This document shows positions 1 through 64,000 of a stretch of DNA of 64,000 nt, in pieces. The position numbers and the translations under genes are program-made. Under the pieces are notes generated by a model. It was not told the origin of the DNA. It saw nothing but the letters and a program-made list of their open reading frames with translations, and ran no database searches. How positions within the stretch are numbered: position 1 is the first letter of the stretch; every line of letters starts with the position of its first letter. The stretch is from the NCBI GenBank assembly GCA_948989975.1, contig CARHSH010000001.1, positions 82,906 through 146,905 on the forward strand, written 5' to 3'. The DNA is from an uncultured Lachnospiraceae bacterium. Lineage in GTDB: Bacteria; Bacillota; Clostridia; Lachnospirales; Lachnospiraceae.

Positions 1-668
1 CAAAAACGGCGCTGCAATATAGTTTTATCACGACAAAGGAGATGAAAAAAGGAATAGACGCCTTTTCTCAGGTTTTTCTCCAGAATAATTATTTATCCGG
101 CGCAATTTTAAGACGGGAGGCTTTTATGCGGCTTCCATTTGAAAAAATTAAAGAGGAGGCCAAAAGCAATGCGTATTATATTTCATATACGCATGAATGG
201 TGGTTTTGCTTTTTAAGTTTCGAAGGAGATTGCCGTTTGGATGGAGAATGTCTTGTTGCAGAAGGAGACTCTGTACGGGAGAAACAGGGGGAGCAGTACA
301 AAAAACGGGGAGAAGACGCATTGTCTGCCGGATATGATTCAGATGGGGGCCTGCAAAGTTATGCCACATATGAGAGCAGGCTGGAACAATTTAAAGGATA
401 CATTGAGTTTATTCACTATATTGAGGGAAAAGGCGGGGAAAATCTGGCGCAAAAAGGGGTTGCGCTTGCGATCAAAAAAACAATCAGTCTGATTAAATTG
501 GCGTATTTTGGATTTCATTATAAGACAGATGAGATTATGGAAGTATTGGACAAGTTTAGCAGGCTTTGCATATCAGCGGTGGAAGAATTTGCTTTTACTG
601 CGGAGGAGAAAGAGTCGCTGCTTCGGATATTGCTTCATCAAATTCAAAATGGTGGATGGGAAATATAA
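1..668 (+). CDS. C-terminal fragment of a paralog of the 966..2681 protein; gene is 5'-truncated by the window edge
   Basis: No in-frame stop between nt 3 and the annotated ATG at 42. The 208 aa align to the last ~210 aa of the 571-aa downstream product: FLQNNYLSGAILRREAF vs FLKQNYLSGLIFHREKF; YTHEWW vs YPHEWW; SYATYESRLEQF vs AYSTYESRLQQF. Confidence 0.5.
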   Translation, partial: KTALQYSFITTKEMKKGIDAFSQVFLQNNYLSGAILRREAFMRLPFEKIKEEAKSNAYYISYTHEWWFCFLSFEGDCRLDGECLVAEGDSVREKQGEQYKKRGEDALSAGYDSDGGLQSYATYESRLEQFKGYIEFIHYIEGKGGENLAQKGVALAIKKTISLIKLAYFGFHYKTDEIMEVLDKFSRLCISAVEEFAFTAEEKESLLRILLHQIQNGGWEI

Positions 669-760
669 CATTTTATTTTGTTCTAAAGTTTCTATAGGAA
701 ATATCCGATATATACATATAGCAGTGATTTTGGGCGTATTGTAAAAAACCCAAAAATCAA

Positions 761-770
761 GGGGGGGGGG
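761..770. repeat. Homopolymeric G10 tract in an intergenic region (candidate slipped-strand contingency repeat)
   Basis: Ten consecutive G at 761-770 in an otherwise AT-rich spacer between two paralogous GT-like genes. It lies 10 nt upstream of a 38-codon small ORF (780-896). Confidence 0.9.
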
Positions 771-893
771 ATAAACAGAATGAATAATTTTGCTTTGGAT
801 CGTTTTTCCAATTATATAAATAAAGAGTTTTGTATTGCCCTTCCGGGTGGTTTTGCAAAGAATCATTACTGGGCATCTATGATGCGTAAATAG

Positions 894-926
894 AAAGTTG
901 ACAGTTGTCAACTTTTTTGTTTTATA
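894..926 (+). terminator. Perfect palindrome AAAGTTGACAgTTGTCAACTTT followed by a T tract; intrinsic-terminator-like, and also carries TTGACA on both strands (possible operator or -35)
   Basis: 10-bp perfect inverted repeat centred on G904, followed by TTTTTTGTTTT. It sits 40 bp upstream of the 966 start codon. Confidence 0.4.
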
Positions 927-965
927 GAACACAAGTAAAATTAAGAAGGGGATGAGAGGCTTTTA

Positions 966-2681
966 ATGGAAAATAGAATATTAGATTATGCTTGTGAACA
1001 GTTTGAGAGCCGTAATTATTGTGAAGCGTTGGAAGCGTTTGTTTTAGCTTATATGAAAGGTTATGAGCCGGAATGGGTGATTGAAAACATTTATAATTGT
1101 TATGTGGCTTGTAATGAGCTGGAATTTCGCAATGCTTATGGAAAGTGTGGGGCAGAGGTAAGCTATGAGGATTGCGTGTTGGACTTTATGCCTTATAAAG
1201 AAGGGGAATATTATATTTTTGATAAAGAGCGAAAGCAATTTATTGGAAAGTTCTTAGTTTCAGAACTAAAGATGGTTTCATCAGAGGAAGCATTAAATGA
1301 AATCGAGTTTGGCGCGGTGGCGGAAGCGTTCCATTGGAATCTGAAGGAAGAATATCAACTGCTTGCGGCGGCAAAAGACAAGAAAGTGTATGCAGTCTGC
1401 CATGAAATCAATTATATTTCTTCCTTTTATAAAATACCGGAGTTAGAAGAATATAATAAAAATGTGAAATTGTTTCAGGATTTCAGTCAGTTTCAGCAAT
1501 ATTTCCATAAAAATACGGGAGTTTATCTGCCCCGGATTTTGTCAGGGGATTTAGAGAGTGTAAAAGAATTAAATGAAATAGTTGAAGCGGAACATCAATT
1601 TAGATTAACTCCGGAGGGACGCAATACAGATCACGTATTGCTTACGATTGGGATACCTTCACGGAATAGAGGGAATCTTTTGTTAAAACGGCTGGAAAAT
1701 CTGCGGAACATAAAACTGGATGCGGAAATTGAAATTGCAATTTCGAAAAACGGCGTGGATTTCTATCAGGAAGAATATGATCAAGTGAATCAGGCGCAGG
1801 ATTCCAGAATTTGTTATTATGATCATCATAAGGATTTGGTGGCGCCTGAGAATTGGCATTTTGTGGTAGAAATGGCGCATGGGAAGTTTGTATTGCTGGT
1901 TTCGGATGAAGATGACATTATTTTAGATTCTTTAGGGCATTATCTAAAGCTGATAACGGAGTATCCGCAAGCGAGTGTGATAAGGGCAAAGTCCTGCATA
2001 TTTTATTCACGTTTATCGGAAAGATTGTATGCGGAAGGGACGGATGCATTAAAAAAAGGATTTTTGAAGCAAAATTATTTGTCAGGGTTGATTTTTCACA
2101 GGGAAAAGTTTTTAAAGCAAAATTTGCTGCGGTTAGAAAAATTCCGGGAAGAGAATTTATATTATTGCCTGTATCCGCATGAGTGGTGGTGCGCCATTTT
2201 GTCAAAAAAAGGCGTTTATATGGAAGAACCGTTTTTGTTGGTTCAGGAACGTGAGTCTGTGATTCAGGAAGAAAACTCAAAGTATATTGAAAAAGGAGTG
2301 ATAGAAGAAGGGGAGCATATTGCAAAGGGAACAAGCCTGCCGGCGTATTCTACATATGAAAGCCGCTTACAGCAGTTTTTAGGCATGATGGAATTTGTGC
2401 GTTGGATTGCGGATGGGGATAAGGAGCTTGCTTTTTTTTGCGTTGCAAGTTGTATAAGTAAAATTTTATTTCTATTGCTGCTGGCAAGGGATAGGGGGTA
2501 TGAAGTCTCAAACTTTATGAATATAGTTGATAAATTTTGCAAAATGTCTATTGAAGCAATCCGTGAGTTTGATTTTTCTGAGGAACAGCAAGTGCAGTTA
2601 TTATCAATATTAAAAACAAGCGCAATAGAAACATATGGGCAAGAGAGGGAGATTTTTGAAAAAGAACAGAATGCAGGATAG
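966..2681 (+). CDS. Putative glycosyltransferase (GT-A-like domain with an SDEDD DxD-type motif), N-terminal helical region, C-terminal domain shared with ORF 1..668
   Basis: 571-aa ORF. Central segment LLTIGIPSRNRGNLLLKRLENL...FVLLVSDEDDII resembles the GT2 nucleotide-binding/DxD region. RBS AAGGGGATGAG lies upstream. Confidence 0.45.
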   Translation: MENRILDYACEQFESRNYCEALEAFVLAYMKGYEPEWVIENIYNCYVACNELEFRNAYGKCGAEVSYEDCVLDFMPYKEGEYYIFDKERKQFIGKFLVSELKMVSSEEALNEIEFGAVAEAFHWNLKEEYQLLAAAKDKKVYAVCHEINYISSFYKIPELEEYNKNVKLFQDFSQFQQYFHKNTGVYLPRILSGDLESVKELNEIVEAEHQFRLTPEGRNTDHVLLTIGIPSRNRGNLLLKRLENLRNIKLDAEIEIAISKNGVDFYQEEYDQVNQAQDSRICYYDHHKDLVAPENWHFVVEMAHGKFVLLVSDEDDIILDSLGHYLKLITEYPQASVIRAKSCIFYSRLSERLYAEGTDALKKGFLKQNYLSGLIFHREKFLKQNLLRLEKFREENLYYCLYPHEWWCAILSKKGVYMEEPFLLVQERESVIQEENSKYIEKGVIEEGEHIAKGTSLPAYSTYESRLQQFLGMMEFVRWIADGDKELAFFCVASCISKILFLLLLARDRGYEVSNFMNIVDKFCKMSIEAIREFDFSEEQQVQLLSILKTSAIETYGQEREIFEKEQNAG

Positions 2682-2687
2682 GAAGAT

Positions 2688-3569
2688 ATGAAAACGATAT
2701 TAATTTTAGGATCAACCGGATTTATAGGGAGAAATTTAAAGGAATGGTTTGAGAAAAAGAAACAGTACACGGTTTTATGTCCTAATCGCAAAGAACTGGA
2801 TTTGCTCGATGAAAATATGGCAGATTCCTTTTTGGCGGCGCATAAAATAGATGTGGTTTTTAATTGCGCAATATTTTCTCCAAAGTCGGAAATGGAAGAA
2901 TTGGAAGTGATTGAAAAGGATTTGCGTATGTTTCTGAACCTTGAAAAAAATAAAGATAAATTTGGCAAAATGTTTTATTTTGGCTCTGGGGCGGAATATG
3001 ATAAGACAAAGCCTATTGTACAAGTGAAAGAGACGGATATTGGGAAAAGCATTCCGAAAAGCAGATATGGCATGGTAAAATATGTAATTGGACAAATGAT
3101 AGATGGATCGGATAATATCTATAATATACGGATATGGGGACTGTTTGGGAAGTATGAAGACTGGTGGACGACATTTATATCGAATTGCTGTTGTAAAGCA
3201 ATTAAGGATTACCCAATTTCCATTCGAAAAGACACGTATTTTGATTATCTTTGGATAGAGGATTTTTGCAGAATTGCCGAATGGGCAGTTGGACATGAAT
3301 TTGAGAGCCATACATACCATGCAGGGAGCGGACGGCGTATCTTACTGTCAGAAATTGCAAAAATAGTAAGGGACGTCAGCGGCAGGGAATTAGACATTAT
3401 TATTTGCAATGAGGGGCTGGGCAATGAATATACGGCGGACAGCTCACGTCTGATGAAGGAATATGGAAAAGACTATGTTACCCCTATGGAAACGGCAATC
3501 AGGGAATTGTATACATGGTATGAAACGCATCCGGAAATTATCAGTATGCAGAAATTAATATATGGTTAA
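2688..3569 (+). CDS. NAD(P)-dependent sugar epimerase/reductase (SDR family)
   Basis: N-terminal GSTGFIG Rossmann motif. Length (293 aa) and composition are typical of dTDP-4-dehydrorhamnose reductase / GDP-fucose synthase-like enzymes. Confidence 0.55.
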   Translation: MKTILILGSTGFIGRNLKEWFEKKKQYTVLCPNRKELDLLDENMADSFLAAHKIDVVFNCAIFSPKSEMEELEVIEKDLRMFLNLEKNKDKFGKMFYFGSGAEYDKTKPIVQVKETDIGKSIPKSRYGMVKYVIGQMIDGSDNIYNIRIWGLFGKYEDWWTTFISNCCCKAIKDYPISIRKDTYFDYLWIEDFCRIAEWAVGHEFESHTYHAGSGRRILLSEIAKIVRDVSGRELDIIICNEGLGNEYTADSSRLMKEYGKDYVTPMETAIRELYTWYETHPEIISMQKLIYG

Positions 3570-3597
3570 AACTTTTAGAGATTGAGAGGAATTTAAA

Positions 3598-4599
3598 ATG
3601 AACGATATTTTTGAAAACAAGTCAGTGCTGATTACCGGAGGGACAGGTTCTTTGGGAAAGTATTTTACAAGATACATTCTGACGCATTTTAATCCGCATC
3701 GGGTAGTGATATTTTCGCGTGATGAATATAAACAGAGCATGATGAAACAGGAATTTGCGCAGTATGGGGATAAGCTGAGATTTTTTATCGGTGACGTGAG
3801 GGATAAAGACAGGCTTCTAAGGGCGTTCGACAGAGTGCAGATTGTAATTCATGCAGCAGCGATTAAACAGGTGCCGACTTGTGAATATAACCCGATAGAG
3901 GCTATTAGGACGAATATTAATGGGGCGATGAATGTCATTGACGCCGCGATTGACCGGAAGGTGGAGTGTGTTGTGGCGTTGTCAACGGACAAAGCGGTGA
4001 ACCCGGTAAACTTATATGGCGGAACAAAATTAGTTTCGGACAAGCTTTTTGTGGCGGCGAATGCCTATGCAAAAATTTCAGGGACAAAGTTTAGCGTTGT
4101 CCGGTATGGAAATGTGGCGGGCAGCAGGGGAAGCGTGATCCCGTTTTTTGAGAAACTTATGGCGGAAGGAAAGACAACGCTTCCGGTGACGGACGTGCGC
4201 ATGACGCGGTTTTGGATTGATTTGGAGCAAGGGGTTAAATTAATTTTAAAAGCTTTATATACGGCTGTTGGCGGCGAAGTTTTCGTTTCTAAAATACCTT
4301 CTTTTAAAGTGACGGATTTGGTAAAAGCCATGAATCCGGATGGTTCCATTGAGGAAGTCGGTATCCGTGAAGGGGAAAAGCTGCATGAAGTAATGATTAC
4401 AGATGTAGATTCAAGAAGGACGGTTGAATTAGGGGACTGTTATGTGATTATGCCGGAATTTTCATGGTATAAGCCAAATGAAGAAATAAAAGCGGGGAAA
4501 AAGCTTCCAGATGAATTTGTTTATAGTTCAGATAAAAATACGAGCTGGCTTTCTGTGGAACAGCTTCAAGAAAAATTAAAATTATATCGAAAGAAATAG
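3598..4599 (+). CDS. pseB: UDP-GlcNAc 4,6-dehydratase/5-epimerase (first step of pseudaminic acid biosynthesis)
   Basis: Collinear similarity to Campylobacter/Helicobacter PseB (FlaA1): ITGGTGSLGK, FFIGDVRDKDRL, LSTDKAVNPVNLYGGTKL, SVVRYGNVAGSRGSVIPFF, TRFWI. Confidence 0.85.
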   Translation: MNDIFENKSVLITGGTGSLGKYFTRYILTHFNPHRVVIFSRDEYKQSMMKQEFAQYGDKLRFFIGDVRDKDRLLRAFDRVQIVIHAAAIKQVPTCEYNPIEAIRTNINGAMNVIDAAIDRKVECVVALSTDKAVNPVNLYGGTKLVSDKLFVAANAYAKISGTKFSVVRYGNVAGSRGSVIPFFEKLMAEGKTTLPVTDVRMTRFWIDLEQGVKLILKALYTAVGGEVFVSKIPSFKVTDLVKAMNPDGSIEEVGIREGEKLHEVMITDVDSRRTVELGDCYVIMPEFSWYKPNEEIKAGKKLPDEFVYSSDKNTSWLSVEQLQEKLKLYRKK

Positions 4600-4609
4600 A
4601 GGGATTCAT

Positions 4610-6067
4610 TTGGAACGGTTTGAATTAACGGAAAAAACTAAACTATGGATTTACGGGGCAGCTTTTGGAGGAACGCTCTTATATGAAAAACTGCATAAGA
4701 ATCATTATCAGGTGGAAGGGTTTATAGATAAAAGGGCAGAGGAAATAGAGAGTTTATGCGGGCTTTCCGTCTATAGCGTAAAACAAGCCAAAGAACGTAT
4801 GGGACGTGGGCAGCTAACAGTCATTATTTCAGTGAAAAATGTGTTTGAACATAGCGGCATTGCCAGAGAGTTAATAAAAAATGGAATTACAAACATCATT
4901 TATAAGCCATATGCGGCTCTGAAAGGATTTGCAGACGAATCAGCAAAAGAAATGTTTGAGCTTCATAATCAGTTGATTGATTGCGGCTTTTGTAAGGGCG
5001 GCAGGTTTTGCAGGGCGGACGAAATAGAAAAGAATTGGGAAATCCCAAAAGAATATTTGCTGGCCAAAGATTCCAAAATGCAGACAGTTTTTCTGCCTCT
5101 GCCTATGCTGTTTGAAAACCAAAGCGTTACGGGCGGATATAAGGAACGGAATGTTTGTTTTTTATATCCGCATATACAATTCTTCCGGTATCTTCAAGGA
5201 GAAGCTGACGCTTCCTGCCAGCGCTATCTGGAGTATTGTGAGATGGCAGTGGAAGAATTGGATTCTTTTCAAGTTACGGAAGCGTGGAAAGAAAATGTGA
5301 TCCGAAACAGGGCAGATGTGTTTTACCAGATGAACCATGGGTTTTTGTTCCAGAAAGATTTTTTTGTCAGAAATTCGCCAGAGGCGGAATGGAATGAGGA
5401 CGGATACTTTAACTTGAAAAGCGGGAAGCACAGAGCGGCATTTTTTGCCGCCCGCCGTCAGATGTATATTCCCGTAAAGATCACTCATTCGGATGCAGAA
5501 AAATGGATTTCTGAGGATAGGGCAAATGAGGTGAAAAAAGAGCTTTTACAACAGGGCGTATTTGAATTAAAAGCTCCGGTTGAGCATCCATTTTTTTATC
5601 AGATGCCATGTACGGCAGAGAATTTTTTCTATGGCGTATGCTGCGCGTTGGCAGATGAACTCGGCGGGTTGTATTATCAAACGCCAATGGATCATGTATT
5701 GAAAGGCAAAAAGATATATTTGAATGTAGATGATTATGGGTTTGTCAGCCGTTTTTTCAGGAGAAGCGGGGCTATGGTATACGATGCCGATGAAAGGGAC
5801 CGGAAATTGAAAGAAGCGTTAGAAAGATTGTTTTCGCTTCATTTTGGAAGGCTTGTCGCCGCTCAGGAACATTACGACTTGGCGGTGTTTAAAACAGACT
5901 GCCCGCAAAATTTGAAGCAATGTCTGGAAACTATTTTGGCGGATCATTATTTTATCCTTGCCCCAGAGAGCATTTTGTTGGAAACTGAGTGGATAAAAAG
6001 AGTTTATTGTGGGGCTGCATGGGGAAAAAGCATGGTTTTGTGGCATTTGGAGAAATGTAATGTTTGA
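4610..6067 (+). CDS. Uncharacterised protein, paralog 1 of 3: NeuD/PglD-N-like Rossmann N-terminus plus central ParB/sulfiredoxin-like motif SGKHR
   Basis: 485 aa. N-terminus LWIYGAAFGG...YQVEGFIDKRAEE resembles the N-domain of NeuD/PglD acyltransferases. Motif FNLKSGKHRAAFFAARRQMYIPV resembles the ParB/Srx DGhHR-A-P signature. Homologous to 6060..7490 and 8555..9784. Confidence 0.5.
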   Translation: MERFELTEKTKLWIYGAAFGGTLLYEKLHKNHYQVEGFIDKRAEEIESLCGLSVYSVKQAKERMGRGQLTVIISVKNVFEHSGIARELIKNGITNIIYKPYAALKGFADESAKEMFELHNQLIDCGFCKGGRFCRADEIEKNWEIPKEYLLAKDSKMQTVFLPLPMLFENQSVTGGYKERNVCFLYPHIQFFRYLQGEADASCQRYLEYCEMAVEELDSFQVTEAWKENVIRNRADVFYQMNHGFLFQKDFFVRNSPEAEWNEDGYFNLKSGKHRAAFFAARRQMYIPVKITHSDAEKWISEDRANEVKKELLQQGVFELKAPVEHPFFYQMPCTAENFFYGVCCALADELGGLYYQTPMDHVLKGKKIYLNVDDYGFVSRFFRRSGAMVYDADERDRKLKEALERLFSLHFGRLVAAQEHYDLAVFKTDCPQNLKQCLETILADHYFILAPESILLETEWIKRVYCGAAWGKSMVLWHLEKCNV

Positions 6068-7490
6068 CATTCAAAAAGAGAGCAGGATAGTCCTTTACGG
6101 GCATTCGCAATTTGACATTGTGAAAGATAAATTCCGGGAACTAAAAGAACGTGGATATCAGGTGCTTGGATATATAGATCAAAGGGCAAAAGAGATTGAA
6201 ACGTATGTACAGGCGCCTTGTTGGACAGTAGAAGATTTTCCAGTTGGGCTAAAAGAACGTCAAGACATCGTAATTATATTGTTATTGCAAAATGCGCGGA
6301 TGCATGAGTCCATTGTATCTTCACTTTGCGGCAGGGGATTTAAAAAATTTTTATTTTTACCGGAAAAAGCGGATACATCTGAGAAAACATGTATGGTGCA
6401 AAAGTACAATGCCTTTATACGGTCAGAATATGATGAGTTGATGGGGATTCCTGAATGGGACAGCTTGTGTTTAAATTCTGTAAAAGGTGGAAAGCGGTTT
6501 TTGAAATGTGGAAAAGAACGCTGTACGCTTTTGGTTCCGGTGGAAATGCTGTTTCTTTATGAACAGGAGCAGTCTTTAGAAGAAAATATCGCGTTTGCAG
6601 AGGATTATCTGGAATTATTTGCGGTATTAGAAGGAAAGGCATTTGAATGCGGACGTTATTTTAATTTCATGGGAGCGGTGGAGAAGGAAGAAAAAGAAAA
6701 ATTACTGGCTGACCGTTTGGCGTTATATTGTTTGTGGGAACATTACAGACACTGCGATATAAATTATTTTATAGAAGCGGCTGCGCTTGTTTCATGGAAC
6801 CGGAGAGGATATTTTAATATTATTGACGGGCATCATAGAGTGATTTATCTGATGGCAAAGGGGTATAAGAAGATTCCCGTATCCATGCCGCTTAAAGATT
6901 ATGATAAGTGGATAGGAGAGGCAGATCAGGCATTGTCCGCTGCGCTGCGCAGATTGCGCGTCCCAATTCCACATCCGTTTTTTTTGAATGAAGAATGTAT
7001 CTATGAAACGCACTGGCAGAAAGTGATTCATTATTTATATGCGGCAGGACAAAGCAGGGACTGCAGGTTTGTGGAAATAGATACTTATATGGGATATTAT
7101 GCGGGGGCTTTCCAGAGAATTGTAAAAAAAGAAGCTCTGATAGTTTTAGAGAATGAGACGGATAAACGCTTATGTGAAAGTATGCAAAGGCTCATGCATC
7201 AAAAAATACCCATTTTGAACTATCCAGAAGTTATGTTTCGCGAAACCGATCTTGTCTATCTGAAATTGGCTGGAAATGAGGAAGCGTCTTTTATGCGTTT
7301 TATAAAGGACGTAACTGGACAGTGTATTTTGCTGGATATTCCTTGGGAAGAAGAAGGGAAGACGTTAAAAGAGGCTGTCCGCATTCTTGGGGGAGATTTG
7401 AAACAGATAGGCAGTTATCATAGAGATAAGGCGTATGGAATTTATGTGATTGAAAGGAGTGTTGGCAATTATGGCAGAGGTGACGACTAG
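6060..7490 (+). CDS. Uncharacterised protein, paralog 2 of 3 (NeuD-N-like plus ParB/Srx-like DGHHR)
   Basis: Start ATG at 6060 overlaps the stop of paralog 1 by 8 nt (RBS GGAGAAATG). Motifs: IVLYGHSQF...YQVLGYIDQRAKEIE; FNIIDGHHRVIYLMAKGYKKIPV. Confidence 0.5.
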   Translation: MFDIQKESRIVLYGHSQFDIVKDKFRELKERGYQVLGYIDQRAKEIETYVQAPCWTVEDFPVGLKERQDIVIILLLQNARMHESIVSSLCGRGFKKFLFLPEKADTSEKTCMVQKYNAFIRSEYDELMGIPEWDSLCLNSVKGGKRFLKCGKERCTLLVPVEMLFLYEQEQSLEENIAFAEDYLELFAVLEGKAFECGRYFNFMGAVEKEEKEKLLADRLALYCLWEHYRHCDINYFIEAAALVSWNRRGYFNIIDGHHRVIYLMAKGYKKIPVSMPLKDYDKWIGEADQALSAALRRLRVPIPHPFFLNEECIYETHWQKVIHYLYAAGQSRDCRFVEIDTYMGYYAGAFQRIVKKEALIVLENETDKRLCESMQRLMHQKIPILNYPEVMFRETDLVYLKLAGNEEASFMRFIKDVTGQCILLDIPWEEEGKTLKEAVRILGGDLKQIGSYHRDKAYGIYVIERSVGNYGRGDD

Positions 7491-8496
7491 AAGCCTTAAA
7501 AATGAAAGGACAATACTGCGGGACGTTGTCCCGGTGGACACGCCTTTTTTATTAGGCATATTTTTAGGCGATATATGTAATTTTAAATGTAAATACTGCA
7601 TTCAGTCTGCAGATGAATCCGTTGAGGAGAAAAAACAGTTAGTAAGGAAATTTTTAGAGTGGGAAACATTTCTTAAAATTGCAGATTCTGCAAAACAATT
7701 TCCGAAGAAAATTAAAACGGTATTGCTGACAAGCATCGGGGAGCCTTTACTGCATCCGGAAATTGTAAAGATGTTAGAGTATATGAACCGGATTGGGCTG
7801 GCGGATAACTATGAAATCATTACAAATGCATCTATGCTTTCTGTAGATTTGGGAAGACAATTAGTGGATGCAGGGCTTACAAGATTATGCGTTTCGCTTC
7901 AGGGGCTGACGGCGGAAAAATATAAAGACGTCTGCGGCGTAGAGATAGACTATGATGCATTTTACCAAAATTTAAAGAGTTTTTACGAATACAGCAGGGG
8001 AAAGTGCAGCGTACATATTAAGACAGTGGATCTTTCGTTAGAGGACGGTGAAGAAGACGCATTTCTAAAACTCTATGGTCCGATATGCGACACGATTTAC
8101 ATTGATAAAGTCGCTCCGGTGTTTAAAGGCGTAGATTATAGCGGCATTGTGCTTGACGGGGAGCCTTATACAGAAGATAAATACAGGCAAAATGCGGCTG
8201 TGTGCTGTAGTTCTATTTTTTATACATTGTATACGCTTGCGGACGGACGGATCGCTCCTTGTTGTGACCATCCGCAGCCGGTTATTTATGGGGACATTAA
8301 CCAGACTGGGCTTGTGGAAGCATGGTCTTCTGAAAATAGAAAACGGTTTTTAAGACAGCATTTGACCCATAAAAGATGCGAAAACGGCATTTGCGCACAG
8401 TGCGCCGCGCCGCTTGTAAGAGAGTTTGACAGTGATAAGTTAGATGGCTGTGAGGAAGCAATCTTGGCCCGTTTAGAGGGGGGTATTTTTCATTAA
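7471..8496 (+). CDS. Radical SAM enzyme with C-terminal SPASM/twitch-type Cys-rich domain
   Basis: CNFKCKYC (Cx3Cx2C) near the N-terminus. C-terminal cysteines CCSS...CCDHPQP...CENGICAQC. RBS GGAG sits 12 nt upstream of ATG 7471; the track's alternative start is TTG at 7450. Confidence 0.7.
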   Translation: MAEVTTRSLKNERTILRDVVPVDTPFLLGIFLGDICNFKCKYCIQSADESVEEKKQLVRKFLEWETFLKIADSAKQFPKKIKTVLLTSIGEPLLHPEIVKMLEYMNRIGLADNYEIITNASMLSVDLGRQLVDAGLTRLCVSLQGLTAEKYKDVCGVEIDYDAFYQNLKSFYEYSRGKCSVHIKTVDLSLEDGEEDAFLKLYGPICDTIYIDKVAPVFKGVDYSGIVLDGEPYTEDKYRQNAAVCCSSIFYTLYTLADGRIAPCCDHPQPVIYGDINQTGLVEAWSSENRKRFLRQHLTHKRCENGICAQCAAPLVREFDSDKLDGCEEAILARLEGGIFH

Positions 8497-8554
8497 CGAG
8501 AAGAAATTTAGTTTTCAAGATGCAGAAGAAGTTTATATATATGGCGCATCTTAT

Positions 8555-9784
8555 ATGGGTTCCGTCACAGGAAAAGCTTTGTTGGAAAATGGAAAGCGGA
8601 TATGTGGGTTTATAGACAAACGGGCAAAGGACATACGCCAATGCATCGGGTATCCGGTCTATGACATTGAGACATTGAAAAAGAAAGCGGGCAGACACGC
8701 TGTGATTTTTGTGGCGGTGAAAAATGTTTTTTATCATATGGACATTGCAGTGGAATTGTACGCAAATGGCTTTGAGAGAATTATATATAAGTCATGCCAT
8801 GCCATTCATGGAACGATGTCAGGGGAAGAACAGTTATTAGATAAGGCGTATGAACTGATATATAAAACAGGGGACATTCCGGATTTTGAGATACCTATTG
8901 TACTGCCAAAACAGGAATTTCAATGGACGCCAAGCAGGATTCTTTTAGAAACAGAGGAATATGTGACATTGAACGCGCCGTTAGAACAGATTTATACGGG
9001 AGTGACTGCGGCGAAATGGACAAATACGCCCGTTTTGTCATTAATTCCGTATATTGAACTGTTCCGTTATTTTGAAGGGGACAGCCAGTGCAGGCCAGAT
9101 GATTATATTGCGCTTTGTGAGGAAGGGGCGCGGAGTGAACAGATTGAAATAACGGATAGTTGGAAGCAATATGCGCTCGAAAACCGGTTTCATATTTTCG
9201 GGCAAATGCGGTGGCAGTATGAACATGAACCTGAGTTTTTTACCGTACAGGCGCCAGAGGCGGCATGGGACAAAAGGGGATATTTCCGCCTGCTGACCGG
9301 CAAGCACAGGATTTGTTTTTTGATTGCGATGGGAAAGACAAGCGCGCCGCTGAAAATTCGCAAAGACACATGGAGGGCGATCTGTGAAGATCCTAAATTA
9401 CATGAAATCCGCCAGATCTTAGAACGCAGCCCAAATGCGCAAATGCCGCTTCCGCACATTTATTTTCAGGGAAACCGGCAGTTTCATTGTATATTTTATC
9501 AAAAAAAGCTGAGAGAGATTTATTGGCAGATGTACAAAACCGGACAAATGTGTGGGCAGGAAAGAGAAACTTTAGAAATTCTCGATCAGACGCAGGACAG
9601 CGGATATTTTTCCCTGATATTTTCACAGATGGGCTTTTGCGTCTACAGGGATTTCAGGCTGTCTTCCGATAAGAATGAAATTTATCAGAAATTGGGAATG
9701 AAAATTTCAGAACGGGCAGATAGCGCTTCAAAAACGCGGATAAAGCTGGATGGGGAGGGAAATTTTCAAAATGAAAACGACTGA
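8555..9784 (+). CDS. Uncharacterised protein, paralog 3 of 3 (ParB/Srx-like TGKHR); N-terminal Rossmann motif partly lies upstream of the only in-frame ATG
   Basis: FRLLTGKHRICFLIAMGKTSAPL. The in-frame upstream codons encode EEVYIYGASY, which aligns to LWIYGAAFGG in paralog 1, but there is no ATG/GTG/TTG between the stop at 8474-8476 and ATG 8555. Confidence 0.45.
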   Translation: MGSVTGKALLENGKRICGFIDKRAKDIRQCIGYPVYDIETLKKKAGRHAVIFVAVKNVFYHMDIAVELYANGFERIIYKSCHAIHGTMSGEEQLLDKAYELIYKTGDIPDFEIPIVLPKQEFQWTPSRILLETEEYVTLNAPLEQIYTGVTAAKWTNTPVLSLIPYIELFRYFEGDSQCRPDDYIALCEEGARSEQIEITDSWKQYALENRFHIFGQMRWQYEHEPEFFTVQAPEAAWDKRGYFRLLTGKHRICFLIAMGKTSAPLKIRKDTWRAICEDPKLHEIRQILERSPNAQMPLPHIYFQGNRQFHCIFYQKKLREIYWQMYKTGQMCGQERETLEILDQTQDSGYFSLIFSQMGFCVYRDFRLSSDKNEIYQKLGMKISERADSASKTRIKLDGEGNFQNEND

Positions 9785-11315
9785 TTTAGAGTTTGAATAC
9801 AATGAGCGGGCAGACGGCTATATTTATGTGAATGAAGACAAGTTAGAAACAGAGGTAAAAGAATTGCTCCGGTCGGGAAAAGACGTTGAAGCGCTGCGCA
9901 TGAACGAAGAAATTTCAAGGGAGGCCTATCTGTGCCTTACAAAAAAACGGGAAGCTGTTTTAAAGTGGTACCATTTCAAAGAAGAATCTGAGATTTTAGA
10001 GATTGGAGCCGGATACGGGGAACTGACAGAATATCTTTGCCGCCACAGCAGGCATGTGACGAGTTATGAGAGGAAAACCGAGCGCGCCGACATTATTAAA
10101 ATGCGCTGCCAGCCATATGGGAATTTGGACTGCCATTCCGGTTTATTACAAGATATGCGTTGGCAAAAGACATATGATTATATATTTTTGCATGATATTT
10201 TAGCATTATCCCGAAAGTTTTTTAAAGGGGAAGATGCAAGCGTAGAGATGCTTAAGTTTTTGCTTCCATATCTTAAAGAAGACGGAAAATTTATCATAAC
10301 GGTTGAAAACCGTCTTGGGCTTAAGTATTTTGCCGGGGCGGCAGAAGAAATTTCCTCACAGTTTTTTTGGGGGCTTAATCTTTTTGACGAAGATGAAAGA
10401 GGCAGGACATTTTCAAGAAAAGAATTGGAACGGGTTCTGCAAAAAAGTGGTTTAGAAAATATAAATTGGTTTTATCCGTATCCTGATTTGGCATATCCGT
10501 TAGAGATTTATACAGATGAAGTCATGGATAAAATGGGATATGGGATCTCTATGCCGGATTATGAAATTGTTTCAGACCGTTATCAGTTTTTTGATGAGCA
10601 GAGAATGTTTTGGGCTTTAAGGAACGAGGGGATTGCAAATCGGTTTGTGAATGCGTTTTTTGTGGAATGTTCCAGAAAAGAATCCGGCAAACAGCTTTTA
10701 TTTGCGGATTTAAAAAATGGATTTACCATAAAGGAACAGACAGAACAAGGCTTTATAGACGGGAGTGGGAATCTTCTTCCTAAAGGGGAACGGCTCGATG
10801 TGTATCTGGCAGGAAAACTTCAGGAAACCGTGAATTGCAATCTGGGCGGCAAGAATCCATTTATATCTGAAATTTATGATGTGTTCCGTGAAATATATTT
10901 GTATTTACAGAAGTCTTTTTGCAGGATACAGGATTTCTATTATTCAGACGGCAAGATTGCGCTGCATGAACAAAAGCAAGAGAAAAAACCGGCGTCGGAG
11001 TATTGGCGCTGGGAATTGGTTTATGAATGGTATTTCAGGCATGTCATGTTTTACAGAAACGCAAAAAGAAGAATTTTGCTGGAAGATTTGCTGGAGATTG
11101 TACAGGTAAACACCGGGCATATTGCAGAATATTTGAAGGTTTGGAAAGATAAGTCAGAGAAGCATTATATTACGCCGAGATTGTCGCAGAATATGTTTGA
11201 TTTTGAAGCGGAAGCGGCAAAGGATGCGAGGTATTTTGGGCAGGAACTAATAAATAAAAGGACATTAAAAGATAAATTGGAAAGTATGTGGAGCATAGGC
11301 GGGGAAACGGAATGA
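9771..11315 (+). CDS. Class I SAM-dependent methyltransferase with ~300-aa C-terminal extension of unknown function
   Basis: LEIGAGYGELTEYL (motif I) and DYIFLHDIL. RBS GGGGAGGG upstream of ATG 9771. Overlaps the end of the preceding gene. Confidence 0.55.
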   Translation: MKTTDLEFEYNERADGYIYVNEDKLETEVKELLRSGKDVEALRMNEEISREAYLCLTKKREAVLKWYHFKEESEILEIGAGYGELTEYLCRHSRHVTSYERKTERADIIKMRCQPYGNLDCHSGLLQDMRWQKTYDYIFLHDILALSRKFFKGEDASVEMLKFLLPYLKEDGKFIITVENRLGLKYFAGAAEEISSQFFWGLNLFDEDERGRTFSRKELERVLQKSGLENINWFYPYPDLAYPLEIYTDEVMDKMGYGISMPDYEIVSDRYQFFDEQRMFWALRNEGIANRFVNAFFVECSRKESGKQLLFADLKNGFTIKEQTEQGFIDGSGNLLPKGERLDVYLAGKLQETVNCNLGGKNPFISEIYDVFREIYLYLQKSFCRIQDFYYSDGKIALHEQKQEKKPASEYWRWELVYEWYFRHVMFYRNAKRRILLEDLLEIVQVNTGHIAEYLKVWKDKSEKHYITPRLSQNMFDFEAEAAKDARYFGQELINKRTLKDKLESMWSIGGETE

Positions 11316-12178
11316 AAGAGTTGACAAAGGAGATTATCCAATATATCGGCGCGGTCAAAAAGGAGTATGAAAAGAGGTATCATATCCAGATTTTAATGTG
11401 GACAGTGAGAAAATCATTTCTGAGGGGCTTGGAACGAAAGACAAGTGATTTGGACGTTGTGTTTGTGTTCCAAAATTTAGATTCAAAGAAGAAAAAAATT
11501 ATCTTTGAGCGCGCAGACCGCAGAATTGAGCTGCAATGCTGGGACATACAGGATATATTGGAAATCATTGCTGAGAATAAAAGGCGATCTTTACAGGAAA
11601 AGAAGTTTTTCCCATACTATAAAAGCAATGAGTTGAAACATTATATTTTGGATTATTACCATGGCTTTTATGCCGGCTGGGATTCTGCGCTGATGAAAGA
11701 TGAGTATGGATTTTGCCAAAATTGCGGGAAACATATCTTTCATCTTTATGAACCGTTTGTTGTGGCAAATATGTTGTATTTGGATTTAAAAGGGCAGTGT
11801 AAACGCGTCGAAATGGGGTATTGGCTGTCTTTAAATGAATACATTAATGCTATCTGGTCAGGGTTAGCGGGGCTTCATGCGCTTTCAAATGGCAGGCCTT
11901 CCGATACGCAGATACGGTTTTTGGCGGAAACGTATCTGAACGGGGAGGAGGCCAAAATGCTACTAAGCTATGTTGCGCATTTTAAACAGACAGTCCAAAA
12001 GCAGAGTAATTACTGCAATATGGAAGCGTTAAACCAAATGCTTTTGGATCTTAAGCTTAGGTTGGAGAAAAAAATGAAACAGTTTAACATACAAGAGATT
12101 GACATAGAAAAAGAACTTTTGGATATTGAAGGTCAATTAAAGGAAATGAGGAATGTTTATGAAAATTCAAGTTGCTGA
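11312..12178 (+). CDS. Pol-beta-superfamily nucleotidyltransferase-fold protein
   Basis: RGLERKTSDLDVVFVF matches the G[SG]x9-13DxD nucleotidyltransferase signature. ATGA stop/start overlap with the upstream gene. Confidence 0.45.
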   Translation: MKELTKEIIQYIGAVKKEYEKRYHIQILMWTVRKSFLRGLERKTSDLDVVFVFQNLDSKKKKIIFERADRRIELQCWDIQDILEIIAENKRRSLQEKKFFPYYKSNELKHYILDYYHGFYAGWDSALMKDEYGFCQNCGKHIFHLYEPFVVANMLYLDLKGQCKRVEMGYWLSLNEYINAIWSGLAGLHALSNGRPSDTQIRFLAETYLNGEEAKMLLSYVAHFKQTVQKQSNYCNMEALNQMLLDLKLRLEKKMKQFNIQEIDIEKELLDIEGQLKEMRNVYENSSC

Positions 12179-13964
12179 TTATGTTGCGCAGTTTTTAATG
12201 GAAAAAGGAATTACGGATCTTTTTTCAGTAGTAGGCGGCGGCTCGATGTTTCTAAATGATGCGTTTGGGAGGGCAAAAGGCATACGCTGTATTTATAACC
12301 ATCATGAGCAGGCCTGCGCCATGGCGGCAGAAGCTTATTTTAAGTATAAAAACCAAATGGCGGCTGTCTGCGTGACGTCAGGGCCGGGCGGGACAAATGC
12401 TCTGACAGGGGTTCTTGGCGCATGGCAGGATAGCATCCCGTTATTTATTATTTCCGGACAGGTTCGTTATGAGACAACGGTAGACAGCGCAGGACTTTCT
12501 TTGCGGCAGTTTGGGGGACAGGAGCATCAAATTGTGGATACTGTCAAAAATATAACGAAGTATGCGGCAATGGTGAAAAAAGCGGAAGACGTCAGATGGC
12601 ATTTGGAAAAAGCGTATGATATGGCAATGGATGGAAGACGGGGGCCGGTTTGGCTGGATATTCCATTAAATGTGCAGAGCGCTGAAATTGAAACGGAATC
12701 GTTAAAAGGGTTTCAGAAACCTGAGAAAGACACAGAGAAGGCAAAAGGGTATGTAGATTCTATTTTGGAAGAATTAAAGAAGGCGGAACGGCCGTTAATC
12801 ATAGCGGGTTCCGCAGTCCGGACTTCCGGCGCGCAAGACGTTTTTCTCAGGCTGTTGGAACGGCTGCATATTCCGGTGACATATCCTCTGGTCGTGTCCG
12901 ATTTGGTAAGCAATGAGAATCGTCAGGCGGTAGGCTGTTTTGGAGGGGCAGGGACGAGAGCCGGAAATTTTGCAGTCCAAAATGCGGATTTACTGCTTGT
13001 GTTTGGATGCAGAATGGCATTTTCCCATATTGGGTTTAATTATGAAAAATTTTCTCCGGCTTCCAGAAAGATTGTAGTAGACATAGATGAGGCGGAACAG
13101 TCAAAACCCACGATGAAACGCGATATAAAAATATTGGCAGACGTACGGGATATACTTGAAGAAATGGAAAAGCGTGATTTATGCGGTATGCCTTCCTATC
13201 CAAAATGGAATGCGTATTGTCAGGAATTAAAGAAAAGATTTCCGATCTATCAAAAGCATCATGAAACAAGCGAAGATGGAAGGGTCAATCCTTATTTTAT
13301 GGCAAAAGCATTGTCGGATCGTATGGATGAACATGGCATTATCGCGCTTGGCAATAGTTCGGGATTAGATCCAAAACTTCAGTATGGCATAGAGAAACAA
13401 GGGGAACGGGTTATTTTAAATTGTAACTGCGGTTCTATGGGATACTGCCTTCCGGCAGGCATTGGCGCCGCGGCGGCTTCGGGCAGACGGGTGGTTGTAT
13501 ATACAGGGGACGGATGTATGCAGATGAACATACAGGAGCTTTTAACCATTTCTCACAATAAACTTCCGGTAAAAATCATTGTGCTGAATAATAAAGGATA
13601 TGGCGGAGTGGTCGCTACGCAGACTAATTTTTTCGATGGGCATCTGTGCGGCTGTACGGAGGAATCCGGCATCAGTATGCCGGACTTTGAAAAGCTTGCG
13701 TATGCGTATGGATTTCAATATGTCAGGGCCGAGAACCATGAGCAGGTAGAAAAGGCTTTGGATGCATTATTATGTGATGACGCCCCGGCAATATGTGAGG
13801 TGTATCAAGATATGATTCAGGGGATTGAACCTAGGGTTTCAAGCAGGAAGTTAGAAGATGGGACATTGGTTTCAACCGGAATTGATGACTTAGCCCCATT
13901 CCTTCCTTTAGAAGAATATGAGGCCTGCCAATATGAGAATTGGGTGAAAGGCGGAAAAGAATGA
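12153..13964 (+). CDS. Thiamine-diphosphate-dependent enzyme of the acetolactate synthase / YerE-like carboligase family
   Basis: 603 aa. N-terminal TPP-enzyme pyrimidine-binding domain (VVGGGSMFLND, CVTSGPGGTNALTG). C-terminal TPP-binding GDGCMQMN...LNNKGYGGV. Confidence 0.7.
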   Translation: MFMKIQVADYVAQFLMEKGITDLFSVVGGGSMFLNDAFGRAKGIRCIYNHHEQACAMAAEAYFKYKNQMAAVCVTSGPGGTNALTGVLGAWQDSIPLFIISGQVRYETTVDSAGLSLRQFGGQEHQIVDTVKNITKYAAMVKKAEDVRWHLEKAYDMAMDGRRGPVWLDIPLNVQSAEIETESLKGFQKPEKDTEKAKGYVDSILEELKKAERPLIIAGSAVRTSGAQDVFLRLLERLHIPVTYPLVVSDLVSNENRQAVGCFGGAGTRAGNFAVQNADLLLVFGCRMAFSHIGFNYEKFSPASRKIVVDIDEAEQSKPTMKRDIKILADVRDILEEMEKRDLCGMPSYPKWNAYCQELKKRFPIYQKHHETSEDGRVNPYFMAKALSDRMDEHGIIALGNSSGLDPKLQYGIEKQGERVILNCNCGSMGYCLPAGIGAAAASGRRVVVYTGDGCMQMNIQELLTISHNKLPVKIIVLNNKGYGGVVATQTNFFDGHLCGCTEESGISMPDFEKLAYAYGFQYVRAENHEQVEKALDALLCDDAPAICEVYQDMIQGIEPRVSSRKLEDGTLVSTGIDDLAPFLPLEEYEACQYENWVKGGKE

Positions 13965-14872
13965 AACTTTGTTTAGGGACTGTCCAACAGGGATTGGAAT
14001 ATGGGATTAATAATAAGTATGGAAAGCCTTCAAAAGAGTATAGCCAAAAAATCTTTTACGAAGCGGTAAAGCATGGGATTACAATGTTTGATACGGCAAG
14101 GGCATATGGAGATGCAGAATTGCTTTTGGGGGAATATTTAAAAGAACATGGGAATCGAAATGAAATCAAGATCATATCAAAACTCCGTCCGAACATACTA
14201 GAAGGTTGTAAGGATATATACGATACGATATGCCGGGAATGTGAAGGCACTTTAAAGCGGATAGGCGTAGAATCCTTAGACGGATATTTGCTCCATACGC
14301 CGGAGTACATCCGAGATCCCAAAGTCGTTTCGGCTCTTTTAAAATTAAAGGAGGAGGGATATGCTTCGCATATAGGCGTATCCATTTACAATATAGAAGA
14401 CGGGGACGTTGCAATCAATACGGGGGCAGTTGACTATATACAGCTTCCTTTTAGCATATTTGACCAGCGCGGAAAAAACAGCGGATTTCTCCGGCGGGCA
14501 AAAGAAGCCAAAATTACGGTATTTGCAAGAAGCATATTTTTGCAGGGATTGTATTTTATGGATGCGGGCAGTCTGCCGGAAAAAGTGAAACGGGCAGAGC
14601 CTATGCTGCGGAACTGGGAGCTGATTTTAGAGGAGCGTCACGCCAATCGGGAAGAAGTCTTAATTGAATTTGTGAAACAGTCCAAAGAGATTGATTATCT
14701 TGTGTTTGGAGTAGACACAGTGGAACAGTTACAAAGAGATATTTCTGTATTCGAAAGCGAAAGTAAATTAGATGAAACTATTTGGAACATAATCGGTGAA
14801 AAATTTTCCGATGTGGAGGAAAGCATTATAATACCAAGTTTATGGGCGAAACAAGAAAGGAAGGGAAAATGA
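13961..14872 (+). CDS. Aldo/keto reductase family oxidoreductase
   Basis: FDTARAYGDAE, LDGYLLH, IGVSIYN: AKR signatures. ATGA overlap with the TPP enzyme. Confidence 0.7.
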   Translation: MKLCLGTVQQGLEYGINNKYGKPSKEYSQKIFYEAVKHGITMFDTARAYGDAELLLGEYLKEHGNRNEIKIISKLRPNILEGCKDIYDTICRECEGTLKRIGVESLDGYLLHTPEYIRDPKVVSALLKLKEEGYASHIGVSIYNIEDGDVAINTGAVDYIQLPFSIFDQRGKNSGFLRRAKEAKITVFARSIFLQGLYFMDAGSLPEKVKRAEPMLRNWELILEERHANREEVLIEFVKQSKEIDYLVFGVDTVEQLQRDISVFESESKLDETIWNIIGEKFSDVEESIIIPSLWAKQERKGK

Positions 14873-15571
14873 TGGGAGCAAAAAACATTTTTTTAACGAC
14901 AGAAGGGGACGCATGGTATAGGAGAAACCGTGAAAAGTTAGAAGAAGAAAGTGGATTTTCGGCGGTGGATTTAATGATTGATTTTCTAAATAGACAAAAA
15001 AAATCTCTGGGGGGGGGTAAATGGCTTTTCGTGGGATAAGCTGAATATTTTGGAAATCGGGTGTAGTTATGGATATAATCTGGCAAAGTTTTGCGAATCA
15101 TTTTCTTGTCAATGTTATGGAATTGAACCGTCAAAAGAAGCGGTAGAAGATGGAAATAGAAGATATAAGGATCTGCCAATTCAATTAACTCAGGGAACAG
15201 GGGATCTTTTGCCGTATGAGGCGGAATCTATGGATGTGGTTATAATGGGATTTTGCATGTTGTGGATGGAGCGGAAAGACATATTGCAGGCATACGCGCA
15301 AGCAGACAGAGTTTTGAAAACAAATGGGATTATGATGGTTTATGATTTTGATGCGAAAATGCCATATCTTAGGGATAATATCCATAATAGAGAAGTGTTT
15401 ACATATAAAATGGATTATGCGCAGCCGTTCATGGCTTTTCCAAACTATTATTTAATGGATAAGACCGTATTTTGCCATATGGGAAATTTTTTTGACAAAA
15501 GAATACAGGAAAGAATATCTTTGCAGATTTTATATAAAGAGTCTTTGGAGGATGCGTATAGGAAAGGATAA
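14869..15571 (+). pseudogene. Class I SAM methyltransferase (paralog of 15598..16293) split into 65-aa and 173-aa pieces by a +1 frameshift at a G9 tract; candidate phase-variable (currently OFF) gene
   Basis: Upstream frame gives MMGAKNIFLTTEGDAWYRRNREKLEE...FLNRQKKSLGGGKWLFVG*. The +1 frame directly after the G tract gives VNGFSWDKLNILEIGCSYGY, collinear with the intact paralog (MNGFAWERFKILEVGCSYGY). Removing one G (G8) restores a single ORF. Confidence 0.7.
15009..15017. repeat. Homopolymeric G9 tract inside a coding sequence (slipped-strand mispairing site)
   Basis: ctgGGGGGGGGtaaatgg. The paralog carries aagagcggtatgggaatgaatgg at the equivalent site, i.e. no homopolymer. Confidence 0.9.
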
Positions 15572-15597
15572 AGGACCAGAGAAAGGCAGGCGGTAAA

Positions 15598-16293
15598 GTG
15601 GAGGCAAAGGAGATATTCTTAACGACAGAAGGGGACGCATGGTATAGAAGAAACCGTGAAAAACTGGAAGAAACAAAAAATTTTATTGCGGCAGAGATAA
15701 TCATAGAATTTTTAAACAGACAAAAGAGCGGTATGGGAATGAATGGCTTTGCATGGGAGCGTTTTAAGATTTTAGAAGTCGGATGCAGTTATGGTTATCA
15801 TTTGGCAAAGTTTTGTGAAGCGTTTCCCTGCCAGTGCTATGGAATTGAGCCGTCAAAAGAAGCGGTGGAAGACGGCAGTCATAAATATAAAGGCCTGCCT
15901 ATGCAGTTAGTTCAGGGGACAGGTGATTCTCTGCCATATGAAGCGGAATCTATGGATATTGTCATTATGGGGTTTTGTATGTTTTGGATGGATAGAAATC
16001 ATCTGCTGCAGGCGTATGCGGAAGCGGACAGGGTCTTAAAACCAAAGGGATTGCTTATAATTTATGATTTTGACACGAAGCTTCCCTATGTCAGAGACAA
16101 TGCGCACAGTAAAGATGTGGATACATTTAAAATGGATTATGCAAAAGCGTTGACGGCTCTGCCGCATTATTACTTAATGGATAAAACGGTGTTTTGCCAT
16201 AAAGGAAATTATTTTGATGAAGATATACAGGAAAGGATTTCCATGCAGATTCTTTATAAGGAGGATTTCAAAGATGCATATATCAGAGGGTGA
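15598..16293 (+). CDS. Class I SAM-dependent methyltransferase (intact paralog)
   Basis: LEVGCSYGYHLAKF, DIVIMGFCMFWMDR, LKPKGLLIIYD. ~60% identical to the frameshifted copy. Confidence 0.65.
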   Translation: MEAKEIFLTTEGDAWYRRNREKLEETKNFIAAEIIIEFLNRQKSGMGMNGFAWERFKILEVGCSYGYHLAKFCEAFPCQCYGIEPSKEAVEDGSHKYKGLPMQLVQGTGDSLPYEAESMDIVIMGFCMFWMDRNHLLQAYAEADRVLKPKGLLIIYDFDTKLPYVRDNAHSKDVDTFKMDYAKALTALPHYYLMDKTVFCHKGNYFDEDIQERISMQILYKEDFKDAYIRG

Positions 16294-17065
16294 ACGGCCG
16301 GATGTTTTGATTATGATACAGGCGAGGACGGGGTCTTCTAGGCTGGCGAATAAAGTTCTGCATAAAATAAAAGGAATCACGGTATTGGAACATGTGATTA
16401 ACCGGATGCAAAAGTGTGAAAATGCGGACGAAGTGATTGTTGCGACAACTGTTGAACAAAATGATTTAGAGATTGTAAAAATTTGCGCAGAAAAAGGCGT
16501 GCGGGTTTATTGCGGTTCAGAACAGGATGTGCTTGACAGGTATTATCAGGCGGCGCGTTTATTTGGACGGGACGGGGAAAAACATATTGTGAGAATTACA
16601 GCGGATTGCCCTATGCACGATTTTAGGATTGTAGACAGGGTAATTAAAGAGCATTTTGCCCATCATGCAGATTATACCTCTAATGCTGAGAGTGAGACAT
16701 TCCCAGATGGGTTAGATGTGGAAGTCTTTCGGTTTGAGGCATTAGAACAGGCATGGCGGGAAGCCAAATTGGCATCGGATCGTGAGCATGTGACGCAATA
16801 TATCAGAAGATGTGAAACAATGACGAAATATTCCGTAGAAAGCGCGGTTAATTACAGAGAGGAACGCTGGACGCTTGATGAGCCGGAAGACGAAGCGTTT
16901 ATAAAAGAAATTTTTGACAGGTTATATGAGAAAGACCCATTCTTTGGAATGGAGCAGGTATTGGAGACGGAACGAAAAGAGCCGGAATTAAAGAAAATAA
17001 ATGCCGCTTTAATTCGAAATGAAGGGTTATTGAAATCATTAGACCGGGATTATATTGTGAAATAA
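16274..17065 (+). CDS. pseF: CMP-nonulosonate (acylneuraminate/pseudaminate) cytidylyltransferase, CTP_transf_3 family
   Basis: IQARTGSSRLANKVL...VATT at the N-terminus (SpsF/NeuA/PseF family). Start ATG 16274 overlaps the upstream stop. It lies within a pse gene run. Confidence 0.6.
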   Translation: MHISEGERPDVLIMIQARTGSSRLANKVLHKIKGITVLEHVINRMQKCENADEVIVATTVEQNDLEIVKICAEKGVRVYCGSEQDVLDRYYQAARLFGRDGEKHIVRITADCPMHDFRIVDRVIKEHFAHHADYTSNAESETFPDGLDVEVFRFEALEQAWREAKLASDREHVTQYIRRCETMTKYSVESAVNYREERWTLDEPEDEAFIKEIFDRLYEKDPFFGMEQVLETERKEPELKKINAALIRNEGLLKSLDRDYIVK

Positions 17066-17078
17066 GGAGGGGTAAAGT

Positions 17079-18389
17079 ATGGGAAAATCCCAAAAACTTT
17101 ATCAAAGGGCGAAATCAATGATTCCGGGCGGGACGCAGTTACTGAGCAAGCGCCCTGAAATGTTTTTGCCGGAATACTGGCCGGCATATTATAAGAAGGC
17201 AAAAGGATGCTATGTATGGGATCTGGATGACCGTAAATATATGGATGCAAGTTATATGGGAATAGGCGCGAATGTCCTTGGATATGCAGATGAGGATATA
17301 GATCTTGCCGTTGAATGGGCCATTTCTAACGGGAGTATGTGTACATTAAATGCGCCGGAAGAAGTGGCTTTGGCGGAAAAAATTATAGAATTACATCCGT
17401 GGGCAACGCAGGTCAGATATGCAAAAACAGGCGGTGAAGCATTGGCGGTTGCAGTCCGCATTGCGCGGGCATATGCAAAAAAGGACATTATTTTATTTTG
17501 TGGGTACCATGGCTGGAGTGATTGGTATCTGGCCGCAAATTTAAGTGAGGATTCGGCGCTGGACGGTCATTTGATTCAGGGATTAGAGCCGGCGGGCGTA
17601 CCGCGGGGATTGGCGCAGACAGCGTTTCCATTCCGTTATAATGACATAAACAATTTTTTAGAGCTTATTGAAACATACAAAGGGAGGATTGCGGCAGTCG
17701 TTTTAGAGCCGATTCGGAATATTTATCCGAAAAATGATTTCTTGCAGACTGTCCGGGAAGTGACGAAAAGAGAGGATATTGTCTTGATAGCGGACGAGGT
17801 GTCTGCCGGATTCCGTTTGAATTGCGGAGGGGCGCATCTTACATTAGGATTTGAACCGGATATGGCAGTGTTGGCGAAGGCGTTAGGCAACGGGTATCCG
17901 ATGTCTGTTATTTTTGGGAAAGCCGGATATATGGAATCTGCGCAGAGCACATTTATCAGCAGCACTTACTGGACGGAACGGACGGGACTTTGCGCGGCGC
18001 TGGCCGTTATCAAAAAATACCAAGCGGAGCATGTAGAAAAACATCTTGACAGAATAGGGAAGATGGTTTTAGAGGGCTGGAAAGATGCGGCAAACCAATA
18101 TGGGGTACAGATAAAGCTTTCCGGCATACCGCCGCTGGCCCACTTTGAATTTGAATTGGACAGCCCGCTTGCATACAATACTTACTTTACGCAAGAAATG
18201 TTGAAAAAAGGATTTTTGGCAACGAATGCGTTTTATGCGTCGTATGCGCATAAGGAAACGGATATTTTGGAATATTTGAATGCGGCAAACCAAGTGTTTC
18301 GGCAAATATCGGAAATTACAGCATCGTCAGATATTATGCGGCATTTAGACGGCCCATTGCGCCAGACCGGATTTCAAAGGCTTACCTGA
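17079..18389 (+). CDS. Class III (PLP-dependent) aminotransferase, glutamate-1-semialdehyde aminomutase-like
   Basis: 436 aa. SMIPGGTQLLSKRPE, YAKTGGEALAVAVRIARAY, LIADEVSAGFR: typical AT-III motifs. Confidence 0.65.
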   Translation: MGKSQKLYQRAKSMIPGGTQLLSKRPEMFLPEYWPAYYKKAKGCYVWDLDDRKYMDASYMGIGANVLGYADEDIDLAVEWAISNGSMCTLNAPEEVALAEKIIELHPWATQVRYAKTGGEALAVAVRIARAYAKKDIILFCGYHGWSDWYLAANLSEDSALDGHLIQGLEPAGVPRGLAQTAFPFRYNDINNFLELIETYKGRIAAVVLEPIRNIYPKNDFLQTVREVTKREDIVLIADEVSAGFRLNCGGAHLTLGFEPDMAVLAKALGNGYPMSVIFGKAGYMESAQSTFISSTYWTERTGLCAALAVIKKYQAEHVEKHLDRIGKMVLEGWKDAANQYGVQIKLSGIPPLAHFEFELDSPLAYNTYFTQEMLKKGFLATNAFYASYAHKETDILEYLNAANQVFRQISEITASSDIMRHLDGPLRQTGFQRLT

Positions 18390-18413
18390 CACTAGAAGTA
18401 GGAGAAAGGGAAT

Positions 18414-19454
18414 ATGGAAATGAAAATGTATCAGCTTATGAAAGAGCGCGCCTATGTAATTGCGGAAATGTCGGCAAATCATGCGGGCTCGAAAGAAACC
18501 GCGGTAAAACTAATTCATGCAGCGAAAATGGCGGGAGCGGACTGTGTGAAAATACAGACTTACACGGCGGATACGATGACGTTAGATTGTGATAACGCAT
18601 ATTTTCATATTGGAGATGGGACATGGAAAGGCGATACACTGTATTCTTTGTATGAAAAAGCGTATATGCCATGGGAATGGCAGGCGGAATTAAAGGAGGT
18701 CACAGAGACATTAGGCATGGATTTTTTGTCCACTCCATTTGATAAGACGTCGGTGGATTTTTTGGAAAGCCTTGACGTGGCGGCGTATAAGATTGCATCG
18801 TTTGAGCTGACAGATCTTCCGCTGATTCAGTATGTGGCATCGAAAGGAAAACCGGTGATTCTGTCGACGGGCATGGCGGAGTTGTATGAAATAGACGAAG
18901 CTGTAAAAACAATCCAGAGGGAACATAATTCTCAAATTATTTTAATGCACTGCGCAAGCGCGTATCCGGCGATTACAGAGGATATGAATTTGTATACAAT
19001 GCAAAATTTAAAAGAGATTTATCAAGTTCCGGTCGGGCTGTCCGATCATTCCATGGGTTCTGTCGGAGCCATTACAGCGGTGGCGTTAGGCGCGCAAATT
19101 ATTGAAAAACATTTTTGCCTTGACCGGGCCATTGAAACGCCGGATTCCTCATTTTCCATGAACCCTGCTGAGTTTCGGCAGATGGTATGTGACATACGGC
19201 AGGCGGAAAAAGCGTTAGGATTGGTCCGGTATGGGGTGAAAAGCCAAGAAAATCCAAATCTTGGCTTTAGGAGGTCTATTTTTGTCACCCAAGACATTAA
19301 AAAGGGGCAGAAGCTGACAGAAGAAAATATCCGGGTGATTCGGCCGGGATATGGGGCGCCTCCTAAATTTTATGGGGAAGCCTTGGGACAGACGGCTTTA
19401 AGTGACCTGAAAAGAGGCACACCTCTTAAGATTTCGGATATAGGAAGTGTGTAA
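18414..19454 (+). CDS. pseI: Pseudaminic acid synthase (NeuB family)
   Basis: Collinear with PseI: IAEMSANHAGS, VKIQTYTADTMTLD, YKIASFELTDLPLIQYVA, GLSDHS, IEKHFCLDR. Confidence 0.8.
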   Translation: MEMKMYQLMKERAYVIAEMSANHAGSKETAVKLIHAAKMAGADCVKIQTYTADTMTLDCDNAYFHIGDGTWKGDTLYSLYEKAYMPWEWQAELKEVTETLGMDFLSTPFDKTSVDFLESLDVAAYKIASFELTDLPLIQYVASKGKPVILSTGMAELYEIDEAVKTIQREHNSQIILMHCASAYPAITEDMNLYTMQNLKEIYQVPVGLSDHSMGSVGAITAVALGAQIIEKHFCLDRAIETPDSSFSMNPAEFRQMVCDIRQAEKALGLVRYGVKSQENPNLGFRRSIFVTQDIKKGQKLTEENIRVIRPGYGAPPKFYGEALGQTALSDLKRGTPLKISDIGSV

Positions 19455-19469
19455 AAAGAGGGGCGGCTT

Positions 19470-20474
19470 ATGAAAAAAAGAGTGTATATCCGGGCGGACA
19501 TGAACCCTCAAATAGCGACCGGCCATATCAGGCGCTGCCTTGCAATTTCAGACGCGGTCAGGGAACTTGGGGGAGAGGCGGTTTTTTTGACGGCGGATTT
19601 TAATGCAAAACGGCTGTTAGAAGAACATGGGCTAAGATATTATGTTTTAAACAGCAGATGGGATAGGATGCAAGATGAATTAGAGACATTGTATCAGATA
19701 ATCCAGAAAGAAAATATAGATACATTATTAATTGACAGTTATCAGGTTACAAAAAAGTATTTGGAAAATCTTAAGAAAGCTGTTAAAATTGTATTGCTGG
19801 ATGATTTATTTTTGTTTGATTATCCGGCAGACGAAATCATATGTTACGCAAATTACTGCCATCAGTTTCCCTATGATAAAAAAAGATATGAAAACTTATA
19901 TTTGGGCATGGACTATACACCCCTGCGGCGTGTGTTTTGGAAGCCCGAAAAGAAGGAAATCCGAAAAGAAATCAGGCGGGTTTTGGTCTGTTCCGGCGGC
20001 AGTGATATGTTTGGGGCGATAGAAACGATAGTGGGGAAATTAAAAGATCGGTATGAGTGTATCGATGCAGTTTGCGGATTGTATTCTGATTCGTATGAAA
20101 AGCTGTTGGAAACTTATGGAGGATATAAAAATATCCGAATCGTAAAAGACGTAAAAGATATTGAAACTTATATGCTTCAGGCAGATGTGGCAATTTCTGC
20201 GGGCGGGACTGCGTTGTATGAATTATGCGCAGTTGGCGCGCCGGCCATTTCTTATGCAATAGCGGACAACCAGCTTAAAAATGTTATGCAGTTTGAAAAA
20301 GACGGTCTCATTTCATATGCCGGGGACATACGGCGGGAAGATATTAGTGAAAACGTTTTAACTTATTTAGAGAAATATGAGAGCCAAACGACGCGCAGCG
20401 AATTGTCACGGAAAATGCAAAGCGCTGTTGATGGAAAGGGCGCGGTTAGGATTGCAAAGGCTCTCATGGAATAG
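19470..20474 (+). CDS. pseG: UDP-2,4-diacetamido-2,4,6-trideoxy-beta-L-altropyranose hydrolase
   Basis: N-terminal IRADMNPQIATGHIRRCLAISDAV matches the PseG (GT28-like) GxGHxxR motif. 334 aa. Confidence 0.7.
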   Translation: MKKRVYIRADMNPQIATGHIRRCLAISDAVRELGGEAVFLTADFNAKRLLEEHGLRYYVLNSRWDRMQDELETLYQIIQKENIDTLLIDSYQVTKKYLENLKKAVKIVLLDDLFLFDYPADEIICYANYCHQFPYDKKRYENLYLGMDYTPLRRVFWKPEKKEIRKEIRRVLVCSGGSDMFGAIETIVGKLKDRYECIDAVCGLYSDSYEKLLETYGGYKNIRIVKDVKDIETYMLQADVAISAGGTALYELCAVGAPAISYAIADNQLKNVMQFEKDGLISYAGDIRREDISENVLTYLEKYESQTTRSELSRKMQSAVDGKGAVRIAKALME

Positions 20475-20483
20475 AAGCAGGTG

Positions 20484-21611
20484 ATGAAAATGTATATTCC
20501 ATATGGAAAGCAGTTTATAGATGAAGAAGATATAGCGGCAGTGGTTGAGACGCTGAAAAGCGATTGCATTACGACAGGCCCTAGGATAGCGGAGTTTGAG
20601 CAGGCTGTGTGTGAGTATACAGGGGCGAAATACGCGGTGGCGGTTTCGAGTGGAACGGCGGCTCTGCATATTGCCTGTCTGGCGGCAGGCATAGGAAAAG
20701 ATGACGAAGCAGTTACGTCTCCGATGACATTTGCGGCATCTGCAAATTGTGTGTTGTATTGTGGGGGAAGGCCTGTTTTTGCGGACATTAAACCAGATAC
20801 CTATAACTTAGATCCGAATGACGTTAGAAGGAAAATAACGAATAAGACGAAAGCGGTCATTGCGGTAGATTATACAGGGCAGCCGTGTGAGTTGGAAGAA
20901 TTAAAACAAATTGCAAAAGAACGTCAGTTGTATTTGATTGAAGATGCGGCTCATGCCATAGGGGCGGAATACAAGGGCAGGCGGGTAGGCTCAATTTCTG
21001 ATATGACGACATTCAGCCTGCATCCGGTTAAACATATTACGAGCGGAGAGGGCGGCATTGTAACGACAAATAATAAGGAACTCTATAAAAAATTGATTTT
21101 ATTCCGGAATCATGGTATAACAAGAGAGAGAGAAGCTATGACGAAAATGGAAGGCGGCTGGTATTACGAACAGTTAGATTTGGGGTATAATTACCGGATT
21201 ACTGATTTTCAGTGCGCGCTTGCCGCATCACAGCTTAAAAAATTAGATCGGTTTATACAAAAAAGGACGGAACTTGCCGGACGCTATGAGTATGCGTTTC
21301 AAGATATGGAAGATGTCGTTTGCCCGTATCAAAAAGAAGGATGCAAAAACAGTTGGCATTTATATGTGATACAGGTGAAAAACAGGGCAGAGACATTCCG
21401 GAAAATGAGAGAAGCCGGGATTGGCGTAAATGTGCACTATATTCCGGTTTATAAGCATCCGTATTATCAGAGCCTTGGATATGGAAATGTAGAATGTAAA
21501 AATGCAGAATCGCTATATCAGCATATTATCAGTTTGCCTCTCTATTATATGCTTACATATGAACAGCAGGATTATGTGATTGGGCAGTTAAAGAAAATTT
21601 TAATGGGATAA
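20484..21611 (+). CDS. pseC: UDP-4-amino-4,6-dideoxy-N-acetyl-beta-L-altrosamine transaminase (DegT/DnrJ/EryC1 family)
   Basis: TTGPRIAEFEQAVCEYTGAKYAVAVSSGTAALHIA, AVDYTGQPCELEEL, LIEDAAHAIGAEYKGRRVGS, FSLHPVKHIT. Confidence 0.8.
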   Translation: MKMYIPYGKQFIDEEDIAAVVETLKSDCITTGPRIAEFEQAVCEYTGAKYAVAVSSGTAALHIACLAAGIGKDDEAVTSPMTFAASANCVLYCGGRPVFADIKPDTYNLDPNDVRRKITNKTKAVIAVDYTGQPCELEELKQIAKERQLYLIEDAAHAIGAEYKGRRVGSISDMTTFSLHPVKHITSGEGGIVTTNNKELYKKLILFRNHGITREREAMTKMEGGWYYEQLDLGYNYRITDFQCALAASQLKKLDRFIQKRTELAGRYEYAFQDMEDVVCPYQKEGCKNSWHLYVIQVKNRAETFRKMREAGIGVNVHYIPVYKHPYYQSLGYGNVECKNAESLYQHIISLPLYYMLTYEQQDYVIGQLKKILMG

Positions 21612-21621
21612 GGGGCATTTT

Positions 21622-22074
21622 ATGGAAGGTTATTTGAAAGCGGCGGAAGAATCAGATATGGATATTTTGTTTGAATGGGCGAATGACCCCATTGTCCGCC
21701 AAAATTCTTTCCATTCAGAAAGAATACTTTATGAGGATCATAAGAAATGGTTTTATGGCATATTAGAGGGCAGTGGATGCAGGCAATATATTTATATTTG
21801 TAATAATGAAAAAATCGGACAGGCGCGTATTACAGTAAACGGATTTGAAGCAGAAATTTCGTATAGCATATGTCCGCAAAAAAGAAATCAGGGGCATGGG
21901 GCAAAGTTATTACAGTTAATCTATCGGCAAGTGAAAGAGGAGTTTCCTCAGATTCGGAAATTGATAGGAAAAGTCAAACCAGAAAATATTGCGTCTGCCA
22001 AAGCGTTTCTTCATGCAGGTTATGGGGAGCAGTATTCTGTTTATGAAAGGCAGATGGAGTTACAGGCAGAGTAA
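21622..22074 (+). CDS. pseH: GNAT N-acetyltransferase (UDP-4-amino-altrosamine N-acetyltransferase)
   Basis: 150-aa GNAT fold (QGHGAKLL) placed immediately after pseC, as in pse loci. Confidence 0.65.
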   Translation: MEGYLKAAEESDMDILFEWANDPIVRQNSFHSERILYEDHKKWFYGILEGSGCRQYIYICNNEKIGQARITVNGFEAEISYSICPQKRNQGHGAKLLQLIYRQVKEEFPQIRKLIGKVKPENIASAKAFLHAGYGEQYSVYERQMELQAE

Positions 22075-22155
22075 AATATTGGAAAAACGGAACCGTTTTC
22101 GGCAAATATGTGGTAAGGTGAGAGACGAAAATAGGAGAAAAGCAGAGGTGTCTAA

Positions 22156-22935
22156 ATGAAAGTGATTATTTTGGCAGGCGGGCTGCCAAGCACATTAATT
22201 GAAGAAGATGAAAAAATGCCGAAACCTATGGCGGAAATTGGCGGAAGGCCGATGCTTTGGCACATTATGAAACAATATTCGCATTATGGCTACAATGAAT
22301 TTATTATTTGCACCGGTTATAAGGGTGACGTGATCAAAGAGTATTTTATGAATTTTTATATCTATCAATCTGACATCACGGTAGATTTACAGACGAATGC
22401 CGTAAAACTGCATAGAAAACAAACGGAAGATTGGAAAGTGTCTATTATAGATACGGGATTGTCTTCTTCTATTATTGATCGCTTGTATATGATACGGGAT
22501 TATATTGAGCAGGAAGCCGCGCTGGTTTCTTATGGAGACTGCCTTTCAGATATCAACATTGCGAAAATGGCAGAAGAACATAAGCTCCACAAAAAAGCCG
22601 CGACATTTGCCGTCGCGCATCCAACTGGGAGAAATGAGATTCTGCCGATGAATGACATTGGGGAATATCAAAGTTTACAGCAAAGCGGAATAAAGGAAGA
22701 TGCGTGGGTAAACGCCTGCAATATGATTTTAGAGCCACAGGCGTTTGATTATATAGGAAACAGCATAAAACAGTCTATGCCCCTGCCCTTGATTGACTGT
22801 CTGGCGAATCAAGGGGGGATACATATATACCGCCATAGTGGTTTTTGGTCTCCGGTTGAGACGGTAAGGGATAAAACTTGGCTGGAAGGTTTGTGGGCTC
22901 AGGGACAAGCGCCGTGGAAGGTTTGGGATGACTAG
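22156..22935 (+). CDS. Glucose-1-phosphate cytidylyltransferase (RfbF/DdhA-like)
   Basis: MKVIILAGGL...KPMAEIGGRPMLWHIMKQYSHYGYNEFIICTGYKGDVIKEYFMNF. Confidence 0.75.
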   Translation: MKVIILAGGLPSTLIEEDEKMPKPMAEIGGRPMLWHIMKQYSHYGYNEFIICTGYKGDVIKEYFMNFYIYQSDITVDLQTNAVKLHRKQTEDWKVSIIDTGLSSSIIDRLYMIRDYIEQEAALVSYGDCLSDINIAKMAEEHKLHKKAATFAVAHPTGRNEILPMNDIGEYQSLQQSGIKEDAWVNACNMILEPQAFDYIGNSIKQSMPLPLIDCLANQGGIHIYRHSGFWSPVETVRDKTWLEGLWAQGQAPWKVWDD

Positions 22936-22980
22936 CCAAAGGTTAGGTCTATGCACAATACATAAAAGGAGGGCTGAAAA

Positions 22981-24042
22981 TTGAGTATATTGGATTTTTA
23001 CCGGGATAAAACTGTTTTAGTCACGGGCCATACCGGATTTAAAGGAAGCTGGCTGTGCGTGATGCTTCAAATAGCAGGCGCAAATGTAGTGGGTTATGCG
23101 TTAAAGCCGGAAAGGGAATCACTGTATGCGTTATCAAAAGCGGGCGGGCAGATGGAGTCCGTTGAAGGAGATATCCGTGATTTGAAACATTTAAAGTCTG
23201 TATTCCGGCAATATCAGCCAGAGCTTGTATTCCATTTAGCGGCGCAGCCTATTGTACGGACAAGTTATGAAGATCCTGTTTTTACTTATGAAACAAACGT
23301 AATGGGAACTGTCAATTTGTTAGAGAGCGTAAGAACAGTTTCAAGCGTTGCTGCAGTTTTAAATGTCACAACCGATAAAGTTTATGAAAACAGGGAATGG
23401 GAGTGGGGCTACCGTGAAACAGATCCGTTAGACGGATATGATCCTTACTCAAACAGCAAATCCTGTTCGGAATTGGTAACGCACAGCTACAAGAAATCTT
23501 TTTTCGGTTCCATGGGAACCGCAGTTTCTACGGCAAGGGCAGGAAATGTCATTGGCGGAGGGGATTTTGCGAAAGACCGGATTATTCCGGACTGCATACG
23601 GGCGGCAATGGAAGGGAAAGAAATTGTAATCCGCAACCCATACTCGATACGTCCGTTCCAGCATGTGTTAGAGCCGCTTGGCGCCTATTTAATGATTATG
23701 GAACAGCAGGCGCGCTTTCCGGAAAAACAGGGATATTATAATGTGGGGCCGGAGGAAGGAGACTGCATTACAGTAGGCGCATTAGCGGATTTGTTTTGTG
23801 AAGAATGGAAAGACGGCGCATCTTGGAAAAATATTTGTGACGAAGGCCCTCACGAAGCGGCCTATTTAAAACTGGACTGTTCTCACATAAAACATAACAT
23901 CGGCTGGAAACCCCGCTGGAATATCCAAAAGGCAGTGGAAAAAACGGTGGAATGGACAAAGGCATACCAGTCGCATGGAGACGTCAGGGCGTGTATGGAA
24001 CGCCAGATTCATGAATTTTACAAAGGAAGAACAGCGATATGA
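22981..24042 (+). CDS. CDP-glucose 4,6-dehydratase (RfbG/DdhB-like)
   Basis: VLVTGHTGFKGSWL, YSNSKSCSELV, extended SDR. TTG start. Confidence 0.75.
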   Translation: MSILDFYRDKTVLVTGHTGFKGSWLCVMLQIAGANVVGYALKPERESLYALSKAGGQMESVEGDIRDLKHLKSVFRQYQPELVFHLAAQPIVRTSYEDPVFTYETNVMGTVNLLESVRTVSSVAAVLNVTTDKVYENREWEWGYRETDPLDGYDPYSNSKSCSELVTHSYKKSFFGSMGTAVSTARAGNVIGGGDFAKDRIIPDCIRAAMEGKEIVIRNPYSIRPFQHVLEPLGAYLMIMEQQARFPEKQGYYNVGPEEGDCITVGALADLFCEEWKDGASWKNICDEGPHEAAYLKLDCSHIKHNIGWKPRWNIQKAVEKTVEWTKAYQSHGDVRACMERQIHEFYKGRTAI

Positions 24043-24812
24043 AAGTAGTCATTTTAGCGGGCGGAAAAGGGACGAGAATCAGTGAGGAGTCAAGGCTGCG
24101 TCCAAAACCAATGGTGGAAATTGGCGGAAAACCAATCCTTTGGCACATTATGCGCCAATATGCCGCATATGGATTTTGCGAGTTTATTATTTGCTGTGGC
24201 TATAAAGGGCATATGATAAAAGAATATTTTGTCAATTATTACCGGAATAACAGCCAAATCGAAATTAGCCTGAAAAACCAGCAAGCGCAGGTGTTAGTGA
24301 AAAACAGCGAGCCATGGAAAGTGACATTGGTGGATACGGGACTTGAAACGCTGACCGCCGGCAGGATATTAAAGGTGAGGGACTATATCGGAGACGAGCC
24401 GTTTTTTCTGACGTATGGAGACGGCGTGTCCAATGTAAATATCCATGAGTTGTTGAAATTCCATAAGGAGCAAAAGAAAACCGTAACGATATCAACGACA
24501 CAGCCGGAAGGCAGGTTTGGGGCATTACAGCTCGATGGATCGGGGACGCAGATTCTTGGGTTTAAGGAAAAAGCAAGGGCGGATCAAGCTTGGGTCAACA
24601 TTGGTTTTATGGCGTTAGAGCCGTCCGTTTATCCATATTTGGGCGATGGAAACGAAATGTTAGAAGCCCTTCCGTTTGAGCGGTTAGCCAGAGACGGACA
24701 AATGGCGGCATATAAACATACCGGATTTTGGTCTCCGATGGACAATATCCATGACAGGGAATATTTGGAAAAACTATGGAACAGCGGCAGTGCGCCTTGG
24801 AGGGTAGGATAG
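24039..24812 (+). CDS. Glucose-1-phosphate cytidylyltransferase, second paralog
   Basis: MKVVILAGGKGTRISEESRLRPKPMVEIGGKPILWHIMRQYAAYGFCEFIICCGYKGHMIKEYFVNYY. ATGA overlap with the upstream gene. Confidence 0.75.
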   Translation: MKVVILAGGKGTRISEESRLRPKPMVEIGGKPILWHIMRQYAAYGFCEFIICCGYKGHMIKEYFVNYYRNNSQIEISLKNQQAQVLVKNSEPWKVTLVDTGLETLTAGRILKVRDYIGDEPFFLTYGDGVSNVNIHELLKFHKEQKKTVTISTTQPEGRFGALQLDGSGTQILGFKEKARADQAWVNIGFMALEPSVYPYLGDGNEMLEALPFERLARDGQMAAYKHTGFWSPMDNIHDREYLEKLWNSGSAPWRVG

Positions 24813-24828
24813 AAAGGATAGGGGTATT

Positions 24829-26172
24829 ATGTTTGAACAGAAAACAGAAGCAGAGGCAAGGGAAGAAATTCTTACAATGGTGACAGAGTATTGCAAAACA
24901 TTTCATATGACCCAAAAGGAATATCAGGAAGGAGACAGGATTTCGTATGCCTCCCGCGTATATGATGAAGCGGAAATGTGGAATCTTGCAGACAGCGCAT
25001 TGGAATTTTGGCTGACTTCCGGCAGGTATACCGAGCGGTTTGAAAAAGAATTCGCAGAGTATATCGGCGTATCTTACTGTTCTCTCGTTAATTCCGGCTC
25101 GTCCGCGAATCTGCTTGCGTTTATGGCTCTTACGTCTCCGTTATTAAAAGAAAGGCGCATATGCCGCGGCGATGAAATTATTACGGTGGCGGCAGGATTC
25201 CCGACGACGGTCACGCCCTATCTGCAATATGGCGCAGTCCCTGTTTTTTTGGATTTAACGGTTCCGCAGTATAATATCGATACGGAACAATTAGAGCGGG
25301 CATTGTCAGATAAGACAAAGGCAGTGATGATTGCGCATACACTTGGGAATCCATTTGATTTAAAAACGGTAAAAGAATTTTGTGAGAAACATACGCTATG
25401 GCTGATAGAGGACAACTGCGATGCGCTGGGAAGCGAATATTGTTTGGATGGAGTTTGGAAAAAAACAGGCAGTGTGGGGGATATAGGAACCAGCAGTTTT
25501 TACCCGCCGCATCATATGACGATGGGGGAAGGCGGGGCGGTTTATACTGACAACCCGCTTTTACATAAAATTATCCGTTCGATGCGCGATTGGGGGCGGG
25601 ATTGTATGTGCCCGTCCGGTCAGGATAATCTATGTGGGCATCGGTTTGATAAACAGTATGGCGAATTGCCATTAGGCTATGACCATAAATATGTATATTC
25701 CCATTTTGGCTATAATTTAAAAGCGACTGATATGCAGGCGGCAATCGGCTGCGCCCAGCTTCAAAAACTGCCGGAATTTACGAAACAAAGGAGAGCAAAT
25801 TTTAAGCGGTTAAAGGAGCGGTTATCGGATTTGCAGGATAAACTGATTTTGCCGGAAGCGTGTCCGGATTCAAACCCGTCATGGTTTGGTTTTTTAATTA
25901 CCTGTAAAGAAGGCGTGGATAAAAATCAAATCGTTTCTTATTTAGAAGAACATGGCGTACAGACCAGAATGTTATTTTCCGGAAACTTAACGAAACAGCC
26001 TTGTTTTGATGAATTGCGTAAGTCAAAAGAGGGCTACCGGATTGTGGATACGCTGAAACAGACAGACATTATTATGGAAAGAAGTTTTTGGATTGGCGTA
26101 TATCCCGGAATGACGGATAAGAAGATTGACGCTATGGCAAAACTGTTAAAGGAAGCGGTGGCGTCCATTTGA
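24829..26172 (+). CDS. CDP-6-deoxy-D-xylo-4-hexulose 3-dehydrase (E1; RfbH/DdhC-like, PMP-dependent)
   Basis: 447 aa DegT-like enzyme with the N-terminal extension typical of RfbH. VNSGSSANLLAF, LIEDNCDALGSEY, YPPHHMTMGEGG. Confidence 0.7.
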   Translation: MFEQKTEAEAREEILTMVTEYCKTFHMTQKEYQEGDRISYASRVYDEAEMWNLADSALEFWLTSGRYTERFEKEFAEYIGVSYCSLVNSGSSANLLAFMALTSPLLKERRICRGDEIITVAAGFPTTVTPYLQYGAVPVFLDLTVPQYNIDTEQLERALSDKTKAVMIAHTLGNPFDLKTVKEFCEKHTLWLIEDNCDALGSEYCLDGVWKKTGSVGDIGTSSFYPPHHMTMGEGGAVYTDNPLLHKIIRSMRDWGRDCMCPSGQDNLCGHRFDKQYGELPLGYDHKYVYSHFGYNLKATDMQAAIGCAQLQKLPEFTKQRRANFKRLKERLSDLQDKLILPEACPDSNPSWFGFLITCKEGVDKNQIVSYLEEHGVQTRMLFSGNLTKQPCFDELRKSKEGYRIVDTLKQTDIIMERSFWIGVYPGMTDKKIDAMAKLLKEAVASI

Positions 26173-26212
26173 CAGGCATTCTATCCATAGGCGGGAAGGA
26201 ATTAAAAGAAAA

Positions 26213-26872
26213 ATGAATGATATTATCCTAATCGGCTCTGGAGGCTGTATGCGGGAGCTGGTCTGGCAGATACAGCAGTTGAACGGGGAATGCCGTGTAT
26301 GGAATATTTTAGGCTATGTTGACAAAGCCGATCGGTCCGGCGTTTCCGACATAAAAGTTTCCGGCCAGAGCATTCCCTATCTTGGCGGAGATGACTTCCT
26401 TTTACGCCGGACCGAACAGACGAATGCCGCTATATGTGTCGGGAATCCTTCCTTACGGAAAAAAATTGCCAAGAACATACAGAAAAACCCGCATATCTGT
26501 TTTCCTAATTTAATTTTAGGCAATGTAAAAATCTGCTCTGACGTACAAATCGGGAAAGGCTGTATTATCAGTATGGACGCCCGTATTTCTACGAATGTTG
26601 CATTGGGGGATTTTGTTTTTTTAAATATGGGAAGCGGGATCTGCCATGACGGAAAAATTGGAAATTATGTCACATTAAGCCCAGATGTGCGTCTTGCCGG
26701 AAACGTAACCGTGGAAGAAGGCTGTGACATTGGCATGGGAGCAAAGATTATACAGGGCAGGCATATCGGTGCAAATGCAGTGATCGGGGCAGGAAGCGTC
26801 GTCATCACTGACATAGCGGCTGGCTGCATGGCGGCCGGCGCGCCGGCAAAGGAGAAGAAGAAAAAAATATGA
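26213..26872 (+). CDS. NeuD/PglD-family hexapeptide sugar N-acetyltransferase (LegH-like)
   Basis: IILIGSGGCMRELVWQI...ILGYVD N-domain, plus left-handed beta-helix repeats (GNVTVEEGCDIGMGAKIIQGRHIGANAVIGAGSVV). Confidence 0.7.
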   Translation: MNDIILIGSGGCMRELVWQIQQLNGECRVWNILGYVDKADRSGVSDIKVSGQSIPYLGGDDFLLRRTEQTNAAICVGNPSLRKKIAKNIQKNPHICFPNLILGNVKICSDVQIGKGCIISMDARISTNVALGDFVFLNMGSGICHDGKIGNYVTLSPDVRLAGNVTVEEGCDIGMGAKIIQGRHIGANAVIGAGSVVITDIAAGCMAAGAPAKEKKKKI

Positions 26873-27858
26873 GCGTCACTATTATCGCCGAAGCAGGCGT
26901 AAACCATAATGGCAGTTTCACGCTTGCGAAGAAAATGGCAAAAGCCGCAAAAGATTCCGGAGCGGATTATGTCAAGTTCCAAACATTTAAACCGGAAAAT
27001 TTAGTTTCAAAATATGCCGCAAAAGCTGATTACCAAAAAGCATCTGGCAGTCAGGACGAAAACCAGTTGCAAATGTTAAAAAAGCTTGCCTTAACGGAAC
27101 AGGATTTTTTGGCATTAAAGCGGTACTGTGAAAGCATCGGGATCGGATTTTTGTCTACACCGTTTGATTTGGACAGCATAGAATTTCTAGATACCATAGG
27201 CATGGATTTCTGGAAATTGCCGTCTGGGGAAATTACAAATTATCTTTATTTAGAAAAAATTGCAAAGACGAAGAAAAAAATCGTTTTGTCCACGGGCATG
27301 TGTGAGATTTCAGAAATTCGGGACGCTATAACTGTTTTGAATAAAAACGGCGCAGCGGATCTTACGCTTTTGCATTGCAATACGGAATACCCGACGCCTT
27401 TTGCAGACGTAAATTTGCTCGCTATGCATCATTTAAAACGGGAATTTCAAATGCCTGTCGGATATTCTGACCATACGATTGGCATTGAAGTCCCCATTGC
27501 CGCCGCCGCGCTTGGCGCAGTTGTAATAGAAAAGCATTTTACGCTTGACAGAAATATGGAAGGCCCGGATCAGAAAGCCAGCTTAGAGACCAAAGGGCTT
27601 CGTCAAATGATACGCGCAATCCGCAATATAGAACGCAGCATGGGCGATGGTTATAAACGCCGCTCGCCTTCCGAAGAAAAAAACCTTGCCGCCGCCAGAA
27701 AAAGTCTTGTCGCAAAACGCGCGATCCGCAAAGGAGAGCTTTTTACAGCGGAGAACCTGACTGCAAAACGTCCGGGAAATGGGATAAGCCCGATGAAATG
27801 GAACGAAGTTTTAGGCATGGCGGCCGAAAAAGATTATGAGGTGGACGAACTGATATGA
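26869..27858 (+). CDS. legI: N-acylneuraminate/legionaminate synthase (NeuB family)
   Basis: IIAEAGVNHNGS, YVKFQTF, GYSDHT, IEKHFTLDR. Sits within the leg-type gene run. Confidence 0.75.
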   Translation: MSVTIIAEAGVNHNGSFTLAKKMAKAAKDSGADYVKFQTFKPENLVSKYAAKADYQKASGSQDENQLQMLKKLALTEQDFLALKRYCESIGIGFLSTPFDLDSIEFLDTIGMDFWKLPSGEITNYLYLEKIAKTKKKIVLSTGMCEISEIRDAITVLNKNGAADLTLLHCNTEYPTPFADVNLLAMHHLKREFQMPVGYSDHTIGIEVPIAAAALGAVVIEKHFTLDRNMEGPDQKASLETKGLRQMIRAIRNIERSMGDGYKRRSPSEEKNLAAARKSLVAKRAIRKGELFTAENLTAKRPGNGISPMKWNEVLGMAAEKDYEVDELI

Positions 27859-29006
27859 AAAAAATTGCAGTGGTTACAGCGACGCGGGCAGAATATGGGA
27901 TCTTGCGGCCTTTACTGGAACGTTTGGAAAAAGAGCCGGAATTTCAGCTTTTACTTTATGTAACGGGAACCCATCTGGTTTCCCAATACGGAAATACACA
28001 GACAGAAATAGAAGCTGACGGCATAGCGGTTCACAGAAAAATCCCAATCTTAGAAAGCGGGAACACGCCATATGCGGTGTCCCTGACAATGGCAAACGCA
28101 ATCCGTGGATTTGCGGATGCGTTTGCGCAGGATAAACCCGATTTTTTAGTGGTCTTAGGAGATCGTACAGAATTGCTTGGGATATGCAGCGCGGCTATGA
28201 ACGAACGAATCCCAATCGCCCATCTGCATGGCGGGGAATTGACCGAAGGGGCTGTAGACGATTGCGTCCGCCATGCCGTCACGAAAATGAGTTACCTGCA
28301 TTTTGCGGCGGCGGAGCCTTACCGGCAGCGGATTATCCAGATGGGGGAAGCGCCGGAACGCGTATTTAACGTTGGCGCGCTTGGCGTGGAAAATACATTA
28401 AACGTTCCGCTTTTCAGCCGTGAAGAACTTTGTGAAGAAATCGGGATTCCTGCTAATCTCAGGTATGCAGTCGTTACCTTTCACCCAGTTACATTAGAAG
28501 CGGAATGCGCCGTTGAACAGACGAAAGCATTGTTAGATGCGATTCAGGAAGAAAACCAATTTTTCTATCTGATTACAAAAGCGAACGCAGACGTCGGCGG
28601 TGAAATAGTCAATACATTGTGTGAACAGTTCGCAAAACAAAACAGCCATGTGAAACTGACTGCTTCGCTTGGCATGAAGCGTTATTTAAGCGCAGTCAAA
28701 TACAGCGCATTCGTACTGGGCAATTCATCAAGTGGAATTATTGAAGCTCCCGCGCTTGGCGCGCCTGCCGTCAACATTGGGAACCGCCAGAAAGGAAGGC
28801 TTATGGCGGATACTGTAATTTCCTGTGGAAATACAAAAGATGAAATAGCGGCCGCTATGAAAAAAGCCATTCGGACGGAACGGAAAAAATCCATTCTCTA
28901 TGGAAGCGGGGGAACTTCTGAGAAAATAATAAAAACGCTTAAAGAAGTGTTACAGGGCGGGAACATAAATCTGGAAAAACAGTTTTACGATTGGAGAATG
29001 AAATGA
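27855..29006 (+). CDS. legG: Hydrolysing NDP-GlcNAc 2-epimerase (NeuC/LegG family)
   Basis: KIAVVTATRAEYGILRPLL, VLGDRTE, HLHGGE. Confidence 0.75.
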   Translation: MKKIAVVTATRAEYGILRPLLERLEKEPEFQLLLYVTGTHLVSQYGNTQTEIEADGIAVHRKIPILESGNTPYAVSLTMANAIRGFADAFAQDKPDFLVVLGDRTELLGICSAAMNERIPIAHLHGGELTEGAVDDCVRHAVTKMSYLHFAAAEPYRQRIIQMGEAPERVFNVGALGVENTLNVPLFSREELCEEIGIPANLRYAVVTFHPVTLEAECAVEQTKALLDAIQEENQFFYLITKANADVGGEIVNTLCEQFAKQNSHVKLTASLGMKRYLSAVKYSAFVLGNSSSGIIEAPALGAPAVNIGNRQKGRLMADTVISCGNTKDEIAAAMKKAIRTERKKSILYGSGGTSEKIIKTLKEVLQGGNINLEKQFYDWRMK

Positions 29007-29689
29007 AGCAAATCGCAGTCATTCCGGCAAGAAGCGGCTCGAAGGGATTGAAAGATAAAAACATTAAAGTCTTAAACGGAAAACCAATGATGGCGTATAC
29101 CATAGAGGCGGCATTAAACTCCAAATTATTTGACTGCGTCCACGTTTCTACAGACAGCGCGCAGTACGCTTCCATAGCAAAACAGTATGGCGCAGACGTT
29201 CCTTTTTTACGGGATAAGGAGCTGGCAGATTCAAAAGCCAGCACATGGGACGCCCTTCGGGATGTCATTCAAAAGTATAAAGAAGCAGGGCGGGAATTTG
29301 ACGCTGTGACGCTGTTACAGCCTACGTCTCCGTTAAGGAGCGCTGCAGACATTAGGGAAGCGCACTGCATTTTTCAGGAGAAAAACGCTGATTCCGTCGT
29401 AAGCGTCTGTCAAATGGAGCACCCAATACAGATTTGCAATACACTTGGAGAAAACGGCTCTCTCTATCAGTTTCTTGACAGCAACCGAATCGGAGCAAGG
29501 CAGGATCAGGCTGTTTACTACCGTATCAATGGCGCAATTTATATTTTGAAATTATGGATGCTTTTGGAAAAAGAAAATATTTATAATAAAAACTCATACG
29601 CATATATTATGAGTAAAGCGCATTCGGTCGATATTGATGATTATTTAGATTTTAAATTGGCGGAAATTCTGGCAAAGGAAAATTTCTAA
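29003..29689 (+). CDS. legF: CMP-N-acylneuraminate/legionaminate cytidylyltransferase
   Basis: QIAVIPARSGSKGLKDKNI, LLQPTSPLR. ATGA overlap with the upstream gene. Confidence 0.75.
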   Translation: MKQIAVIPARSGSKGLKDKNIKVLNGKPMMAYTIEAALNSKLFDCVHVSTDSAQYASIAKQYGADVPFLRDKELADSKASTWDALRDVIQKYKEAGREFDAVTLLQPTSPLRSAADIREAHCIFQEKNADSVVSVCQMEHPIQICNTLGENGSLYQFLDSNRIGARQDQAVYYRINGAIYILKLWMLLEKENIYNKNSYAYIMSKAHSVDIDDYLDFKLAEILAKENF

Positions 29690-29766
29690 GAGAATCGAGC
29701 GCGTATGCCGATATAAAAGGCAGAGACCTATCAGGGAGGATATGGAACAAACATGGAGGTTGCCCT

Positions 29767-30840
29767 ATGAATGCAGAAAAATTGATGTCATTTTTAATCT
29801 CCCCCGATCATACTGTGGTAGAAGCTATGCAGAAAATCGACAGTAACGCGAGGGGAATTTTATTTGCGGCAGATGAGAGCCGGAAATTATTAGGCGTTGT
29901 GACGGATGGAGATATCCGCAGATGGCTGATTAAAACGGGAGAATTAAAAGGTTCTATAGAAAGCGTGATGAACCGCAGCCCGAAAACCATACGTCCGGAT
30001 AAAGTTTCCGCTTCCAGAGAATACATGGAAAAATTAGTGATTACGGCGCTGCCTGTCGTAAACGAAAGCGGGATTATCTGCGATGTTATATTTCGGGAGC
30101 CAAAGGAAGGCGGATGCATCAAACGGAAAGGCCATTTGGATAGCGTTTCCGTTGTAATTATGGCGGGAGGAAAAGGGACAAGGCTGTATCCTTTTACAAA
30201 AATACTTCCGAAACCGCTTATTCCGATCGGGGATATTCCAATAATGGAACGTATTATAAATAAATTCCGCGAGTTTGACGTCAAAGATTTCTATGTTACG
30301 GTGAATTACAGGAAAAATATGATTAAATCATATTTTTCGGAAATCAGCTCGGACTATTCGATCTCTTATGTAGAAGAAGACAAGCCGCTTGGAACGGCGG
30401 GAAGCCTTGGGCTGATTCCGGCAAATTTTGAAAAACCGTTTCTGATTACAAATTGCGATATTTTAATCCATGCGGATTATAGCGATATATACCGCCATCA
30501 CATAGAATCTGGAAATGAACTTACAATAGTAACTGCTTTAAAAAATATTGTAGTTCCATATGGCGTGATACATTCAGGAGAAAATGGAGGAATCGAGCGG
30601 CTTGAAGAAAAGCCGAAGCTTTCTTATTTTGTTAATACCGGAATGTATATTTTAAATCCGGATATACAACATGAAATTCCGCAAGAAACATTTTTCCATA
30701 TGACTGATTTGGCGGATAAATTGTTAAAAGAAAACCGGAAAGTGGGTATGTACCCTATCAGCGAAGATTCCTTTTTGGATATGGGGGAATTTGAGGAAAT
30801 GCGCCGTATGGAAGAAAAATTAAATATGAAGACGGAATAA
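29767..30840 (+). CDS. CBS-domain plus sugar-phosphate nucleotidyltransferase (PtmE-like GlcNAc-1-P guanylyltransferase)
   Basis: N-terminal tandem CBS region, then VIMAGGKGTRLYPFTKILPKPLIPIG. Confidence 0.65.
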   Translation: MNAEKLMSFLISPDHTVVEAMQKIDSNARGILFAADESRKLLGVVTDGDIRRWLIKTGELKGSIESVMNRSPKTIRPDKVSASREYMEKLVITALPVVNESGIICDVIFREPKEGGCIKRKGHLDSVSVVIMAGGKGTRLYPFTKILPKPLIPIGDIPIMERIINKFREFDVKDFYVTVNYRKNMIKSYFSEISSDYSISYVEEDKPLGTAGSLGLIPANFEKPFLITNCDILIHADYSDIYRHHIESGNELTIVTALKNIVVPYGVIHSGENGGIERLEEKPKLSYFVNTGMYILNPDIQHEIPQETFFHMTDLADKLLKENRKVGMYPISEDSFLDMGEFEEMRRMEEKLNMKTE

Positions 30841-30866
30841 GCAGGAGGAAAAAGGAGGCATTTAAT

Positions 30867-31847
30867 ATGAAGAAAGCGCTTGTAACAGGTGCGGACGGGT
30901 TTATCGGGAGCCATTTGACGGAAAGCCTTTTAGAAAAAGGCTATCAGGTAAAAGCATTTGTTTATTATAATTCATTTAATAACTGGGGGTGGCTGGATAC
31001 GCTGCCCAAAGAGAAGTTAAGCCAGATTGAAATTTTTTCAGGCGACGTCAGAGATCCGAATGGCGTGCGGGAAGCGATGAAAGGCGTAGATTTGGTATTT
31101 CATTTAGCAGCGCTTATCGCAATCCCATTTAGCTACCATTCTCCGGATTCTTATGTGGATACGAATATTAAGGGGACACTAAACGTTTTGCAGGCGGCAA
31201 GGGAGCTAAACACGGAGCGTCTGCTTGTCACGTCCACTTCAGAAGTGTATGGAACTGCGCAGTATGTTCCTATTGACGAAAAGCATCCGTATCAGGGGCA
31301 GTCGCCATATTCCGCGACCAAAATTGGGGCAGACCGTCTGGCAGAGAGTTTTTACCGCAGTTTTAAGCTTCCGGTGACGATTGTGCGCCCATTTAACACA
31401 TACGGGCCAAGACAGTCTGCAAGAGCGGTGATCCCAACGATTATTACCCAGCTTTTGGCGGGGAAAGATGAGATCAAACTGGGTTCTTTGGCCCCGACAA
31501 GAGATTTCAACTATGTCAAAGACACTGCGGCAGGCTTTCTTGCAATCGCTAAATCCCAAAAAACGATCGGCGAAGAAATCAATATAGCGACGCAACAGGA
31601 GATTTCCATTGGAGATTTGGCAAACGAAATTATTTCTCAAATCCGTCCGTCCGCTAAAATCATTTGCGATGAAGCAAGGCTGCGGCCTGAAAAAAGCGAA
31701 GTCAACCGTTTGCTTGGCTCAAATGAAAAAATTATGCGGCTCACGGACTGGAAACAGCAATACACGTTTGCCCAAGGGATTTCCGAAACCATTGAATGGC
31801 TCCGCCATCATATGGATGCTTATAAAACAGATATTTATAATGTATAG
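30867..31847 (+). CDS. legB: NAD-dependent GDP-GlcNAc 4,6-dehydratase (LegB-like)
   Basis: ALVTGADGFIGSHL, YSATK, extended SDR. Placed before a DegT aminotransferase, as in leg loci. Confidence 0.65.
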   Translation: MKKALVTGADGFIGSHLTESLLEKGYQVKAFVYYNSFNNWGWLDTLPKEKLSQIEIFSGDVRDPNGVREAMKGVDLVFHLAALIAIPFSYHSPDSYVDTNIKGTLNVLQAARELNTERLLVTSTSEVYGTAQYVPIDEKHPYQGQSPYSATKIGADRLAESFYRSFKLPVTIVRPFNTYGPRQSARAVIPTIITQLLAGKDEIKLGSLAPTRDFNYVKDTAAGFLAIAKSQKTIGEEINIATQQEISIGDLANEIISQIRPSAKIICDEARLRPEKSEVNRLLGSNEKIMRLTDWKQQYTFAQGISETIEWLRHHMDAYKTDIYNV

Positions 31848-31859
31848 GGGAGAAATGTT

Positions 31860-33047
31860 ATGAGCCGTTATATACCATTGTCTATTCCGAATTTTGAAGG
31901 AAATGAAAAAAAATATGTTCTCGATGCAGTTGAACAAGGCTGGGTTTCTACGGGAGGGGCGTATATTACAAAACTTGAACGGATGCTGGCGGATTATCTG
32001 CATACGGAGGAGGCTGCCGCCTGTCAAAGCGGCACAAGCGGGATACATCTTGCGTTAATAGAATGTGGGGTTTTGCCGGGCGACATGGTTTTAGTTCCGA
32101 CTCTAACATTTATTGCGGCTGTGAATCCGGTGCGTTACCAGTTTGCAGAGCCTGTGTTTTTGGACTGTGATAAGAGTCTGTGCGTCGACCCTGTCAAACT
32201 GCGTCAATTTTGCGAACAAGAGTGTACGTTAAAAGAAAACCGCCTTGTCCATAATCTGACCCAAAAAACCGTAAAAGCGCTGATCGTTGTGCATGTTTTT
32301 GGAAATTTTGCCGATATGGAAGCGATTATGGAAATAGCGGAAACGTACCATATTAAAGTGATTGAAGATGCGACGGAAAGTTTGGGAAGCCGGTACGAAA
32401 AGGGGCGTTTTGCCGGAAAGTATGCTGGCGCGATAGGGGATTTCGGTGTATTCTCCTTCAATGGAAATAAAATTATTACAACGGGCGGGGGCGGCGCAGT
32501 CACTGCAAAAAATGCGGAAACAGTCCGCCATATCCGCTATCTGTCCACACAGGCAAAAGATGATCCGCATTTTTATATACATGATGAAGTCGGTTATAAC
32601 TACCGCATGACGAACTTACAAGCGGCGCTTGGAGTGGCGCAAATGGAAAAATTAGAAGAATTTATTGAGCGGAAGCATAAAAATTATGAGCTGTACCGTG
32701 AATTGTTTTCTGATTTTGCATATGGGAAACTGCTTGGGTTCCGTGAAGACACGTATTCCAATCAGTGGTTTTATGCGTTAGAGTTAAATGGAAAACTAAA
32801 GTTTCCGCTTCGGAATCTGATTGAACGGCTGGAGACTTTCGGCGTGCAGACAAGAGCAGTCTGGGGGCTGATTCACAGGCAAAAGCCGTATCAGAATTGC
32901 CTTGCCTATGAAATGGAACGGGCGCCTTATTATAGCGGCTGTATTTTAAATCTGCCTTGCAGTACGCAAATTACAGAAGAAGAAATCCGTTATGCGGCGC
33001 AGACCATACAAAGAGAAATAGAATCATGGAGGATAACAGATGATTGA
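31860..33047 (+). CDS. legC: DegT/DnrJ/EryC1/StrS aminotransferase (LegC-like)
   Basis: 395 aa. GWVSTGGAYITKLERMLADYL, VIEDATESLGSRY. Confidence 0.7.
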   Translation: MSRYIPLSIPNFEGNEKKYVLDAVEQGWVSTGGAYITKLERMLADYLHTEEAAACQSGTSGIHLALIECGVLPGDMVLVPTLTFIAAVNPVRYQFAEPVFLDCDKSLCVDPVKLRQFCEQECTLKENRLVHNLTQKTVKALIVVHVFGNFADMEAIMEIAETYHIKVIEDATESLGSRYEKGRFAGKYAGAIGDFGVFSFNGNKIITTGGGGAVTAKNAETVRHIRYLSTQAKDDPHFYIHDEVGYNYRMTNLQAALGVAQMEKLEEFIERKHKNYELYRELFSDFAYGKLLGFREDTYSNQWFYALELNGKLKFPLRNLIERLETFGVQTRAVWGLIHRQKPYQNCLAYEMERAPYYSGCILNLPCSTQITEEEIRYAAQTIQREIESWRITDD

Positions 33048-33402
33048 AAATAGAGATGAGCAAAAAGAGGCATTGGAAGTTTTGCTTGGGTTTAATGAAC
33101 GTTTGGTGAAAAACATGAAATTAGTTGCAAAGGAGTTAAAAGACGGAAGGTTAGACGATACCGAAGCGTTTTTAAATGACATTACGCAAGCGATGAATTG
33201 GGAGATTCAAGTTGTCAATGGGACGTTGGATTTGCTGAATGAAGGAAAAGAGCGTCTGGATAAAGTAAGATTTAATGAGAAGATCCAAGCGTTAAGCGGC
33301 GCAATCGCATCCAAAGACGACAAACAAATGGCGGAAACGTTTCTGGAGGCTGTTTCTGTGTTTGAGGAGCTTGGCGCTGCGGCGAAAGAGGTTGTTTCCT
33401 AA
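33040..33402 (+). CDS. Hypothetical 120-aa protein (acidic, helical) overlapping the legC stop
   Basis: RBS GGAGGATAACAGATG. No recognisable motif. Confidence 0.35.
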   Translation: MIENRDEQKEALEVLLGFNERLVKNMKLVAKELKDGRLDDTEAFLNDITQAMNWEIQVVNGTLDLLNEGKERLDKVRFNEKIQALSGAIASKDDKQMAETFLEAVSVFEELGAAAKEVVS

Positions 33403-33433
33403 GTAAATAATGATAGAATCGGATAAGTATTAG

Positions 33434-33487
33434 AAATAGCGTATTTTATTTATATTTTGATAAATAAAATACGCTATTTTTTTCTCG
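33434..33487 (+). terminator. Rho-independent terminator ending the glycan island
   Basis: AAATAGCGTATTTTATttatattttgATAAAATACGCTATTT followed by TTTTTT. Confidence 0.7.
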
Positions 33488-33656
33488 TGATTTAGAAAAG
33501 TTTAAAAATGTTTTCTGAAATTTATAGAATACAACTTACAGTTTTCTTAATTCTTTAAAAAAAACGAAATATTTTACCATATATGGAAGTATATATTAAG
33601 TTAAAAATAGTAAAATTATGCTAAAAAAATATATTGAATACGAAAGGATAATCAGT

Positions 33657-33899
33657 ATGAAAGAACAAAAGATAGTGGCTGAAAGAATTAAGTATCTGTG
33701 TGAACAGGAAGGGATTTCTTATTACGAATTGTCTTATAAAGCTGCAGTGCCGATTACAACATTGATGCATATTATTAATTGTTCCACAAAAAATCCCGGA
33801 ATATTTACAATTATCAAAGTGTGCAATGGATTAAATGTAACGATACAGGAGTTTTTCAATTCGAAAGAATTTATTGATATTGAGTATGAACCGGAATAA
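33657..33899 (+). CDS. XRE-family helix-turn-helix transcriptional regulator
   Basis: AERIKYLCEQEGISYYELSYKAAVPITTLMHI: a Cro/C1-type HTH. ~80 aa. Confidence 0.55.
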   Translation: MKEQKIVAERIKYLCEQEGISYYELSYKAAVPITTLMHIINCSTKNPGIFTIIKVCNGLNVTIQEFFNSKEFIDIEYEPE

Positions 33900-33989
33900 T
33901 GTGTTCGGGAAAGGGAAGTTTTTAAGTCGTTTTTATTGTATTTGACAGATGTTTTGGCATATGCTATTCTTGTCATAGAAAAACTGCAT

Positions 33990-34280
33990 AAGAATCTTCA
34001 GGGCAGGGTGACTTTGCAAAGCAGGGGATTCCCTACCGGTGGTAAAGCCCACGAGCCGCAAGGCATGATTCGGTGACTCTTATCAAACGGCAAAAGCCGG
34101 ATAAGCGGGATTCCGAAGCCGACAGTATAGTCTGGATGAAAGAAGGTAAATGTCGTATCGTTTTTAGGCGCTTCCTGTATGCCATTTGGCTTTAAAAGAC
34201 GGCATATATAAGACGAGGGACATGGTTTGCATTGTGGGAGAACCGGCTCTGAAATAGATTGTTTCAGCGCCGGTTTTTTG
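33990..34280 (+). promoter_or_regulatory. FMN riboswitch (RFN element) with terminator-type expression platform, upstream of ribD
   Basis: Aptamer core tcttcaGGGCAGGGTGa...CCGGTGGTAAAGCCCACGAGCC...CCGAAGCCGACAGTATAGTCTGGATGAAAGAAGG. Terminator CCGGCTCTGAAAtagattgTTTCAGCGCCGG followed by TTTTTT. Confidence 0.85.
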
Positions 34281-34381
34281 ATGGCAGAGTTTTTGCGCAA
34301 GCCAGAGTTTTTGCGCAAGCCAGAGTTTTTTTGACAGGGCAGTGTTTTTTGGGGATTGAAAAAGGGAAGGGAAGTGACAAG

Positions 34382-35482
34382 ATGGAAGATAGGGACTATA
34401 TGCGGATTGCAATAAAAGAAGCAAAAAAGGGAGAAGGCTTTACGAATCCAAATCCGATGGTTGGGGCCGCGCTTGTGAAAGACGGGCGGGTAATTGGCAA
34501 GGATTTCCACCATAGATACGGTGGATTCCATGCTGAGCGGAATGTAATTTTAAATTGCAGGGAGCCTGTGGAGGGAGCAAAACTTTATGTGACATTAGAG
34601 CCATGCTGTCATTATGGAAAAACGCCGCCCTGTACGGATATTATCATTGAAAGTGGCATTCGGGAGGTGTATATTGGCTCAATGGACCCAAATCCGCTTG
34701 TCGCGGGAAAAGGCGTAAAGCAGTTAAAAAAGCATGGCATAAAAGTTGTGACGGGCGTTTGCGAAGCGGAGTGCCTAGAACTTAACCGCGTGTTTTTTCA
34801 TTATATAAAACATAAAACGCCCTATGTTATCATGAAATATGCGATGACGGCTGATGGGAAAATTGCGACGCGGACGGGAAAGTCAAAGTGGATTACTTCA
34901 GAAGCTGCCAGAGGACGCGTTCAGGAAAGCCGCCATAAATATATGGGGATTATGGCAGGGGTTGGCACTGTGCTTTTGGACAATCCGAGATTAACGTGCA
35001 GATTGGAAGGGAAAAGAAGTCCGGCGCGGATTATTTGCGATACGCATCTGCGGACGCCGCTTACGGCAGAAGTGGTACAGACGGCGCGTGAGATTCCGAC
35101 AATTCTTGCAACGGCAGAAACAGACAGTAAAAAGATGGAGCCTTATCAGGCAAAGGGGGTTCAGATGCTTGCCGTTCCCTTAGAAGGGGAAAGACTGGAT
35201 TTAAAAATCTTAATGCAAAAATTGGGCGAACAGGGGATCGACAGTATATTGTTGGAAGGCGGGGCAATACTGAATTATAGCGCATTAAAAAGCGGGATTG
35301 TCCATGCGGTTGAGATGTACATTGCGCCGAAACTGTTTGGCGGGACACAAGCGAAAACGCCCGTGGAAGGGCTTGGCGTAGAACTGCCGGATCAGGCGTT
35401 TCAACTGTGTGATCCAAAGATTTCCCAGATCGGGGAGGATATTTTAATTGAATGGAAGGTGGGTGTATGTTTACAGGAATAA
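34382..35482 (+). CDS. ribD: Bifunctional diaminohydroxyphosphoribosylaminopyrimidine deaminase / 5-amino-6-(5-phosphoribosylamino)uracil reductase
   Basis: MRIAIKEAKKGEGFTNPNPMVGAALV...HAERN deaminase motifs; C-terminal reductase domain. Confidence 0.85.
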   Translation: MEDRDYMRIAIKEAKKGEGFTNPNPMVGAALVKDGRVIGKDFHHRYGGFHAERNVILNCREPVEGAKLYVTLEPCCHYGKTPPCTDIIIESGIREVYIGSMDPNPLVAGKGVKQLKKHGIKVVTGVCEAECLELNRVFFHYIKHKTPYVIMKYAMTADGKIATRTGKSKWITSEAARGRVQESRHKYMGIMAGVGTVLLDNPRLTCRLEGKRSPARIICDTHLRTPLTAEVVQTAREIPTILATAETDSKKMEPYQAKGVQMLAVPLEGERLDLKILMQKLGEQGIDSILLEGGAILNYSALKSGIVHAVEMYIAPKLFGGTQAKTPVEGLGVELPDQAFQLCDPKISQIGEDILIEWKVGVCLQE

Positions 35483-36105
35483 TAGAAGAAATCGGCACAG
35501 TGCGGAGGATTGGATCGGGCAGAATCCATATTCGGGCAAAAACGGTTTTAGAAGGCGTGAAAATTGGGGACAGTATTGCCGTTAATGGGGTTTGCCTGAC
35601 GGTGACGGAATTGGGCGCGGATTTTTTTGCCGCAGACGTTATGCCGGAGACTTTTCAGAGAAGCTCTTTGGGAAAGCTTAAGACGGGAAGCGGCGTGAAT
35701 TTAGAGCGGGCGATGGCGGCGGACGGACGGTTTGGCGGGCATATTGTTTCCGGACATATTGATGGGACGGGGAAAATCCAGTCTATTACAAAAGACGGGA
35801 ATGCGGTCCGTTACCGGATTGACACATCGAAAGAGCTTTTGCGTGGGATTGTGGAAAAAGGGTCGGTGGCTGTAGACGGCATTAGCTTAACAGTTGCCGC
35901 AGTGGCATCGGATTGGTTTGAACTTTCGGTGATTCCCCATACGCTTCATGAGACGGTTTTGGAGAAGAAACGGATAGGGGAAATTGTGAATCTGGAAAAT
36001 GATATGATCGGAAAATATGTAGAGCGGCTGTTGTCTTTGAATCAGGAAGAAGAAAAAAAGCCGTCTGCGTTGACAAAAGAATTTTTGCTTCGGGCAGGAT
36101 TTTAG
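35467..36105 (+). CDS. ribE: Riboflavin synthase alpha subunit
   Basis: [10 protein letters not shown]...[11 protein letters not shown]; two lumazine-binding repeats. Confidence 0.85.
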
Positions 36106-36116
36106 GAGGGAAAAAC

Positions 36117-37322
36117 ATGCAGGCATTTAGTTCGGTGAAAGAAGCGTTAGAAGATTTAAGGCAGGGAAAAATTATTCTTGTCACAGATGATGAGGATAGG
36201 GAAAATGAAGGGGATTTTATTTGCGCGGCGGAATTTGCGACGACGGAAAATGTTAATTTTATGGCGGTGCATGGCAAAGGGCTGATTTGTATGCCGATGG
36301 GGAAGGCGCTTGTGGAAAAATTAATGCTTCCGCAAATGGTTTCGAATAACACGGATAACCATGAAACGGCGTTTACGGTTTCGATTGATGCGGTGGAAAC
36401 GACGACAGGGATTTCAGCGAAAGAGCGTGGGATTACCGCCAGAAAGTGCGTCGATGAAAACGCCGTTCCTGAGGATTTCAGAAGGCCGGGGCACATGTTT
36501 CCGCTTTTAGCGAAAAAGAACGGCGTGCTGGAGCGTAACGGGCATACGGAAGCGACAGTCGATTTGATGCGGCTTGCGGGATTAAAGGAATGCGGCTTGT
36601 GCTGTGAAATTATGCGGGAAGACGGAACGATGATGCGGACAGAGGAATTGATGGGTCTTGCGAAAGAATTTCAAATTAAGATGATTACGATTCAGGCAAT
36701 TCAGGAATACAGGAAAGTGCATGAAAAGCTGGTAGAGGAAGTTGCAATTACGAAAATGCCGACGCGTTATGGGGAGTTTTTGGCGCATGGGTATGTCAAC
36801 CGCTTAAATGGAGAGCATCATGTGGCATTGGTAAAAGGAGAGATTGGAGACGGAGAGCATTTGCTTTGCCGCGTCCATTCGGAGTGCTTGACGGGCGATG
36901 CGTTTGGCTCGATGAAGTGTGACTGTGGGCAGCAGCTTCAATCGGCGATGAAGCAAATTGAAAAAGAAGGCCGTGGGATTTTGCTTTATCTGCGGCAGGA
37001 GGGCCGCGGGATTGGGCTTATCAATAAACTTCGGGCGTATGAATTGCAGGATCGGGGAATGGATACGGTGGAAGCGAATTTGGCGCTGGGCTTTGAGGAG
37101 GATTTGCGGGAGTATTATATTGGGGCGCAGATTCTCAGGGATTTGGGCGTAAAAAGTTTGCGGCTTTTGACAAATAATCCGAAGAAGATTGACGGCCTTT
37201 CGGAGTTTGGGCTTAGCATTGAACAAAGAGTGCCGATTCAGATGGAGCTGACGCCGTTTGATGCGTATTATATGAGGACGAAGAAGAAGAAGATGGGGCA
37301 TATGTTGGAGGGGGAGTTTTAG
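36117..37322 (+). CDS. ribBA: Bifunctional 3,4-dihydroxy-2-butanone-4-phosphate synthase / GTP cyclohydrolase II
   Basis: [14 protein letters not shown], CxCGQ zinc motif in the C-terminal half. Confidence 0.85.
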
Positions 37323-37333
37323 CGGACGCTGCC

Positions 37334-37459
37334 CAGCAGATACAATTTTCCGCTGGGAGCGCTTTTGCTTGTTGACGCTCGCAGCGGCGCTAAGACGCCA
37401 AAATACGGCGTCTAAGAGCCGGCGGCGTCAAGAATCCCTGCGGCTAATTGTATCTGCTG
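37334..37459. repeat. Nested inverted-repeat (multi-stem) element in the ribBA-ribH spacer
   Basis: Outer arms CAGCAGATACAATT / AATTGTATCTGCTG. Inner stems TTGACGC/GCGTCAA, CGCAGCGGCG/CGCCGGCGGCG, AGACGCC-aaaatac-GGCGTCT. Confidence 0.6.
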
Positions 37460-37705
37460 TTCATCTGGCATTGGGGGACGGTAGGTTTGGTGGGCATTAA
37501 TGGGTATTGGGTTAGGGAGGAATTTCATGTTGGAAAGCGGGGGCTTGTGTTTGAAGCGCAGTGTAGTGGGGGTTGAATAATGGAGAATTGGACTATGGCA
37601 GGTTTAGTTTTGGGAAACTGGCTGGTTTTATCTGCTGTTTAACGGGGGATTGACGGACGGTAGGTTTAGGCAGCTGTAAAATAATAGTTAAGGAGATGGA
37701 ATGAG

Positions 37706-38173
37706 ATGAATGTATTTGAGGGAAAGATTGTTGCGAAGGATATTAGAATTGGGATTGTGGTGGCTAGGTTTAATGAGTTTATTACGGATAAGCTTCTGGG
37801 GGGAGCGGTTGACGGGCTTAAGAGGCATGAAGTGTCTGAGGATTTGATTGATGTGGCTTGGGTTCCGGGAGCGTTTGAGATTCCGTTGGCGGCGAAGGCT
37901 ATGGCGGAAAGTGGAAAGTATGATGCGGTGATTTGTCTTGGCGCGGTGATTCGGGGGGCGACTTCACATTATGATTATGTTTGTAGTGAGGTTTCGAAGG
38001 GAGTCGCTCAGGTGGCGCTTCAGTCGGGGCTTCCGGTGATGTTTGGCGTGTTGACGACGGATACGATTGAGCAGGCGATTGAGCGCGCAGGAAGCAAGGC
38101 TGGCAATAAGGGATTTGACTGTGCGACGGGCGCGATTGAGATGATTAATTTGCTGCGGGGGATTCGCGGTTAG
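37706..38173 (+). CDS. ribH: 6,7-dimethyl-8-ribityllumazine synthase
   Basis: [21 protein letters not shown]...WVPGAFEIP. Confidence 0.85.
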
Positions 38174-38187
38174 TGGGTGTTTGGAAA

Positions 38188-38240
38188 TGAAATCAGGCAT
38201 TCTTTTGCTTTTGGGCAGGAGGATGCCTGATTTATTTTTG
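38188..38240 (+). terminator. Rho-independent terminator after ribH
   Basis: AATCAGGCATtcttttgcttttgggcaggaGGATGCCTGATTT followed by ATTTTT. Confidence 0.6.
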
Positions 38241-38270
38241 GGTTTATTGTAAACTTATTTTTGTGATTGG

Positions 38271-38299
38271 TTGACAATCTGGAAGGGGTATTATAGAAT
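38271..38299 (+). promoter_or_regulatory. Sigma-A-type promoter for the biotin operon (TTGACA-N17-TAGAAT)
   Basis: ttgacaatctggaaggggtattatagaat. Confidence 0.45.
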
Positions 38300-38336
38300 T
38301 GGAAATGGATATTATGGAGGGGAGGGGTATGGGACG

Positions 38337-40256
38337 ATGGGTTTATCGTTTTATAGTGTGAAAATGAGGGCAAGTGAACAGGGAAAGCATATTTCAGGGG
38401 CGGAGCGTCTTGTTTTGGAGCGGGAAGTGGACGTTTGCGTGGAGCAGATGCTTGGGCGTGGGCGGAATCATTCGAAGGGGAAGGCGGATTTGCTGAATAT
38501 TAAAATGGAAAAGATTGAGGAGAATGAGATTTTATATTTGGATACACTTCCGGTTTCTACGGTTGAAGTGAAGGATTTCAGAGACGGGCTTAAGGAAGTC
38601 AGAAATTGTTTGTTGGAATTGGGGATTGTGAACGTAGAGGGGATCTTGGGGCGTTTGCCGGAAACGTATGCGATGCGTGGGGCTATGTTGTTAGATGTGG
38701 ATACGCTGAAACGGTTAGAGCCGGACAGGGAGCGTGGGGTTAGGGCTACTTATATGGACGGAGTAAGGACGGGGGAAGCTGTTTTTACGAAGGGGAAACA
38801 TCATTTTCAAGAGGCGGTTGTGCTGGCGGCGAAGGTGGCGAATGCGCCGAATATTATTGGGGAAATTTGTATTTCGGACGATCCGGATTATGTGGCGGGG
38901 TATGTCGCATCGAAGGTGTTTGGGTATCGGCGGATTACGAAAGTGAAGGAAGCTGGAAGTGAATTGGGCGGGAGGATTTTTTTGTATCGGGGGCGGGAGG
39001 AGGATGTGGCGGAGACGGTTGGCTTTTTGGAGCATCAGGCTGTGCTTGTGAGGAATGCGCCGGAACTTTTTTCGAGGAACCATAGCGAGGGGAAGTTTGG
39101 GTTTCTTAATGAGGAGCTTAAACGTCTGCGGGAGGATTTTTTATTTCGGAGTATGAAGACTATGCAGTCTGCGCAGTCCTCGTCGGTTTTATGTGATGGA
39201 AGGCGTGTGCTTTTGCTTGCTTCAAATCATTATTTGGATTTGGCCCGCCGTAAGGATGTGAAGGAGTCTGCGGAGCGGGCGCTTGACTTGTATGGAACGG
39301 GTTCGGGAGGTTCGCGGCTTACGACGGGCAATACGGTTCTGCATGAAAAATTGGAAAGCAGGATTGCAGAGTTTAAAGGGGAGGAGTCTGCGCTGCTGTT
39401 TAATTCGGGGTATGTTGCGAATCTTGCCGCAATTTCTGCGCTTATGGGAAAAGGGGACGTGATTTTCAGTGATGAATTAAATCATGCGAGCATTATTGAC
39501 GGCTGCCGTCTAAGCGGGGCGGAGATTGTAATATACCGGCATAATGATATGAGGGATTTGGAGCAAAAGCTGGCCAAGTGTCCGTTTCGGAGGGGGCTTG
39601 TGGTGAGTGATGCGGTGTTTAGCATGGACGGGGATATTTTAAATCTGCCGGAGTTTGCGCAGCTTGCGGATCGGCATCAGGCGTTGTCGATGGTAGATGA
39701 GGCGCATTCGACGGGAGTGATTGGAAGGACGGGGCGTGGGATTGTGGAGCATTATCATGGCGTATGCAGGCCGGATATTTTGATGGGGACGCTTAGTAAG
39801 GCGATTGGCAGTGAAGGCGGGTTTGTTTGTGGGAGCAGGGCACTGACGGAATTTTTAAGGCACAAGGCTCGGGGGTTTGTCTTTTCCACTTCACTTTCTC
39901 CGGCTGTGGCGGCGGCTTCAATTCAGGCGCTTGAGGCATTGGAGGAGAATCCGCAGTTGGTTTTAAGGCTTAGGGAAAATGTGTTGTTTTTTTGTGGCTG
40001 TTTACGCGAGGGAGGGATTTTGGCTGATTCAAAAAGCGCGGTGATACCGATTATGATTGGAGACGAGAAAAAGGCGATTGAGATTTCGGAGGAGCTTTTT
40101 TCGGAAGGGTATTTTATCCCTGCAATTCGTTACCCTACAGTGAAAAGAGGGAGCGCAAGATTGCGGGCGGCGCTTATGTCGGAACATTCGAAAAAAGATC
40201 TTAGGGAAGCGGCAGAAGCAATTTTGAGAGTGTGCGGAAAATATGGGATTGTATGA
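38337..40256 (+). CDS. bioWF: Fused 6-carboxyhexanoate-CoA ligase (BioW) / 8-amino-7-oxononanoate synthase (BioF)
   Basis: N-terminus FYSVKMRASEQGKHISGAERL matches BioW (B. subtilis FYSVRMRAS...HISGGERL). C-terminal half is a class II aminotransferase with the BioF-type PLP-lysine region (GTLSKAIGSEGGF). Confidence 0.7.
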   Translation: MGLSFYSVKMRASEQGKHISGAERLVLEREVDVCVEQMLGRGRNHSKGKADLLNIKMEKIEENEILYLDTLPVSTVEVKDFRDGLKEVRNCLLELGIVNVEGILGRLPETYAMRGAMLLDVDTLKRLEPDRERGVRATYMDGVRTGEAVFTKGKHHFQEAVVLAAKVANAPNIIGEICISDDPDYVAGYVASKVFGYRRITKVKEAGSELGGRIFLYRGREEDVAETVGFLEHQAVLVRNAPELFSRNHSEGKFGFLNEELKRLREDFLFRSMKTMQSAQSSSVLCDGRRVLLLASNHYLDLARRKDVKESAERALDLYGTGSGGSRLTTGNTVLHEKLESRIAEFKGEESALLFNSGYVANLAAISALMGKGDVIFSDELNHASIIDGCRLSGAEIVIYRHNDMRDLEQKLAKCPFRRGLVVSDAVFSMDGDILNLPEFAQLADRHQALSMVDEAHSTGVIGRTGRGIVEHYHGVCRPDILMGTLSKAIGSEGGFVCGSRALTEFLRHKARGFVFSTSLSPAVAAASIQALEALEENPQLVLRLRENVLFFCGCLREGGILADSKSAVIPIMIGDEKKAIEISEELFSEGYFIPAIRYPTVKRGSARLRAALMSEHSKKDLREAAEAILRVCGKYGIV

Positions 40257-40275
40257 TTAGAAAGGGTGTGAAACT

Positions 40276-40956
40276 ATGGGGAAAGGGCTTTTTATTACGG
40301 GCACTGGCACAGATGTTGGAAAGACATATGTTTCCGCTTTGATTGTAAAAAAACTGCGGGACGCTGGTTTTCGCAGTGGCTATTTTAAAGCGGCGGCCAG
40401 CGGCAGCCAAAGAACCCAAAGTGGTCTGGCGCCGGAAGATGCGGAATATGTAAAGGCTGTTGCGGGGATTGGCGGGAAGCTGTCTGAAATGGTTCCATAT
40501 GCGTATGAACATGCGTATTCTCCGCATTTGGCGGCTCAGATTGAGGGGAATCCGGTGGAAATGGACGTTGTCTGTGGGAAATATGAAGCTATGTTGGAAC
40601 GGTATGAGTATGTGACTGTGGAAGGCAGTGGAGGAATTGTCTGTCCGATTCGTTTTGACACGCAGGTGATTTTACTGGAAGATGTGATAAAGAAACTGAA
40701 CCTTGGCGTTTTGGCTGTTGCAGATTCAGGGCTTGGGGCGATTAATCGGAGTGTCTTGACGGTGAGTTATTTAAGGAGCAGGGAAATAGAGGTGAAGGGG
40801 ATTGTATTGAATCGTTTTCGGGACAGCATTGTGGAAATGGATAATAGGAAGATGATCGAGTATCTGACAGGCGTTCCGGTAGTGGCTGCCTTGCGTGAAG
40901 GTGAAATGTGTCTGGATATTGGGATAGAGAGGCTGGCGGGATTTTATGACGAATGA
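40276..40956 (+). CDS. bioD: Dethiobiotin synthetase
   Basis: LFITGTGTDVGKTYVSALI P-loop; 226 aa. Confidence 0.8.
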   Translation: MGKGLFITGTGTDVGKTYVSALIVKKLRDAGFRSGYFKAAASGSQRTQSGLAPEDAEYVKAVAGIGGKLSEMVPYAYEHAYSPHLAAQIEGNPVEMDVVCGKYEAMLERYEYVTVEGSGGIVCPIRFDTQVILLEDVIKKLNLGVLAVADSGLGAINRSVLTVSYLRSREIEVKGIVLNRFRDSIVEMDNRKMIEYLTGVPVVAALREGEMCLDIGIERLAGFYDE

Positions 40957-41422
40957 ACGGGGGGATTCGGTTAAAAAACTTGTAACGGACGGTATGCTGG
41001 CGGCGGTTCTGCTGGTTACGGGAATGTTTAAAATCCCATCGTTTCTACCGGGCGCGGAATTTCAGATTTCGGCTCCGTTTGCGGTGGCGGTTGCAAAGAT
41101 TTTGGGATTTAAAAGGTATCTTATGATTGGCCTTGCGGCAAGTGTCTGTGGGTTTGCGGTTGGCGCGCAAAATTTGTTAAATATCATGGTTGCCATGGTT
41201 TACAGAGTTGTAGTTGGACTTTTGCTGGATCTGTTTCCAGACAGCAAAGCCGCGGTGGCGCTTTGCGGGCCTTGCGGCACGTTTGTTTCCAGACTTTTGC
41301 TGGCGCAGGTTTTGGGCGTTGACTGGGTTCTGTTGGTTTTGTATGCGCTTCCGGGCATGGCGTTTACGGCGGTTTTGGCTCCGGTGTTTATAAAAGCGGG
41401 AAGGAGGTTTGGTTTGCAATGA
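40946..41422 (+). CDS. Small polytopic membrane protein embedded in the bio operon (possible BioY-like/ECF S-component)
   Basis: 158 aa, ~5 predicted hydrophobic segments. Start overlaps the bioD stop. Confidence 0.35.
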   Translation: MTNERGDSVKKLVTDGMLAAVLLVTGMFKIPSFLPGAEFQISAPFAVAVAKILGFKRYLMIGLAASVCGFAVGAQNLLNIMVAMVYRVVVGLLLDLFPDSKAAVALCGPCGTFVSRLLLAQVLGVDWVLLVLYALPGMAFTAVLAPVFIKAGRRFGLQ

Positions 41423-42774
41423 AGATGCAAGAGGATTTTGCAAAGAGGGATTTAAGGCATATTTGGCATCCATGTTCGCAGATGAAGGATTATGAAGAAC
41501 TTCCCCCAATGATTATTGATCATGGGAAGGGCGTTTATTTATACGATGTGAACGGAAAGGAGTATATGGATATTGTAAGCTCTTGGTGGTGTAATCTGCT
41601 GGGGCATTGTAATCCTAAGATAAATGAAAGCATAAAACGGCAGTTGGACAAGTTAGAGCATGTGATTTTCGCAAATTTTTCACATGAACCGGCGATCCGG
41701 CTTTGTGAGGAATTAAAAGAGGAGCTTCCGGAAGGATTAGAAAAATTCCATTTTTCGGACAATGGTTCTGGGGCGGTGGAGTGCGCGCTTAAGATGGCGT
41801 TTCAATACCAGTATCAGACGGGGAATCCGCAGAAGAAAAAGTTTATGTGCTTTACGGATGCGTATCATGGAGAGACGATTGGGGCGCTGTCTGTCGGATG
41901 CATGGATTTGTATGCAAAAATTTATCAGCCGATGCTTATGGATACGATTCGGGTACAGGCGCCGGACTGTTACCGCTGCCCTTTTGGGTTAAACAGGGAT
42001 TGTTGTAATGCGGAGTGTTTTGTATATGCAGAAGAAGCGTTTGAACGGTATGGGAACGAGGTCTGCGCAATGATTGTGGAGCCGCTGCTTCAGGGCAGCG
42101 CGGGCATGAGGATTTACCCGCCTGTATATTTAAAGAAATTAAGGGAGCTGTGCAATCAGTATCACACGCTTTTAATTGCAGATGAGATTGCGACCGGATT
42201 TGGAAGAACCGGAAAAATGTTTGCATTTTCCCATGCGCAGGTCAGCCCAGACATTATGTGTATTTCGAAAGGGCTTACGGGCGGGTATCTGCCCATGGCG
42301 ATAACGGTTACAACGGATAGGGTTTATCAGGCGTTTTACGCAGATTATAATGAAGGAAAGGCATTTTTGCACAGCCATACCTATAGTGGGAATCCGCTGG
42401 GGTGTTCTGCGGCTCTGGCGGTATTGGATATTTTCCGTACAGAGCCGGTTTTGGAACGCGCGGCAAAACGCGCGGCATACTTGGGGAAAAGGCTTTTGGA
42501 GGAGTTCGGCGAATCTGTGAATATCGGGGAAATCCGCCACATCGGTTTGATTCATGCGATGGAGCTGACGCCAGACCGCAGGACGAAAGCGCAATATCCG
42601 GCAGAATTTAGGGCAGGGTATCAAGTGTATCAAAAGGCATTAGAAAAGGGGCTGATTTTAAGGCCGCTTGGGAATGTGATTTATTTTAATCCGCCGCTTG
42701 TGATAAATGAAGATGAGATTGACAGGGCGGTTCGGGTGTGTAAGGAATGTTTGGCGTTTTTGCATAGGTTTTAG
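41419..42774 (+). CDS. bioA: Adenosylmethionine-8-amino-7-oxononanoate aminotransferase
   Basis: Class III AT: IWHPCSQM, FSDNGSGAVECALKMA, LLIADEIATGFGRTGKMFA. Confidence 0.85.
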   Translation: MKMQEDFAKRDLRHIWHPCSQMKDYEELPPMIIDHGKGVYLYDVNGKEYMDIVSSWWCNLLGHCNPKINESIKRQLDKLEHVIFANFSHEPAIRLCEELKEELPEGLEKFHFSDNGSGAVECALKMAFQYQYQTGNPQKKKFMCFTDAYHGETIGALSVGCMDLYAKIYQPMLMDTIRVQAPDCYRCPFGLNRDCCNAECFVYAEEAFERYGNEVCAMIVEPLLQGSAGMRIYPPVYLKKLRELCNQYHTLLIADEIATGFGRTGKMFAFSHAQVSPDIMCISKGLTGGYLPMAITVTTDRVYQAFYADYNEGKAFLHSHTYSGNPLGCSAALAVLDIFRTEPVLERAAKRAAYLGKRLLEEFGESVNIGEIRHIGLIHAMELTPDRRTKAQYPAEFRAGYQVYQKALEKGLILRPLGNVIYFNPPLVINEDEIDRAVRVCKECLAFLHRF

Positions 42775-42789
42775 GGAAAAGTTGAAATA

Positions 42790-42831
42790 TTTACTGTAAT
42801 CTTTGGATAAATCTGTTATAATGTGAGTATC
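42790..42831 (+). promoter_or_regulatory. Promoter with extended -10 (TGTTATAAT)
   Basis: tttactgtaatctttggataaatcTGtTATAAT lies 27 bp upstream of the 42858 start. Confidence 0.4.
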
Positions 42832-42857
42832 ATTATTTACAGATTGGAGGACTTTAA

Positions 42858-43781
42858 ATGAACAAACCGGTATTGGTTGTGATGGCGGCTGGCATGGGCA
42901 GCCGTTATGGAGGATTAAAGCAGATGGACCCGATGGACGATGCGGGACATGTTATCTTGGATTTTTCGGTTTATGATGCGATGTTGGCGGGGTTTGAAAA
43001 AGTGATTTTCATTATTAAAAAGGAAAATGAGGCTGTTTTCAAAGAGTGCGTCGGCGATCGCATTGCAAAGCGTATTCAGGTGGAGTATGCGTATCAGGAG
43101 CTTACAGCGCTTCCGGAAGGGTTTGAACTGCCGGAGGGAAGGCAGAAGCCGTTTGGCACAGGACATGCGGTTTTATGTTGTAAAGATAAGGTTGACGGGC
43201 CGTTTGCCGTGATTAATGCAGATGATTTTTATGGGCGTCATGCGTTTGAAGTGATTTATAAATATTTAAGCGGGGAAAAAGACGGGGATAAATATCATTA
43301 TGTAATGGTAGGCTACATCATGGAAAATACGCTGACGGAAAACGGGCATGTGGCAAGAGGGGTTTGTAAAATTGATGACGATGGGCATCTTGTGGAAATC
43401 CATGAACGCACCCGTATAGAAAAAAGAGGCGCGCAAACGGCATATACGGAGGACGATGGCGCTTCTTGGGTGACGATTCCGGAAGGAAGCATTGTTTCTA
43501 TGAATATGTGGGGCTTTGAAGCGAATTTGATGGACGAACTTAAGAAAGGGTTTCCGGCGTTCTTAGAGGAGAACCTTGCGAAAAACCCGCTGAAATGTGA
43601 ATATTTCCTGCCGTCAGCCGTTCAGAAGCTTATGGAGGAAGATAAGGCGGAAGTTACGGTTTTGAAATCGGAAGACCGCTGGTATGGCGTGACTTATAAA
43701 GAGGATAAAGAGACAGTTATGCAGGCGATAGCGGATTTTAAGGCGAATGGCGTTTATCCGAAATATTTATGGGAAGAATAG
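42858..43781 (+). CDS. Sugar-1-phosphate nucleotidyltransferase family protein
   Basis: VLVVMAAGMGSRYGGLKQ: a nucleotidyltransferase G-rich loop. Confidence 0.55.
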   Translation: MNKPVLVVMAAGMGSRYGGLKQMDPMDDAGHVILDFSVYDAMLAGFEKVIFIIKKENEAVFKECVGDRIAKRIQVEYAYQELTALPEGFELPEGRQKPFGTGHAVLCCKDKVDGPFAVINADDFYGRHAFEVIYKYLSGEKDGDKYHYVMVGYIMENTLTENGHVARGVCKIDDDGHLVEIHERTRIEKRGAQTAYTEDDGASWVTIPEGSIVSMNMWGFEANLMDELKKGFPAFLEENLAKNPLKCEYFLPSAVQKLMEEDKAEVTVLKSEDRWYGVTYKEDKETVMQAIADFKANGVYPKYLWEE

Positions 43782-43793
43782 GGGGAGAATGCA

Positions 43794-44867
43794 ATGGATA
43801 AGAAACAACTCGTAATGCAGTTTCAAGTGGAACAGGAAGTGGCATCAGTGGAGCCGTATGGGAGCGGCCATATTAACCATACATATTTGGCGCAGATGTC
43901 GGAAGGCAAAAAATATATTTTACAGGGGATTAATACGACGATATTTAAAGATACGGATCAACTAATGGAAAATATATTAAATGTGACTTCTTACCTGCGT
44001 AAAGAGATTGAACGGACGGGCGGCGATCCCAAAAGGGAGACGCTCACAGTGGTTTTAACAAAGGACGGGAAATCTTATTTTACCGATGAAGACGGCGGCA
44101 AGTGGCGTGTGTATGAATTTATTGAAGGCGCGCAGACTTTTGATGCAGTTGAGAGCGACGAGGATTTTTATCAGAGCGCCGTTGCGTTTGGCAAGTTTCA
44201 GGCTATGCTTGCAAACTTTCCAGCGGACACGCTGCATGAGACGATTCCGCAGTTCCATGATACGGCAAAGCGGTACCGCGATTTTGAGAAAGCGGTAGAA
44301 GCGGACGTGAAAGGGCGCGCCGCAAAGGTAGAAAAGGAAATCGCGTTTGTGCGCGAGCATAGCGGCGAGGTTTCCATGCTTCATGACATGCTTGCAAAAG
44401 GGGAGCTTCCGCTCCGCGTGACGCATAACGATACGAAGTTAAATAATATTATGATAGATGCGGACAGCCATAAGGCGATTTGCGTTATTGATCTGGATAC
44501 GGTTATGCCGGGGCTTTCGGCGCATGATTTTGGCGATGCGATTCGGTTTGGCGCCAATACGGCGGCAGAAGATGAGCCGGACACTTCAAAAGTTTCCCTG
44601 TCTTTGAAATTGTTTGAGATTTATGTAAAAGGATTTCTGGAGGGATGCGGCGGCAGATTGACGGAAAATGAAATTAAAGCGCTTCCGATGGGGGCGAAGA
44701 TGATGACGTTAGAGTGCGGTATGCGGTTCCTTGCGGATTATCTGGAAGGTGACGTTTATTTTAAGACCTCGCGTGAAGATCATAATCTTGACCGTTGCCG
44801 GACGCAGTTTGCGCTGGTCGCCGATATGGAAAAGAAATGGCAGCGGATGTGTGAGCTTTGTAAATAG
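43794..44867 (+). CDS. APH-family phosphotransferase, likely anomeric sugar (N-acetylhexosamine/MurNAc-type) 1-kinase
   Basis: VEPYGSGHINHTY, HNDTKLNNIM, VIDLD (Brenner/APH motifs). Paired with a nucleotidyltransferase, as in NahK/AmgK-MurU-type salvage. Confidence 0.5.
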   Translation: MDKKQLVMQFQVEQEVASVEPYGSGHINHTYLAQMSEGKKYILQGINTTIFKDTDQLMENILNVTSYLRKEIERTGGDPKRETLTVVLTKDGKSYFTDEDGGKWRVYEFIEGAQTFDAVESDEDFYQSAVAFGKFQAMLANFPADTLHETIPQFHDTAKRYRDFEKAVEADVKGRAAKVEKEIAFVREHSGEVSMLHDMLAKGELPLRVTHNDTKLNNIMIDADSHKAICVIDLDTVMPGLSAHDFGDAIRFGANTAAEDEPDTSKVSLSLKLFEIYVKGFLEGCGGRLTENEIKALPMGAKMMTLECGMRFLADYLEGDVYFKTSREDHNLDRCRTQFALVADMEKKWQRMCELCK

Positions 44868-44899
44868 GAGAGACGACGGAAAAGAACGGGAGGGAGCAG

Positions 44900-45625
44900 A
44901 TGAGACTGCTGTTTATACGGCATGGAGAGCCGGATTATGAAAAGGATTCTCTGACAGAAAAGGGATTTCGGGAAGCGGAATATTTGGCAGAGTATCTTGC
45001 TGATGTAAAAATCGACGCATGTTATGTTTCGCCGCTTGGAAGGGCAAAAGATACGGCTGCCCCGACCCTTTTGAAAAAGCAGATGACGGGCGTGGAATGC
45101 CAGTGGCTGGAAGAATTTCCGGCCAAGGTAGTTCGTCCCGACAAAGGATTTCCGATAAATTGCTGGGATTTTCTGCCTCAGGACTGGACGGGGGTAAATG
45201 AGTATTATGACAAGAGCCTTTGGGCAAAAACGGAATTGATGGAAGAAGGAAATGTCGCCCAGATTTACCAGAATGTGACGCAGGAGTTTGACGGGCTGCT
45301 TGCAAAACATGGATATGCGCGGGAAGGCAATATCTATCGCGTTGAACGGGCAAACCGTGACACGATCGCGTTTTTCTGTCATTTCGCATTGGAATGTGTA
45401 TTGTTAGGGCATTTAATTGGAGCTTCTCCTATGGTATTATGGCATGGATTCTGCGCCGCGCCTTCTTCTGTGACGACAGTGTTTACGGAAGAACGCAGGG
45501 AGGGCGTGGCTTCTTTCCGGATTAGCAGGTTTGGGGATATTTCGCATCTCTTTGTGAAAGGGGAAGAACCGTCATTTTATGCGAGGTATTGCGAGACGTT
45601 TGACAGTGATGAGAAGCGCGATTAA
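44900..45625 (+). CDS. Histidine phosphatase (phosphoglycerate-mutase-like) family protein
   Basis: RLLFIRHGE catalytic RHG motif. Confidence 0.7.
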   Translation: MRLLFIRHGEPDYEKDSLTEKGFREAEYLAEYLADVKIDACYVSPLGRAKDTAAPTLLKKQMTGVECQWLEEFPAKVVRPDKGFPINCWDFLPQDWTGVNEYYDKSLWAKTELMEEGNVAQIYQNVTQEFDGLLAKHGYAREGNIYRVERANRDTIAFFCHFALECVLLGHLIGASPMVLWHGFCAAPSSVTTVFTEERREGVASFRISRFGDISHLFVKGEEPSFYARYCETFDSDEKRD

Positions 45626-46067
45626 GGCAGAGTTAAAAAACAGCTCGAAAGGAAGATGAGTCATGGAAATAAGTTATTCCAAGCAGACAGAATGTCTCCT
45701 GAAAAAACAAAATGAAGCGAACAGGAAACAGCTAATAAAAGGCATTCAGGAATTTCGCTGTTGCTGCATGAAAAAATTAAAGGAATAACTTGAAAACGAG
45801 CGGAATCTGAATGAAATCAGACAGGCAATCTTTGATGTGATTGACGACATTTCACCGTCTAAAATGAAAGAATGTTATCAGTTCGTGGAACGGCAAATAT
45901 CGGTTTCGTGGGAGGATCTGAAAGAGGAAGAAGCGGATTCAGAAGACATTCAGATGTTAGAAGCGATGAAAAACGATCCAGACTGCAATGTGTTTACAAA
46001 GGCTTATGAGATAAATTGGGAGTGAGCCTTTGAGAGATTTCTAATAAAATTCAAACAGGCATAAAAA

Positions 46068-46102
46068 ATCGAGGTATAAAATTCCTTCACTTACAGATAC
46101 TA
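46068..46102 (+). promoter_or_regulatory. Possible forespore-sigma (sigma-G/F-like) promoter for spoVT
   Basis: GGTATA-N19-ATACTA lies ~40 bp upstream of the spoVT start. The match is loose. Confidence 0.25.
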
Positions 46103-46142
46103 CTACCACACAGTAGAAAATGTAAATGGAGGAATTTTTCAT

Positions 46143-46691
46143 ATGAAAGCAACAGGAATTGTGCGTAGAATAGACGATTTGGGAAGGGTGGTTGTTCCAA
46201 AAGAAATCCGCAGGACATTGAGGATTCGAGAAGGGGATCCACTTGAAATTTTTACGGACAGGCAGGGGGAAATTATCTTAAAAAAATATTCACCGATTGG
46301 GGAGCTAGGACAGTTTGCAGGGCAGTATGCGGAGAGCCTTTCCCAGACAACCGGAAATCTGGTCTGCATTACGGACAGGGACCATGTCGTCGCTGTAGCG
46401 GGCAATGGAAAAAAAGAATTTGACGGTAAACCGTTAAGCAAGCAGATGGAGGGCATTATTGAAAACCGGGCGGACTTTGTTGCAAATAAAGATGATGATT
46501 CGTTTGTAAAAATTACGTTAGACGACACGGGGGAGCAGTGTTCTCAGGCAGTGGCGACAATAATCTGTCAGGGAGACGCGATTGGCGCAGTTGTCATTTC
46601 TGATAAGAACGAAAAACGGCAGATGGGAGATACGGAACATAAGCTGGCGATTACGGCAGCGGGCTTTTTGGGGAGACAGATGGAGCAGTAG
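46143..46691 (+). CDS. spoVT: Stage V sporulation protein T (AbrB-type swapped-hairpin plus GAF domain regulator)
   Basis: MKATGIVRRIDDLGRVVVPKEIRRTLRIREGDPLEIF...ILKKYSPIGEL is almost identical to Bacillus SpoVT. 182 aa. Confidence 0.9.
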   Translation: MKATGIVRRIDDLGRVVVPKEIRRTLRIREGDPLEIFTDRQGEIILKKYSPIGELGQFAGQYAESLSQTTGNLVCITDRDHVVAVAGNGKKEFDGKPLSKQMEGIIENRADFVANKDDDSFVKITLDDTGEQCSQAVATIICQGDAIGAVVISDKNEKRQMGDTEHKLAITAAGFLGRQMEQ

Positions 46692-46692
46692 A

Positions 46693-46730
46693 ACCTTGAA
46701 AGTAAGGTTGCTTTATTTTGGCAAAAAGGG
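46693..46730 (+). terminator. Terminator hairpin after spoVT
   Basis: AACCTTgaaagtAAGGTT then gcTTTATTTT. Confidence 0.5.
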
Positions 46731-46770
46731 TAGAATAATCAAAAATACAATGTGATAAAAAGGAAGCCAT

Positions 46771-48798
46771 ATGAGCCGTAAAAAGAAAAAGAAAAAATAC
46801 CGTGTGTTTTGGTTTTTTGCAAAACTTCAGTTTGTTCTGATGCTTTTGGTAGCCGCCGCCCTAGGCTACTATTATTATGGAGGATATGCCGTACAGGTTC
46901 AGAAGATGAAAGCGGAAGCTGTGCGGTTTGTGCGCGGGTCGACAGAAGCCACGTTTTGCGTGGCTCAGACCAGCGTTGTGTATGACAAAGACGGAAATAC
47001 GATTTCAACGTTAAAAGGGGAAAAAGACGTTTACTATCTGCCATATGAGGATATTCCGTCTGATGCATGCGCCGCTATCGTAAGCATAGAAGATAAAAAA
47101 TTTTATCAGCATAATGGAATTGATTACCGGGCGATTTTCCGCGCGGCAAGAGCCGCGATTGAAAACGGAGAAGTGACACAGGGCGGGAGCACGATAACAC
47201 AGCAGCTTGCAAGGACGATTTTTTTGACACAGGATCGGACATGGCAGAGAAAAGTCGAGGAAATGTTTATTGCAACAGAGCTGGAAAAAAAGTACAGTAA
47301 AAATAAAATCCTAGAATTTTATCTGAATAATATATATTTTGGCAATGGTTATTATGGGATTCAGGCGGCGAGCAGAGGATACTTTAATGCAGACGTGAAT
47401 GACTTGGATTTGTCACAAATTGCGTTTTTATGCGCCATTCCCAATAATCCGACGCTTCATGACCCGCTGACGAATATGCAAAACACGTTAGGGCGCAGAG
47501 ACCGCATTCTTTTAAATATGTATGAAGACGGGAAAATTTCAAAAGGCGCGTACCTGATGGCAAAATCGGAGGAAATCACATTAAACCGGCCAGAGCATAC
47601 AAAAAATAACTATGTGGAGACGTATACATATTATTGCGCAATACGTCTGTTAATGGAACGGGAAGGCTTTGTTTTTCAGACAGAATTTAAAAATGACGAA
47701 GAAAAAAGCCTGTATGATACGCGTTATAGTGATTTGTATGCGGAATGCCAGAAAAAACTGTTTACAGCGGGCTACCGCATCTATACGTCAATGGATTTAA
47801 AATTACAGGAACTTCTTCAAAAGACAATAGATGAAAAACTCTCCGGTTTTACAGACGTAAATGAAGAAGGCGTATTTAAACTACAAGGAGCAGGCGTCTG
47901 CATAGAGAATGAGACAGGATATGTCAGGGCAATCGTCGGGGGCAGAAGCCAAGACTTTGCGGGATATACGTTAAACCGGGCATATCAAAGCTATAGGCAG
48001 CCAGGAAGCGCAATTAAGCCGATACTAGTGTATACGCCGGCGTTGGAACAGGAATATACGCCGGATTCGATTGTAGTGGACGAACCGATTGAAGAAGGCC
48101 CGTCGAATGCAGACGGAAGTTATAGTGGAGAGATGACGCTGCGTTCTGCGCTGGCCCGTTCGAAAAACACGATTGCATGGAAACTATTAGAGGAGATAAC
48201 GCCAAAAAAAGGACTCTCTTATTTAAAAGCAATGAAATTTTCGCGGATTGCAGACGAAGACGAGCGGCTTACGTCAGCTTTAGGAGGATTGACAAACGGA
48301 GTGTCCCCAGTCGAACTTACAGCGGCTTACGCAACGCTTGAAAACGACGGAAAATACCGCGCTCCAACCTGCATCATAAAAATTACAGATGCCGACGGCA
48401 ACGAAATTCTCTCCACTTCACAAGAAGAAACAAACATCTATAAAACAACTGCTGCCCGCATGGCGACGAATATGCTTGTTACGGCAATAACGGAAGGAAC
48501 CGGCAGAGGGCTTGGCGTAACGGGAATGCCGTCCGCAGGAAAAACAGGGACGACGAATGACAATAAAGACGGTTGGTTTGCAGGGTATACGCGTTATTAT
48601 ACGACAAGTGTCTGGGTCGGCTACGATATGCCGGAAAAACTTCCCGGTTTATCTGGATCTTCCTATCCGGGGGAGATATGGCGCAGTTTCATGGAAACCT
48701 GCCATGCCGGACTGCCGGCGCTTGAGTTTTTGCCTTATGTAGATGTGGAAATGGATTTGTACCAGAAGATACGGCAGGATGCCCTAGGAGAACAATAA
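46771..48798 (+). CDS. Class A penicillin-binding protein (transglycosylase/transpeptidase, PBP1A-like)
   Basis: N-terminal TM anchor; GT51 motifs (EDKKFYQHNGID, GGSTITQQLAR); transpeptidase SAIKP, SKN, KTGT. Confidence 0.85.
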   Translation: MSRKKKKKKYRVFWFFAKLQFVLMLLVAAALGYYYYGGYAVQVQKMKAEAVRFVRGSTEATFCVAQTSVVYDKDGNTISTLKGEKDVYYLPYEDIPSDACAAIVSIEDKKFYQHNGIDYRAIFRAARAAIENGEVTQGGSTITQQLARTIFLTQDRTWQRKVEEMFIATELEKKYSKNKILEFYLNNIYFGNGYYGIQAASRGYFNADVNDLDLSQIAFLCAIPNNPTLHDPLTNMQNTLGRRDRILLNMYEDGKISKGAYLMAKSEEITLNRPEHTKNNYVETYTYYCAIRLLMEREGFVFQTEFKNDEEKSLYDTRYSDLYAECQKKLFTAGYRIYTSMDLKLQELLQKTIDEKLSGFTDVNEEGVFKLQGAGVCIENETGYVRAIVGGRSQDFAGYTLNRAYQSYRQPGSAIKPILVYTPALEQEYTPDSIVVDEPIEEGPSNADGSYSGEMTLRSALARSKNTIAWKLLEEITPKKGLSYLKAMKFSRIADEDERLTSALGGLTNGVSPVELTAAYATLENDGKYRAPTCIIKITDADGNEILSTSQEETNIYKTTAARMATNMLVTAITEGTGRGLGVTGMPSAGKTGTTNDNKDGWFAGYTRYYTTSVWVGYDMPEKLPGLSGSSYPGEIWRSFMETCHAGLPALEFLPYVDVEMDLYQKIRQDALGEQ

Positions 48799-48806
48799 AT
48801 CCGAAC

Positions 48807-49036
48807 GCCAAACAGAGCGCCGGGTATTCTGTCGGCGAAGTGTTCAGGGATTAAGGAGTTCTAAAGTATCCCATGTTTTATGCCGGTGACGGACGAAACC
48901 GCTCTAAAAGCGCCGTCCATGGCGCATTAGAGCTTCCGCAGACATCGTGTCTGCGGATTTCTGTTTGTTGAAGGGATACTTAAGAACTCCTAAATCCCAT
49001 CACAAGGCGCCAACAGAATACCCGGCGCTCTGTTCG
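48807..49036. repeat. Palindromic module IR1 (two ~66-bp inverted arms around a ~100-bp loop that itself contains a perfect 9-bp hairpin)
   Basis: Arms CGCCAAACAGAGCGCCGGGTATTCTGTCGGCG...GGGATTAAGGAGTTCTAAAGTATCCC and its near-perfect reverse complement at 48973-49036. Loop hairpin CCGCAGACAtcgTGTCTGCGG. Confidence 0.85.
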
Positions 49037-49470
49037 TCTGGTAGTTGGGGGTGGAACGTATGAGAGAGTTGGAAGTTGAAGAAAGAAGAAAGTTACGCTT
49101 TCAAGTCCTAAAGTTCATTAAAGGCGCCAATAGGAAACCCGGCGCTCTGTTCGTTTGGTAGTTGGGGGTGGAACATATGAGAGAGTGGAAGTTGAAGAAA
49201 GAAGAAAGTTACGCTTTCAAGTCCTAAAATTCATTAAAGGCGCCAATAGGAAACCCTGCGTTTTGTTGGTCTGGTAGTTGGGTGTGGAACATATGAGAGA
49301 GTGGAAGTTGAAGAAAGAAAATATGTGCGCATTAAAGACCTAAATTCCATCAAAGGCGCCAATAGAAAACCCAGCTCTAAGTTGGTCTGGTAGTTGGAGG
49401 CTGGAACGTATGATAAGGCGCTGATAGAATCTACGGCGCTCAGTTTGTCTGGTAGTAGTTAGGGAGTGAA
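49004..49470. repeat. Four tandem direct repeats of ~116 bp (copies 1-3 ~85-90% identical, copy 4 degenerate)
   Basis: Unit: AAAGGCGCCAATAGGAAACCCGGCGCTCTGTTCGTTTGGTAGTTGGGGGTGGAACATATGAGAGAGTGGAAGTTGAAGAAAGAAGAAAGTTACGCTTTCAAGTCCTAAAATTCATT. Unit starts at 49004, 49120, 49236, 49352. Confidence 0.85.
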
Positions 49471-49611
49471 ACGTATGAAAACGTGGCGATTTTTAAAGAG
49501 GTGAAAAGTTAAACAAAAATCCTAAAAACCTACACATCTATATTTATGTAGATATACCAAAACAAAAAGAAACAAAGCCAAAACCCTATCGGGCAGCCAG
49601 TAACGTAGTCA

Positions 49612-49824
49612 GGGGGTGGCGCTTGGCGGGTGGCGTTATGATTGGATTTAGAACTTCTTAACAGTCACATTTCGATTCAGGAATCCGCGAACAGGACGTT
49701 CGCGGAAGCTCCATTCACGCCATGGACGGCGTGTATGGAGCGGTTCCGTCCGTATTCAAGATAGCTGCGGGACTGTTTAGAAGTTCTTAATCCATGAATA
49801 AGTCACCCGCCAAGCGCCACCCCA
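49612..49824. repeat. Palindromic module IR2, an inverted (reverse-complement) copy of the IR1 module
   Basis: Arms GGGGGTGGCGCTTGGCGGGTG...GAACTTCTTAACAGTC and complement at 49763-49824. The loop's reverse complement aligns to the IR1 loop (ACGGACG-AACCGCTC...CGCCGTCCATGGCG...GAGCTTCCGC...GCGGATT). Confidence 0.8.
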
Positions 49825-49852
49825 TGACGGACACATTTATTTAATTATGGAT

Positions 49853-49881
49853 TGACATTAACCCCCCACAATTTTATACTT
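49853..49881 (+). promoter_or_regulatory. Sigma-A promoter TTGACA-N17-TATACT for glcK
   Basis: ttgacattaaccccccacaattttatact. The spacer contains a C6 run. Confidence 0.55.
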
Positions 49882-49914
49882 AAAGTCAGAATAAAAGAAA
49901 AGGAGAAGGCATAT

Positions 49915-50853
49915 ATGAAAAAATATGGTTTTGGCGTAGACATTGGCGGGACGACCTGTAAGATTGGACTGTTCGAGACGACAGGGGGGCTTGTGGAAAA
50001 ATGGGAAATTCCCACAAGAAAAGAAAATAATGGAGAAAATATCCTTCCGGACGTTGCGGCGTTTATAACGGCGAAAATGGTGGAAAAGGATATTTTAAAA
50101 GGAGACATTCAGGGAATTGGAATTGGGGTTCCGGGGCCTGTGACTGGGGAAGGCGTTGTATTAAAATGCGTCAACTTGGGCTGGGATGTGATTAATGTTG
50201 CAAAGGATATGGAAGAACGGACGGGCTTTACCGTAAAAGTCGGCAATGACGCAAATGTGGCTGCGCTTGGCGAAATGTGGCAGGGCGGCGGCAAAGGATA
50301 TACGAATGTTGTAATGATTACGCTTGGGACCGGAGTGGGCGGCGGCGTAATCGTTGATGGAAAAGTTGTCAGTGGAAATAAAGGAGCCGGCGGGGAAATC
50401 GGGCATATTATTGTCAATGAGAATGAGACGGAATCTTGTGGATGTGGACAGAAAGGCTGTTTGGAGCAGTATGCATCCGCAACTGGGATTGTCCATATGG
50501 CAGAGCGTAAGTTAGAGGAATCGGAGAAGAAAAGCCAGCTTCGTGAGATTAAGCCGTTGACGGCAAAAGATATTTTTGACGCGGCAAAAGGGGGCGACGC
50601 CTTAGCCGATGAAATTGTGGAAGATATGACTAAGATATTAGGCGGGGCGCTTGCAAATGTTGCCCGTGTCGTAAATCCTGAGACTTTTGTAATTGGCGGC
50701 GGCGTGTCGAAAGCAGGCAGCATTATTACGGAGCGTGTCAAAAAATACTATGACGCCAAGTCGTTTAATGCGTGTCTGGACGCTCATTTTGACCTTGCAA
50801 CTTTGGGAAATGATGCAGGAATTTACGGTTGTGTGCGTATGATTTTAGAATAA
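49915..50853 (+). CDS. glcK: ROK-family glucokinase
   Basis: GFGVDIGGTTCKIGLFE; ROK Cys motif ...CGCGQKGCLEQYAS. RBS AAGGAGAAGG. Confidence 0.85.
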   Translation: MKKYGFGVDIGGTTCKIGLFETTGGLVEKWEIPTRKENNGENILPDVAAFITAKMVEKDILKGDIQGIGIGVPGPVTGEGVVLKCVNLGWDVINVAKDMEERTGFTVKVGNDANVAALGEMWQGGGKGYTNVVMITLGTGVGGGVIVDGKVVSGNKGAGGEIGHIIVNENETESCGCGQKGCLEQYASATGIVHMAERKLEESEKKSQLREIKPLTAKDIFDAAKGGDALADEIVEDMTKILGGALANVARVVNPETFVIGGGVSKAGSIITERVKKYYDAKSFNACLDAHFDLATLGNDAGIYGCVRMILE

Positions 50854-50862
50854 AGACAGATA

Positions 50863-50907
50863 CGACGTGAGCCAACGGCAGTTCGTTTGGCGCACGTCGT
50901 TTTTTTA
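50863..50907. terminator. Bidirectional intrinsic terminator between glcK (+) and the convergent minus-strand gene
   Basis: ACGACGTGagccaacggcagttcgtttggcgCACGTCGT followed by TTTTTTT. The minus-strand stop (TAA) at 50905-50907 overlaps the T-tract. Confidence 0.65.
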
Positions 50908-52119
50908 GACAGTTGTATTTCGTCCATTGACGATTGCGTGTTCATTTTCTTCCATAGGAATAACGATACATTTTCTTCCATTAATGATTTGGGATTGGAT
51001 TTGCTGTTCTTTTTCCGGTTTTACACGCAGGATTACGTCGTATGTTTTTGTGTTTCCAAGCTGTTCTTCTAGGGCGGCAACCTTTTTTACTAAGTCTTTC
51101 TGCTGGCGGAGTTTGGAGCCGGCAAGGGCGGCTTTGCTGTCCATTAGGTTTTCTAAAAGGGGCGTTTCGTCTTGAAATTCTTCACGGTAAGAAGAAGCGA
51201 TGACTTCTGCGGCTGTCTTTGGCATATCGGATTCTTCCATTAGTTTTCCAATGTCATCTGCGCTTAAGCGCGCCGGATCTTTTTGCGTTGCGTCTTCGTC
51301 TGGCTCTTGCCCTGCGGCAAAGTCTGAGAGTTCCTGCTGGATTTCATTAAAGGCTTCCGTGGATTTTTCCTCATCGCCGCCAAAGGCTTTCTGGACAATC
51401 GACTGAAACGCTTGTTTTTGTTCGGCGGCAGTGCGTCTTGCAACACAGCCTAAAGCGCCTTCCATGAATTCTGTATGCGGTTCTTTCGGGTTTTTATGAT
51501 AGGTCATTACTGCATGGATATCTGAACTTCTGTCGGTAAATGCCGGAAATAGAAAGCCGCTTTCCGGCGCGCCAACAACCCAGTCGCGGACTCTTGCGCC
51601 AATGCGGTTTTCGTCCGAGCGGTACCCAAGCGCAGGCTTGCTTAAGCTGACCGGGCAAATGGCGCAGAGCAGATATTCATAGACTTCTTCGGATTCGTCC
51701 AGACTGTTTTTGTCTTTTGTCTTTATGATGATGTCATATGCATCATGAAAAATCAAAATAAGGTAATTTCCGGCATATTCGTAATTGTCAATGATTAAAT
51801 CGTAGAACCGCTCTAAGAGATCCGGATTTTTCAGCGCGCTGCTTTTTAATGCGGAGAGAAAATGCTGCCGTCCCCCGACGGCTTCTTCTTCCAGTGGAAA
51901 TTCCAGTTCTAAAAGCTGGTTTCCAATTACGCCGGAGAGGGCTTTTCTTGCAATTTCCAAATATTTGTAAAATTCTTCTTCGTCTAAATTGAGAAAAGTT
52001 TCTTCCAGCTTTACAATTCGGTTTCGTTCTCCGTCAACGTAACAGCCACACATGCGTGTAAAGGTGCAGGCGTCTTTTTTCAGACGGCGTTTAAGTTCTA
52101 ATACTTCTGATTTATTCAT
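50905..52119 (-). CDS. Conserved hypothetical protein (DUF4317-like)
   Basis: N-terminus MNKSEVLELKRRLKKDACTFTRMCGCYVD. Strong RBS GGAGG 8 nt upstream of ATG 52119. Confidence 0.5.
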   Translation of the reverse strand: MNKSEVLELKRRLKKDACTFTRMCGCYVDGERNRIVKLEETFLNLDEEEFYKYLEIARKALSGVIGNQLLELEFPLEEEAVGGRQHFLSALKSSALKNPDLLERFYDLIIDNYEYAGNYLILIFHDAYDIIIKTKDKNSLDESEEVYEYLLCAICPVSLSKPALGYRSDENRIGARVRDWVVGAPESGFLFPAFTDRSSDIHAVMTYHKNPKEPHTEFMEGALGCVARRTAAEQKQAFQSIVQKAFGGDEEKSTEAFNEIQQELSDFAAGQEPDEDATQKDPARLSADDIGKLMEESDMPKTAAEVIASSYREEFQDETPLLENLMDSKAALAGSKLRQQKDLVKKVAALEEQLGNTKTYDVILRVKPEKEQQIQSQIINGRKCIVIPMEENEHAIVNGRNTTV

Positions 52120-52124
52120 AAGAT

Positions 52125-52793
52125 TTACCTCCAAGCCGATTTATTTTTATTGCGTATGATTTTATTAATATCTTCCTGTCTGCCAATGACAATCAGGTTT
52201 TCCCCGTTTTGGAAGACATAATCTGCGTTCGGCATGATTTTTGTCTGGTCGTCGACTTTTACCCCGATAATGCTTAAGTGGTATTTTGTGCGGAAATTTA
52301 CTTCAAGAATCGTTTTGCCGATCCATTCTTTTAGCGGAGAAATTTCACATATGGAATATCCGTCCGTCAGGTTAAAATAATCCAGAATACTGTCTGAGCT
52401 TAACTGAACGGCAAGTTTTTCTGCGATGTCCCGATCCGGAAAGATCACTTTGTCCGCTCCGTTACGCAACAGGAATTTGGCGTACAAGTCCCGGTTTGCT
52501 TTGCTGACCACCCGTTTGGCTCCTAAGTCTTTTAATTGGCTTGTGATTTCAAGGCTGTCTTGAAAAGAATCCCCGATACATACGACGCAGATGTCGAAAT
52601 TCGAAACGCCAAGGCTTTCAAGCACTTTTGCATTTGCGCAGTCGCCTATTTTTGCGCTTGTGACATAAGGAAGCAGGTCTTCTAACTGTTCTTCGCATTT
52701 ATCTACAATCATAATCTCATTATTTAATTTTGATAAATTCATACATAAATGAGAGCCGAAATGGCCTGTCCCGATAATTAATATGGATTTCAT
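52125..52793 (-). CDS. ktrA: K+ uptake system regulatory subunit (RCK/TrkA-N domain, KtrA-like)
   Basis: ILIIGTGHFGSHL Rossmann; 222 aa. Confidence 0.8.
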   Translation of the reverse strand: MKSILIIGTGHFGSHLCMNLSKLNNEIMIVDKCEEQLEDLLPYVTSAKIGDCANAKVLESLGVSNFDICVVCIGDSFQDSLEITSQLKDLGAKRVVSKANRDLYAKFLLRNGADKVIFPDRDIAEKLAVQLSSDSILDYFNLTDGYSICEISPLKEWIGKTILEVNFRTKYHLSIIGVKVDDQTKIMPNADYVFQNGENLIVIGRQEDINKIIRNKNKSAWR

Positions 52794-52821
52794 AATGGTT
52801 CCTCCTGAAACTAAAATTTGG

Positions 52822-54165
52822 TCAGCCGACGTTTATTTTTTCAGCGGGCTGCATAATATGCGCGATTTTCTTTTTGTCTGTAAAGGACATGGCAAAAGAT
52901 AAGCTTCCGACACGGCCTAAATACATCAGCAAGATAAGGATTAGCAGGGCGGGCGTTTGAAGCTGTGTCGTCAGTCCGGCGGACATGCCGACTGTCCCGA
53001 TTGCAGAAAACACTTCCAGCAAAACGTCTATGCCGTTTAAGTTTTGCAGCGCGCAGATAGCAATCGCGGATAGTGTGGCAAGCGTTAAGTTTGTACAAAA
53101 AATAGCGGAAGATTTTCGGAGCGCATCGTCTTCAATGCGTCTGCCAAATACATTATAGCCGACGGAACGCGTCAGGTTTGCTTTGATGTAGATAAAAAGC
53201 GCGACAACGGAAGTGACTTTAACCCCGCCTGCCGTAGATCCGGAGCCTCCGCCGATAAACATTAGGACAATCGTAAGCAGTTTTCCGGCTTGCGTCATGT
53301 CGCTTACTTCAATCGAGTTAAATCCCGCAGTCCTTGGCGTTACGGCGCAGAACATGGAATTTAACAGTTTTTCCGTCTGTGTCATGTTGGCAAACAGATT
53401 GTTGCGTTCCATAAAATAAAAAGCGGCTGCGCCGCAAAAAAGCAGCGCCGCAGTAGCGGTAAGGACAATTTTAGTATGCAGGGAGTAATGGCGGAACTTT
53501 AGCCTGTGTTCATATAAATCGTTCCAGACATAGAAACCTATGCCGCCAATTATGATTAAGAGCATAATTGTAATCATCACGACTGGATTGCTGTGATAGC
53601 CAGTCAGGGACGAGAAGGGGGAATATTTTCCCATTAAGTCAAACCCTGCGTTGCAAAATGCGGAAACGGAGTGGAAGATACCATAATAAATTCCGGCCGC
53701 GACTCCGGTTTTTGGAATAAAACATAAAGAAAGTATGGCAGCTCCGGTTAGTTCAAACAGGAGCGTTCCTATAAGGATGCGTTTCGTCAGACGCACTAAG
53801 CCCCTTAGTTCAATGACATTAAAACTTTCCCGTAACAGACCCCGTTCGCTAAGGCCGATTTTCTTTCGGAGAATCATAGAGACGGAGATGCCAAGAGTGA
53901 TAAATCCAAGACCGCCGATTTGGATTAAGAATAAAAGCACAACCTGCCCAAATATCGTCCAGTGCGTAAAGGTGTCTGCGACAATCAGGCCGGTTACGCA
54001 TGTGGCGCTGGCAGATGTGAATAACGCTGTTAAAAAGGAGGTGTGTTCTCCGGATTTTGTTGCGAACGGAAGCATTAAAAGGAAGGCGCCTATAAAAATG
54101 ATAATGCAAAAGCCGCCTGCGATAAGCTGCATTCCTGACAGCCGTTTGGCTATTTTTGATAACAT
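52822..54165 (-). CDS. ktrB: K+ transporter membrane subunit (TrkH/KtrB family)
   Basis: 447 aa polytopic protein with repeated selectivity-filter-like GFxT/GxG segments (CVTGLIV, CNAGFD, TAGF, GTVGMSAGLT). Confidence 0.8.
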   Translation of the reverse strand: MLSKIAKRLSGMQLIAGGFCIIIFIGAFLLMLPFATKSGEHTSFLTALFTSASATCVTGLIVADTFTHWTIFGQVVLLFLIQIGGLGFITLGISVSMILRKKIGLSERGLLRESFNVIELRGLVRLTKRILIGTLLFELTGAAILSLCFIPKTGVAAGIYYGIFHSVSAFCNAGFDLMGKYSPFSSLTGYHSNPVVMITIMLLIIIGGIGFYVWNDLYEHRLKFRHYSLHTKIVLTATAALLFCGAAAFYFMERNNLFANMTQTEKLLNSMFCAVTPRTAGFNSIEVSDMTQAGKLLTIVLMFIGGGSGSTAGGVKVTSVVALFIYIKANLTRSVGYNVFGRRIEDDALRKSSAIFCTNLTLATLSAIAICALQNLNGIDVLLEVFSAIGTVGMSAGLTTQLQTPALLILILLMYLGRVGSLSFAMSFTDKKKIAHIMQPAEKINVG

Positions 54166-54263
54166 GATATTTTTTCCTTTCTGAAAGGCTTCCCCTTATT
54201 TTAGGAATAGTTTTTGCATCTGTCAAGACGGATGCCGTTTAAAGTTTCATTTGGCAGAGGATT

Positions 54264-55010
54264 TTACTGTTTATGGGATTGATTGTGCTTTTTATCGTGG
54301 TGGTGGCAGCGGGTTTCTTTGGAAGGAGCGTTTTCGCCGTCCGTGGTTTCGTTCTGCTCATGCTCGCAGGTAAGCTCATGGATTGTGGAAATATCCATAT
54401 GTTTACAGTCTTCAGGCGTGACGCCGCTGTCATATTGGCTTAATTGGAGGTATGCGTAATACTTGCCGAAAGAAAGTCCGTAACTGTGCGCGTCCTCTAC
54501 GATTTCTATATCAGCGCGGATATGCTGGCATTCATGGCTTAGGTGGTTCGAACAGGCTTTCATTCTCCGGTTTAAGCCCCGTTGCGTTTTTTCCTCAGCA
54601 ACCGTTAAAACAAGCTCCGCTTCATCAGATAAAAAGGTTTGCATCGTTTCATTTTCAATAATTTCATGGACAGCCGTTGTGTCGCGTTTTCCTTTTAAGG
54701 AAAGAGTTTCTAATATTTTTCTGCCTTCCGCATTGAATGCCGTTGCAGAAACGACGCGGCCAAAGCGGTTTAAGGAAAGTTCTATAGAGGGATTGACGTC
54801 AATGCTGATATATGAGACGGGCGTTTTTGTCCATGAATATCCTGTAATTCCGATGGCCAGAAGCAGCGCAGCGCAGGCGGCGGCAAATGTCTTTTGGAAA
54901 CGTGTCCGCTTTTTTTTCTGATTGTTTTCTGTAATAAATTGCTTCGTTGATTCAATTAAATGTTCGTCTGCTTTTATGTGGTCAAATGCGTCGCGTATGT
55001 CATTCGCCAA
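54264..55010 (-). CDS. Membrane anti-sigma factor with His-rich C-terminal tail
   Basis: Single TM segment (AAACAALLLAIGITGYSW). Tail CHHHDKKHNQSHKQ. TTG start overlaps the sigma gene end. Confidence 0.55.
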   Translation of the reverse strand: MANDIRDAFDHIKADEHLIESTKQFITENNQKKKRTRFQKTFAAACAALLLAIGITGYSWTKTPVSYISIDVNPSIELSLNRFGRVVSATAFNAEGRKILETLSLKGKRDTTAVHEIIENETMQTFLSDEAELVLTVAEEKTQRGLNRRMKACSNHLSHECQHIRADIEIVEDAHSYGLSFGKYYAYLQLSQYDSGVTPEDCKHMDISTIHELTCEHEQNETTDGENAPSKETRCHHHDKKHNQSHKQ

Positions 55011-55527
55011 TTCCTTCCCCTCCCGTCTTTTCTTGATAATATTTTGCCGCTGAAGGGCAGTCTTTTAAACAGTCTTTTAACAGCCGCCGCCCTCTTGATA
55101 ATAAGGAATAAACCGTATTTTCTTTTTTTCCAAGAATGGCTCCGATTTCAGCGGCGGAATATCCTTCATAATAGTGCAGGTAGATCGGATTTTTATATTT
55201 TTCCGGCAAAGAAAGCACAGCTTCTAATACGTCCCTAAAATCTTCCGGAATCTCGGCTTCCAGTTCCGTTATCGTTTCCAAAGGAAGGGTATTTCGGCGG
55301 AAAAAGTTTCTCAAGTCGTCTTTGCAGGCGTTAATGGCAACACGCAGAAGCCATGCTTTTTCATGTTCGCTGTCACGAAAAGGCGCATCATACATCATAT
55401 ATTTCATAAATACTTTTTGGAACACATCTTCCGTGTCTTCACGGTTTTTCAGATAATAAAAGCAGATACGCCGCACCATGTCCGCATAGGTTTCCACTGC
55501 GCGGCATACCTCTTGTTCGCTTCGCAT
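55000..55527 (-). CDS. ECF-type RNA polymerase sigma-70 factor
   Basis: Region 2 (FQKVFMKYM...WLLRVAINACKD) and region 4 HTH (YSAAEIGAILGKKENTVYSLLSRGR). Confidence 0.8.
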   Translation of the reverse strand: MRSEQEVCRAVETYADMVRRICFYYLKNREDTEDVFQKVFMKYMMYDAPFRDSEHEKAWLLRVAINACKDDLRNFFRRNTLPLETITELEAEIPEDFRDVLEAVLSLPEKYKNPIYLHYYEGYSAAEIGAILGKKENTVYSLLSRGRRLLKDCLKDCPSAAKYYQEKTGGEGIGE

Positions 55528-55675
55528 CGTAATCCCCACCTTCCCGCAAACGGTAAAAAAAGAAACCCTCTCTTGCCATAGTATACCTTTTTACTGCAAA
55601 TCACAAAAAAAAAGGCAATGATGGAAAAATTTAATTCCATACACCGCCTTTTACGCTAAAATAGCTGTCTGAAAC

Positions 55676-56038
55676 TTAATGATGTTTAGAAGTATGATGT
55701 TTTTTCCCATTTGCATGGGTGGTGTGATGTTTTGTACAGTATTTTTTGCAGTTTGTTTTCTTTTTGTGGTATTTATCGTGATATTCGCAGTAGGCGCCTT
55801 TCTTTTTGGTCTGTCCATAGTATTTGCAGTTTGCGCCCTGTTTATGGTTTTTTTCGTGGTAAGCGCAGTAAGTCCCCTGCTGGCTGTTGTTGGACGTGTT
55901 GGAATAGCAGCCGGAATTGTTGTGGTGATTTCCGCCCGAATGGCCATGCGCCCAAACAGGCGCTGCAAAACTGCCTGAGAGCAAAACTGACGCGAATAAA
56001 ACGAGAACTGCTTTTTTTAGGTTCCGAAAAGATTTCAT
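55676..56038 (-). CDS. Secreted His/Cys/Tyr/Lys-rich small protein (putative metal-binding)
   Basis: Signal peptide MKSFRNLKKAVLVLFASVLLSGSFAAPVWA. Mature ~90 aa with imperfect repeats GTYCAYHEKNHKQ / GAYCEYHDKYHKK / NCKKYCTKHH and His-rich ends. RBS AGGAGG. Confidence 0.6.
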   Translation of the reverse strand: MKSFRNLKKAVLVLFASVLLSGSFAAPVWAHGHSGGNHHNNSGCYSNTSNNSQQGTYCAYHEKNHKQGANCKYYGQTKKKGAYCEYHDKYHKKKTNCKKYCTKHHTTHANGKKHHTSKHH

Positions 56039-56219
56039 TTGTCTCCTCCTTTTGATTTTGATGCTGTTTTTTCCTCTACATAAGTAATACGATTGAAAAA
56101 GAAAAATCCTTGCAAAAAAATCAATCGCTATTAAAATTTTGGAATCTGCGCTATACTGAATAAAAGAACTCTCCTTTTCAAATACTGATAGGAAAAACAG
56201 ACCAGAGGGAAAGGGGATT

Positions 56220-56990
56220 TTGGAGATGGAAAAAAAATGCACACTTTTCTTTGTGCCGGCAATGATATTAGCCGCGGCGGCCGGATGCGGGACAAAGACG
56301 CCGGATAATGCCGGTGTAGATACAAACCGTCCGCAGAATACGCAGGCGGTTCATGGGACGGAGACGGAAATTGCAGTAGATACGGAACATACAAGCCAGC
56401 TTCAGTTAGGCAATGCAGTCGAGATACCGGAAGGATTTGAAGGGCGGATTGCGGAAGAAGAAGCGCATCGGGAATTAGAGCAGGCGATCGCCAAATATTG
56501 CGGCATAAGGGAAGAAGATTTTGAAAAGACGCGTTATTATTATAATTATGTTGACTTAAATGAAGATGGGCAAAATGAAATACTTGCTTTTGTGTTCGGG
56601 CAGGACGTCCCGCAGATACAGGGAAATGTTTTGTTATGGCTAAATGAGGAACGGGGAAGCCTATCAAAAGATTCTGTGCGCCAGTCGTTTGAACAGGTTG
56701 GAACTCCGGTGTATATCAGCAGCCAGAAGACAGAGGGCTACAGGAATTTAATTTTAACGGAAAATACGCAGACAGTGTCTGTATTAAAAGAACAGGGGAC
56801 AGAGCCGGTTTCCATCGGACAGAGCTATCGGGAGCTTACTTATACCGGAGAGAAGTATCAGGAGTTGGAAGAAGGGGCCACATTAGACGATATCCGTGAT
56901 AAAAAAGGGACGGCGATATTCACAAATCCTATAGAAAGCGGTTTGGCAAATGAAAATTGCCATATTTTGGGAGAAGCTATTCGAAAATAA
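56220..56990 (+). CDS. Putative lipoprotein
   Basis: MEMEKKCTLFFVPAMILAAAAGCGT: signal peptide with lipobox-like AAGC. Confidence 0.5.
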   Translation: MEMEKKCTLFFVPAMILAAAAGCGTKTPDNAGVDTNRPQNTQAVHGTETEIAVDTEHTSQLQLGNAVEIPEGFEGRIAEEEAHRELEQAIAKYCGIREEDFEKTRYYYNYVDLNEDGQNEILAFVFGQDVPQIQGNVLLWLNEERGSLSKDSVRQSFEQVGTPVYISSQKTEGYRNLILTENTQTVSVLKEQGTEPVSIGQSYRELTYTGEKYQELEEGATLDDIRDKKGTAIFTNPIESGLANENCHILGEAIRK

Positions 56991-57009
56991 GAAAAAAGGG
57001 GGACTTATT

Positions 57010-58500
57010 ATGTTGAGACAGTATGAGACACGCAGGTATCAAATGCCGCAAGAGGAGATTAAGGCGTTAGTCAGGGAGAAACGGGCGGAGCTTGTCCGCC
57101 AGCAGCTTTTAATTAAAGAGCAGGCGCTTCCGGTTTTTGTGTTAGTGGAAGGCTGGGGAGCTTCCGGCAAAGGCACCTTAATTGGCAATTTAATCGAAGA
57201 TTTAGATCCGAGGTTTTTCCATGTGAAAAAAATGAATGCGCCGACTGAGGAAGCGAAGCGCCATCCGTTTTTATGGCGGTACATGGAAGTTATGCCGGCG
57301 GCAGGGCAGTTTCTGTTTCTAAATTCCGGCTGGTTAAGTGAGACGGCAGATGCAATGGCGGATAACAAGATAGACGACGTTTCTTTAGAGCAGAGGTTAA
57401 GGCAAATCCGTATTTTTGAGCGTCAGTTAAAAGACAACGGTTATCTTGTTGTAAAATTGTTTTTACAGATTCCGCCAGAGGAACAAAAACAGCGGATAGA
57501 GAAATTGATGGAAGATAAGGATACAAAATGGCGGGTGTCTGAAAAAGATCTGCTTCAAGTAAAGAAGCGGGAAAAATACGAGAAGCTCTACGACAGGCTG
57601 TTAGAAGCGACGAATACCGGATACGCGCCGTGGAATATTGTCGACGCCGCAGACAAAAAACAGGCTCTGCTTCAGGCGCTTCATATTTTAACGATTCAAA
57701 TTAATCAGGCGGAAGTAAACAGAAAGGCGCTTCCGGAAATCTTGTACAAAGACTATCCGCTGCTTAAAATGCCAAAGCTTTCCGAAGTTCCGTTGAACCA
57801 GAGCTTGTCGAGGGAAGAATATGAGGTCCGGTTAAAAGAACTGCAAAAGAAGCTGAAAAAGCTCCATAATAAAATTTACCGCAAAAAGATCCCTGTGATC
57901 ATTGCTTACGAAGGCTGGGACGCCGCTGGAAAAGGCGGGAATATTAAGCGGCTGGCAAGCGCGCTCGACCCAAGGGGGTTTGAAGTTTATCCAATCGCAT
58001 CTCCGGAACCGCATGAAAAATCGCGTCATTACCTCTGGCGGTTTTACCACAGGCTCCCTAAAAGCGGGCATATTGCAATTTTTGACCGCACATGGTACGG
58101 CAGGGTGATGGTAGAGCGGATTGAAGGGTTTTGTTCGGAAAATGATTGGAAACGGGCATATAATGAAATTAATGAATTTGAAAAAGAATTGACGGATTGG
58201 GGCGCGGCAGTCATTAAATTCTGGGTGCATATAGATAAAGAGACACAGCTTGCCCGTTTTACCGAACGGCAGAATACGCCGGAAAAGCAGTGGAAAATCA
58301 CGGACGAGGACTGGCGGAACCGTGAGAAATGGGACGTATATGAAACAGCCATTGACGAAATGATTGAGAAAACTTCAACGGAAAATGCGCCATGGTTTAT
58401 TATTCAGTCAAATAATAAATATTATGCAAGGCTTCAGGCAATTCAGATTGTAATTGATGAAATTGAGAAACGGCTGGCTTTGCCGCCGCGTAAAAAATAA
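57010..58500 (+). CDS. ppk2: Two-domain polyphosphate kinase 2 family protein (polyphosphate:AMP/ADP phosphotransferase type)
   Basis: Two PPK2 Walker-A motifs: EGWGASGKGTLI and EGWDAAGKGGNI. Confidence 0.8.
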   Translation: MLRQYETRRYQMPQEEIKALVREKRAELVRQQLLIKEQALPVFVLVEGWGASGKGTLIGNLIEDLDPRFFHVKKMNAPTEEAKRHPFLWRYMEVMPAAGQFLFLNSGWLSETADAMADNKIDDVSLEQRLRQIRIFERQLKDNGYLVVKLFLQIPPEEQKQRIEKLMEDKDTKWRVSEKDLLQVKKREKYEKLYDRLLEATNTGYAPWNIVDAADKKQALLQALHILTIQINQAEVNRKALPEILYKDYPLLKMPKLSEVPLNQSLSREEYEVRLKELQKKLKKLHNKIYRKKIPVIIAYEGWDAAGKGGNIKRLASALDPRGFEVYPIASPEPHEKSRHYLWRFYHRLPKSGHIAIFDRTWYGRVMVERIEGFCSENDWKRAYNEINEFEKELTDWGAAVIKFWVHIDKETQLARFTERQNTPEKQWKITDEDWRNREKWDVYETAIDEMIEKTSTENAPWFIIQSNNKYYARLQAIQIVIDEIEKRLALPPRKK

Positions 58501-58996
58501 TGGTATTTCAGAAACAGTTAGAAAAGCCACGGCTGGGATTCAAGCGGCGTAAGTAATGATAAATTGAAAAAAGGACGTATTGAGTATGATTGACTTGAAA
58601 GATAAGAACGCCTGTCCTGTTTTAGAGGAAATAGGGCAATATGTCAATAATCCTGTTTTATGCAATTTTGTTCAGAAATAAAAACTACATATAAATGTAA
58701 GGGTCTGATAGAATTTAGTTCCTGCAGTTGGGAAAAGGCTGGAATGTTAAGTTCAAGAAAGCGGGAGGATTTATGAACAAACCAAAGAGGGGAATGGGCA
58801 AAAGTGGCTGATGGCTGATTTAGAAGATAAAGAAAGTTTATATCAAGATATTCTTCGTTTAATCCAAATTCGGCGGAATAGCTGAACAGGGGGAGCCTGT
58901 TTTAAAGTTTAAAAAATGATTTTCAAAAAATTCTGGAAATTTGCTTCAAGTATAGTATAATAGGAGATGGTAAGGAGAAGAAAGCGAGGTACTAAT

Positions 58997-61036
58997 ATGA
59001 AGAAGAAAAACCAAATGGAACGCCAGAAACTTACAAAAAAGAAAAAACAGCAGTCTTCAGAAAAGACGACGATCCAAAGGGAAATCAAACTGCATATCGT
59101 CCGTCTGAGCGCCATATCACTGGCGGTTATGGGTTTGTTGTCCGGTATATTGAATTACATATCGACTATGAGTACCCTGCAGAAAACGTTAGTGGAAGAA
59201 GCGGAGACTTCAGCGGAAGTTGTGGAGCATACGCTCCGCGCTGAAATTAATCTTGTGGAAATTATTGGGACGATTGCCCGCCTGAGCAATGAAGAAATTC
59301 CGGCAGAACAGCGCCAGACGCTTTTAGAAGGCTACCGCAATCATTATAATTGGCAGTCGATTATGATTACAGATGAAAAAGGAGTTGACAGGTTAGGATC
59401 CGGAAAGGATATTTCGGGGGAGGCCTATTTTAAAGATGGAATGGAAGCGAAATCGGTAATCTCTGATCCGTTTTGTGATTCCGTTACAGGCCAAATGCTG
59501 TTAGCGGTTACAGTTCCCCTTTGGGAAAACGGTGTGCAAAACACAGCTACAGTCGGGGTGGTGACAGTTACATTTGATGCATCGAAGTTATCGGATATTG
59601 TGTCAGAGATTAACGTCAGCAAGAATGGAAACGCATTTGTCATTGATGCGCAAGGAAGGTTTATTGGGCATCCAGATCATACGTTGGTGACGTCGGAGAC
59701 GAATTACATAAAAGACAGCAGCCATTCCGCAGGAAAAAGCCTTGCAAAAATAGAATCCAAGATGATTACGGGAGAAAAAGGATTTGGAAAGTATCGGGAA
59801 GGAATTGACACAAAAATTGTAGCGTATGCCCCGATTGAGTTAAATGGCTGGAGTTTAGCGGTTTATGCGCCTTTTATGGATTTTATGAGCTTATCCGTTT
59901 TAAGCGTGGCGCTTATTATAATTGTGCTTATTGTTTCCGTTTATGTGGGCGCGAGAATTGCGAAATGGGTTGGCTCGTCAATAGGCGAACCGATCAGCGA
60001 ATGCGCGGAAAGGCTGAAGCTTTTGGCAGAGGGAGACTTGGACGCTCCGATTCCGGTCATACATACGGACGACGAAACTTTAATTTTGGCGGATTCGACG
60101 CGGACGATTGTAGAAGGCTTGCGTGACATTATCGGAGATGCGGCGTACGTGTTAAGAGAAATGGCGCAGGGGAACTTTGACGTTAAAACTGTCATTGGCG
60201 ATGAAGCGTATGTGGGGGCATTCCGCGAGCTGATTCTTTCTATGAGGACGTTAAACATAGATTTAAGCAATACGCTGAGAGAAATCAATGAAGCGTCATC
60301 TCAGGTTGACGCCGGAGCGTCCCAGATGGCGGACAGCGCGCAGAGCCTTGCAGTCGGGGCGACGGAGCAGGCAGGAGCGGCGGAAGAATTGCTAGCCACT
60401 GTAACTGACGTGACAAATCATGTAGAAGAAAATGCAAGGGCTACTGATGAAGCGCATGAACAGGCAAAGGCCATGGCGTTAGTGGCAAAAGCAAGTCAGG
60501 ATAAGATGCAGGAACTGACGGGGGCGATGAGAAAAATTGAAGATACTTCCAAGCAGATCGGCAATATTATAGAAAATATTGAAGACATTGCCTCACAGAC
60601 TAACCTGCTTTCCTTAAATGCCGCGATTGAAGCGGCAAGAGCCGGAGAAGCGGGAAAAGGATTTGCAGTTGTAGCGGATCAGATCCGTAAACTTGCGGAG
60701 CAGAGCGCAGAATCTGCAGTGGATACGAGAAAATTAATAGAAGCGTCGATTGCAGAAGTAGCGGTTGGCGGCAGGATAACAAAAGATACGGCAGATCATC
60801 TTGACAATGTGATGCAGGGATTAGATGAAATACTGCTTGTAATTAGCGACGTGCGGATGGCATCGGATAAACAGGCGGTCGCAATTAAAAACATTGAACA
60901 GGGAGTTGCTCAGATTACATCTGTCGTAGAGAACAATTCCGCGGCCGCAGAAGAATCTTCCGCAACCAGTGAAGAACTTTCGGCGCAGTCAGAAAGCTTA
61001 AATTCTCTGGTAAACCGTTTTCAATTAAGAAAGTAA
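58997..61036 (+). CDS. Methyl-accepting chemotaxis protein (periplasmic Cache-type sensor, TM, HAMP, MCP signalling domain)
   Basis: Signalling-domain core [36 protein letters not shown]. Two TM segments flank a ~270-aa extracytoplasmic domain. Confidence 0.85.
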
Positions 61037-61094
61037 GTTAGGCATTGCGTGACAAAAACGAAACAGTAGGCTGGTTTTTTCCGGTTTATGCTGG

Positions 61095-61128
61095 AAACCG
61101 CCCGTTATTGGCAGTAACGGGCGGTTTT
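61095..61128. terminator. Bidirectional intrinsic terminator
   Basis: AAACCGCCCGTTAttggcagTAACGGGCGGTTTT. Confidence 0.8.
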
Positions 61129-61130
61129 AT

Positions 61131-62234
61131 TTATGATATGTTTTTATTGATAAAAAATTCGATGCACGCTTTTGTCTGTTGATATTCTTCATACTTCATA
61201 TAGTATTCCATAAGCTTAAAGTCAGGCGTTTCGTCCGTTTTTACGGGCAGTATAATTTTTTCCCGTAAAATTCGCTTGTCGTTAAGTTCTCTGTTAAAAC
61301 TGTATTTCTCCGCAATTCTATTGATAACGGCGGCAAGAAAGAGATATACGTATTTTGAAAAACTGGTATTTTCCAGTATTGTGACATGGTCGCTTGCAAC
61401 AAATGTGAACGGCTGGTAAAAGCAGGCTCCTATGCTTCCGCTGTTTGCTAAAGTTAAGCAGTTTTCAAAGATTCTAACGCCGTTTGTATTCCTAATAAAA
61501 GCATCTACGCCATTATTCGTTTCAGTAGAAGAAATATAAGGCATGTTGCCCGTGATATGATCTGCTTTTTTTAAACGTTTTCCTCTTTTAATTTTGGGGA
61601 ATATGTCGTGTAGATGAAATTCTCTCCATTCCGTAGGTAGCATTTGTTTTTTTACTGTTTCGTTTGTTTGGGCAAAGGATTGTAGTATTTGTTTTTTCAG
61701 ATGCGTTTCCTGCTGCCTCATACATATTTCCATAAACGTTATATTTGGCGAACCCGCAGGATCTGCGGGAAGAAGTATTTTTAGCCCTTCTGTCCGTCCA
61801 CAGCAATTATTTCCATATGAAAATTTAACAGACTGCATATTTATCATAGTACAGATAAACATTAATGAATTTTTGGGGATTGCATTTTTTGAGACGAGCG
61901 CCTTTACCCTTGTAGAGATATAAAAATCACTTGCCTGAACCGTTGCGAAAAAGTTTCCCCTGTCTGCCAGACTAATTGTTGTTTGGTGGCAAAAAAGTTT
62001 TTGGCGGCTGATTGGGGCAGTGTATGCCGCTATGCCGTTGTTTCCTTTGCTATGGCTGATAATTGGAATGTTTCCTTTGGTAATTTTAGACATAATTAAA
62101 TCTTTGCCCGTATAAACCGTAAAGAGTTCCCCTATAGTAAATTCTTTCCATACACAACGTACGGCGTTTTCAGTCGCCCTCCTTTCCGTCAGTGGTTTTC
62201 TGCTTCGATTCCCGAAATAAACAGCCTCTGCCAT
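61131..62234 (-). CDS. hsdS: Type I restriction-modification specificity subunit (two target-recognition domains)
   Basis: 367 aa. Duplicated TRD-flanking motifs (FTIGELFTVYTGKDL...; EWREFHLHDIFPKIKRGKRL...). Confidence 0.75.
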   Translation of the reverse strand: MAEAVYFGNRSRKPLTERRATENAVRCVWKEFTIGELFTVYTGKDLIMSKITKGNIPIISHSKGNNGIAAYTAPISRQKLFCHQTTISLADRGNFFATVQASDFYISTRVKALVSKNAIPKNSLMFICTMINMQSVKFSYGNNCCGRTEGLKILLPADPAGSPNITFMEICMRQQETHLKKQILQSFAQTNETVKKQMLPTEWREFHLHDIFPKIKRGKRLKKADHITGNMPYISSTETNNGVDAFIRNTNGVRIFENCLTLANSGSIGACFYQPFTFVASDHVTILENTSFSKYVYLFLAAVINRIAEKYSFNRELNDKRILREKIILPVKTDETPDFKLMEYYMKYEEYQQTKACIEFFINKNIS

Positions 62235-63990
62235 GGGTTATCATATTTACTTGAAAAGTCAGAAAGTCTGCCATAGTATTTGAAAATGCATCTGCTTTTG
62301 GTATTTCATCATTGAAATAGTAGAACGAGTGAAGCCATTCGTCATCTGCCTGCGTCTGCGCCATTACCATAAATTTATTTTCTGCTGGGGCATGGTATCG
62401 GAAACAGGAGATTAAATGCGCTCTTTTTTCTTTTGCGCGTTCGGTTTCCACAAGTCCGATATGTTTATTCATTACAAATCCATCATCTTCAAAATTGATA
62501 AATTTACAAAATTTTTCTTTTGGGTGAGGTTTATGAGCTGTAAATATTGCGATACAAGGATTCGTTCCTACCCTGTAAAAAGTTTCTTTATTTAGCGTAA
62601 TTACGCCTTCTAAGGTATGGTTTTGTAGAATTGCCGCTTTTGTTTCCTTGTCTTCTTTTGTTTTGCCAACCATGGCTGACTGTGGGACAATCACACATAC
62701 CCTGCCATTTACAGCCATGGAATCCAATAAATGCTGAATAAACCGGATTTCCGACAAATGAGACGTTTCTTTGTTTTTGGCCTGTGAATATGGAGGATTC
62801 ATGAAACCGACGGAATAGTTGTTTTTTCTCAATTTTTCAGGGTCACATAATAAAAAATCTGTGCAAATTAAATTGCTTTTTCCATCGCCGCGAAGGATCA
62901 TATTTGTTGTGGCAATCGAAAACATATCTTCACGCACTTCTATTCCATGTAACTGTTCTTTTTTTATCCGGTTTTTTTGTGAATCATCAGAATCATGGGA
63001 AAGGCTTAACATTTTTGCCATTGCCGCTATCAGGAATCCGCCTGTGCCACAGCAGGGATCAAACACAATGTCTTCTGCCTGTAAATCAACCAAATCACAA
63101 AATAATTCTGTAATATGCCGCGGCGTTAAGACTACTCCAAGGCTTTGCCCATCTCCGCCGCTATAACGGATAAATTCGCCATAAAAACGTCCTAAAACAT
63201 CTTCTGGAGTATTTGCGATGACTGGCTGTAAAATATGCTGATGTATGTATTCCGTAAAGAATTTTAAGGGCGTTTTTCCTAAACGTTTGTCTAAGGCGTT
63301 TAATTTTACTCTATCTTTTATTAATGTAAATTGATTCAGGATTTGTTCTTTTTTTTGTGAGGGCTGAACTTTTACACGTTCCATATGATCCGATAGTGCA
63401 TCATATATTTTATCCCCATCTGTTTTAATCGTATCTCCGTTTAGTTGATCTGGATGAAAATTTTTTTCGCATAAAGCGAGCAAAACCGCTGATACAATCA
63501 GTGGTTTCTCGCTGTCGCCAAGCTGGCCATAATTTCTTAAATGTTCGTGAAGTTCTGCCGATTTTTTTAGTATAGTTTCAAGTTCTTCGGCTTCTTTTGG
63601 GATTTCTTCTAAAACCTGTTCATGGTAATATTGATCTATATTTTTTTCATTGAAATTTTCAAAATTTTCCAATTCAGGAAGCAGAACGTAGCCACCATTT
63701 TTGTCTACAAAAATAGGACGTATTTTGTGCCGCTTTTCATCTCCCGAACAGCCGAAAGCAAATGCTTTTTGAAAAGAAGTGTATTTTAGAATATGCTTTG
63801 CATAGTGGAGGGTGCCGTTTTCGGCAAACTCACAGATAGCTTTTGTGTCTTCTGACAGTTTGCCGTTTTCATAGAGCGCCTGCTGTTGGGGCGTGGCTTT
63901 ATCTTCAATCACGAGAATAAAATCGTTTACCATTGCCGTAAATTCTGGATAACCAGCTTTTTTATTTCCCCGTTTTGATGCAGTTTTCAA
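62170..63990 (-). CDS. hsdM: Type I restriction-modification N6-adenine DNA methyltransferase subunit
   Basis: FDPCCGTGGFL (motif I) and FMNPPYS (motif IV, NPPY). Start lies 10 nt from the window end, so the N-terminus may be incomplete. Confidence 0.8.
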   Translation of the reverse strand: MKTASKRGNKKAGYPEFTAMVNDFILVIEDKATPQQQALYENGKLSEDTKAICEFAENGTLHYAKHILKYTSFQKAFAFGCSGDEKRHKIRPIFVDKNGGYVLLPELENFENFNEKNIDQYYHEQVLEEIPKEAEELETILKKSAELHEHLRNYGQLGDSEKPLIVSAVLLALCEKNFHPDQLNGDTIKTDGDKIYDALSDHMERVKVQPSQKKEQILNQFTLIKDRVKLNALDKRLGKTPLKFFTEYIHQHILQPVIANTPEDVLGRFYGEFIRYSGGDGQSLGVVLTPRHITELFCDLVDLQAEDIVFDPCCGTGGFLIAAMAKMLSLSHDSDDSQKNRIKKEQLHGIEVREDMFSIATTNMILRGDGKSNLICTDFLLCDPEKLRKNNYSVGFMNPPYSQAKNKETSHLSEIRFIQHLLDSMAVNGRVCVIVPQSAMVGKTKEDKETKAAILQNHTLEGVITLNKETFYRVGTNPCIAIFTAHKPHPKEKFCKFINFEDDGFVMNKHIGLVETERAKEKRAHLISCFRYHAPAENKFMVMAQTQADDEWLHSFYYFNDEIPKADAFSNTMADFLTFQVNMITHGRGCLFRESKQKTTDGKEGD

Positions 63991-64000
63991 GGCATCCTGT

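Follow-up and report, generated by a model that had tools for sequence, protein, structure and literature searches.

The riboflavin genes examined here raise a simple question: what fills the unusually long gap between ribBA (36117-37322, plus strand; Pfam DHBP_synthase and GTP_cyclohydro2) and ribH (37706-38173, plus strand; Pfam DMRL_synthase)? All coordinates refer to the window, that is, the whole 64,000-nucleotide stretch of DNA that was analysed. The rib operon in it consists, in order, of an FMN riboswitch (33990-34151, plus strand; 82.1 bits with Rfam RF00050, whose gathering score is 66.2), ribD, ribE, ribBA, the spacer, ribH and a terminator-like hairpin 3' of ribH (38190-38233, terminator scan). 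The riboswitch is the known regulator of the operon, and beyond the terminal hairpin lie a strong promoter-like site and then a bioW/bioF fusion gene. The RibBA protein of the window is identical to NCBI MCI9426183.1, from a metagenome-assembled genome (MAG) labelled 'Eubacterium sp.', and the exact RibH and RibBA proteins are found on hundreds of metagenome contigs, one of which is labelled mouse gut metagenome. An earlier, sequence-only reading of the spacer had described a long palindrome, a pair of direct repeats and two mini-ORFs, and had suggested an inserted small mobile or REP-like element, an sRNA or a leader-peptide attenuator; it proposed an Rfam scan and a search of the genome for further copies, with a single copy plus uniform read-through counting against its suggestions.

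That the spacer is exceptionally long was borne out by a collection of 74 loci from other species, gathered via RibH, in each of which the distance to ribBA was measured. Against 383 bp here, the gap in these loci is mostly 0-50 bp, and it reaches 100 bp or more in only about 9 of them. The nearest relatives found, whose RibBA proteins are 88-93% identical to that of the window, have gaps of 16, 26, 27, 51 and 16 bp. In the closest of them (L082) the 27-nt spacer, ATATTTTTTATAAAGGAGATGTTGGAG, has its counterpart solely in the final ~29 nt of the window's spacer, TAAAATAATAGTTAAGGAGATGGAATGAG, which forms the remnant of an ancestral short spacer (37677-37705, plus strand) and includes the ribH Shine-Dalgarno sequence AAGGAG (37690-37695). 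The short spacers of the relatives, taken together with the restriction of the L082 match to the end of the spacer, indicate that a block of about 354 bp (37323-37676, plus strand), missing from the closest relatives, was added right behind the TAG stop codon of ribBA, which abuts it. Judged from these sequence comparisons, the 383-bp spacer is a genuine lineage-specific insertion in which both the ribBA stop and the ribH Shine-Dalgarno sequence have been preserved.

Structure of the inserted block

The palindrome previously described at 37334-37459 is real, with arms (37334-37358 and 37435-37459) that are 88% complementary and with nested inverted repeats inside. The RNA spanning 37330-37492 has a predicted folding energy of -79.2 kcal/mol, compared with -56.1 +/- 3.9 kcal/mol for shuffled sequences (z = -6.0), and none of 200 shuffles equalled it. 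The full hairpin extends over 37328-37465 on the plus strand, of which 37334-37459 is the robust part, and takes the form of a three-way junction that scores 192 bits with covariance model R1. In this rib copy the P1 stem joins 37328-37358 to 37435-37465, a P2 mini-hairpin occupies 37361-37368, and the P3 stem (37372-37399 with 37407-37431) carries the apical loop AAAAUAC (37400-37406), all on the plus strand. Directly 3' of the stem comes UUCAUCUGGCAUUGGGGG, with no U-tract. The conserved 3' tail, TTCATCTGGCATTGGGGGACGGTAGGTTTGG (37460-37490, plus strand), is alignable in all five copies of the family described below, and with the right arm it makes up the first of the two direct repeats.

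These repeats also proved to be genuine: over 48 nt, 37442-37490 and 37620-37669 share 79% identity (blastn within the 64-kb window, E = 4e-5), the second being a solo right arm plus tail of the hairpin, likewise on the plus strand. This second repeat folds on itself via G-U pairs (-22 kcal/mol, z = -4), and covariance model R1 gives a partial match of 15.5 bits over 37590-37671. A repeat search placed a further, degenerate copy of the tail, ~30 nt long, at 37578-37607 on the plus strand (family D1, 63-70% identity). The likely history of the block is that the element was inserted immediately behind the ribBA stop in one lineage, and that the rest of the spacer then arose by partial tandem duplication of the element's own right arm and tail, followed by decay of those duplicates.

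Two mini-ORFs preceded by ribosome-binding sites had also been reported in this region, and both exist. The first, MLESGGLCLKRSVVGVE (37527-37580, plus strand), was correctly placed and does have GGGAGG 6 nt upstream. The second, MENWTMAGLVLGNWLVLSAV, lies at 37580-37642 on the plus strand and not at 37570-37632; it is preceded by a weak G-run only and overlaps the repeat units at 37578-37607 and 37620-37669. We judged neither to be a gene, and neither has a conserved counterpart in the spacers of the other family copies.

If the spacer were a cis-regulatory device that uncouples ribH from the upstream genes, whether as a mini-ORF leader-peptide attenuator, a second riboswitch or a structural switch, parts of it would look suitable. 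Mini-ORF 1 has a good Shine-Dalgarno sequence and start codon; yet a scan of 37323-37705 found no terminator-like or promoter-like site, and the block contains no U-tract hairpin, so that no intrinsic terminator is available for control. The right arm of the rib hairpin can pair alternatively with the tail (duplexes of -15.7 and -17.7 kcal/mol, p = 0.02 and 0.002), and the solo right arm of the second direct repeat offers the left arm a partner as well (inverted repeat I3), but the alternative pairing, like the mini-ORFs, is absent from the other copies. The proposed Rfam scan, run with 4227 models, assigned the spacer to no family at the gathering thresholds or at E up to 10, the only match within 37200-37800 being a 13-bit chance match to a snoRNA. 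The same hairpin moreover occurs in unrelated settings (the pur operon, and after spoIVA, prsA and an ABC permease gene), while close relatives have the same operon with a gap of 16-51 bp. We therefore regard a cis-acting device for ribH as very improbable. The leader-peptide attenuator in particular is not supported, there being neither a terminator/antiterminator arrangement, nor mini-ORFs with counterparts, nor a right-arm:tail pairing outside the rib copy. A conserved structural switch, in which the right arm would pair with the tail throughout the family, was considered separately and set aside, since that pairing is significant in the rib copy only.

Copies at other loci and their shared pairing

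The first clue that the hairpin is not confined to the rib operon was a contig (L093) that is 99.9% identical to window positions 34973-37431, a match that breaks off within the palindrome's right half, beyond which the contig runs on through an unrelated locus. When JGI metagenomes were scanned for exact matches to the apical hairpin, only four stretches came up, three of them representing one other locus and the fourth a second hybrid contig. A spurious ORF that crosses the core, used as the query in a full HMMER scan, picked out only two mis-called protein clusters, which led to two further copies (D and E). Altogether five copies were distinguished: copy A in the rib spacer of the window, 11 nt past the ribBA stop; copy B in the 673-bp purN-purD spacer (L094, 9882-10037), 25 nt past the stop; copy C between spoIVA and the purine-nucleoside-phosphorylase gene punA (L098-L106), 27 nt past the stop; copy D after a prsA-like gene (L113, 5286-5455), behind the terminator-like hairpin of that gene; and copy E after an ABC-permease gene (L107-L109), 27 nt past the stop. 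All five are in the sense orientation relative to their flanking genes. The proteins flanking A, B and D are accessions of one NCBI 'Eubacterium sp.' MAG (MCI9426183, MCI9427516/7 and MCI9427701), and the host of copy C appears to be a related Eubacterium sp. Where a single genomic copy had been expected to speak against the sequence-only reading, the palindrome turned out to be multi-copy, with at least five loci overall and at least three in one MAG. Upstream of punA, near copy C, TTGCAG-17-TATAAT can be read by eye, a site that the promoter scan does not list.

Contigs jump between these loci. Three chimeras were found, joining the left part of A to the right part of C (L093), the left part of A to the right part of B (L096) and the left part of D to the right part of A (L110), and these reflect either true recombination or mis-joining across the repeat during assembly. 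Within the 64-kb window no second copy of the hairpin was found, either by blastn or by covariance model R1 with its filters off, and neither pattern scans of IMG/VR nor distant blastn searches of plasmid and phage collections gave anything relevant. The surroundings of the copies showed no transposase and no other gene for mobilisation, and no target-site duplication was recognised by eye at the borders of A-E. The suggestion of a small mobile or REP-like insertion is accordingly upheld in substance: the family is dispersed over at least five loci, it is missing from the orthologous site of relatives, and contigs jump between its members, but it is neither a REP nor a classical MITE, given a copy number that looks low, the lack of a recognised target-site duplication and a conserved apex in place of conserved termini.

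The unit shared by the five copies is built around a hairpin of ~138 nt, preceded by 12 nt of 5' flank (consensus GGACGnTGnn) and followed by a tail of 25-30 nt (CAWCUG..UUUUGGGGGACGG). Within the hairpin, P1 and P3 are long, P3 having fixed mismatches, and P2 is tiny. Identity among the hairpins is 77-88%, rising to 82-100% in the apical P3, where A and C agree at 60 of 60 positions. The consensus of these five independent copies has 53 pairs, 13-14 of which show compensatory double changes, some with four pair types, and 97% of the alignment cells form standard pairs. When the partner strand was slid by 1-3 columns as a control, at most two such pairs remained, and none of 500 shuffles reached the observed values. 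One-sided changes are nearly absent, limited to a single G-U at one pair in two copies, and the otherwise invariant apex retains conserved mismatches and a bulge. Compensatory changes with hardly any one-sided ones mean that pairing itself is strongly constrained, in a manner that looks Watson-Crick-like.

The regions 3' of the five hairpins, in contrast to the hairpins themselves, show no mutual homology above that of shuffled sequences. Every copy is nevertheless accompanied by its own tandem units, which resemble its own tail: copy B has ~8 units of 40 nt, copy D has 5-7 near-identical units of 38 nt whose number differs between strains (spacers of 602 and 675 bp), and copy E has repeated GGATATGGATTGGGTGG units. 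These downstream regions are poor in C, as is typical for the intergenic DNA of the same genome.

The features of pairing, placement and arrays invite an explanation at the level of DNA alone, in which the hairpin is a single-stranded or cruciform site for a recombinase or an HUH-type enzyme, its orientation follows the replication strand, and the RNA fold is irrelevant. Compensatory changes that are almost exclusively Watson-Crick, and conserved mismatches and a bulge within an invariant apex, as in hairpins recognised by proteins, would fit such a site. So would the presence of all copies on the G-rich, presumably leading, strand, the position of copy D behind a terminator, the strain-variable flanking arrays, which suggest replication slippage beside the hairpin, and the contigs that recombine or are mis-joined within the repeat. 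Against it, none of the copies had a candidate enzyme gene beside it, neither a cleavage site nor a target motif could be made out, and the plasmid, phage and IMG/VR collections gave no matches; in addition, the true TwoAYGGAY relatives considered next are regarded as RNAs. We hold a purely DNA-level role to be doubtful, though it is compatible with the account of a dispersed repeat that we prefer.

Relation to the TwoAYGGAY motif

The closest known counterpart of the hairpin is the TwoAYGGAY motif (Rfam RF01731; Weinberg et al. 2010, PMC2864571), an orphan RNA, frequent in gut metagenomes and with no known function, for which a very long P1 was noted by the motif's own authors (supplement; PMC2864571). 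Its loops have been proposed as CsrA sites (PMC4333381), a proposal for which we found no demonstration in the literature. Two true TwoAYGGAY RNAs are present in the window. The one at 48840-49005 is on the minus strand (135 bits with RF01731), and on the plus strand it is followed by a 116-nt tandem array (49004-49413, about 3.5-4.5 units; TRF and repeat search) whose units correspond to its right outer arm plus flank, a habit in common with the family copies and their tail-derived arrays. The other, at 49636-49801 on the plus strand (120.5 bits), is enclosed by an extra 25-bp outer stem (49608-49632 with 49804-49828, inverted repeat I6).

Formal membership of the present family in TwoAYGGAY fails. 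Copy B aligns over its full length to RF01731 with 35.5 bits (E = 4e-4, relative to the searched stretch), and copy E does so with 30.7 bits (E = 5e-3), both below the gathering score of 43 and both to be read with the caveat that hairpin-shaped sequence inflates covariance-model scores, a spurious mir-129 match having reached 23 bits; the rib copy, too, falls short of 43 bits, and has no match to RF01731 at E up to 10. In the reciprocal search with R1 the true TwoAYGGAY copies were matched weakly, and at the apical hairpin only. None of the copies has two AYGGAY loops: those of the rib copy are CUUU(U) and AAAAUAC, and B and E have one AAGGAC loop each.

The architecture, on the other hand, is shared. 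Like the motif, the family has a very long P1 and two hairpins on a junction, it occurs in gut Clostridia, and two true copies of the motif lie in the same window. The apex of the second hairpin reads GCGCC-AUGGAC-GGCGC in the motif and ACGCC-AAAGGAC-GGCGU in copies B and E; the apex GCC-A(A)AGGAC-GGC and the 3' junction CGGnnGCGUCAAG are common to both. A CGG follows hairpin 2 and GCGUCAAG closes the junction, and CGG and GC(G/A)UCAA align to conserved positions of the model, which has CGG...GCGUCA 3' of hairpin 2. The differences are that all family copies have, where the motif has its first AYGGAY hairpin, no more than a 2-4 bp GCGCUUUCGC mini-hairpin, that the second loop in A, C and D is AAAAUAC, without GGA, and that the conserved 3' tail of the family and the arrays derived from it are not in the Rfam model. 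A likeness between the tail and the flank of a true TwoAYGGAY copy at 49021 was the best in the window, yet it scored 15 against a background of 14 and was not used as evidence. From the correspondence of sequence and layout we consider distant homology with TwoAYGGAY to be probable, and the family may plausibly be a degenerate offshoot of the motif family; in terms of classification it is a new loop-less variant that is architecturally related to a known, uncharacterised motif.

This relationship raises the alternative of a TwoAYGGAY-like functional RNA: an sRNA, or a module in a 3' UTR, to which CsrA or some other regulator would bind and which would be selected separately at each locus, with the arrays providing extra binding motifs. 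The sub-threshold, full-length similarity to RF01731 and the hypothesis that TwoAYGGAY loops are CsrA sites (PMC4333381) both point in this direction, but A, C and D no longer have the GGA loop, and in every copy the tiny hairpin stands in place of the first AYGGAY hairpin. The sense orientation of all five copies, together with plus-strand G-U pairs in about four independent cases against one C-A, would also suit an RNA, whereas the covariation is almost purely from one Watson-Crick pair to another (14 double changes and one one-sided G-U). An sRNA in particular is disfavoured by the lack of any promoter found and of the motif's defining loops in the rib copy, and the terminator-like hairpin immediately preceding copy D leaves no space in which a promoter could lie. 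As for the arrays, GGA or (A/U)YGGAY motifs are enriched only in those of D and E (z = 3-6), where the signal is driven by the tandem units; enrichment is missing from A (p ~0.1), from B and C and from the arrays labelled T1. With short G-rich motifs, including (A/U)YGGAY, recurring 3' of the hairpin, D and E recall sponge RNAs of the CsrB/RsmZ type, from which the family differs in that the enrichment is inconsistent across copies, the rib loops lack GGA and no independent transcription unit is evident; on the same inconsistency, a CsrA sponge in the downstream regions seems unlikely. Taking these points together, we think a selected RNA function improbable.

A probable passenger repeat and what it may mean

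The account that we favour, and think reasonably likely to be correct, is that the rib spacer holds a structured, palindromic repeat belonging to a small family with scattered copies, carried along as a co-transcribed passenger. The absence from 37323-37705 of a U-tract terminator and of a promoter means that ribH is presumably transcribed by read-through, which in turn suggests that the element acts as a passenger, ribH being read through it from the ancestral ribosome-binding site. The hairpin would be maintained by selection on pairing, most simply because only well-paired copies propagate. Some observations count against this account: the copy number looks low, the conserved apex with variable termini is the opposite of a classical MITE, and the sense orientation of all five copies, with the few plus-strand G-U pairs, could mean a selected RNA function.

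Comparable known elements include the ERIC/IRU sequences of enterobacteria and Yersinia and the Correia elements (CREE/NEMIS) of Neisseria, which are imperfect palindromes of 100-170 bp found in intergenic positions, including gaps within operons. They are co-transcribed, their presence varies between close relatives, and their long hairpins can be targets of RNases, altering the stability of flanking cistrons; they number tens to hundreds of copies and have conserved termini (with a TA duplication in Correia). The family described here resembles them in the size range of the palindrome, its place in an intra-operon gap, the long hairpin and its presence or absence between close relatives. It is unrelated to them in sequence and known from a handful of copies only, its apex is the conserved part, its basal stems covary, and no duplication of the target is seen. 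With REP/REPIN sequences, which have RAYT transposases, and IS200/IS605-derived palindromes it shares the properties of a hairpin-forming extragenic repeat that keeps its pairing across copies, is strand-specific and lies near the 3' ends of genes. REPs, however, are 20-40 nt long, very numerous and tied to a RAYT or TnpA gene, whereas this hairpin is ~138 nt long and low-copy and none of those genes was seen beside any copy. Neither does it have the conserved terminal inverted repeats and target-site duplication of a MITE, its arms varying with compensation while the apex is conserved. Its numbers stand at no fewer than three loci in one MAG and five overall, with four exact apex matches in the metagenome scan.

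By analogy with ERIC and Correia elements, the only likely effect of the insertion would be that of a -79 kcal/mol stem-loop within a polycistronic mRNA, where it may serve as a barrier that shields the upstream cistrons from 3' exonucleases, or as a site for double-strand RNases. Such a stem-loop could uncouple the stability of the ribD-E-BA portion, and with it the levels of those genes, from ribH. As to how copies spread, one tentative and, in our view, unlikely idea is that TwoAYGGAY-type hairpins are the structured module of a self-propagating element that inserts just behind genes and there multiplies its 3' arm and tail into tandem arrays. The copies at the rib, pur, prsA and spoIVA loci would then be a sub-lineage that still spreads after losing the AYGGAY loops. 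If this were so, the conserved apex with its fixed mismatches, and not the GGA loops, would be what the machinery, whether protein or nucleic acid, recognises.

Returning to the passenger repeat, it explains the odd layout of this rib operon without a new riboflavin regulator, and the element is probably not a dedicated one. As natural TwoAYGGAY-like variants, the copies separate the conserved parts of the architecture (a long Watson-Crick stem and an apical stem with fixed mismatches) from AYGGAY loops that are dispensable, which makes them useful for testing the idea of CsrA binding. The three chimeras, in which the repeat has mis-joined or recombined unrelated loci in public metagenome assemblies, are a warning for users of MAGs. 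The ribH product consumes 5-A-RU, the precursor of MAIT-cell ligands. More speculatively, an insertion that alters the ratio of ribD/ribBA to ribH expression in a mouse-gut commensal could change the escape of 5-A-RU.

Surroundings of the repeat copies

The copy in the ribBA-ribH spacer (copy A) is followed, directly 3' of the element tail, by a canonical G-quadruplex-type pattern, GGG-N7-GGG-N4-GGG-N3-GGG (window 37492-37517), which may have arisen by chance, the surrounding stretch being 38% G. A strong Shine-Dalgarno sequence and an ATG open a mini-ORF of 17-19 codons, an arrangement found downstream of both copy A (window 37508-37580) and copy E, the copy behind an ABC permease gene (L107 1049-1125). 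Comparison of the two encoded peptides, TTAGGGAGGAATTTCATG and TTAGGAGGAATTTTATG respectively, gave no convincing similarity, and the same Shine-Dalgarno context is also present at real gene starts, for example that of purD.

Downstream, the rib operon adjoins a bioW-bioF fusion (window 38271-40256), a single product of 639-661 aa that joins a 6-carboxyhexanoate-CoA ligase to a class I/II aminotransferase (Pfam Aminotran_1_2); a near-consensus promoter of its own is predicted at window 38271-38299, and bioD comes next.

For copy C, between spoIVA and a punA-like gene, we read by eye a promoter-like site, TTGCAG-17-TATAAT, downstream of the copy and upstream of the punA-like gene (L098 3750-3780), a site that is not listed by the consensus promoter scan. 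Given this candidate promoter, copy C is assigned to the spoIVA 3' region and not to the punA leader.

Tandem arrays and TwoAYGGAY RNAs

Downstream of copy D, which follows a prsA-like gene, lies a tandem array of a 38-nt unit, ATTTGGCTATTGTATTTTGGATGCAGTAAGTAAGTGTT (L111/L112/L113 5460-5800). Strains differ by two units of this array, and it is because the unit number varies that the prsA-ABC transporter spacer ranges from 602 to 675 bp.

Within the window, a 1 kb non-coding gap (48799-49851), flanked on one side by the gene for a class-A PBP and on the other by one of the ROK family, contains two bona fide TwoAYGGAY RNAs, at 48840-49005 (minus strand) and 49636-49801 (plus strand), each with an additional outer stem of 25-27 bp outside the limits of the Rfam model. 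The two are thus oppositely oriented. Between them runs a tandem array of 3.5 units of 116 nt (49004-49413), whose units consist of the right outer arm and flank of the first RNA.

Locus switches and gene ends

Three public metagenome contigs change genomic locus within the repeat: L093 passes from the rib to the punA locus, with its breakpoint at window 37431, L096 from the rib to the pur locus, and L110 from the prsA locus to rib (2590-2625). These switches are either low-coverage assembly chimeras or real recombination between copies.

Compared with L082, the closest relative found and one with a short ribBA-ribH spacer, the window species carries two added residues ahead of the C-terminal Phe of RibBA (LEGEF vs LEF; window 37305-37322), encoded by an extra GGGGGA. 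The upstream neighbour of copy B, purN, likewise terminates in GGAGGGGGAGT (L094 9843-9857). The similar ends of ribBA and purN may reflect coincidence or a preferred landing context.

Follow-up and report, generated by a model that had tools for sequence, protein, structure and literature searches.

Paired TwoAYGGAY RNA elements between PBP1A and glcK of a Lachnospiraceae bacterium: possible mobile carriers of a structured RNA

The window is the whole stretch of DNA analysed, 64,000 nucleotides from an uncultured Lachnospiraceae bacterium. A 1,053-bp block separates its genes for a class A PBP (PBP1A) and a ROK glucokinase (glcK), and the neighbours of the block are APH, His_Phos_1, SpoVT, PBP1A, ROK, DUF4317, TrkA, TrkH, RsgI and SigI. 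An initial annotation, made from the sequence alone, held the block to be non-coding and the flanking genes to be intact. Both points were borne out, since PBP1A and glcK have full open reading frames with their domains and the block holds no ORF longer than 42 aa. The features of the locus are as follows.

46771-48798: intact ORF of the class A PBP (PBP1A), with Transgly and Transpeptidase domains
48799-49851, no strand: the whole lineage-specific insertion, 1,053 bp, between the PBP1A stop codon and the glcK promoter's -35 box
48799-48810, minus strand: 3' tail of copy 1, UGGCGUUCGGAU, whose continuation UUAUUG reaches into the stop codon of PBP1A; a weak terminator-like context
48811-49034, minus strand: TwoAYGGAY copy 1 (Rfam core 48840-49005; RF01731, 135.2 bits)
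49004-49413, no strand: tandem array of 3.5 units of 116 bp, 88% matches, score 592 (TRF)
49410-49490, no strand: two degenerate part-units of 62-65 bp, outer arm and flank only, probably older duplications
49491-49607, plus strand: leader of copy 2, A/T-rich, conserved among strains, ending in GGGCAGCCAGTAACGTAG
49608-49828, plus strand: TwoAYGGAY copy 2 (Rfam core 49636-49801; RF01731, 120.5 bits)
49852-49880, plus strand: glcK promoter TTGACA-17-TATACT, 11/12 consensus match, outside the element and the right-hand limit of the insertion
49915-50853: intact ORF of the ROK glucokinase (glcK)

Sister species keep the order SpoVT-PBP1A-glcK-DUF4317. The spacer from the PBP stop codon to the glcK ATG is 76, 61 and 63 bp in species whose glcK is 90-91%, 85% and 80% identical, compared with 1116 bp here. 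Synteny with short spacers in three sister-species tiers shows that the block is a lineage-specific insertion, as the initial annotation had supposed. The glcK promoter is also found at the empty sites, where it abuts the PBP stop codon. The locus was filled in every same-species strain examined. A blastn comparison of the block with 50,697 phage and 72,556 plasmid records returned no matches, and the strict core pattern had no match in IMG/VR.

Both modules are members of the TwoAYGGAY RNA family RF01731. In cmscan each spanned model positions 1-168 of 168, against a gathering score of 43 bits. The initial annotation had suggested a structured-RNA element, which stands, but had not recognised the catalogued family. 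Each element is 221-224 bp and folds as a hairpin of ~220 nt. The inverted arms of copy 1 (48811-48872/48973-49034) are 62 nt long and 85% complementary; those of copy 2 (49608-49666/49771-49828) are 59 nt long, with 25 nt paired at 96% and 31 nt at 84%. The closing stem exceeds the Rfam model by ~29 bp on each side in copy 1 and ~28 bp in copy 2. The RNA folds have energies of -144.5 kcal/mol (z = -17.1) for copy 1 and -138.3 kcal/mol (z = -15.8) for copy 2, and 0/200 shuffles were equally stable in either case. The arms and folds agree with the earlier description of each module as internally palindromic.

The modules had also been described as reverse-complement copies of one another, and they are indeed opposite strands of one family. 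Their resemblance is lower than first stated: the loops are 66% rather than ~80% identical, the Rfam cores 70% and the whole modules 64%. Within each "loop" there are two hairpins in place of the one first described. The minus strand carries copy 1 and the plus strand carries copy 2, so the pair is oriented 5'-to-5' and points apart. Loop 2 is AUGGAC in both copies and the second hairpin is GCCAUGGACGGC in both. Loop 1 is ACAGGACG in copy 2, with GGA present; in copy 1 it is a CACGAUG variant that has no GGA and whose stem closes on a triloop. GGA is missing from loop 1 in 6/30 family members (L019, both L035 copies, L082, L113 and window copy 1), which places the CACGAUG variant of copy 1 within the family's range. 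The copy 2 tail (GGA..AUUUAUU) is similar to that of copy 1, and a terminator-like site with the tail CGGATTTATT lies on the minus strand at 48821-48804. At its other end, copy 2 is preceded by GGGCAGCCAGTAACGTAG, a 5' extension common to related copies of other genera (L007, L099, L069 and L034). The leader is ~97% identical between the window and strain contig L132, while the array has diverged.

Sequence constraint was examined in a family set of ~30 Lachnospiraceae copies (30-31 depending on the test). Compensatory double changes were found at 26/32 consensus pairs (30 copies), and the loop 2 pattern GCCAYGGAYGGC is nearly invariant (28/30 members). Arm length varies from 59 to 111 nt in 30 copies. 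The mismatches of the modelled P1 stem comprise 22 G-U and 3 A-C (p = 1.6e-4). The outer extension has 47 G-U and 40 A-C mismatches, as neutral decay predicts. Flanking sequence is rich in C and poor in G when read on the sense strand, downstream in 25/31 copies (p = 0.002). These substitution patterns show that the core structure is under selection on the annotated strand. By the same evidence the outer arms are in neutral decay, like an inverted repeat in DNA and unlike an RNA helix under selection. One within-species compensatory change in the outer arm of copy 1 (C-G, then A.G, then A-T) hints that outer pairing may be partly non-neutral.

The initial annotation had called the element MITE-like. 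Long inverted arms and the lack of a transposase fit that description; a target-site duplication does not accompany the window copies, as none was found next to copy 1 (48811/49034), copy 2 (49608/49828) or the ends of the composite. Hallmarks of transposition were found in a related group of copies, subgroup B, in which homology begins and ends at GGATTCGGGTGTCAAAAGG terminal repeats. The subgroup B locus L113 has an 8-bp target duplication, CTTAAAAA. A filled (L158/L159) and an empty (L166) allele differ by 314 bp, with a TTTATGG duplication (L111/L158), and come from strains in which the neighbouring MatE protein is 98% identical. For L113, unlike L111, no empty site was found: the nearest relatives are 74-76% identical and non-syntenic, and the only identical contig breaks off right at the element. 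Ends of the GGATTCGGGTGTCAAAAGG type presumably bear a loose resemblance to those of the IS6/IS26 family, which the 8-bp duplication would fit. The search for an autonomous partner found the terminal repeat GATTCGGGTGTCAAAAGG only at TwoAYGGAY elements in the loci examined, and the subgroup B element had no match among plasmid records. Judged from terminal repeats, 7-8 bp duplications and filled/empty alleles in subgroup B, related TwoAYGGAY elements are evidently mobile.

The module is neither single-copy nor without relatives, which are abundant. Hespellia and Agathobacter MAGs hold at least 3-4 copies, and one MAG carries several that are 83-94% identical. Within the 64-kb window there is no copy beyond the two; contig breaks at 49725 and a chimeric contig point to a third copy with an identical core. 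The sites are diverse. PBP1A or glcK adjoins the element at 0/30 other TwoAYGGAY loci, and the PBP1A-glcK locus was absent among 10 metagenome loci matching the species-specific core pattern, which comprise single copies in other contexts and L152. Relative to the gene on its 5' side the element has the same orientation in 16 cases and the opposite in 13; on the 3' side the counts are 14 and 16. Among the matches listed in a loose core-pattern scan of genome contigs, many are chance matches in G+C-rich genomes, and the Lachnospiraceae loci alone are usable. Pattern matches adjoining csrA in Phycisphaerae had no Rfam match and were rejected.

Paired copies are nearly always divergent (8 divergent, 1 convergent, 0 tandem; p = 1.1e-4), and no sequence is common to the spacers of pairs from one species and another. 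Element ends carry an excess of tandem arrays, with 9 in 32 kb compared with 18 in 257 kb (p = 0.002).

Our preferred reading, to which we assign a probability of roughly 65%, is that two TwoAYGGAY elements inserted 5'-to-5' in this lineage, that they are MITE-like carriers of a structured RNA, and that the array is a duplicated half of copy 1. The element comprises a conserved core of two short stem-loops with A(Y/R)GGAY loops, closed by a very long stem. Such elements may be non-autonomous DNA, moved in trans by a transposase and carrying a functional structured RNA. A broader proposal is that TwoAYGGAY is the conserved RNA core of MITE-like mobile hairpins in gut Lachnospiraceae, marked by 7-8 bp target duplications, 5'-to-5' pairs and hypervariable end arrays, and a candidate CsrA decoy that is spreading, with the window composite as one paired insertion. 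That proposal falls a little short of even odds.

The elements could instead be purely selfish MITE-like DNA, in which the hairpin is a consequence of terminal repeats, the RNA has no function and the arrays and pairs are junk. Much of what has been described would suit such DNA: the terminal repeats, 7-8 bp duplications and filled/empty pair of subgroup B, several copies per genome at non-syntenic sites, the neutral mismatch spectrum of the outer arms, the inconsistent orientation relative to neighbouring genes and the lack of a promoter signal. A selfish palindrome does not need an asymmetric core kept across genera, with compensatory changes at 26/32 pairs and near-invariant loops and junctions, nor the 22 to 3 G-U bias of the inner stem, nor the C>G skew of the sense-strand flanks. 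These features count against the selfish reading, which we consider unlikely. A site recognised by a host factor or transposase on single-stranded DNA could mimic part of the pattern of core conservation.

Signals of transcription were sought around the copies. No sigma-70 match was found upstream of either window copy, and upstream of the family copies there was no sigma-70 enrichment, with strong promoter-like matches in 5 sense and 9 antisense cases. Inspection by eye for sigma-D or sigma-54 motifs upstream gave nothing convincing. A promoter may lie in the 49491-49607 leader, where there is no sigma-70 consensus match. The 3' tails of the window copies are weakly U-rich, and the 3' flanks in the family are mostly without U-tracts. 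The C>G skew of the flanks on the sense strand suggests transcription. As promoters are not enriched, the argument for transcription is drawn from strand-specific signals only.

If transcribed, the core would most likely act as a protein decoy. Rfam places TwoAYGGAY in clan CL00106, which we take to be the Csr/Rsm clan. A CsrA dimer bridging two GGA loops is the leading candidate partner of the core, although we regard it as a tentative and rather doubtful one. Copy 2 displays GGA in two loops and copy 1 in one; each RNA offers at most two sites, and the loop 1 GGA is missing in 6/30 copies, window copy 1 among them. No csrA gene was found in the 64-kb window or at related loci, and its absence from the window also speaks against the idea, as does the antagonism of Firmicute CsrA by the protein FliW. 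Gardner and Eldai (PMC4333381) put forward CsrA titration as the role of TwoAYGGAY, and functional CsrAs that repress a GGA-hairpin target are present in Roseburia, Agathobacter and a further Lachnospiraceae species (PMC13443453).

We also considered a local role, in which the hairpins act as an insulator or terminator that stops PBP1A read-through into glcK and the first hairpin of copy 1 serves on the plus strand as the PBP1A terminator. In sister species the glcK promoter follows the PBP stop codon directly, and no terminator intervenes. Here, the plus strand at 48935-48957 forms a 10-bp G+C-rich hairpin followed by TTTCTGTTTG, and the hairpin energies are about -140 kcal/mol. Insulation would leave the conservation of the family unexplained, as copies occur in every orientation to their neighbours; U-tracts are missing from most 3' flanks. 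As the reason for the element's existence it is quite improbable, and insulation is better read as a side effect. Under the preferred reading, two very stable hairpins now stand between PBP1A and the promoter of glcK, where they probably stop read-through.

The tandem array was compared with copy 1 and among strains. A repeat search found a fourth unit copy, 63% identical, embedded in the inverted repeat of copy 1 (IR1) at 48953-49068. This homology of unit to IR1 supports the earlier claim that module 1 gave rise to the array. The part of the unit that derives from IR1 is larger than the ~35 nt first given: ~80 nt come from the right arm and adjoining junction, and the remaining ~35 nt come from the flank immediately outside the IR1 arm. 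In the sense of copy 1, the unit consists of 5' flank, 5' arm and ~20 nt of junction. The array is G/A-rich on the plus strand, or C-rich and G-poor in copy 1's sense. Strains carry 3.5 (window), 4.5 (L002) or 5.5 (L001) units. The array is the most diverged segment of the block between strains. The cores, by comparison, are 97-98% identical between the window and L132, and the degenerate part-units are conserved between these two. A CRISPR-like array was rejected, as the units are contiguous and head-to-tail, spaced by one unit length (116-117 bp).

We read the array as a by-product of the long palindrome and not as a functional module. Unequal recombination or slippage would expand, contract and scramble it. 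It is very improbable that the array is functional, either as a CsrB-like sponge with many GGA sites or as a series of small-peptide genes behind a GGGGGTGGAAC-ATG motif. UGGAA motifs do occur in every unit, and AUAGGAAA lies in the loop of a GGCGCC/GGCGC hairpin in two units. GGA itself is at or near expectation, enriched on neither strand (plus, 11 compared with 12.9 +/- 2.9 expected; minus, 3 compared with 2.1), and loop GGA is present in only 2/5 units. Each unit has the motif GGGGGTGGAACrTATGA, as the initial annotation observed, and 16-aa ORFs recur in several units. The frames after the motif are not conserved, again as first noted: the ORFs are 33, 16, 16, 4 and 9 aa long and the start codon is lost in L132. 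Psychromonas TwoAYGGAY copies likewise have tandem repeats after them; the array remains the fastest-diverging segment between strains. The candidate array peptide under the small-peptide reading is MREWKLKKEESYAFKS.

The least probable reading of all, an invertible switch of the kind raised in the initial annotation in which recombination between the modules flips the array segment and alters neighbour expression, draws on two inverted copies, 64-70% identical, that bracket a 570-bp segment and on the recurrence of divergent pairs in other genomes, but the array has the same orientation in 5/5 complete same-species contigs, no recombinase gene lies within ~6 kb, glcK has its own promoter outside the block and the pair spacers of other species share no sequence.

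TwoAYGGAY has been in Rfam since 2010 without a known function and is common in abundant human-gut Lachnospiraceae. This locus and its relatives add four points. Close relatives differ in the presence of the elements, which bear transposon hallmarks in one subgroup; strand-specific structural selection acts on the core and not on the long outer stem; pairs are nearly always divergent; and the element ends are hot spots of unstable tandem duplication. If the CsrA idea is true, flagellated gut commensals harbour a decoy of a post-transcriptional regulator that spreads as mobile DNA; otherwise the family still offers a clear example of a MITE whose internal RNA is conserved. In practical terms, short-read assemblies break at the repeats of this locus, and the array can serve directly as a strain marker.

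The TwoAYGGAY RNA motif was described by Weinberg et al. 2010 (RF01731, PMC2864571). The window copies share with it two adjacent hairpins, an AUGGAC loop 2, a very long P1, a human-gut Clostridiales host and no tie to any particular neighbour gene. They differ in the 5'-to-5' arrangement with a half-copy array between, the GGA-less loop 1 of copy 1 and the ~29-bp stem extension. Pairing, boundary arrays and mobility are absent from the family descriptions in the literature that mentions the motif, a 2026 bioRxiv preprint aside.

CsrB, CsrC and RsmX-Y-Z resemble TwoAYGGAY in having GGA-containing hairpin loops with a spacing that suits a CsrA dimer. Those sponges carry ~5-22 GGA sites, compared with at most two per TwoAYGGAY RNA. 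They are also gammaproteobacterial, non-mobile and without a closing stem of 60-110 nt.

Correia elements, ERIC and RUP are bacterial MITEs or palindromic repeats that are transcribed into hairpins. Like TwoAYGGAY they are 220-320 bp, non-coding and intergenic, with long inverted arms, several copies and presence/absence between strains; the target-site duplications of the subgroup B relatives are a further likeness. The TwoAYGGAY core differs: it is asymmetric, is kept across genera and shows compensatory changes, and its loops are invariant. For TwoAYGGAY no parent insertion sequence was found, and the window copies have no detectable target duplication.

In E. coli, long DNA palindromes undergo SbcCD-dependent breakage and template switching, which lead to rearrangements. 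The TwoAYGGAY elements show a similar picture, as tandem and inverted duplications cluster at palindrome ends and copy number is unstable. By this analogy, palindrome-induced rearrangement would most probably account for the array, and also for those pairs (L007 and L099) in which each member is the closest relative of the other.

A repeat search recovered the two internally palindromic modules described in the initial annotation, with both pairs of arms located. Measured against dinucleotide shuffles, the RNA folds reach −144.5 kcal/mol (z −17.1) for module 1 and −138.3 kcal/mol (z −15.8) for module 2. The modules are less alike than the ~80% first claimed (64-70% identity), and each central loop contains two hairpins rather than one. 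Both modules are full-length matches to Rfam RF01731, TwoAYGGAY RNA (gathering score 43 bits), so that the suggested structured RNA now has a family.

Features of the inserted block (window coordinates)
48811-48872/48973-49034: arms of module 1, 62 nt, 85% complementary (repeat search)
48840-49005, minus strand: TwoAYGGAY copy 1 (RF01731, 135.2 bits)
49608-49632/49804-49828 plus 49636-49666/49771-49801: arms of module 2 (repeat search)
49636-49801, plus strand: TwoAYGGAY copy 2 (RF01731, 120.5 bits)
TTGACA-17-TATACT: glcK promoter, conserved, just outside the block

Because copy 1 is on the minus strand and copy 2 on the plus strand, the RNAs diverge and the array lies between their 5' ends. 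The sole further Rfam match in the window is an FMN riboswitch aptamer (RF00050, 82.1 bits) at 33990-34151 (+). The TwoAYGGAY motif was first reported from human-gut metagenomes, Clostridiales and gamma-proteobacteria by Weinberg et al. 2010 (PMC2864571), who described a P1 stem that is often very large and noted neither a cis-regulatory association nor a known function. No experimental follow-up was found in the accessible literature.

The flanking ORFs, a class A penicillin-binding protein and a ROK glucokinase, are intact as originally stated. The exact glcK protein is present on many gut-metagenome contigs (NCBI label 'MAG: Eubacterium sp.'), and the order SpoVT-PBP1A-glcK-DUF4317 is kept in sister species whose glcK is 90-91%, 85% and 80% identical. 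In these species the PBP stop lies 76, 61 and 63 bp from the glcK start, respectively, compared with 1116 bp in the window. Since the conserved glcK promoter adjoins the PBP stop at these empty sites, the insertion spans 48799-49851. Clearly, two TwoAYGGAY elements inserted at this locus, and the empty sites bear out the earlier view of an inserted element. The target-site duplications sought at the block ends were not seen, either there or flanking copy 1 or copy 2. In the sister genome JAAWDZ01 the site is empty (L129), yet a TwoAYGGAY is present elsewhere (L034). Synteny with the window locus was found for 0/30 other Lachnospiraceae TwoAYGGAY loci. At about −140 kcal/mol each, the two hairpins now lie between PBP1A and the glcK promoter, where they probably halt read-through; this would be a side effect and not the function of the family.

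Relatives of the window elements transpose. In one subgroup (L011, L021, both L095 copies, L113, L111 and L020), homology is confined precisely to the stretch between terminal inverted repeats of the GGATTCGGGTGTCAAAAGG type, outside which the flanks are unrelated. Four Hespellia copies are mutually 83-94% identical, and L113 has an 8-bp direct repeat, CTTAAAAA, on either side. The decisive case is a Roseburia element between MFS_2 and MatE genes (contigs L111, L158 and L159) that is absent from L166, whose MatE protein is 98% identical. Filled and empty sites differ by 314 bp, which is the 307-bp element plus a TTTATGG duplication. Together, the terminal repeats, the direct repeat and this filled/empty pair establish that TwoAYGGAY-bearing hairpins are mobile and MITE-like in at least this subgroup. 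The original MITE-like suggestion is thus partly supported: these relatives bear the transposon hallmarks, and the window copies have long inverted arms but no target duplication was seen at them. No parent transposon was found in the loci compared or in a plasmid search with the subgroup element, and no similar sequence was found in phage, plasmid and IMG/VR collections.

The window's species may carry another copy, a third, whose core is identical. Low-coverage contig L140 is 99.4% identical to contig L152 (229-2693) until the middle of the TwoAYGGAY core and then runs on into the glcK locus, as either an assembly chimera or a genuine recombinant via the shared core would. Five independent Logan contigs (L141-L145, different runs) begin at window 49725, inside copy 2 and roughly a k-mer short of where the segment common to the L152-type copy ends, consistent with a repeat-induced assembly break. 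It is from the L140 switch and these contig starts that we infer the third copy. L152 and copy 2 have 38-71 nt of core sequence exactly in common and their arms are different, suggesting gene conversion between cores.

One genome per species was scanned for the motif pattern; with the Rfam searches that followed, this gave at least ~30 complete copies, those listed coming from Roseburia, Agathobacter, Lachnospira, Lachnobacterium, Hespellia, Dorea, Waltera, Eubacterium and one Senegalimassilia bin. Compensatory double changes occur at 26/32 consensus pairs of the core, and there is almost no variation in loop 2 or in several junction motifs (n=30 copies). Most copies have A(N)GGAY as loop 1; 6/30, including window copy 1, have CACGAUG. 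The core is under selection as a structure. The stem always runs far past the Rfam model, with arms of 59-111 nt (at least ~30 copies). In the modelled stem G-U mismatches outnumber A-C 22 to 3 (p = 1.6e-4), a signature of RNA pairing selected on the annotated strand, whereas the outer extension has 47 G-U and 40 A-C, as expected of a neutrally decaying DNA inverted repeat. These counts show that the cores are conserved as structures on their annotated strands and that the long outer arms have the behaviour of inverted repeats in DNA. Against purely neutral outer-arm decay stands a compensatory series within the species at one outer-stem pair of copy 1 (window 48821/49024): the window and strain locus L001 have C-G, L132 and L133 have A.G, and L002 has A-T.

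The copies listed are always intergenic and have no preferred orientation relative to neighbouring genes, and no sigma-70 promoter enrichment was found upstream of them. Over 60 nt on each side of them, the sense strand is rich in C and poor in G (downstream 25/31, p = 0.002; upstream 20/32, p = 0.026), a skew consistent with transcription. A purely selfish MITE agrees with the DNA-level facts but leaves the conserved asymmetric core, the G-U bias and the flank skew unexplained, and we consider it unlikely. Less likely again is a local terminator or insulator, which does not explain why the family occurs in every orientation.

A 7-kb contig from a Senegalimassilia (Coriobacteriia) bin carries a full TwoAYGGAY (121 bits; L120 5179-5345) with 69% identity to a copy from goat Lachnospiraceae, reflecting either cross-phylum transfer or a binning error. 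On contig L082 a GA-cis RNA (RF02987, 69 bits) at 7102-7190 (-) lies ~300 nt downstream of a TwoAYGGAY at 6636-6801 (+), on the opposite strand. Loose pattern matches lie ~400 nt from csrA in two Phycisphaerae MAGs (L075 2660-3243, L081 1650-2233); Rfam finds no TwoAYGGAY there, so that chance or coding sequence probably accounts for these matches in G+C-rich DNA.

The tandem array was confirmed by Tandem Repeats Finder (116 bp, 49004-49413, 3.5 copies, 88% matches). An extra copy, 63% identical, is embedded in module 1, and two degenerate 62-65-bp part-units carry the array on to 49490. About 80 nt of each unit (arm plus junction) comes from module 1, not the ~35 nt initially proposed. In the sense of copy 1, each unit joins the 62-nt 5' arm to ~35 nt of the flank on its 5' side and ~20 nt of junction, and there is a 10-nt indel; thus the array is a tandem duplication of half an element. 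Strains with identical glcK have 3.5 (window, L132, L133), 4.5 (L002) or 5.5 (L001) units, and the contigs of several assemblies end within the block. When the window is compared with a strain whose glcK is 99% identical, the cores agree at 97-98% whereas the array is rearranged and far more diverged. No GGA enrichment was found on either strand of the array. Its ATG-led ORFs encode 33, 16, 16, 4 and 9 aa, and the other strain has lost one of the start codons, in keeping with the earlier non-coding reading. Because of its unit number, divergence, GGA counts and ORFs, the array is regarded as an unstable by-product of copy 1 with no module function of its own. A functional array, whether sponge or peptide source, is made very improbable by the same GGA counts, ORF instability and rapid divergence. 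Least probable is an invertible switch as first suggested, since there is no recombinase gene within about 6 kb and no second orientation in five complete same-species contigs. Two further short tandem repeats occur in the window, at 34285-34330 (18 bp x 2.6) and 16199-16250 (26 bp x 2.0).

Pairs are common among the matches listed, and are divergent in eight cases, convergent in one and tandem in none (p = 1.1e-4 vs random), and their spacers have no sequence in common between species. Members of the window and Roseburia L069 pairs belong to different sublineages, each matching across genera; those of the L007, L099, L037 and L045 pairs are each other's closest relatives. The only convergent pair among the matches listed (L095 887-1946) brackets with its 3' ends one ~204-aa ORF starting MADYTGIADTGNRILDLL, which may resemble a phage-tail or eCIS-associated DUF4255-type protein. 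Arrays flank the 5' side in L099 (160 bp x 2.2), L097 (74 bp x 3.9) and L152/L140 (31 bp x 2.5), and the 3' end in L007 (22 bp x 7.4). Tandem-array density at element ends is 4x that in the rest of the loci (p = 0.002), a comparison partly confounded by coding DNA in the control. Lachnobacterium contig L004 has five separate arrays (periods 20-72 bp) at 1625-6268, away from its TwoAYGGAY copy. Long palindromes provoke replication and repair errors, and such errors would most simply explain both the array and the same-sequence inverted pairs. In the supplementary alignment of PMC2864571, the Psychromonas ingrahamii rows (NC_008709) show ~100-nt repeats with ACACGCCGUCAGGGCGGAAGACCAACAA 3' of TwoAYGGAY. 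Psychromonas is a gamma-proteobacterium, and tandem repeats beside the motif therefore extend beyond Lachnospiraceae.

The elements are probably non-autonomous mobile DNA with a functional RNA cargo, whose core may offer two loops to a dimeric protein. A further-reaching reading, at a probability of about 0.45, is that a family of MITE-like elements has TwoAYGGAY as its RNA core and may act as a CsrA decoy that moves. CsrA is the best candidate for the protein because the two GGA loops match its site, as Gardner and Eldai proposed (PMC4333381), and because the CsrAs of Roseburia, Agathobacter and other Lachnospiraceae actively repress GGA-hairpin targets (PMC13443453). The predicted binding is kept tentative, and somewhat doubtful, because of the loop 1 variants without GGA and the maximum of two sites per RNA. 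Since the modules join a known, catalogued RNA family, the core of this finding is not new. Divergent pairing, boundary arrays, neutral outer arms and transposon hallmarks appear in no accessible TwoAYGGAY literature, and they render an orphan RNA family directly testable.

Follow-up and report, generated by a model that had tools for sequence, protein, structure and literature searches.

Gene organization and distribution of the module

The window analysed in this work, the whole 64,000-nucleotide stretch of DNA, derives from a Gram-positive-type Clostridial MAG recorded as "Eubacterium sp.". At positions 54264-56038, where the first-pass annotation had placed them, the window carries a module of three genes, all on the minus strand, which code for a small secreted His/Cys-rich protein, an ECF sigma factor and an anti-sigma factor. 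The features of the module are the following:

56086-56114, minus strand: ECF-type promoter; -35 element TGCAAGG (56114-56108), 16-nt spacer, -10 element CGTATT (56091-56086)
55676-56038, minus strand: small secreted-protein gene (open reading frame with Shine-Dalgarno sequence)
56038-55949, minus strand: signal peptide, residues 1-30 of the small protein
55740-55881, minus strand: 26-aa Cys/His core, duplicated in part, within the small gene
55604-55652, minus strand: intrinsic-terminator-like hairpin and U9 tract, in the spacer that separates the small and sigma genes
55000-55527, minus strand: ECF (group 4) sigma-70 family sigma factor, 175 aa (Pfam, TIGR02937)
54264-55010, minus strand: single-pass anti-sigma factor, 248 aa (Pfam RsgI_M), ending in CHHHDKKHNQSHKQ
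54267-54341, minus strand: extracytoplasmic tail of the anti-sigma factor, residues 224-248, with a terminal Cys-His cluster; presumed sensor

The start of the anti-sigma gene (55010) and the stop codon of the sigma gene (55000-55002) overlap by 11 nt, and the overlap is called likewise in the related loci L001, L002-L005 and L007-L008. Relatives of the module occur at 459 places in one-genome-per-species collections, mostly in gut Lachnospiraceae; carriers available in culture include Lactonifactor longoviformis DSM 17459, Dorea sp. 5-2 and Anaerolentibacter hominis CSJ-1. The module is conserved across many relatives and apparently undescribed so far, and literature searches found no description of a module that combines a SEAL domain, an ECF sigma factor and a His tail. 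The triad which the first-pass annotation proposed to seek in relatives is indeed found there: the small gene adjoins the sigma/anti-sigma pair in all three of the first homologue lineages, with differing neighbours and even in inverted orientation, and the small protein is conserved together with the pair in 16 of the 80 species loci.

The surroundings of the module vary from lineage to lineage. Genes for metal transporters, efflux pumps or metalloregulators are not among its conserved neighbours in the loci compared, and no efflux genes lie nearby. Two sets of neighbours were considered as additional members and rejected: the adjacent proteins of ~260 aa, whose versions in the window, L002 and L007 are mutually unrelated, and TrkH/TrkA and PPK2, which are not conserved neighbours. 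The trkH gene carries its own promoter.

The ECF sigma factor

The sigma factor is composed of sigma2 and sigma4 domains only (Pfam Sigma70_r2, E=7.5e-11, residues 11-73; Sigma70_r4_2, E=4.5e-15, residues 98-150) and scores 77.4 bits against the ECF superfamily model TIGR02937, for which the cut-off is 42.9. Its nearest relatives in the PDB are SigW, SigE and SigH, and its public entry (MCI9426166.1) reads [quoted passage not shown]. The domain composition and the size (under ~200 aa) fit the ECF (group 4) class, as do the overlapping downstream anti-sigma gene and the conserved promoter with a CGT-containing -10 element; the main text of Casas-Pastor 2021 mentions no numbered ECF group with these features. 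The Pfam, TIGR02937 and RsgI_M matches agree on the ECF sigma/anti-sigma pair that had been proposed from the sequence.

The small secreted protein

The small gene is preceded by a GGAGG Shine-Dalgarno sequence, 6 nt ahead of its ATG, and codes for a precursor of 120 aa with a Sec-type signal peptide that ends in PVWA, directly before HGH. The length of ~90 aa given earlier is that of the mature form (90 aa) and not of the precursor. The mature protein contains 17.8% Lys, 16.7% His, 10% Tyr and 6.7% Cys; it is strongly cationic, with a computed pI of 9.6 and a charge of +14 at pH 7, and it would gain ~10 further charges between pH 7 and pH 5.5.

The "YC-x-YH" repeat noticed in the first pass is real, and consists of a 26-aa unit in ~1.5 copies (TYCAYHEKNHKQGANCKYYGQTKKKG / AYCEYHDKYHKKKTNCKKYCTKHHTT). 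These units result from a 64-nt direct repeat in the DNA (55740-55803 versus 55818-55881), the copies of which are 72% identical and lie 78 nt (26 codons) apart. Other members of the family contain either one core or two full cores (e.g., P0231 and P0234). The core has the composition Cys3His5 and is followed by a C-terminal cluster, HHTSKHH. Examination of the family alignment reveals an invariant A30-H31 junction and invariant residues C84, Y86, H87, H91, C97, Y100, C101, H104, H108, G111 and H114. The stretch A30-H31-G32-H33 is invariant or nearly so, and would provide an ATCUN-type X-X-His motif at the N-terminus, which presupposes the predicted signal peptidase cut after A30 (P-x-x-A pattern).

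As the first reading had suggested, the protein has no known family: neither Pfam nor NCBIfam gives a match. A Foldseek search of the PDB with its AlphaFold2 (AF2) model, which is confident over the 33 core residues 80-112 only (pLDDT ~80-84) and folds them into small beta-hairpins, found no fold match. The small protein is a member of a tiny unannotated family, comprising 80 clusters at 90% identity and 34 clusters at 50% identity among 1.84 billion representatives.

The gene is usually missed by gene callers and, for this species, is present in the public collection only as frameshifted or extended calls. In L001 the public callers prefer an in-register antisense ORF instead, which codes for a hydrophobic protein of 99 aa (55679-55978, plus strand). 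This choice was rejected, since the comparison of seven orthologue pairs places the His-rich frame under coding selection: substitutions cluster at codon position 3, and synonymous codon changes number 15-35 when read in the sense frame but only 0-8 when read antisense. The direction in which the Shine-Dalgarno sequence, the signal peptide and the promoter of the small gene point opposes it as well. Downstream of the gene, the RNA fold of 55528-55690, a region with a folding energy of -42 kcal/mol (z = -3.4), shows an interrupted stem of 17 bp followed by U9, and 35 of 59 related loci have a similar hairpin and T-run 3' of their product gene. No credible Rfam match to an RNA element was obtained in the leader or intergenic region.

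Promoter and target gene

The promoter is located 48 nt upstream of the ATG of the small gene. The exact pattern GCAAGR-N16-CGTRT has a single match in the whole 64-kb window, which is this promoter, and the motif likewise occurs once per locus in 67 of the 89 related loci. The consensus of 64 distinct sites is T-GCAAGG-a-TTT-N11-T-CGT-a-TT-at. The common -35 core of ECF promoters is AAC, and the -35 element of the present module, GCAAGG, is unlike it.

In 56 of the 80 species loci the motif stands directly ahead of a signal-peptide-bearing Cys/His-rich gene, and it accompanies that gene to positions convergent with the sigma pair or downstream of it (L002, L033, L038, L044, L057, L071, L028, L031 and L066). 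In loci devoid of a product gene the motif is situated ~20 nt before the sigma start codon (L130, L143, L157, L165 and L184), where an ECF promoter under autoregulation would be expected; in three further loci without a product gene nearby (L040, L050 and L054) it lies 121-188 nt before the sigma start. From this co-occurrence we infer that the sigma factor of the module recognizes the motif. Because the motif precedes the secreted Cys/His-rich genes even where these are moved or inverted, the small protein is to be regarded as the regulated product, and the comparison demonstrates, at the level of sequence, that its gene is the dedicated local target of the module. Of the two roles raised in the first-pass annotation, regulated product or periplasmic metal buffer, the former is thus borne out by the conserved ECF-type promoter directly ahead of the gene; the word "periplasmic" is not apt, since the host is a Gram-positive-type Clostridial bacterium. 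Metagenome contigs were also scanned for the promoter. Most of the matches were chance occurrences from unrelated environments, and the credible ones were again ahead of secreted Cys/His-rich genes or of the sigma gene itself, so that no further class of target emerged.

The identity of the promoter-driven genes bears on the idea that the small protein is a secreted, cationic, histatin-like peptide (His/Lys-rich, with an ATCUN motif) made for competition under control of the sigma pair. Histatin-5 carries an N-terminal X-X-His motif, as the mature small protein is predicted to do, and the strong positive charge, narrow distribution and fast evolution of the latter would all be in keeping with such a role. 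In the relatives, however, the same promoter mostly drives anionic Gly/Asp/Cys-rich proteins, export is by an ordinary Sec signal peptide, and genes for immunity, export or modification are not conserved nearby. We therefore consider an antimicrobial function very improbable. A bacteriocin or RiPP reading was rejected, as genes for modification, immunity or export are absent.

The SEAL-domain anti-sigma factor

The anti-sigma factor is composed of a cytoplasmic segment (residues 1-41), a transmembrane helix (~42-62), a SEAL domain (65-223) and a disordered tail (224-248). It matches the Pfam family RsgI_M (PF23750) with E=7e-28, and a profile built of 32 homologues matches RsgI9, RsgI1, RsgI2, RsgI6 and B. 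subtilis RsgI in the PDB (entries 8u9o, 8hep, 8heq, 8hdj and 8t9n; E=4e-17 to 5e-14). The AF2 model has a mean pLDDT of 86.5, with values above 90 over residues 65-220 and ~51 in the tail, and superimposes on 8t9n and 8hdj with TM scores of 0.79-0.80 and an rmsd of 2.2-2.5 Å (Foldseek). In the 32 diverse homologues, N73-P74 is invariant within an invariant S-I-D-x-N-P-S-x-E-L segment; in the model it occupies the beta1-beta2 hairpin, between strands 66-71 and 75-80, and the post-cleavage PDB chains of RsgI relatives begin at a Pro that aligns with P74. As judged from the profile and the model, the ectodomain is an RsgI-type SEAL domain, predicted to be autoproteolytic. The transmembrane segment also contains the FAA motif that has been discussed for RsgI (PMC10328401; bioRxiv 10.1101/2023.06.27.546760).

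The cytoplasmic part is of a different kind. RsgI_N (PF12791) gives no Pfam match in the protein at E<=0.1, and the partner possesses a canonical sigma4 domain; the protein is therefore a SEAL-domain anti-sigma factor and not part of a SigI/RsgI pair. The ZAS motif HxxxCxxC is absent, the N-terminal 41 residues (MANDIRDAFDHIKADEHLIESTKQFITENNQKKKRTRFQKT) being devoid of Cys, and zf-HC2 has no Pfam match in the protein.

The His-rich tail, which had been pointed out in the first pass, proved to be a conserved trait of the anti-sigma family: with few exceptions, the 120 homologues listed carry a His cluster at their C-terminus, behind a linker of variable sequence and acidic or polar character, and in many of them a Cys residue stands beside the cluster.

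Shared His clusters and diverse products

The product differs in most relatives, where another secreted protein rich in Cys and His, of hypervariable sequence, takes its place. The products contain a median of 6.4% Cys and 9.0% His, range in net charge from -24 to +17 (22 cationic, 29 anionic) and fall into several unrelated repeat architectures, and the anti-sigma domain stays conserved. The product of L017 bears a genuine PG_binding_1 domain at its C-terminal end instead of the His cluster, which hints at a role in the cell wall; the other product families otherwise yielded only sub-threshold matches to EF-hand, dockerin and FeS domains.

The products and the anti-sigma factors share a terminal motif. 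An HH-x1-4-H motif occurs in the last 15 residues of 44 of 71 anti-sigma factors and of all 24 long products, as opposed to none of the 638 remaining ORFs from the same loci that are 150 aa or longer. Moreover, in 52 of 57 loci both the anti-sigma factor and the product contain at least three His residues in their last 20 positions. In L069 both the tail and the product lack His, and in L087 the tail lacks His and an upstream Cys-containing ORF with a signal peptide is free of His in the portions seen.

The restriction of the terminal motif to sensor and product could be taken to mean that the product itself is the signal, i.e., an autoinducer-like ligand or tether that attaches to the anti-sigma tail through His-His contacts, possibly bridged by a metal, and so brings about positive feedback, density sensing or the pulling force for the SEAL domain. 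The product is the sole local target of the promoter, and the SEAL mechanism favours macromolecular ligands. Nevertheless, the ectodomain has only a low-complexity tail and no specific recognition domain, L040, L050 and L054 retain the promoter and the sigma pair with no product nearby, and the unrelated architectures of the products beside a conserved anti-sigma domain make specific pairing unlikely. We regard this interpretation as improbable.

The Cys content of the products, together with the Cys residues beside many of the tail clusters, would be compatible with a circuit that answers oxidants or thiol-reactive compounds, in which Cys-rich products serve an anaerobe as sacrificial extracellular thiol buffers. 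The universally shared feature, however, is the His cluster rather than Cys, and the cytoplasmic HxxxCxxC zinc site of known thiol-sensing anti-sigma factors is missing here; such a role appears extremely improbable.

Sequences rich in His, such as those of Hpn, the GroEL1 tail and HRG, are well known to bind metals, and His clusters are also able to act as pH sensors. A second type of signal for the same circuit would be pH or the charge of the cell envelope: the ectodomain would be freed when the His tail (pKa ~6), which adjoins an acidic linker, is protonated or attaches to anionic polymers of the wall, and the products would be wall-associated. The construction of the tail, an acidic or polar linker and then a His cluster, the PG_binding_1 domain in the L017 product and the charge that the window product would gain on acidification are all suggestive in this respect, and the disordered region of B. 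subtilis RsgI senses the state of the cell wall (PMC9732909). On the other hand, the net charge of the products is not conserved in sign, and pH sensing leaves unexplained why Cys residues, the CxYH...CxxYC...H core and the predicted N-terminal X-X-His are conserved. We consider this explanation unlikely, although not negligible.

Proposed mechanism

The RsgI/SEAL ectodomain dictates the likely mechanism of signalling. In RsgI, autocleavage takes place at an Asn-Pro bond, the fragments stay associated, and RseP/RasP and Clp act thereafter (PMC10328401; bioRxiv 10.1101/2023.06.27.546760). By analogy, the following sequence of events may be envisaged: (i) The SEAL domain would cleave itself between N73 and P74, the two halves remaining associated. 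(ii) A signal perceived through the His tail would release the outer half of the domain. (iii) A site-2 protease (RasP/RseP) and Clp would clear the remainder and free the sigma factor. (iv) The sigma factor would then act at TGCAAGGaTTT-N11-TCGTaTTat and switch on the small gene, the terminator behind which would curb read-through into the sigma and anti-sigma genes. (v) The product, with its predicted N-terminal H-G-H, Cys3His5 core and C-terminal HH-x3-HH, would bind the ligand of the sensor tail, and would therefore buffer it outside the cell, in negative feedback on its own induction.

On the basis of Cys/His chemistry, a transition metal would be the likeliest ligand, most likely a divalent one (Ni, Zn, Cu or Co). 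Our preferred reading is a signalling module based on regulated intramembrane proteolysis (RIP) in which the His tail senses, and the secreted product buffers, the same ligand, likely a transition metal; we hold it tentatively, its chances being somewhat short of even.

The SEAL mechanism presumably depends on a pulling force, and how such a force would originate from a metal ion is puzzling, which speaks against the metal reading. A metal might conceivably cross-link the His cluster of the tail to the secreted Cys/His-rich proteins or their wall matrix, such that growth or movement of the wall pulls the ectodomain off, but we give this variant little chance.

Comparison with known systems

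Like the SigI-RsgI systems of B. subtilis and Clostridium (Hungateiclostridium) thermocellum, the present module has a single-pass anti-sigma factor in which a juxtamembrane SEAL (RsgI_M) domain, bearing a conserved Asn-Pro site in its beta1-beta2 hairpin, precedes a disordered or sensor region (PMC10328401; bioRxiv 10.1101/2023.06.27.546760). Unlike those systems, it pairs the anti-sigma factor with a canonical ECF sigma factor (sigma2 and sigma4) instead of SigI, and the cytoplasmic N-terminus is ~40 aa long with no RsgI_N match. The place of the carbohydrate-binding module or long disordered region of RsgI is taken by a sensor tail of 25-100 aa with a terminal His cluster, and a single small secreted protein rich in Cys and His is the target, as opposed to the cellulosome or cell-wall genes of RsgI systems.

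Metal-responsive ECF systems that have been reviewed are FecI, FpvI, PvdS, CnrH, CarQ, CorE and CorE2 (PMC6851896), and neither "Firmicutes" nor "Gram-positive" occurs in the text of that review. The nickel/cobalt system CnrYXH (NccYXH) of Cupriavidus metallidurans likewise consists of an ECF sigma factor, a short single-pass anti-sigma factor with a similar cytoplasmic segment (~40-45 aa) and, encoded with them, a small extracytoplasmic protein that binds metal through His (PMC6851896). CnrX, however, is a membrane-anchored sensor, unrelated in sequence to the small protein, and not a regulated secreted product; CnrY lacks a SEAL domain, the regulon is an efflux pump, the host is Gram-negative, and signalling proceeds by conformational change and not by proteolysis. 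In place of a CnrX-like four-helix sensor with an efflux regulon, we found a protein with no family match and a beta-hairpin core, and no efflux genes nearby. In CorE and CorE2 (ECF44) of Myxococcus xanthus the activity of the ECF sigma factor is also tied to Cys/His-type metal ligands (PMC6851896); there, a CxC motif and a Cys-rich domain reside on the cytoplasmic sigma factor itself and no anti-sigma factor is involved, whereas the sigma factor of the present module has no Cys-rich extension and the Cys/His motifs are extracytoplasmic.

His clusters (HH-x-HH), and an N-terminal X-X-His such as is predicted for the mature small protein, are known from Hpn, the GroEL1 tail, histidine-rich glycoprotein and histatin-5, and their chemistry binds Ni(II), Cu(II) and Zn(II). 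The likeness is compositional only, with no homology, and none of these proteins is a dedicated ECF target or shares a motif with a cognate sensor.

Implications

The SEAL domain, an autoproteolytic signalling domain discovered only recently, is now linked to a canonical ECF sigma factor, and gains a new kind of sensor in the form of a terminal His cluster. The genes for the products are unannotated and often uncalled, despite the 459 places at which relatives of the module occur. As the module has one dedicated output gene, it could readily be converted to a reporter. With a metal as its ligand, the module would become the first ECF system of Gram-positive-type bacteria known to respond to metals, and its products would constitute a family of secreted metal binders with a bearing on how gut bacteria compete for metals. 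Should a metal also serve to couple the tail to the wall, a small-ion signal would be turned into the mechanical force that SEAL/RIP signalling needs, which would represent a previously unknown way of sensing metals.

Genetic organization of the module

The module lies on the minus strand of the window, where four elements follow one another between 54264 and 56114: the promoter motif, the small gene, a hairpin, and the overlapping pair of sigma and anti-sigma genes. They are listed here together with an ORF on the opposite strand.

Elements of the module and the antisense ORF (window positions, strand, description)
56086-56114, minus: ECF-type promoter motif
55676-56038, minus: small gene of 363 nt, encoding a 120-aa precursor, with GGAGG 6 nt 5' of the ATG
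55604-55652, minus: strong hairpin followed by U9, between the small gene and the sigma gene
55000-55527, minus: ECF sigma factor gene, 175 aa, Sigma70_r2 and Sigma70_r4_2
54264-55010, minus: membrane protein (anti-sigma) gene, 248 aa, overlapping the sigma gene
55679-55978, plus: in-register antisense ORF, 99 aa, called as 83 aa at 5033-5284 (-) of L001, a locus of the public assembly

The ORFs and their domain matches confirm the ECF sigma/anti-sigma pair and the secreted repeat protein that the first-pass annotation had placed here; the score of the sigma factor clears the cut-off of the ECF superfamily model, and both Sigma70_r2 and Sigma70_r4_2 are present in it. The window is matched by a MAG named 'Eubacterium sp.'.

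The TrkH/TrkA potassium-uptake genes downstream look like a separate unit, since a near-consensus sigma-70 promoter of their own (TTGACA-17-TAAAAT, 11/12 matches; 54198-54226, minus) lies between the anti-sigma stop codon and trkH; they are not conserved as neighbours of the module. On the other side, about 100 nt from the ECF promoter, a divergent gene (56220-56990, plus) encodes a putative lipoprotein of 256 aa, which has a lipobox (...LAAAAGC) and belongs to no Pfam family; the related loci L002 and L007 have proteins of about 260 aa in a similar place, and these are unrelated to it. Elsewhere in the window, the stretch between a ROK-family gene and a penicillin-binding-protein gene contains two full-length TwoAYGGAY RNA motifs, one on each strand, with about 630 nt between them (RF01731; 48840-49005, minus, and 49636-49801, plus; 135 and 120 bits), and an FMN riboswitch (RF00050, 82 bits; 33990-34151, plus) lies 5' of the ORF at 34259-35482.

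The small secreted protein

The precursor carries a Sec-type signal peptide (...LLSGSFAAPVWA, followed by HGH...), and the mature protein of 90 aa consists of 17.8% Lys, 16.7% His, 10% Tyr and 6.7% Cys. The 'YC-x-YH' repeats described earlier are real as a 26-aa unit in about 1.5 copies, which arose from an internal 64-nt direct repeat in the gene.

In place of the small gene, public gene callers choose a hydrophobic ORF on the other strand, as in L001. For this reason the exact small protein is missing for this species from a collection of 15 billion proteins, which contains just two variant calls of it, one frameshifted and one longer. The hydrophobic look of the antisense ORF comes only from its being complementary to Lys and His codons. 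Among homologues the signal peptide is conserved and the Cys/His pattern is invariant. In seven orthologue pairs, substitutions fall mostly at codon position 3 of the His-rich frame, which shows 15-35 synonymous codon changes, versus 0-8 in the in-register antisense frame. Homologue conservation, codon-position bias and synonymous counts thus rule out the antisense ORF as a true gene; by these sequence criteria, the His-rich frame is the real one.

The family is tiny: it forms 80 clusters at 90% identity, and at 50% identity it accounts for only 34 of 1.84 billion representatives; all members are short, and none has a functional name or a Pfam domain. A member is present in 16 of the 80 species loci, and its proposed conservation with the sigma/anti-sigma pair holds. 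The A30-H31 junction is invariant, as is the subsequent pattern C-x-Y-H-x3-H-x5-C-x2-Y-C-x2-H-x3-H-x2-G-x2-H, a core of three Cys and five His within 31 residues that occurs twice in full in some members. The AlphaFold model is confident only in the core (pLDDT about 80-84), where small beta-hairpins are predicted, and has no match in the PDB. An N-terminus of the X-X-His (ATCUN) type is an established site for Cu(II) and Ni(II), and the mature N-terminus H-G-H would be one provided that signal peptidase cleavage falls after A30, as predicted.

The anti-sigma factor and its SEAL domain

The ectodomain of the anti-sigma factor (residues 65-188) matches Pfam RsgI_M (E=7e-28). A profile of 32 diverse homologues matches (E=4e-17 to 5e-14) the periplasmic/SEAL domains whose structures have been solved for B. 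subtilis RsgI and for RsgI1, RsgI2, RsgI6 and RsgI9 of C. thermocellum, and the Pro aligned with P74 is the exact first residue of the post-cleavage crystal chains. In the AlphaFold model (mean pLDDT 86.5), a membrane-spanning helix is accompanied by a well-folded region (65-223) and a disordered tail (224-248); N73-P74 is placed in a hairpin between strands 66-71 and 75-80, and RsgI structures are the only significant Foldseek matches (TM 0.79-0.80). The motif S-I-D-x-N-P-S-x-E-L is invariant across the family; C202 and H217, at the end of the SEAL domain, are conserved specifically in the subfamily. SEAL domains cleave themselves between the conserved Asn and Pro, and the fragments remain associated; their separation lets RseP/RasP and Clp destroy the anti-sigma factor and so frees the sigma factor (PMC10328401; bioRxiv 10.1101/2023.06.27.546760).

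The anti-sigma family numbers 233 homologous clusters, and a scan of one genome per species located relatives at 459 places, mostly in Lachnospiraceae and other Clostridia from gut samples. In its working the module most resembles SigI-RsgI. Its anti-sigma factor, however, has a cytoplasmic part of only about 40 residues with no RsgI_N match, and its partner is an ordinary ECF sigma factor, whereas that of canonical RsgI is SigI; on both counts it is not a member of the SigI-RsgI pair. In logic it is also like CnrYXH, which combines an ECF sigma factor, a short anti-sigma factor and a small His-using extracytoplasmic protein, but the two have no homologous sensor in common, and the small protein of the module is an output rather than a sensor (PMC6851896). 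The same review, which dates from 2019 and is devoted to metal-responsive ECF sigma factors, treats FecI, FpvI, PvdS, CnrH, CarQ, CorE and CorE2, and the terms 'Firmicutes' and 'Gram-positive' are absent from its text (PMC6851896). No description of a SEAL-domain anti-sigma factor with an ECF sigma factor and a His tail was found in the open-access literature searched.

The ECF-type promoter motif and its probable target

A striking motif is common to the regions upstream of the small-protein genes. Its consensus, T-GCAAGG-a-TTT-N11-T-CGT-a-TT-at (64 distinct sites), is laid out like an ECF promoter whose -10 element contains CGT. In the whole 64-kb window GCAAGR-N16-CGTRT has exactly one match, which lies 48 nt before the small gene; of 89 related loci, 67 have the motif once each. 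In 56 of the 80 species loci, the gene that comes next after it encodes a signal-peptide-bearing, Cys/His-rich protein. The motif stays with the product gene where the latter is convergent to the sigma operon (L002, L033, L038, L044, L057 and L071) or downstream of it (L028, L031 and L066). With no product gene intervening, it lies 121-188 nt (L040, L050 and L054) or about 20 nt (L130, L143, L157, L165 and L184) before the sigma gene start, as an autoregulated ECF promoter should. Because the motif precedes and travels with the product gene, or else precedes the sigma gene, the secreted protein appears to be the dedicated local target of the sigma factor, in agreement with the earlier suggestion of a regulated product. 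We infer from this co-occurrence that the module's sigma factor recognizes the motif. In 35 of 59 loci, among them the window, the product gene has a terminator-like hairpin behind it, so the product is probably made in excess over its regulators, with some read-through. In L072 (1381-1944, minus, and 2736-4511, plus), a 591-aa ORF is inserted between the product and sigma genes, and a second, divergent ECF-like sigma gene lies beside the promoter.

In other loci the promoter precedes unrelated, hypervariable secreted proteins, for example Gly/Tyr-rich proteins with DADGDGVCDN repeats, and others with CGHTDGNHPSDCPNW or GACGVSGC...EHTH repeats. The features conserved among them are the promoter, a signal peptide, richness in Cys and His, and a His cluster at the end. 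Median contents in 55 products are 6.4% Cys and 9.0% His; their net charge ranges from -24 to +17. These proteins have no significant Pfam matches except for one C-terminal peptidoglycan-binding domain: the L017 product (3951-4397, plus), behind an ECF promoter, combines AHGH and Cys/His repeats with a genuine PG_binding_1 domain (E=7e-17) at its end instead of the His cluster, a hint at a cell-wall role for the products.

A His cluster shared by anti-sigma factor and product

The anti-sigma factor ends in CHHHDKKHNQSHKQ; in nearly all its homologues a linker, variable but acidic or polar, leads to a His cluster at the end. Among ORFs from the 80 species loci, HH-x1-4-H lies within the final 15 residues in 44 of 71 anti-sigma factors and in 24 other ORFs of at least 150 aa, all 24 of them secreted products; none of the 638 remaining ORFs of at least 150 aa contains it. 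In 52 of 57 loci, the last 20 residues of the anti-sigma tail and those of the product each include at least three His. In the distant relative L069, on a Christensenellaceae chromosome, the anti-sigma tail and the secreted Cys-rich product both end without His. The tail in L087, also distant, has none, nor do the displayed parts of its candidate product, a Cys-containing ORF with a signal peptide 5' of the sigma gene. This pattern would be co-variation of sensor tail and product.

Proposed mechanism

By homology, the anti-sigma factor would cleave itself between N73 and P74, its outer fragment would be retained until a signal removes it, and intramembrane proteolysis would then release the sigma factor. 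As comparative genomics supports, the freed sigma factor would transcribe the secreted-protein gene from the conserved promoter. The terminal His cluster presumably reads the signal, to which C202 and H217 may contribute. Since the product bears the same His cluster, it would compete for the sensor's ligand and close a negative feedback loop; a rival reading makes the product itself the ligand.

A divalent transition metal is a plausible ligand, and the most economical one in view of the Cys/His chemistry, the N-terminus of ATCUN type and a net charge that is not conserved. Four points speak against it: the neighbourhoods compared show no conserved transporter or other gene for metals near the module; it is hard to see how an ion would supply the pull that SEAL signalling presumably requires; a wall-binding domain occurs in one product; and His clusters can sense pH as well. 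Further rival readings are that the module senses pH or the wall, that the product is an antimicrobial peptide, and that the module responds to thiol stress. In view of these points we hold the full model, with SEAL anti-sigma factor, sigma factor, product, shared metal ligand and feedback, only tentatively, as slightly more apt to fail than to stand. The architecture and the promoter-target relation are much more secure, and highly probable. The module has a previously unannotated product family, and its conserved promoter makes it directly testable.
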